17,622 bases of DNA from Myxococcota bacterium (GTDB lineage Bacteria > Myxococcota > SpSt-1050). The position numbers and the translations under genes are program-made. Below the pieces are notes generated by a model. The model searched no databases and was not told the DNA's origin. It saw only the letters and a program-made list of their open reading frames with translations. Position 1 is the stretch's first letter. Each line of letters begins with the position of its first letter. This document shows positions 1-17,622 of the stretch, piece by piece. The stretch spans positions 1 through 17,622 of the forward strand of contig JBMFOP010000067.1 in assembly GCA_049969675.1 (NCBI GenBank), in the 5' to 3' direction.

Positions 1-156
1 AGATCTTATCGGCTTCAAATAGAGAGCAAACCTTTTGAGTGAATATAGTATTCTGGATGTGCTAATAAACATAAGCTGTAGGTTTTTAATCCACTTAATA
101 GCGCTTGAAAAAGCCAGACAAATGAGGAGATTGATAGGAAAAAACAGGCCCATCAT
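1..156 (-). CDS. Possible 5' part of a gene running off the left edge (MMGLFFPINLLICLAFSSAIKWIKNLQLMFISTSRILYSLKRFALYLKPIRS...; alternative ATG at 72)
   Basis: Minus-strand frame is open from ATG at 156 to base 1 (52 codons, translated by hand), same orientation as the upstream operon. No clear Shine-Dalgarno; could be non-coding. Confidence 0.3.
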   Translation of the reverse strand, partial: MMGLFFPINLLICLAFSSAIKWIKNLQLMFISTSRILYSLKRFALYLKPIRS

Positions 157-188
157 ATTACTTAAAAATTGGGAAGTTAGGGTTTAAG

Positions 189-207
189 ATTGAAAATAAC
201 TTTCAAT
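189..207. promoter_or_regulatory. Palindromic operator resembling the deltaproteobacterial Fur box
   Basis: ATTGAAA-ATAAC-TTTCAAT inverted repeat. Core 190-206 TTGAAAATAACTTTCAA differs at one position from WTGAAAATNATTTTCAW, the Fur-box consensus I recall for deltaproteobacteria. Confidence 0.45.
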
Positions 208-237
208 TTACATAAATTGTGGAGAGGATAGTCTTAT

Positions 238-1002
238 TTATCTTAGAAACACAAACTGGATCTTTAGATATAAGATGCCGAGGAGCTCTTTTAGGGGTAA
301 AAAGGGGGTTGCAGGGCCTGGTATATAGTTGAAAATCTTATATTCCCGTTTATTTATTGCCCTGAATGAACAGGGGGCTGGTATTACATCCACTCCATAT
401 CGCTTAAAACTCAAGATCGCCCTCTTCATATGAGGTGCGGTTGTAACAAGAATGGGCTTTTTGAAGTTCTTCTCTTTTAATATCTTTGCACAGTACTCTG
501 CATTCTCCAGAGTCGTACGGGAGAAATTCTCAGTTATTATTTTACTCTCAGAGACCCCAAACTCCAATAAAAACCTTTTTGATATCTCTGCCTCTGTAAT
601 ATCTGCCTCAGTCAATTTACCCCCGGTCGTAATAATCGGCAGATTCAATCGCTTATGTAATCTATATGCCATTACAATTCTGGCAAGTGCCTCATCAGAT
701 GGGACAGAATTACCCGATAAATCCGGCGAATTTGGATATACCCCGCCACCGAGCACAATTATTACATCACCCTCTGGATTTGCAGTAAATGTAAGCCCAT
801 CCTCAAGTCTTCTATAAAGATAATCCTGAACGGGCTCAATAAAGAGGAGATATAGTAAAATTGCAAAAGTCGTATTCGTATAAAATGCAGTCTTATTACC
901 TTTTTTATAAAAGAGATATGCAGAGATTAAAAGCAAGAGAACAATCAGCCCGGGCGGAAGAAGAATCTGTGTTATAATCTTGATGAGATTTATTAAAAGC
1001 AT
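238..1002 (-). CDS. YdcF/ElyC (DUF218) family membrane-anchored envelope protein
   Basis: N-terminal LLPPG plus two hydrophobic helices; motifs IIVLGGG, IITTGG, E..SRTTLENA, LVTTAPHMKRA and C-terminal LKELLG are typical of DUF218. Confidence 0.9.
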   Translation of the reverse strand: MLLINLIKIITQILLPPGLIVLLLLISAYLFYKKGNKTAFYTNTTFAILLYLLFIEPVQDYLYRRLEDGLTFTANPEGDVIIVLGGGVYPNSPDLSGNSVPSDEALARIVMAYRLHKRLNLPIITTGGKLTEADITEAEISKRFLLEFGVSESKIITENFSRTTLENAEYCAKILKEKNFKKPILVTTAPHMKRAILSFKRYGVDVIPAPCSFRAINKREYKIFNYIPGPATPFLPLKELLGILYLKIQFVFLR

Positions 1003-1013
1003 ATCAGAAAAAT

Positions 1014-2033
1014 TTATACATTATATTCGTTTTCGGACTTTAAGGTTCGGGTCATCAGTGAATACATAGCCTCTTTTACATCCATCCCCTCATAGATTAT
1101 CTGATAGACTTTCTCAGAGATTGGCATCTCTACATCCAGTCTCTTTGCAAGTTCATAGACCGATTTTGAGGTCTTCACACCCTCTGCTATCATCTTCATA
1201 CCTGAGAGGATTTCATCAATCTTCTTCCCCTCGCCCAGTAGTTTGCCCACCATCCTATTTCTTGAGAGTTCACCTGTGCATGTGAGCACCAAATCTCCAA
1301 CACCAGCCAGTCCAGATAGAGTTAAGGGATTTGCACCCTTTTTGACTGCAAGTCTTGTCATCTCTGCAAGACCTCTTGTTATAACCGCAGCCCGAGCATT
1401 ATTTCCAAACCTTGCACCATCACATATCCCTGCTGCAATGGCGATTACATTCTTGATGGCACCACCGAGTTCCACACCAACCACATCATTTGAGGTATAG
1501 ATTCTAAAGTTCTTACTTGCAAAGTAGAACTGAACCTGTTTTGCTACATCCTCGTTTCTACTTGCCACCACACAGGTTGTGGGAAGTCCCATTGCCACCT
1601 CCTTTGCAAATGTGGGGCCGGATAGATATGCGAGGTAATTGTGATATCTGCCGGGCAATACATAGTGCAAAACCTCATCCATCGTCATAAGGGTATCATT
1701 CTCAATACCCTTTGAGGCACATACAATCGGAACACCCTCCGGAAGGATATTGTGAACCGAATTTACAATTGACTTGGTATGATGGGATGGAGTTACAAAG
1801 ACTATTAACTGCTTATTATATATCACTGACTCAATGTCATTGGATGCAACTATACGCTCGCTCAACTTTATATTTGGTAGAAATATAGTATTCTCCCTCT
1901 TTTGATTTATCTCTTCAACGAGCTCCTTCTCATATACCCAGAGCTCAATTGAGATATTATTTGTTGAGAGTAGCTGCGCAATTGCCGTCCCCCACGACCC
2001 TCCACCAATTATGCCCGCCTTTATATTCTCCAT
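1014..2033 (-). CDS. gpsA: NAD(P)H-dependent glycerol-3-phosphate dehydrogenase
   Basis: GGGSWGTA Rossmann motif, SKGIE, LSGPTFAKEV, GGAIKNVIAIAAG, GLAGVGDLVLTC, SRN, AEGV. SD AAGGAGG upstream (2042-2048, minus). Confidence 0.98.
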   Translation of the reverse strand: MENIKAGIIGGGSWGTAIAQLLSTNNISIELWVYEKELVEEINQKRENTIFLPNIKLSERIVASNDIESVIYNKQLIVFVTPSHHTKSIVNSVHNILPEGVPIVCASKGIENDTLMTMDEVLHYVLPGRYHNYLAYLSGPTFAKEVAMGLPTTCVVASRNEDVAKQVQFYFASKNFRIYTSNDVVGVELGGAIKNVIAIAAGICDGARFGNNARAAVITRGLAEMTRLAVKKGANPLTLSGLAGVGDLVLTCTGELSRNRMVGKLLGEGKKIDEILSGMKMIAEGVKTSKSVYELAKRLDVEMPISEKVYQIIYEGMDVKEAMYSLMTRTLKSENEYNV

Positions 2034-2046
2034 AAATTCTTCCTCC

Positions 2047-2706
2047 TTATATAAATTGTTTGATGAACTTTTTTACATTCTCTCTCCCTCTGATAATACC
2101 ATAGTGCCCTTCACAGAGGATATCTGCATTTAGTTCTGACAAGACTTTGAGACTTGTAATGTAATCTTCTCTATTAGATCCAAACTGACTATTTAGCGGT
2201 CCGTGAATATCCTGTCCGAAGAGAATTCTCTTCTCATCAATCTCATAGAGCACTGCAATGGAGCCAGGTGTATGTCCGGGTATATGATACCACTTTAGAC
2301 CGCTACCCTCAATTATACTTCCTCCTTTACCAACAAGTACGATATCAACATCAACTGGCTCTGCAACGACATTATACCAATTAGCAGCTGTAAGTAATTT
2401 ATCGCCGCTCTCAATCGCATCTACATCCAGTTCATGGGCAATTATCTTATGTGGAAACCTGTCCTTAAACTGTCTTGCACCGCCTATATGATCAATATGA
2501 CAATGTGTCAAAATGATATATCTGATATCCAGAGGGTTAATCTGAGTCTCATATATATTGTCAAGGATTTTATCTACATCTCTGCCAAGTCCTGAATCTA
2601 TAAGTAGTGGGACCTCAAGATTTAGCAAATAGACACAACAATCTCCACCATCACTATATCCACCACCACCTACAAGATATACATTCTCACAAACTTTAAG
2701 AGACAT
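2047..2706 (-). CDS. Metallo-beta-lactamase-fold hydrolase (glyoxalase II-like, substrate unknown)
   Basis: LIDSG, THCHIDHIGG (HxHxDH), PGHTPGS, LFGQD and CEGH motifs. Start overlaps the upstream stop (TGATG at 2704-2708, minus). Confidence 0.93.
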   Translation of the reverse strand: MSLKVCENVYLVGGGGYSDGGDCCVYLLNLEVPLLIDSGLGRDVDKILDNIYETQINPLDIRYIILTHCHIDHIGGARQFKDRFPHKIIAHELDVDAIESGDKLLTAANWYNVVAEPVDVDIVLVGKGGSIIEGSGLKWYHIPGHTPGSIAVLYEIDEKRILFGQDIHGPLNSQFGSNREDYITSLKVLSELNADILCEGHYGIIRGRENVKKFIKQFI

Positions 2707-3548
2707 CAGAATCCCTCAATATTAAAGCAGAAGTGATTTTTATATTCAGCATTAGAAAAGATCTCAACCCGCAGTATTTTAGCCCTTCCATCCTTAAAAG
2801 TAAATCTGCTCTTCTGCCATTCTTTACTCCTTGCGATTGTTGCCGAGTGTACAGCCCTATCATTTATAAAGATATCTGTCTTCACCTCTGGTTTATTAAA
2901 ATCAAATCCAGATGTGGATGCAAGCGCCTGATAAAATACAAAATTACCAGATAGAGCAGGGATTATTTCTGATTCTATAATAATCTTCTTCCCACCTATC
3001 GGATGTGCCCAGATGCACTCAGCCTTCTGCCCATTTACATCCACCACAGACAGTCCCACATATTGCCACCCCATCTCCTGGCATTTATACAAATTATCTT
3101 GATGAGGACACTCCTTCTTGTTTTCAGAGTCAAAGAGAAATACTCTAAGTCTATTGATATTTTCGGATAAATTAAAATCAGGGAGTTTATATTCTTCCAC
3201 TCTGTAATTTCCGACCACGAATCTTTTATTGAGAAGCATCTCATTTAAGATTGGCAGATTTTCGTTCTTGTAGTGGTGCGTGTTCTTTACAATAAATGCC
3301 CTTTTGAATGAAAAGAGATTGATATATTGATTCTCCTGAGTCGTTATCAGTGGGAGTCCGTCCAGTGACAATATGTCATTCTTCTCCCAGTCGGGGAAGA
3401 AGATTACAATGTCATTCTTCTTGAGTTCCTTTTTGAGAGTAAACTTGACCCTCATCAGATCCATCTTAAAAAAATAGAGATAGAAGAAGAGCAATCCCAT
3501 TATGATTATCAGGCTGGCAATTATAAATATTTTCGGTAGATCTTTCAT
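2706..3548 (-). CDS. Single-pass membrane protein with C-terminal Cys-containing beta-sandwich (NPCBM/NEW2-like) domain
   Basis: One N-terminal TM helix (IFIIASLIIIMGLLFFYLYFF); C-terminal C...C...CIWAHP...HFCF pattern. Start placed at 3548 (ATGA overlap with the upstream stop) rather than 3557. Domain call is by eye. Confidence 0.7.
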   Translation of the reverse strand: MKDLPKIFIIASLIIIMGLLFFYLYFFKMDLMRVKFTLKKELKKNDIVIFFPDWEKNDILSLDGLPLITTQENQYINLFSFKRAFIVKNTHHYKNENLPILNEMLLNKRFVVGNYRVEEYKLPDFNLSENINRLRVFLFDSENKKECPHQDNLYKCQEMGWQYVGLSVVDVNGQKAECIWAHPIGGKKIIIESEIIPALSGNFVFYQALASTSGFDFNKPEVKTDIFINDRAVHSATIARSKEWQKSRFTFKDGRAKILRVEIFSNAEYKNHFCFNIEGF

Positions 3549-5197
3549 CTTATACACCTATAACTCATTATTGCCTCAATCAGTTCGCCCCTTTTCATTA
3601 ACACATTACCCTTTTTAAGACAAATCTTATATTCTGATCTTTTATCAAATTCAAATGGCAGATTCATCATCGGCTTTGGGTCAAAAGATCTCTCTATCCG
3701 GATGATCTCTCTATAATTCTCTTCATCTGGCCTTGATGGGAATAACATCGTTATAAATAAAATCCAGATTATGAATATCTCTGCTACTATGATATAACCT
3801 GAATAAAACCTCCTTAATAGAAATACCATACAAAGTAAAAAAATGGTTGCTATAATAAAAAGATAAATTCCTATAGAACTGATTCCGTATATGCCAAAGA
3901 GATTTGCTACGGAATGGGTGATATATCCGTCTGAGATGAGGATATAACAGAAGTGAGCTATGGGATTTAAAAACTGTGGAGGGAAGAAGGGCCAGCTGAT
4001 TGTAGAGACTATTATGTTGTGGACAGAGATTAATAGTAATCCGAAAAATATAGATAAAGCAAAAGGCTTATTCAGATTCTCCTCAAGAAAGAATGCAAGA
4101 GGAACTATCAGAAAGTAGTTTAATGGCATCAGGTGTCTGGCGCCCGCTGCATCTCCTCCTATCCAGTAGCCGAATGAAGATATTAAGAGTGTATAGAATA
4201 GAAAGATGACAAAGATAATTCTCATCAGACTATATTTAAGCCCCGATTTTAGGAAATAGAGGACTGCAAATGTCAGTACCGGAGAGTAAAAAAATAGACC
4301 TCTCTGAGAGCCAAATAGCAGATTAATAATGGCTTTTGGGTCAGGGTATTTAAAACCCAGTATTCCAGAGCTATGAATCTTTGAGAATGTCTCGGAATCC
4401 AGATGCTGGTACCCTGTTGAAATTGGCGAACCGAAACAGGAGTTGAAGTAATACATAATGATTGTAACAGGAATTATTGCTACAGAAGAATATAAAAATA
4501 CCTTCACATCCCTGGTTGAAATAAGTAGATATAGAAATAACAATATGGAAATAAAGAGTGTTGGATATTCAGAAATAAAAGCATACGAGCATAAGAATGC
4601 AGCAGATATGACATAGACTGGCTTCTTCTCCTCTCGTATATAAAATTCAATTAATACAAAGGCTATAAACAATAATGATGCCGAAAATTGATGTCCGAAG
4701 AATAACATTGAGTAAGTAGTTACATAAGTGCCAGGTACAATGGAGAAGATAGAGAGTAAGATAGTGCTATGACTGAGATTATACAGATTAAACAACCTTA
4801 TTAAAAATATGATTGAGATAATGGTAAATAAAAGAGAAGTAAAATATACGGCTATTAAATATTGAGTTTTGAGACCCGGGGTTTTCTTAAAAAAATATTT
4901 GTGGATTAGCCTGCTGATATATAAAGAAGGAACTGCCGCAAATGAGATGCCCGGGGCCTTATCAGAATATATCTTCCCTTTATAGACAGCCCTGTCCCAG
5001 ATAACACCGTAAGTATTTATCTCTTTATCTATATTGAACCTCCCCTCATCTACTATAGCGAGCGCCAGATACAATCTAACCGTCTCATTGGGATTGGGCC
5101 AATCTCTATGAAAGTGTGAAAAATATCCAGAGATGAAGAGGGTAATTAGAATTAAAAAAGATGTCCAAAATTTTGACAAAAACCTATAATTATCCAT
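3545..5197 (-). CDS. Polytopic membrane protein, probable GT-C-fold (ArnT/PMT-like) glycosyltransferase
   Basis: Many hydrophobic segments; first external loop NPNETVR...YSDKAPG after TM1; late-loop WIGGDAAGARHLMP resembles GG..GPRYL.P motifs of GT-C enzymes; TPR-like last helix pair. Confidence 0.65.
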   Translation of the reverse strand: MDNYRFLSKFWTSFLILITLFISGYFSHFHRDWPNPNETVRLYLALAIVDEGRFNIDKEINTYGVIWDRAVYKGKIYSDKAPGISFAAVPSLYISRLIHKYFFKKTPGLKTQYLIAVYFTSLLFTIISIIFLIRLFNLYNLSHSTILLSIFSIVPGTYVTTYSMLFFGHQFSASLLFIAFVLIEFYIREEKKPVYVISAAFLCSYAFISEYPTLFISILLFLYLLISTRDVKVFLYSSVAIIPVTIIMYYFNSCFGSPISTGYQHLDSETFSKIHSSGILGFKYPDPKAIINLLFGSQRGLFFYSPVLTFAVLYFLKSGLKYSLMRIIFVIFLFYTLLISSFGYWIGGDAAGARHLMPLNYFLIVPLAFFLEENLNKPFALSIFFGLLLISVHNIIVSTISWPFFPPQFLNPIAHFCYILISDGYITHSVANLFGIYGISSIGIYLFIIATIFLLCMVFLLRRFYSGYIIVAEIFIIWILFITMLFPSRPDEENYREIIRIERSFDPKPMMNLPFEFDKRSEYKICLKKGNVLMKRGELIEAIMSYRCIR

Positions 5198-5200
5198 ACT
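5173..5200 (+). promoter_or_regulatory. Putative sigma70 promoter for a leaderless SpoIID-family transcript
   Basis: TTGACA (5173-5178), 16-nt spacer, CATACT (5195-5200). Predicted +1 falls on the A of ATG at 5207, and there is no SD before it. Confidence 0.5.
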
Positions 5201-5206
5201 AATAAT

Positions 5207-6433
5207 ATGTCCTTACTACATCATACATTAAAAAATTTCTATAAAATATTTTGCCCGTTTATATTTCTTTTTATTTTTCAATCAACACCTCTTGCCTCCG
5301 AGACCATAAGAGTCCTGCTGCCAGTTACTTCTAACAAGATTAAGATTACCCTTGAAAAAGGGGAGATATTCTCGGATGAGACGGAGTCAGTTGATTGTAG
5401 AGAACTGCAAGAATCAGATGAAATATCTGAAATCATAAATAAGGAGAAGAGAGAGCATAAATTGAGACCTGTTATCGCTGTTGAATCCAGACAGAGCTTT
5501 GACATAAAATTGAATGATGGGATTATGCTAACTGAAAATAGGAATGTATCCGGTACTTCAAAGAGAGAGAATATAATTGACCCCAATAAGAAGTATAGAT
5601 CTCTAATTTTTCACAACCAATCGCCTACTTTGGAGATAAATGGAAACTTTATAAAAGGGGATCTGGAAATTAGATTTGTGTCTGGCACTTTTAAGATAAT
5701 CAATGTAATAGACATAGAAGACTATCTAAAATATACAATCAGTAAAGAGATGAACCCAACCTGGCCCATTGAGGCATTAAAGGCACAAGCAGTCCTGGCG
5801 CGCACCTTTGTGTTAAAGAAGAAATATTTGATGAAGAACTGTCTATATGATATCGGTTTCTCTGCACTTGATCAGGTCTATGGCTCTTTTAAGGAGGATT
5901 ATCTGGAAGTTATACAGGCGGTGTCATCTACATCTGGTGAGGTCTTAAAATATAACGGAGAGATAATAGATGCCCTGTATCATTCCTGTTGTGGTGGCAA
6001 TACATCTTCTGCAAAGGAGATATTTGGATTTGATAAGCCATACCTTACCTCAAGACCCTGTCCCTGTAGAGGTGAATGTCCTTACGGGAAGGGGTGGAGT
6101 TATAAGATGAAGATCTCTGAACTTCAAAAAATTTTTGGATTAAATAAGATTGATAATATAGTTGAAGAGAATAATCAGATTAAAATTATTGGCAACAGGA
6201 AGATCTTGCTCAGCAAGAATGCCTTCAGGGAGAGAATAGGATTCAATCAATTAAAGTCCTCAAAATACTCTCTCACCTTTTCAAAAAGTGAATTAAAGAT
6301 AAGTGGCTCTGGGTTTGGCCATACTGTGGGGCTGTGTCAGTATGGTGCAAAGAGCATGGCTGAAGAGAACAAGGATTATAAGGAGATTCTACTTCACTAT
6401 TTTAATGGTGTAACTATTGAAAAAATTTATTAA
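5207..6433 (+). CDS. SpoIID/LytB-domain protein (peptidoglycan lytic transglycosylase family)
   Basis: Signal-peptide-like N-terminus then TIRVLL; INVIDIEDYL...EM..WPIEALKAQAVLARTF, DQVYG, YHSCCGG.T and GFGHTVGLCQYGA...ILLHYF motifs. Confidence 0.93.
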   Translation: MSLLHHTLKNFYKIFCPFIFLFIFQSTPLASETIRVLLPVTSNKIKITLEKGEIFSDETESVDCRELQESDEISEIINKEKREHKLRPVIAVESRQSFDIKLNDGIMLTENRNVSGTSKRENIIDPNKKYRSLIFHNQSPTLEINGNFIKGDLEIRFVSGTFKIINVIDIEDYLKYTISKEMNPTWPIEALKAQAVLARTFVLKKKYLMKNCLYDIGFSALDQVYGSFKEDYLEVIQAVSSTSGEVLKYNGEIIDALYHSCCGGNTSSAKEIFGFDKPYLTSRPCPCRGECPYGKGWSYKMKISELQKIFGLNKIDNIVEENNQIKIIGNRKILLSKNAFRERIGFNQLKSSKYSLTFSKSELKISGSGFGHTVGLCQYGAKSMAEENKDYKEILLHYFNGVTIEKIY

Positions 6434-6465
6434 AAGAGGTGGTTCCCCCCATAGGCACCACCTTA
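6434..6465. terminator. Probable bidirectional intrinsic terminator between convergent genes
   Basis: AGGTGGT (6437-6443) / ACCACCT (6457-6463) stem. On the minus strand it is followed by CTTTTA; it fills the 29-bp gap between two stop codons. Confidence 0.7.
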
Positions 6466-7311
6466 TTCAATTCTGCCAAAGGTTGGGTTCAGGTCTTTAT
6501 AATTAATCTTCTGACCCATTCTTGCTCGTGAATCTAAGGGAGATTCAATCACACCCCCATTTGTTGATTTGTGAATGAAATAGATTACATCATTCCCATC
6601 CTTATCCTTCTCTTTACGGCTTACAATCCCAATATGTGTTGCATAATCAGTAAGTTTGAGCTCAACTTCCTGTTTTTCCTTCTCTCCCTTCTTTATTTCT
6701 ATTTTTTCTACCTCCTTGAAGAAGACCAGATCCCCGGGTACAACCTCACCGGGATTAACTGAAGTTGACGCCCTTCTAAGTAGCTCTGCCCCTCTATCTC
6801 GCTTTATAAATTCTTTTGATCTGTCCCCATAGACTGCCTTGAGTTTCTTCTCTTCTACCTTCATAAGGGGCATAAGGTCCCTACCACTTTCTGAATAAAT
6901 CATCTTAATAAAGCCGGAGCAATCTGTACTATTCGCCCTGACCATAGTATCGTCCACCTCCACACCGTCCCTTCTCAGATCGCTTACTACTGCCATATAA
7001 TCCTTAATATTTGGCTTACCTTCACTGGAGCCCTTCTTCCTTGCTGCCTCCTCTGAATATTTTTTCTTAAAATCTGAGGTCTTTGTTACAATATCCTTTG
7101 CCTTTTTCAAAGGACTATCAGCCACCTTTTTCTTCTCATCACGATCATTGAGATGGTCAAAGGCTATCTTCTGGGGCATCTGTGTGTTCTGTGACATCAC
7201 CGTAGCTGGCACCGTGCTAATCTTGACATCAGAAAGGCATTCGCTGGAATATGGATAATATTCATATCTATCTTCTGATATTGAATTGCTATTTACTGAA
7301 TTTGTATTCAT
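6463..7311 (-). CDS. NlpC/P60-family cysteine peptidase (putative peptidoglycan endopeptidase/amidase), no signal peptide
   Basis: DCSGFI (catalytic Cys), PGDLVFF, THIGI (His), FIH.S..GGV (third residue). SD GGGAGGAG upstream. Confidence 0.88.
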   Translation of the reverse strand: MNTNSVNSNSISEDRYEYYPYSSECLSDVKISTVPATVMSQNTQMPQKIAFDHLNDRDEKKKVADSPLKKAKDIVTKTSDFKKKYSEEAARKKGSSEGKPNIKDYMAVVSDLRRDGVEVDDTMVRANSTDCSGFIKMIYSESGRDLMPLMKVEEKKLKAVYGDRSKEFIKRDRGAELLRRASTSVNPGEVVPGDLVFFKEVEKIEIKKGEKEKQEVELKLTDYATHIGIVSRKEKDKDGNDVIYFIHKSTNGGVIESPLDSRARMGQKINYKDLNPTFGRIE

Positions 7312-7325
7312 CTTCTCCTCCCTGT

Positions 7326-8327
7326 CTATGCAACTGCATTTTTTGCCTCATCGTTGAATAATTCCTTAAGCAATTTGTCTCTTAGGTTTTGATTCTGCTT
7401 CACAAGAGTGATTACATTATCTCTCCCCTGACCGAGCTGTTCATCTTTATATGAGTACCAGGTCCCTGATTTTGTGATGATATTTCTCTCAAGTGCCATA
7501 TCCACAATCTCCGCATTTACATTTATGCCTTCGCCATAGATAATCTCAAGCATTACCTCCTTAAACGGGGCAGATATCTTATTCTTTACCACCTTTACCT
7601 TTATTCTATTCCCGATGATATTTTCACCCTGCTTGATACTCTCTGCCTTTCTGACCTCAAGCCTTACCGAGGCATAGAATTTGAGGGCATTTCCACCCGT
7701 TGTGGTCTCTGGATTCCCATAGACTACACCTATCTTATTTCTGACCTGATTGATAAAGATTACCATTGAATTAGTCTTGTGTGTGATCGCAGTCAACTTT
7801 CTTAAAGCCTGAGACATTAGCCTTGCCTGAAGTCCCATATGTGAATCTCCCATCTCCCCTTCAATTTCAGCCTTCGGGACCAGCGCCGCCACTGAATCAA
7901 TTACAATCAAATCTGATGAATTATTTCTGATAAGATTGTCGGCAATCTCAAGTGCCTGTTCTCCATAATCGGGCTGTGAGAGCAACAGGTGCCTTGGATC
8001 CACACCGATTCTGGTTGCATAATTGATGTCGAGCGCATGCTCTGCATCAATAAATGTGGTAATCAGTCCAGCCTTTTGTGCCTCTGCAATGGCGTGCAGC
8101 GCAAGTGTGGTCTTTCCAGAGGATTCAGGTCCAAATATCTCAATCACCCTACCCCGTGGAAATCCACCGGAGCCAAGTGCATTATTGAGTGCAATTGAAC
8201 CCGTTGAGATAATTGGAATCTCCTGATGCCTCTCCTCACCCATCTGCATAATTGAACCTTTGCCAAATTGCTTCTCAATTTCAGCAATGATTCTGGAAAT
8301 CTTCTTTGTCCTTTCATCGTTCTTCAT
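7326..8327 (-). CDS. recA: Recombinase RecA (divergent sequence)
   Basis: GPESSGKTT Walker [80 protein letters not shown]. Confidence 0.99.
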
Positions 8328-8338
8328 CTTTTCCTCCC

Positions 8339-9874
8339 TTAGTTAAATTGGTTTCTATCCAATGTTCTATATTGTATTGCCTCTGCAATGTGTCTTCCCT
8401 CAATCGTCTCAGAGTCCTCAATATCTGCAATGGTTCTTGCAAGCTTAATAATTCTATCGTGTGCCCTTGCAGACATATGTAACTTCTCCATTGCATTCTT
8501 GATTAAGGATTGCGCCTCATTATTGAGCTGGCAGTACTTCCTGATCATCCTTGTTGTCATCTGAGAATTGCAATATATATTTTTATGTTTTTTAAACCTC
8601 TCTTCCTGAACCTTTCTTGCCTTAATGACCCTCTCTCTAATCTTTGCGGATGGCTCACCCTCTCTCGTACTTGAAAGTTCCGAATAGTTCACTGGCGGGA
8701 CATCAATATGGATATCTATTCTGTCAAGCAATGGCCCGGAAATGCGAGTGCGATATCTTTGAATGGTTGGATATGAACAGAGACATTTGTGGTTTGGATC
8801 CCCGAGATATCCGCACGGACAGGGGTTCATAGCAGCAACCAGCATAAAATTGGCTGGATATGTAATGGATATAAGCGCCCTTGAGATTGTGACCTCTCTA
8901 TCCTCCATCGGTTGTCTTAAGACCTCAAGAACAGATTTGGAAAATTCAGGGAGCTCATCCAAAAATAGAATACCATTATGTGAGATTGAGACCTCTCCGG
9001 GCCTTGGAACTGAACCCCCTCCTATCAGTCCAACATCGCTGATGGTATGGTGTGGAGACCTGAACGGTCTGTTCCTGATTAATGAGACACCAGATTTGAG
9101 CATTCCCATCACTGAATAGACTTTGGTAGTCTCAAGTGATTCTTCAAAGTTCATCGGAGGGAGAATGGTCCTGAGCCTCTTTGCAAGCATAGTCTTCCCA
9201 GAGCCGGGTGGACCAACCATAATGATATTATGCCCACCGGCGGCTGCTATCTCAAGCGCCCTCTTGGCGTGCTCCTGCCCCTTTACATCTCTAAAATCCT
9301 CGGCGTACTCCACCTCTTGATCCGAGATTATACTATCTGTCTCTTTTTGATATATTATCTCCCTCTCCCCATTTAACCAGTTGATCGCATCTGATAGACC
9401 CTTTACTGGGATAATAGTTATGTTATCCACCACTGATGCCTCAGCCGCATTCTTCTCTGGCAGTACCAGATACTTAAAATTAGCATCCCTTGTCTCAACT
9501 GCTATTGGTAAGACCCCTTTGACTGGTCTCAATTCTCCTGTAAGTGAAAGTTCACCTATCATTACAGATTCCTTTAACTTATCCTCTCTGATACTACCTA
9601 ATGCATAAAGTATTGAAATTGCTATTGGCAGATCAAATTTTGTCCCGTCTTTCTTAATGTCGGCAGGTGCAAGATTGATGGTAATCTTTTTAGGCGGGAT
9701 ATCAAATCCGCTATTCTTTACCGCGCTCTGAACACGGGTCTTACTCTCCTTGACTGATGCCTCCGGGAGACCGACTATTGAGAAGTTCTGAAGACCGATG
9801 GAGATATCCGCCTCAACTTTTATTATTACGCCGTTTATTCCCAGTGTCGTTGCAGAATTGATGACCGAAAGCAT
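8339..9874 (-). CDS. comM: ComM/YifB family Mg-chelatase-like AAA+ ATPase (branch-migration helicase of natural transformation)
   Basis: [100 protein letters not shown] at 9882-9887 (minus). Confidence 0.97.
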
Positions 9875-9903
9875 CTAAAGTACCTCCAATAATTATTTTT
9901 AGA

Positions 9904-9920
9904 TGCAAACAATGTGCCAG
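9904..9920 (-). promoter_or_regulatory. Sigma54 (RpoN) -24/-12 promoter of the comM-recA-NlpC/P60 operon
   Basis: Minus strand reads CTGGCAC-ATTGT-TTGCA, matching TGGCAC-N5-TTGCW with exact GG-N10-GC spacing. Predicted +1 is near 9893, just upstream of the comM SD. Confidence 0.85.
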
Positions 9921-10035
9921 AAATAAAATTTTGGTAGTATCCCATAATTGGGCACAGCGTTATGAAACAATAGAGAAACTCACTGCTGTCCAAAATAAAC
10001 TGGTTTGAGAAGTTATCTACTTATAAAATAAGGAT

Positions 10036-10067
10036 TCTGGACGCGTAAATATATATTTAAATCCAGA
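10036..10067. repeat. Inverted repeat in the divergent intergenic region (candidate regulator or enhancer-binding site)
   Basis: TCTGGA-cgcg-TAAATATATATTTA-aa-TCCAGA: a perfect 14-bp AT palindrome (10046-10059) flanked by TCTGGA/TCCAGA arms. Confidence 0.5.
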
Positions 10068-10178
10068 CTACCAGATTTCCTAAACAGATGTGGTTTGAAA
10101 ATTATTTGATAAATATCATTTTTAGGTCTATAGAAATCCAATCCTGAGTGTTCTCATCAGTGTCCATAAGGAGGAATG

Positions 10179-10628
10179 ATGCAGGAAGACAGGATCTCCT
10201 GGGATGAGTATTTTATGTCATTTGCAAGGCTTGCAGCCAGGCGATCTACCTGTCTGAGGAGGAAGGTAGGTGCTGTAATAGTCAGGAATAAACATATCAT
10301 CTCTACAGGGTACAATGGTGCCCCCAGTGGTGTCAGGCACTGTTCTGAGACGGGCTGTCTGAGAGAGAAATTGAATATCCCATCGGGTCAGAGGCACGAA
10401 CTATGTAGAGGGCTGCACGCCGAGCAGAATGCTATTATTCAAGCAGCGCTCTATGGGGTATCTACCGATCAGGGAGTGATATATTGCACAAATCAACCCT
10501 GTGCCATTTGCGCAAAGATGATAATTAATGCTGGTATAAAGATGGTAATATATGAAGAGGGCTATAAAGATGAACTCGCCTATGAGATGCTTGAAGAGGC
10601 AAATGTAAAGATAATAAAGATTGGTTAA
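10179..10628 (+). CDS. comEB: dCMP deaminase (ComEB / cytidine-deoxycytidylate deaminase family)
   Basis: [39 protein letters not shown] zinc motifs. SD AAGGAGG at 10168-10174 favours the second ATG (10179) over 10176. Confidence 0.92.
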
Positions 10629-10630
10629 CA

Positions 10631-11110
10631 ATGAAATGTCCGTTCTGTAAATCCCCCAATACGCGCGTGATTGATTCCAGAGTTTCAAAGAATGAACTCT
10701 CTATCAGGAGGAGGAGGGAGTGCCTCACCTGTAAAAAGAGATTTACTACATTTGAGGTGGTGGAGTTTGAACTCCCATCGGTGGTAAAGAAGGATGGGCG
10801 GAGGGAACCATACGACAGACAGAAGATTCTCACCGGTCTTAAAAAGGCCTGTGAAAAGAGGCCCATTCCTACGACAACCCTTGAAGAGATTGTAACAGAG
10901 ATTGAACGGATGCTCATAGAGTCTGGAGAGAAGGAGGTTAGCTCCAGTCTTATAGGTGAACTTGTGATGCAGAGGTTAAAGAATCTTGATAACATTGCAT
11001 ATATAAGGTTTGCAAGTGTATATAGGCAATTTGGAGATATTGAAGAACTCTTAAAAGAGGTGAAAGGGATGCTTAAGGGTAGAGGGAGAAGAGGCTGGAA
11101 AGATGAATAA
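10631..11110 (+). CDS. nrdR: Transcriptional repressor NrdR
   Basis: MKCPFC...VIDSR...IRRRREC..C..RFTTFE zinc ribbon, ATP-cone VVKKDGRRE, AYIRFASVYRQF. Confidence 0.98.
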   Translation: MKCPFCKSPNTRVIDSRVSKNELSIRRRRECLTCKKRFTTFEVVEFELPSVVKKDGRREPYDRQKILTGLKKACEKRPIPTTTLEEIVTEIERMLIESGEKEVSSSLIGELVMQRLKNLDNIAYIRFASVYRQFGDIEELLKEVKGMLKGRGRRGWKDE

Positions 11111-12284
11111 GAGAAGTATAGATGCAGAATATATGATGAGGGCGATCATACTTGCCGAGAATGGAATGGGGAGGACATCTCCAAATCCGATGGTCGGGGC
11201 TGTGATTGTAAAAGATAATAAGATTATTGGTGAAGGCTATCATCAGGCAGCGGGTCAACCTCACGCAGAGATAAATGCGATTAGAAGTGCTAAAGGTTCG
11301 CTTAAAGGCTCTACAATGTATGTTACGCTTGAACCCTGTGTCCATTATGGACGCACCCCTCCCTGTGCAAAGGCGATAGTAGAGAGTGGTATTAAAAGGG
11401 TTGTGATATCCGATGTGGACCCAAATCCACTGGTCAACGGGAGGGGTATCAATTATCTCAGAAGACATAAAATAGAGGTAGATTTTTGTAAAATTAGCCC
11501 TTTTGATTCTCAAACTTATTCACTAAATTGTGGATTCAATAAGTGGATAAAACAGAAGATCCCGTATGTGACACTGAAAGTGGCGATGACGATGGATGGC
11601 AAAATAGCTGATAAAAAGGGCGATTCAAAATATATAACCTCCATTGAATCCAGAAGATTTGTCCATTATTTGAGATACCTATCCGATGCCATCCTCGTAG
11701 GTTCAACCACAGTCAAATCTGATGACCCGCTTCTTAATCACAGGCTTGTCAAATTTGAGAGGAGAAAGGCTATTACGAGAGTGATTCTGGATGGTTCGTT
11801 ATCACTCACTCCAGAATATCGCGTGTTTAAAAGGGACGGGGCAAGGAGGATTCTTTTAACTACAGCAGATATGTTTGATCGCAAGAAGGGAGTTGTAAAA
11901 AGATTTAAAAATATAGGTGTGGAGGTGGTGCCTTTTGAGACAGATTCTTCAAAAATAGAGATAACAGATATACTTGAATATCTCGGGTCAATTAATATAT
12001 TATACCTGTTTGTGGAAGGTGGGCAGGAGGTCTTTACTGACTTCTTGAGCCATAAAGAGGTGGACCTTTTAATTATGATGATATCGCCAAGGCTTCTGGG
12101 CGAAGGTTCAAAGGGATTTTATTTGAAATCAAACTTGATGAATAACAGCAAGACCAATCTCTCTTTGATAAAGTTTATTCCGTCTGGCGGTGATGCCATT
12201 TTGTTCTATTTAAAAGAGGGTTCAGATGTTTACTGGATTGATAGAGTCTATTGGAAGAGTCTCGGGACTCTTAAGAAAGTCTGA
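11103..12284 (+). CDS. ribD: Bifunctional riboflavin biosynthesis deaminase/reductase RibD
   Basis: TSPNPMVGAV, HAE, LEPCVHYGRTPPC, KVAMTMDGKIA, DDPLL, LFVEGG. Confidence 0.97.
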   Translation: MNKRSIDAEYMMRAIILAENGMGRTSPNPMVGAVIVKDNKIIGEGYHQAAGQPHAEINAIRSAKGSLKGSTMYVTLEPCVHYGRTPPCAKAIVESGIKRVVISDVDPNPLVNGRGINYLRRHKIEVDFCKISPFDSQTYSLNCGFNKWIKQKIPYVTLKVAMTMDGKIADKKGDSKYITSIESRRFVHYLRYLSDAILVGSTTVKSDDPLLNHRLVKFERRKAITRVILDGSLSLTPEYRVFKRDGARRILLTTADMFDRKKGVVKRFKNIGVEVVPFETDSSKIEITDILEYLGSINILYLFVEGGQEVFTDFLSHKEVDLLIMMISPRLLGEGSKGFYLKSNLMNNSKTNLSLIKFIPSGGDAILFYLKEGSDVYWIDRVYWKSLGTLKKV

Positions 12285-12864
12285 GGGATTTGAACTTTTG
12301 ATAGAGGATGATCTCCTCTTATCAAATGCAAAGGAGGGAGATTCTGTATCTGTGGATGGGGTGTGCCTGACTATAAAACGGAAGAGAAATAGAGAGGTCC
12401 TATTTGATGTCTCTGAGGAGACAGTAAGGCGAACTATTATAAATGACTATAAAAGGGGGAGAATGGTAAATCTGGAGTCAGCCCTAAAAGTTGACGGGAG
12501 GATGGGAGGTCATTTTGTATCGGGACATATTGATACAAGTGGTGTTGTAAAAGAGAGAGCTGATAGAAGTGAATTTATTGAACTCAAAATATCCTTTGAT
12601 AGCATCTACTCCCCGCTCGTGGTAGAGAAGGGTTCAATTGCGATTAACGGGGTGAGTCTTACCATCAATGAGACAAAGGGAGATTCAGTTAAAATGATAT
12701 TGGTTCCTCATACTATTGAGCATACAAACCTTAAATTTCTGAGAGTGGGCGATAGGGTCAATATAGAATTTGATATGATTGGTAAGTATGTTATTAAGTA
12801 TCTTATGAAGAGTAATACACAGGATTTGCGATTGAAGAGACTTCTTGAAGAGGGAGAGATATGA
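12226..12864 (+). CDS. ribE: Riboflavin synthase (alpha chain; ribC in E. coli nomenclature)
   Basis: N-terminal [47 protein letters not shown]. Confidence 0.98.
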
Positions 12865-14081
12865 AGAGAGGTGAACCATCACTTGAGGTAGTTAAAAAGG
12901 CAATTTCTGATTTTAAGAGGGGGAAGATGGTTATCATTGTAGATGATAAGGATAGAGAGAATGAAGGTGACCTCTGTATAGCGGCTGAGTTTGTAACGCC
13001 AGAGGCTATAAATTTTATGGCAAAATATGGTAGGGGGCTTATATGTCTGGCGATGACCGAAGAGCAGATAAACAAACTTCGCCTCCCTATGATGACTCAG
13101 GATAATAATAGCAAATTTGGTACCGCATTTACTGTATCCATTGAGGCAAAGAAGGGTGTCACCACCGGTATCTCCGCCTATGATAGGGCTACAACTATTC
13201 TGACGGCAATTAGAGATGATGTTACCCCAGATGATATCGTGGTACCGGGACATGTCTTTCCTCTCAAGGCACGTAATGGTGGTGTGCTCTCCCGCACAGG
13301 ACAGACAGAGGGGAGCGTGGACCTCGCAAGACTTGCGGGGCTAAAACCAGCAGCGGTGATATGTGAGATAATGAAGGATGATGGGACAATGGCAAGGATG
13401 CCAGATTTGATAAAGTTTGCCAGAAGACACAGAATGACCATCGTCTCTATTGCAGATATAATCAGATACAGACTTCAGAACGAACTCCTTGTGAAGAGGA
13501 TATCAGAGGCACGTCTCCCGACGGTATATGGCGGTGAATTCAAGATCATTGCATATAAGAACGAATTGGATAACAATGAACATGTGGCTCTGGTAAAAGG
13601 AGAGATAGACCCCAAAGAGCCAATTCTGGTGCGTGTGCATTCCGAATGCCTGACCGGGGATACATTTGGTTCTCTTAGATGCGATTGTGGACCGCAGTTG
13701 CATAGGGCTATGCAGATGATTGAGGAAGAGGGGAGTGGTGTAATAATATACCTGAGGCAGGAAGGGAGAGGGATTGGGCTGGGGAATAAGATAAGGGCTT
13801 ATGCCCTTCAGGAGCAGGGACTTGATACGGTTGAGGCGAATGTGGTGCTCGGCTTTAAACCAGACCTGAGGGACTATGGACTCGGTGCACAGATTATGTT
13901 TGAACTCGGAATTAGAAAGGTTCGCCTTATGACAAATAACCCCAAGAAGATTATTGGGCTTTCGGGATATGGAATTGAGATTGTAGAGAGGGTGCCCATT
14001 GAGATTAAACCCAATAACATAAATAAAGATTATCTGTTTGTAAAAAAGAAAAAAATGGGGCATATATTGAAGTTAAAGTAA
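12861..14081 (+). CDS. ribBA: Bifunctional DHBP synthase / GTP cyclohydrolase II
   Basis: [62 protein letters not shown]. Confidence 0.99.
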
Positions 14082-14092
14082 GGAGGTATTAA

Positions 14093-14560
14093 ATGCCAAA
14101 GATCTATGAAGGTTCATTTAATGCAGAAGGTTTGAAGTTCGGGATTGTAGTATCCAGATTCAATCATTTTATTTCAGACAAACTTTTATCTGGTGCAATG
14201 GATGCAATCTATCGCCATGGCGGCACCGAGGAAGATATATCAGTCTTCAGAGTGCCCGGTTCATTTGAGATACCATCTGTGGCAAATAGGCTTGTTGAGA
14301 GCGGTAAGTTTGATGCAATCATCTGTCTCGGGGTACTCATTCGTGGTGAGACACCTCATTTTGACTATATTGCTGCTGAGGTCTCAAAAGGCATCGCCAA
14401 TATTGCTATCAAATCCGGTGTTCCAGTAATCTTCGGTGTTGTAACTGCTGAGAATATAGAGCAGGCTATTGAGCGAGCAGGTACCAAGCAGGGAAATAAG
14501 GGATTTGATGCAGCGATGGCAGCCATTGAGATGGCAAACTTATACAGGAGTCTGAAATAG
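14093..14560 (+). CDS. ribH: 6,7-dimethyl-8-ribityllumazine synthase
   Basis: [52 protein letters not shown] at about 14080-14086. Confidence 0.99.
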
Positions 14561-14571
14561 ACATTAAACTT

Positions 14572-14970
14572 ATGAGAGTGGAATCGAGAGCCCGGGAGCG
14601 CGCGTTTCTATTTGCATTTGCAAAAGATATGGAGGGTAATATACCTGATAATATGGTTGAGGAACTCAATATTGACGATTTAGTTGAGGTAAAGACATTT
14701 GCCGGGCTCTTATTTGAAGGAATGAATAGGCATATTGAGAGTATTGATGAGACTATTAGCAGATATCTAAAGAACTGGACAATAGAGAGACTGAGGGCAG
14801 TGGATAGGTGTATTTTGAGGGTGGCACTCTATGAATTGCTCTTTTATAAAAAAACGCCAGCAAAAGTGGTAATGGATGAATATACTGAGCTTGCAAAGAG
14901 ATATGGGGATACTGATTCTGCAAGCTTTGTAAATGCAGTTCTGGATTCAGTTTATAGGGATAATATATAG
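14572..14970 (+). CDS. nusB: Transcription antitermination factor NusB
   Basis: RARERA, WTIERL..VDR.ILR.A.YEL, P.KVVMDE..ELAKRYG, FVNAVLD; canonical position after ribH. Confidence 0.95.
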   Translation: MRVESRARERAFLFAFAKDMEGNIPDNMVEELNIDDLVEVKTFAGLLFEGMNRHIESIDETISRYLKNWTIERLRAVDRCILRVALYELLFYKKTPAKVVMDEYTELAKRYGDTDSASFVNAVLDSVYRDNI

Positions 14971-15509
14971 TGGAGATAATTTTTAAGGCATTAAAGAAGC
15001 AGAAGATTGTAAAAGATTCCTGTTCTTTGATAATCTGCTTTTATTTTGAAGATGAGAGGCCCCTTAGAAGGCTTGCCGGGATTATTGATTGGAAGGTGGA
15101 TTGTTTCCTATCTCGATTGATAAAAGAGAAGAGACTCTACGGGAGTGAGGGGGAGATTATCCTCTTTGCATCCGAGGAGAGATTCGGGAGCACACCTATA
15201 TTGATATGTGGACTCGGGAAGAAGAGATTCTTTTCATTAAGCACAATCAAGGATGTGGCTGACCTCCTCGTTGGGAGGATAGAGAAGATGAATATTACAA
15301 ATTTTGGATTTGCCCTTCCTGATTTTTCTGATACACATATCGGCTGGCTTGATGGCTTTAATATGTTTATTGAAAGATTTAGCAGATGTGAGAATATTGA
15401 GAGGATCTACCTCTTTGAGGAGAAGGAGAAGGAGCTCCTGATAAGAGGTAATCTCAATGATTCTTTTAGACGAAGATTTTATTTTTCTTCAGAGGAGGAA
15501 ATAAGATGA
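14970..15509 (+). CDS. Stand-alone M17 (leucyl aminopeptidase) N-terminal-domain-like protein
   Basis: FEDERPL..LAG..DW....LSRLI....G..GE..L......ILICGLG pattern of the PepA N-terminal macro-like domain; no catalytic domain. GTG start overlaps the nusB stop by 1 nt. Confidence 0.75.
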   Translation: MEIIFKALKKQKIVKDSCSLIICFYFEDERPLRRLAGIIDWKVDCFLSRLIKEKRLYGSEGEIILFASEERFGSTPILICGLGKKRFFSLSTIKDVADLLVGRIEKMNITNFGFALPDFSDTHIGWLDGFNMFIERFSRCENIERIYLFEEKEKELLIRGNLNDSFRRRFYFSSEEEIR

Positions 15510-16993
15510 AGAGGTTTGTTATTGGGTTATTTTTTGTGGTGCTCTGTACGGCTGGATTTGCAGGTGACTTTGTGGATACGAGAGTCTCATTCATTCTCAG
15601 CAATGATAATATTCTTGTAGGCCCGGGTGAGACCAATCCATCCAATCCAGGAACACGTTTCGGGAGTGCAAGCAGCGGGAATACATTCTTTTATGACAAC
15701 TATGAGACAAAATACACCGGTTATGAATCTCTCTCACATCTCGTGCTCTACAAGAAGATGCCCTCATACTTTGAGGGGCTGACCACGGAGGCATCCCTTG
15801 CACTGCTCGTGATACTTTTGAGCGAATACTCGGTTGGATTTGGTGACTCCGGTTCATATATAAGGTTGACCTACGCCTTTGACAATGAGGAGAAGTCAAA
15901 ACAGAATATACAGATGACACTCTTCCCATATTCTTCAGATAGATTCAGACTCGGCTATTCATATCAGATATCGTGGGGAGGTTCAGACATATTCCCAAAG
16001 CAGGACCCGGATATAAACAAGAAAAATCCAGTTCCGGGAGTAAAACTTCAATTTAACTATGATGACTTTTATGCATTCACAGGTGCAAAGTCTTCACTTT
16101 TGCAGAGGAAGAAAGACCTGAATGACCCAACAGAGTTAGAGGCGTTTTGGGGATTTCTTGGTGGAGGTGGATGGGACAATGGATTTGTAAGGGCGGAGTT
16201 AAATGCTGGTTTCTTTAGAAGAGGGCTCAATCCGAATAATTCTGTTATAGGTGACCCGGTGGATTCAGCAGGGGTCTCGGTGCAGTTAGGACTCCATCAG
16301 GGTTTAAATATTGGTAAGTCCATTGATTTTGCACTATATAAGAATGACCCGAATGAGGTTGTGAACTTTTTTAAGCCCGAGGAATATGGAAGTGGTCTCT
16401 CATGGGTCATTGCAACAGAATTCACAAATATCTACACAAAACTTGAGGATGCGGATAAGCCTGGCAACACAATATACCAGAGGGCGGTGGCAGGAGATAT
16501 TAATATAAAACTCAAATACAACTACACCAGATTATCTCTGGATGCGGTCTATAAAGACCTTGCATTCATCCTTTTTAATGTCCCATCACTCACACCGTAT
16601 CAGAGCATCCCGAAGGAGCTCAATACATCTCCTGCGATATTCTATGCAATATATCTTGACCACCACCTCCCATCTTTGCATCTGACACCGGGTATCTCCT
16701 TTGGAATGGAGTGGCCTGCATACTTTGAGGACAGGACAGGTACAGTCACCGTTGTGAGGTCAATTTCAGATAGAAATTCATTGAAGACGGGAGACGATGT
16801 AACCCCAATAGTCGCTACAAAGCTCTCCTTTAAGCTGGACTTCTCTGAGATGCTTGCTATGATTCTGGAGCTCAGATTTCAGATAGACAATAATATGACT
16901 ACATTCAAGCAGGATATAAATGGAGAGGTAATGCTGGACTATACCGAGCCATATTTATTTGGATTCAATCTGGTATTTCAGGGGAGATTCTAA
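15506..16993 (+). CDS. Secreted protein, probable outer-membrane beta-barrel of unknown function
   Basis: Sec signal MKRFVIGLFFVVLCTAGFA; many amphipathic aromatic-rich strands; C-terminal FGFNLVFQGRF ending in Phe (BAM signal-like). ATGA overlap with the upstream gene. Confidence 0.75.
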   Translation: MKRFVIGLFFVVLCTAGFAGDFVDTRVSFILSNDNILVGPGETNPSNPGTRFGSASSGNTFFYDNYETKYTGYESLSHLVLYKKMPSYFEGLTTEASLALLVILLSEYSVGFGDSGSYIRLTYAFDNEEKSKQNIQMTLFPYSSDRFRLGYSYQISWGGSDIFPKQDPDINKKNPVPGVKLQFNYDDFYAFTGAKSSLLQRKKDLNDPTELEAFWGFLGGGGWDNGFVRAELNAGFFRRGLNPNNSVIGDPVDSAGVSVQLGLHQGLNIGKSIDFALYKNDPNEVVNFFKPEEYGSGLSWVIATEFTNIYTKLEDADKPGNTIYQRAVAGDINIKLKYNYTRLSLDAVYKDLAFILFNVPSLTPYQSIPKELNTSPAIFYAIYLDHHLPSLHLTPGISFGMEWPAYFEDRTGTVTVVRSISDRNSLKTGDDVTPIVATKLSFKLDFSEMLAMILELRFQIDNNMTTFKQDINGEVMLDYTEPYLFGFNLVFQGRF

Positions 16994-16998
16994 GAGTT

Positions 16999-17463
16999 GT
17001 GAAGAGGCTACTTGTCCTTTTTTTAGGAAATATTCTGCGTGGAGATGATGGGGTCGGTATAGAATTATTCAAGAGGATTTCCAGAAGGGAGTTACCAGAA
17101 AATGTAGTTCTCAAAGAGGGTTCTACCGGTGGTATGATACTTCTGGGACTCCTTGAGGATTATGACAGAGTTTTAATAGTTGATGCAGTGGATACTGGCG
17201 ATATCAATAAAGATGTGATAATATTTTCCCCTAAAGATATTTTAGAATCTGATGGAGATAGACTATCCCTTCACTCCCTTAGCATAAATGATATTGTAAA
17301 ATTCAATCAGTTACTGGGTGAGAGAATTCCAGAGATTATTATATTTGGTATTCAGGTAGATGATATAAGTGAACATATAGGGCTCAGCCCAAAGATTCTA
17401 AACTCCATTGATAAAATTGAGGAGAGACTCTATAAGGAGATACTCCATTATAGCGATCATTAA
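16999..17463 (+). CDS. Hydrogenase maturation protease (HybD/HyaD/HycI family, peptidase A31)
   Basis: LGNILRGDDGVG, EGSTGG, LIVDAVD, SLH, FGIQ...GLS motifs; GTG start 5 nt after the upstream stop. Confidence 0.92.
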   Translation: MKRLLVLFLGNILRGDDGVGIELFKRISRRELPENVVLKEGSTGGMILLGLLEDYDRVLIVDAVDTGDINKDVIIFSPKDILESDGDRLSLHSLSINDIVKFNQLLGERIPEIIIFGIQVDDISEHIGLSPKILNSIDKIEERLYKEILHYSDH

Positions 17464-17622
17464 TTCTAAAACTCTCTCTGATAATCCTGTGCCAGAACTT
17501 ATTAAAGTAGAGATCAAAAATATTAAAGAAGTTCCTACAAAGCTCAAAGGCACTCCTATGCTCGGCTTTCTCGGTACCTTCTCTGTCAACTTTGAAATCC
17601 CAGACTATTGGGGCATTGGGAA
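17459..17622 (+). pseudogene. cas6: C-terminal fragment of a Cas6b-like CRISPR endoribonuclease, 5'-truncated and running off the right edge
   Basis: Manual translation: INSKTLSDNPVPELIKVEIKNIKEVPTKLKGTPMLGFLGTFSVNFEIPDYWGIG(K). GF.G.F..NF.IPDY.GIGK leads into the Cas6b G-rich loop (GKSVSRGFG). In-frame stop at 17399-17401 leaves no room for the N-terminal domain. Confidence 0.72.

Follow-up and report, generated by a model that had tools for sequence, protein, structure and literature searches.

A putative sigma-54-gated comM-recA operon with a lineage-specific NlpC/P60 peptidase gene in a probable myxobacterium

The recA gene is a textbook LexA/sigma-70 gene, and a sigma-54 promoter remains silent until an activator, driven by ATP, fires. 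The locus described here brings these two elements together and raises the question of why a recA gene should lie between comM and a gene for an NlpC/P60 peptidase, downstream of a sigma-54-type box, and of whether such an array may couple recombination to the cleavage of cell walls. It was found in a 17,622-nt stretch of DNA (hereafter the window, meaning the whole of this stretch) from a probable member of the Myxococcota; one hot-springs metagenome DNA run contains 0.83 of the sampled words of the stretch.

Locus architecture and the box upstream of comM

All three genes lie on the minus strand. The first is comM/YifB (8339..9874; 511 aa; TIGR00368, 653.9 bits, cut-off 362.4), for an AAA+ protein that is Mg-chelatase-like and belongs with the branch-migration helicases. 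Its N-terminal Lon-like, AAA+ and C-terminal domains are present, with PF13541, PF01078 and PF13335 each matched in full, and the gene is the sole full-length copy in the genome. It is followed by recA (7326..8327; 333 aa; TIGR02012, 513.9 bits against 325.3), the second, comM-linked paralogue of this genome, and by the gene for an NlpC/P60 (C40) papain-like cysteine peptidase of 282 aa (6463..7311). Just 11 nt (8338-8328) separate comM from recA and 14 nt (7325-7312) separate recA from the peptidase gene, a GGAGG-type SD sequence being present at both junctions; packing this tight leaves no room for intergenic promoters. Downstream, a hairpin that resembles an intrinsic terminator (AGGUGGU...ACCACCU, followed by a U-rich tail; 6420..6463, minus strand) sits in the 29-nt spacer that the peptidase gene shares with a convergent spoIID-like gene. 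Its loop is too long for a simple terminator scan and it was detected by folding (6470-6418; -17.3 kcal/mol, z = -2.99, none of 200 shuffles equally stable). The sequence and the hairpin fold bear out the original prediction of a three-gene array with these gaps, strong SD sequences and one terminator.

Upstream of comM, the sequence TGGCAC-ATTGT-TTGCA (9904..9919, minus strand) matches the -24/-12 consensus of sigma-54 promoters at 11 of 11 specified bases, with TGGCAC at 9919-9914 and TTGCA at 9908-9904, the GG falling at 9918-9917 and the GC at 9906-9905. The consensus box announced by the original prediction is therefore real, and its spacing to the ATG is 29 nt, not 30. The predicted leader, as read from the sequence (9875..9903, minus strand), carries the SD motif GGAGG at 9886-9882, and transcription of comM is predicted from the -12 element to start near 9894-9892.

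The exact 11-base pattern occurs at four sites in the 3.05-Mb genome, and at five when TTGCW is accepted, as compared to about 0.9 per genome expected by base composition; four of the five TGGCAC-N5-TTGCW sites are non-coding and stand 24-29 nt before an SD-led ORF, and the shuffled window gives 0.35 matches at one mismatch or fewer. A stronger argument than these chance counts is that the box is conserved. Among 38 comM loci (37 genomes and one metagenome contig), each examined over a 130-nt window ahead of the gene, a box preserving GG and GC is found in 29 at up to two mismatches and in 20 at up to one, and the remaining nine have none at up to two. The background is 0.014 per window, taken from 364,690 strand-positions of the relatives' loci with the promoters themselves included, and since the relatives are not independent the binomial figure overstates the support. 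Gene order and box alike persist in all three other members of the genus, in a metagenome contig and in the sister family: the same position holds TGGTAC..TTGCA in G001, TGGAAC..TTGCA in G002, TGGCAT..TTGCA in the contig L111 and TGGCAC..GTGCA in G004, the GC being broken in G003, of the same genus (TGGCAC..TTGAA). The invariant columns of the genus alignment spell TCTGG.AC.....TTG.A amid otherwise poorly conserved DNA.

The box could also be fortuitous or vestigial, the genes being read from sigma-70 promoters that overlap it or lie within the genes. In this regard, a CTGGCA-17-AATAAT pair (9/12; AATAAT at 9897-9892) overlaps the box, several sigma-70-like hexamer pairs inside comM and recA make internal promoters conceivable, and this AT-rich DNA yields many -10-like hexamers (17, against 9.7 +/- 3.1 in shuffles). 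We consider this explanation very improbable, however, given that the 29 windows with GG and GC at the exact spacing include those of relatives of 59-74% G+C in which no -10-like hexamer follows, and that only five TGGCAC-N5-TTGCW sites exist genome-wide, four of them promoter-like in placement.

Recognition of the box would depend on sigma-54 and on an activator. The rpoN gene that the original prediction called for is present (contig C13 of the host genome, G000; 174.4 bits, 503-aa open frame), and so are 11 full enhancer-binding proteins (bEBPs), nine of the REC type, one with FHA-like and GAF domains and one with a double FHA. A possible enhancer region (9986..10077, minus strand), tentatively picked out by eye, holds the half-site-like words GTCCAG, TCTGGA and TTGGACAG, which recall the GTCCG/CGGAC dyads that precede comM and recA in certain relatives of high G+C. 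With one mismatch allowed per half, the TGTCCG-N3-8-CGGACA dyad is present ahead of comM in 6 of 37 cases, none of them in this genus, the rate in control DNA being about 0.087 per 300 nt; 8-mers common to the seven regions with the best boxes in the genome offered nothing convincing. Two candidate activators were rejected: the linkage of one bEBP to comM in G002 is not repeated in G000, where its best match lies on another contig (C113) at 54% identity, or in the flanks available for G001 and G003, and G000 offers no clear orthologue of the FHA-bEBP that adjoins comM in G016.

Regarding the SOS response, a CTG-N10-CAG LexA-type box is absent upstream of comM (9875-10175) and of either recA, an absence whose meaning is bounded by the fact that the LexA motif of the host is deduced only from the perfect TACTG-N10-CAGTA palindrome preceding its lexA gene. 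The proposal of an SOS-independent, activator-gated operon finds support in the sigma-54 box, in the presence of rpoN and activators and in the lack of CTG-N10-CAG upstream. Taken together, these features of the sequence make it fairly probable that comM, the recA paralogue and the NlpC/P60 gene constitute one transcript, an operon gated by a sigma-54 activator.

The comM-linked RecA and its distribution in the phylum

The view that the array holds the sole recA of the cell, a normally LexA-controlled gene brought under new control, has to be corrected: the gene is an old second paralogue, as its divergence and the RecA tree indicate. The other recA of the genome (G000:C49:19337-20413) is higher-scoring, lies on a different contig and is 62% identical to the comM-linked copy, the Walker A sequence GPESSGKTT and the L2 region of the latter aligning with it. 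The tree contains a 99/97-supported split between 34 stand-alone copies and 27 rows that include the recA of the window. These 27 rows comprise all 20 comM-linked copies plus seven unlinked ones, of which five are second copies and two are the only full-length hit of their genome. As a marker to tell M. xanthus RecA1 from RecA2, the residue matching E. coli position 33 failed to separate the two clades.

Of 41 genomes of the phylum, 21 have a recA gene on the same strand as comM and no more than 6 kb away, and in 13 of those the two genes are direct neighbours. Where comM-type recA stands 0.9-5.4 kb from comM, it has a sigma-54-like box of its own in five of seven loci and a TTGAA/GTGAA variant in the other two, and in G016 a near-identical CCGGACA-N4-GTCCGG dyad precedes both comM and recA. 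From these sequence comparisons, the unit of box, comM and recA is probably an old trait of the phylum, itself probably Myxococcota; because this core is phylum-wide, the module is to be seen as a lineage trait.

Our findings allow us to propose a model in which the core likely acts as an activator-gated recombination switch. Sigma-54 RNA polymerase would wait, closed, at the box until a signal-activated enhancer-binding protein acts on it; ComM, the branch-migration helicase, and a dedicated RecA would then both be made from one transcript, and the result would be a burst of homologous-recombination capacity outside LexA control. The core would be ancestral in the phylum, the NlpC/P60 gene having joined it only in this deep lineage. 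In Myxococcus xanthus, the copy matching the comM-linked type is presumably recA1. This gene is described as weakly expressed, devoid of a LexA box, active in strand exchange and required if introduced DNA is to recombine (PMC7029660). Against LexA-free control counts the report, from proteomics, that RecA1 is raised in a lexA mutant (PMC12288472).

Literature searches returned no paper describing a sigma-54 comM/recA module. The recurrence across a phylum of a second RecA and a ComM helicase with a sigma-54 box points to a recombination switch that stands apart from SOS, and offers a candidate, testable account of how the recA of myxobacteria that lacks a LexA box is controlled. As M. xanthus is genetically tractable, its promoter, activator and signal are accessible to standard genetics. 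The peptidase add-on of this lineage also suggests that recombination might be tied to cleavage of the wall.

The NlpC/P60 peptidase and its possible roles

In a genome that is 99.9% complete, the third protein alone matches PF00877. Its score is marginal (24.5 bits against a gathering threshold of 23), its positional orthologue in G004 reaching 44.3 bits. Its DCSGF and FxHxST motifs align with those of Spr/MepS, and Cys131 (DCSGF), His226 (THIG) and His247 (FIHKST), which we take from general knowledge of the family to be the catalytic triad, are invariant in four of four orthologues. The AF2 model reaches a pLDDT of 76.8, 157 of its residues scoring at least 90, and residues 1-63 are disordered. 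Each of the 21 best fold matches of the model by Z score (Z 9.4-12.4) is an NlpC/P60 domain structure, and most by far are peptidoglycan hydrolases; 7cfl leads them in VIA-align (Z 12.4, with an rmsd of 2.3 for 118 residues), and among these best matches are the YkfC-type gamma-D-Glu-diamino-acid endopeptidases 2evr (Z 12.2) and 3h41 (Z 11.7). Foldseek returned probabilities of 0.96-1.00 for its top 10, with a best E-value of 4e-3. This agreement in fold makes the papain-like NlpC/P60 assignment firmer than the marginal Pfam score, and the modelled protein is predicted to cleave the peptide stems of peptidoglycan.

The gene follows recA at 12-16 nt in five genomes (G000-G003 and G004) and one metagenome contig (L111). 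The linkage to comM-recA foreseen for relatives is thus present, within this order only, where it spans two families. An hhalign comparison of the genus profile with the G004 protein gave a probability of 96.8% (E = 2.6e-10), although a search of G004 with the genus NlpC/P60 profile returned no match at E <= 1 despite the Pfam and hhalign matches. Close relatives number just 11 among 5.8 billion proteins, and the Protein Atlas leads, which scored 0.91 or lower, were unnamed, CHAP and NlpC/P60 clusters. An unannotated 178-aa ORF after recA in G009 was considered as a relative of the peptidase and proved unrelated. Elsewhere the third gene encodes an FHA-GGDEF protein (G006 and G032) or is absent, and a third gene that varies in this way between lineages does not belong to the conserved core: judged by gene order, the NlpC/P60 gene is a lineage-specific add-on to the comM-recA operon.

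Where the peptidase would act, on the wall of its own cell, on neighbours or on cytoplasmic muropeptides, bears directly on what the operon is for. One explanation, suggested by analogy, sees a competence module whose leaderless hydrolase lyses siblings or prey, or opens the cell's own wall, for the acquisition of DNA. In its favour are a fold and triad that are those of peptidoglycan DL-endopeptidases, the uniqueness of the PF00877 match, the position of the gene directly behind recA in two families and the presence of ComEC, DprA and a ComEA-like gene in the genome. There is also the pneumococcal precedent, in which cinA-recA-dinF-lytA is read from a ComX-dependent competence promoter and the leaderless LytA takes part in fratricide (PMC12029793); because LytA too is leaderless, the lack of a leader here is compatible with a lytic role. 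Several observations point the other way. All six positional orthologues lack a signal peptide, a lipobox and a hydrophobic segment, the maximal 15-residue hydrophobicity within the first 80 residues being no more than 1.01 as compared to 1.75 for the signal peptide of the SpoIID neighbour. PF00877 is the sole domain found, Pfam revealing none for wall targeting or binding, and the peptidase gene has no small immunity-like neighbour. A GG-N10-GC box is absent within 300-350 nt upstream of dprA, comEC and comEA (0/3), TfoX_N was not found in the genome, the third gene is of the FHA-GGDEF type or missing in other lineages, and among 67 metagenome NlpC/P60 loci L111 is the sole true relative, the other 66 having neither comM nor recA nearby. 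So far, neither the transformation regulon nor the lytic role that had been envisaged is supported, on account of the uptake genes that lack the box and of a protein with neither export signal nor targeting domain, respectively, and we regard this explanation as unlikely.

Alternatively, the activator might sense DNA damage or some other stress, and ComM and the RecA paralogue might serve to mend the cell's own chromosome and not transformation, the NlpC/P60 protein being a cytoplasmic passenger that acts, for instance, on recycled murein peptides in a YkfC-like manner. In line with this notion, recA1 of M. xanthus is reported to be needed for UV survival and to show delayed UV induction (PMC7029660), RecA1 protein to rise after mitomycin C (PMC12288472) and competence-induced recombination genes to shield pneumococci from genotoxic stress (PMC11708029); the missing export signal, the YkfC-type fold matches and the uptake genes without a box fit equally. 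On the other hand, ComM, a hexameric branch-migration helicase, is described as transformation-specific in the Gram-negative bacteria where it has been studied (PMC6158740; bioRxiv 10.1101/2024.02.15.580443), YkfC-type enzymes carry SH3b domains, not found here, and a passenger gene is not expected to have stayed 12-16 nt behind recA in both families. A repair module is, in our estimation, a possible but doubtful explanation.

Returning to the recombination switch, its boldest extension would be that the only NlpC/P60 peptidase of these probable myxobacteria of hot springs, a leaderless one, has been wired into their sigma-54-gated comM-recA operon so that a single signal arms recombination and triggers the wall cleavage that frees or admits DNA. 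We hold this full scenario to be distinctly unlikely as it stands. In part, then, the original prediction is supported: the order of the three genes and their sigma-54 control find backing in the sequence, and the idea of lysis for DNA is argued by analogy with cinA-recA-dinF-lytA.

Comparison with known systems

The ComM proteins of Vibrio cholerae and Acinetobacter baylyi belong to the same TIGR00368 family and have the same three-domain build. Their genes are presumably members of competence regulons such as TfoX/CRP-S and stand apart from recA, whereas here comM heads a predicted operon with recA in a genome where TfoX_N was not found.

M. xanthus likewise has two RecA paralogues, recA1 (MXAN_1441) and recA2 (MXAN_1388), 64.6% identical (62% here, both within about 60-67%), one of which has no LexA box (PMC7029660), and phylum-mates of the window show an old split into two RecA types. 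Unlike the gene described here, which shares a predicted operon with comM and the peptidase gene, both are reported to be monocistronic with sigma-70-type -35/-10 promoters, and the available text of that study mentions neither comM nor sigma-54 (PMC7029660). A parallel at the level of the promoter is provided by the PexR-dependent katB and ahpC promoters of M. xanthus, described as GG-N10-GC elements that need a bEBP (PMC12754779), dyads being present upstream in some relatives here. The PexR sites are given as CACCG-n6-CGGTG and the genes controlled are those of peroxide defence (PMC12754779), in contrast to the GTCCG/CGGAC-type dyads and the recombination genes of the present case.

A counterpart of the whole array is cinA-recA-dinF-lytA of Streptococcus pneumoniae, in which recA is co-transcribed from an alternative-sigma promoter, as we predict for the present locus, and in which a leaderless peptidoglycan hydrolase, here a predicted one, comes last before one strong terminator (PMC12029793). 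The two differ in that ComX is a sigma-70-family factor recognizing a Cin-box whereas sigma-54 needs an ATP-driven activator, in that cinA and dinF are the helpers there and comM here, and in that LytA combines an amidase_2 domain with choline-binding repeats whereas the present enzyme is an NlpC/P60 cysteine peptidase. In addition, the recA of our locus is a second paralogue, its host is Gram-negative and a role in lysis or fratricide is hypothetical here. If the proposed coupling were true, this operon would constitute a Gram-negative, enhancer-dependent counterpart of the competence-coupled autolysis of pneumococci.

Layout of the three genes and the sigma-54 machinery

The three genes comM, recA and an NlpC/P60-like gene are best read as an activator-gated recombination module. 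They form three head-to-tail open reading frames, all on the minus strand. The comM/yifB gene (9874-8339; 511 aa) scores 653.9 bits against TIGR00368 (cut-off 362.4), and the Lon-like N-domain, the AAA+ Mg_chelatase domain and the C-terminal domain of its product are each matched over their full length. It is followed by recA (8327-7326; 333 aa; TIGR02012, 513.9 bits, cut-off 325.3) and by the NlpC/P60-like gene (7311-6463; 282 aa), whose sole Pfam match is PF00877 (24.5 bits, cut-off 23). A sigma-54 -24/-12 box, TGGCAC-ATTGT-TTGCA (9919-9904, minus strand), with no mismatch to the consensus, precedes the comM ATG. Downstream of the NlpC/P60 stop codon lies a hairpin of -17.3 kcal/mol (z = -2.99; none of 200 shuffles equally stable) followed by a U-rich run, which a simple terminator scan missed because its loop exceeds the limit of the scan. 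The predicted layout was thus confirmed as to the box, the gaps of 11 nt (comM/recA) and 14 nt (recA/NlpC-P60), the GGAGG-type ribosome site in each gap and the single terminator, but the box stands 29 nt from comM and not 30. We infer that the box is a working promoter, that the three genes are read as one transcript and that an activator gates them.

On the plus strand, a gene encoding a SpoIID/LytB-domain protein with a signal peptide (5207-6433) converges on the NlpC/P60 gene, the two having a 29-nt terminator region in common. All genus-level relatives, namely G001-G003 and the metagenome contig L111, retain this neighbour, which is absent from G004, a genome of the sister family. Further along the same strand, 3' of nusB, a 179-aa frame (14970-15509) carries only the N-terminal domain of an M17 leucyl aminopeptidase, and its end is overlapped by a 495-aa frame (15506-16993) that matches nothing in Pfam or NCBIfam.

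The genome (3.05 Mb, 39% G+C, 99.9% complete) encodes RpoN, on whose presence the original prediction depended, together with 11 full enhancer-binding proteins: nine with a receiver domain, one with FHA-like and GAF domains and one with a double FHA. Exact TGGCAC-N5-TTGCA sites number four, against about 0.9 expected from base composition by our own arithmetic, and five when TTGCW is allowed; four of these five are non-coding and lie 24-29 nt 5' of a frame led by a Shine-Dalgarno sequence. A further perfect box (contig C49, 11927-11942) stands before small frames and, by eye, a YscJ/PrgK-like lipoprotein gene (11971-13514), hinting at sigma-54 control of a type III secretion-like cluster. In the genus-level relative G002, an NtrC-type enhancer-binding protein gene lies directly upstream of comM (L006:1456-2904); with GEQGTEKE as Walker A and VVFDGT in place of GAFTGA, as judged by eye, its product looks incapable of ATP hydrolysis or sigma-54 contact. 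Its closest homologue in the window's genome, on contig C113 (54% identity), has an intact GAFTGA.

Conservation of the box and of a second RecA type

In 21 of the 41 genomes searched, whose phylum is presumably the Myxococcota, comM has a recA within 6 kb in the same orientation: 13 have the two genes side by side, and in the other eight 0.9-5.4 kb separates them. Genome size in the more distant relatives ranges over 2-11 Mb, and their comM-recA loci have 59-74% G+C. We counted boxes in the 130 nt upstream of comM at 38 loci, from 37 genomes and one metagenome contig, leaving out G018 (no N-terminal match), G010 and G014 (no comM match) and G022 (partial comM). A box preserving the GG and GC, with at most two mismatches to TGGCAC-N5-TTGCW, occurs in 29 of the 38 windows, a count for which a binomial p-value overstates the case since related genomes are not independent; at most one mismatch is found in 20. 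The background, counted over 364,690 strand-positions at the relatives' loci with promoters included, is 45 such boxes, or 0.014 per window. The nine negatives comprise TGGCAC-N5-TTGA[AG] in G003 and G033, three-mismatch boxes in G017, G026 and G036, a box 188 nt upstream in G039, and the upstream windows of G011, G020 and G027, which hold no box. The positive loci span many families and a wide range of G+C. Upstream of comM, the genus alignment shows little conservation outside the ribosome site and the columns TCTGG.AC.....TTG.A.

Where the comM-type recA stands apart from comM, it has its own sigma-54-like box in five of seven loci (G012, G016, G033, G035 and G040); G008 and G026 carry TTGAA/GTGAA variants instead. 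The replacement of the canonical GC by GA at -12, as TGGCAC-N5-TTGA[AG] or GTGAA, recurs 5' of comM or comM-type recA in G003 (L008:1674-1689), G008, G026 and G033. In G016, a nearly identical CCGGACA-N4-GTCCGG dyad is found upstream of both comM and recA. The separate boxes and this common dyad would fit a small regulon that answers to a single activator; in the lineage of the window, the comM and recA units are fused as one putative operon. The search of related genomes bore out the expected synteny: the box-comM-recA arrangement is a phylum-level trait, and the NlpC/P60 linkage is kept in G001-G003, L111 and G004.

FHA-based signalling genes also recur around the module. In G016, an FHA-domain enhancer-binding protein gene (L049:5767-7656) and a Ser/Thr kinase gene with PD40 repeats (L049:2500-5832) lie between comM and the comM-type recA, and an FHA-GGDEF protein is encoded at the loci of G006 and G032.

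A whole-genome search found two recA genes, the window copy at 514 bits and a second at C49:19337-20413 (547 bits), whose products are 62% identical. The C49 copy is flanked by polyprenyl-synthase-like and family-A DNA-polymerase-like genes, with no adjoining recX and no CTG-N10-CAG box in the 290 nt upstream. The genome has a single comM besides a short fragment; that fragment (C88:656-949) is a 119-aa open frame covering only ComM model positions 334-431 (107.5 bits), with an enhancer-binding protein gene 2.5 kb away on the same contig. In a maximum-likelihood tree of 61 RecA sequences, one branch with 99/97 support separates 34 stand-alone RecAs from 27 others, which include all 20 comM-linked copies and seven unlinked ones (five second copies and two that are their genome's sole full-length match). 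The window RecA groups with its own genus and next with G004. Since the tree is unrooted, it speaks for two old RecA types and not for the order of events.

A leaderless peptidase behind recA

The gene following recA varies: it is an FHA-GGDEF cyclase in G006 and G032, and several genomes have no same-strand follower. The genomes searched include one other family of the window's order, that of G004, where a 223-aa NlpC/P60 protein (PF00877, 44.3 bits) starts 13 nt past recA; a plain profile search of that genome with the genus NlpC/P60 profile missed it, but profile-profile alignment relates the two (hhalign probability 96.8%, E = 2.6e-10). Close relatives of the window protein are confined to its own genus-level lineage (4 of 41 genomes by protein search), with 11 close proteins in a collection of 5.8 billion sequences. 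Among 67 metagenome NlpC/P60 loci, L111 is the sole relative, with the order comM-recA-NlpC/P60-spoIID and a TGGCAT-N5-TTGCA box. The window gene is the only PF00877 match in its genome.

The triad Cys131, His226 and His247 is invariant in the orthologues. The AlphaFold model (mean pLDDT 76.8; 157 residues at 90 or above; residues 1-63 disordered) matches peptidoglycan DL-endopeptidases. In VIA-align, NlpC/P60 domain structures fill the best 21 rows (Z 9.4-12.4), almost every one a peptidoglycan hydrolase, led by 7cfl (rmsd 2.3 over 118 residues), and the best 10 Foldseek matches fall in the same families with probabilities of 0.96-1.00 and weak E-values, from 4e-3. A hydrophobic N-terminal segment is absent from all six positional orthologues (maximal 15-residue Kyte-Doolittle mean over the first 80 residues at most 1.01), compared with 1.75 for the signal peptide of the SpoIID-like neighbour and 3.1 for adjacent membrane proteins. 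We therefore predict a cytoplasmically synthesised enzyme that lacks a classical export route. It could serve as an autolysin or fratricin of the LytA kind, remodel the wall locally, or be a passenger that cleaves muropeptides in the cytoplasm.

Regulation, DNA substrate and known counterparts

No CTG-N10-CAG motif occurs upstream of comM (9875-10175). A perfect palindrome, TACTG-N10-CAGTA (about 7563-7582), lies just upstream of lexA (contig C45, 7626) and is likely to be this organism's LexA operator, of the E. coli type; on this presumed motif, LexA would probably play no part in the comM operon. The genome contains comEC, dprA and a ComEA-like gene; a GG-N10-GC box, looked for as the original interpretation suggested, is missing from the 300-350 nt that precede each of the three. 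TfoX_N was not found in this genome. The G021 locus has a TfoX_N-domain gene on the opposite strand, two genes away from comM-recA (L041:7185-7694), whose product is akin to a competence regulator.

ComM is a hexameric branch-migration helicase recruited by DprA in Gram-negative transformation (PMC6158740; PMC12012524; bioRxiv 10.1101/2024.02.15.580443). Co-expression of ComM with a dedicated RecA could deliver a burst of strand exchange and branch migration, acting on imported DNA or on the cell's own damaged DNA. In M. xanthus, expression of recA1, the copy that lacks a LexA box, is weak and its induction by UV comes late; its product performs strand exchange in vitro, and recombination of electroporated DNA requires it (PMC7029660). 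The same paper calls both recA1 and recA2 monocistronic, with sigma-70-type promoters. A later proteomics study reports more RecA1 after mitomycin C and in a lexA mutant (PMC12288472). Our literature search, with most subscription journals outside it, found nothing linking comM or sigma-54 to recA in myxobacteria. The module may offer a testable answer to how a LexA-independent myxobacterial recA is controlled.

Of the original interpretation, the activator-gated operon is supported, but the coupling of lysis to DNA acquisition gains no direct support from this genome. A close formal parallel is the pneumococcal cinA-recA-dinF-lytA operon, which has a competence promoter read by ComX, a single strong terminator after lytA and a LytA without signal peptide (PMC12029793). 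With this parallel, lysis for DNA keeps a place among the readings, as an improbable one in our analysis. The finding is a variation on known kinds, namely sigma-54 regulons and those recA operons that are read by an alternative sigma factor and end in a hydrolase gene.
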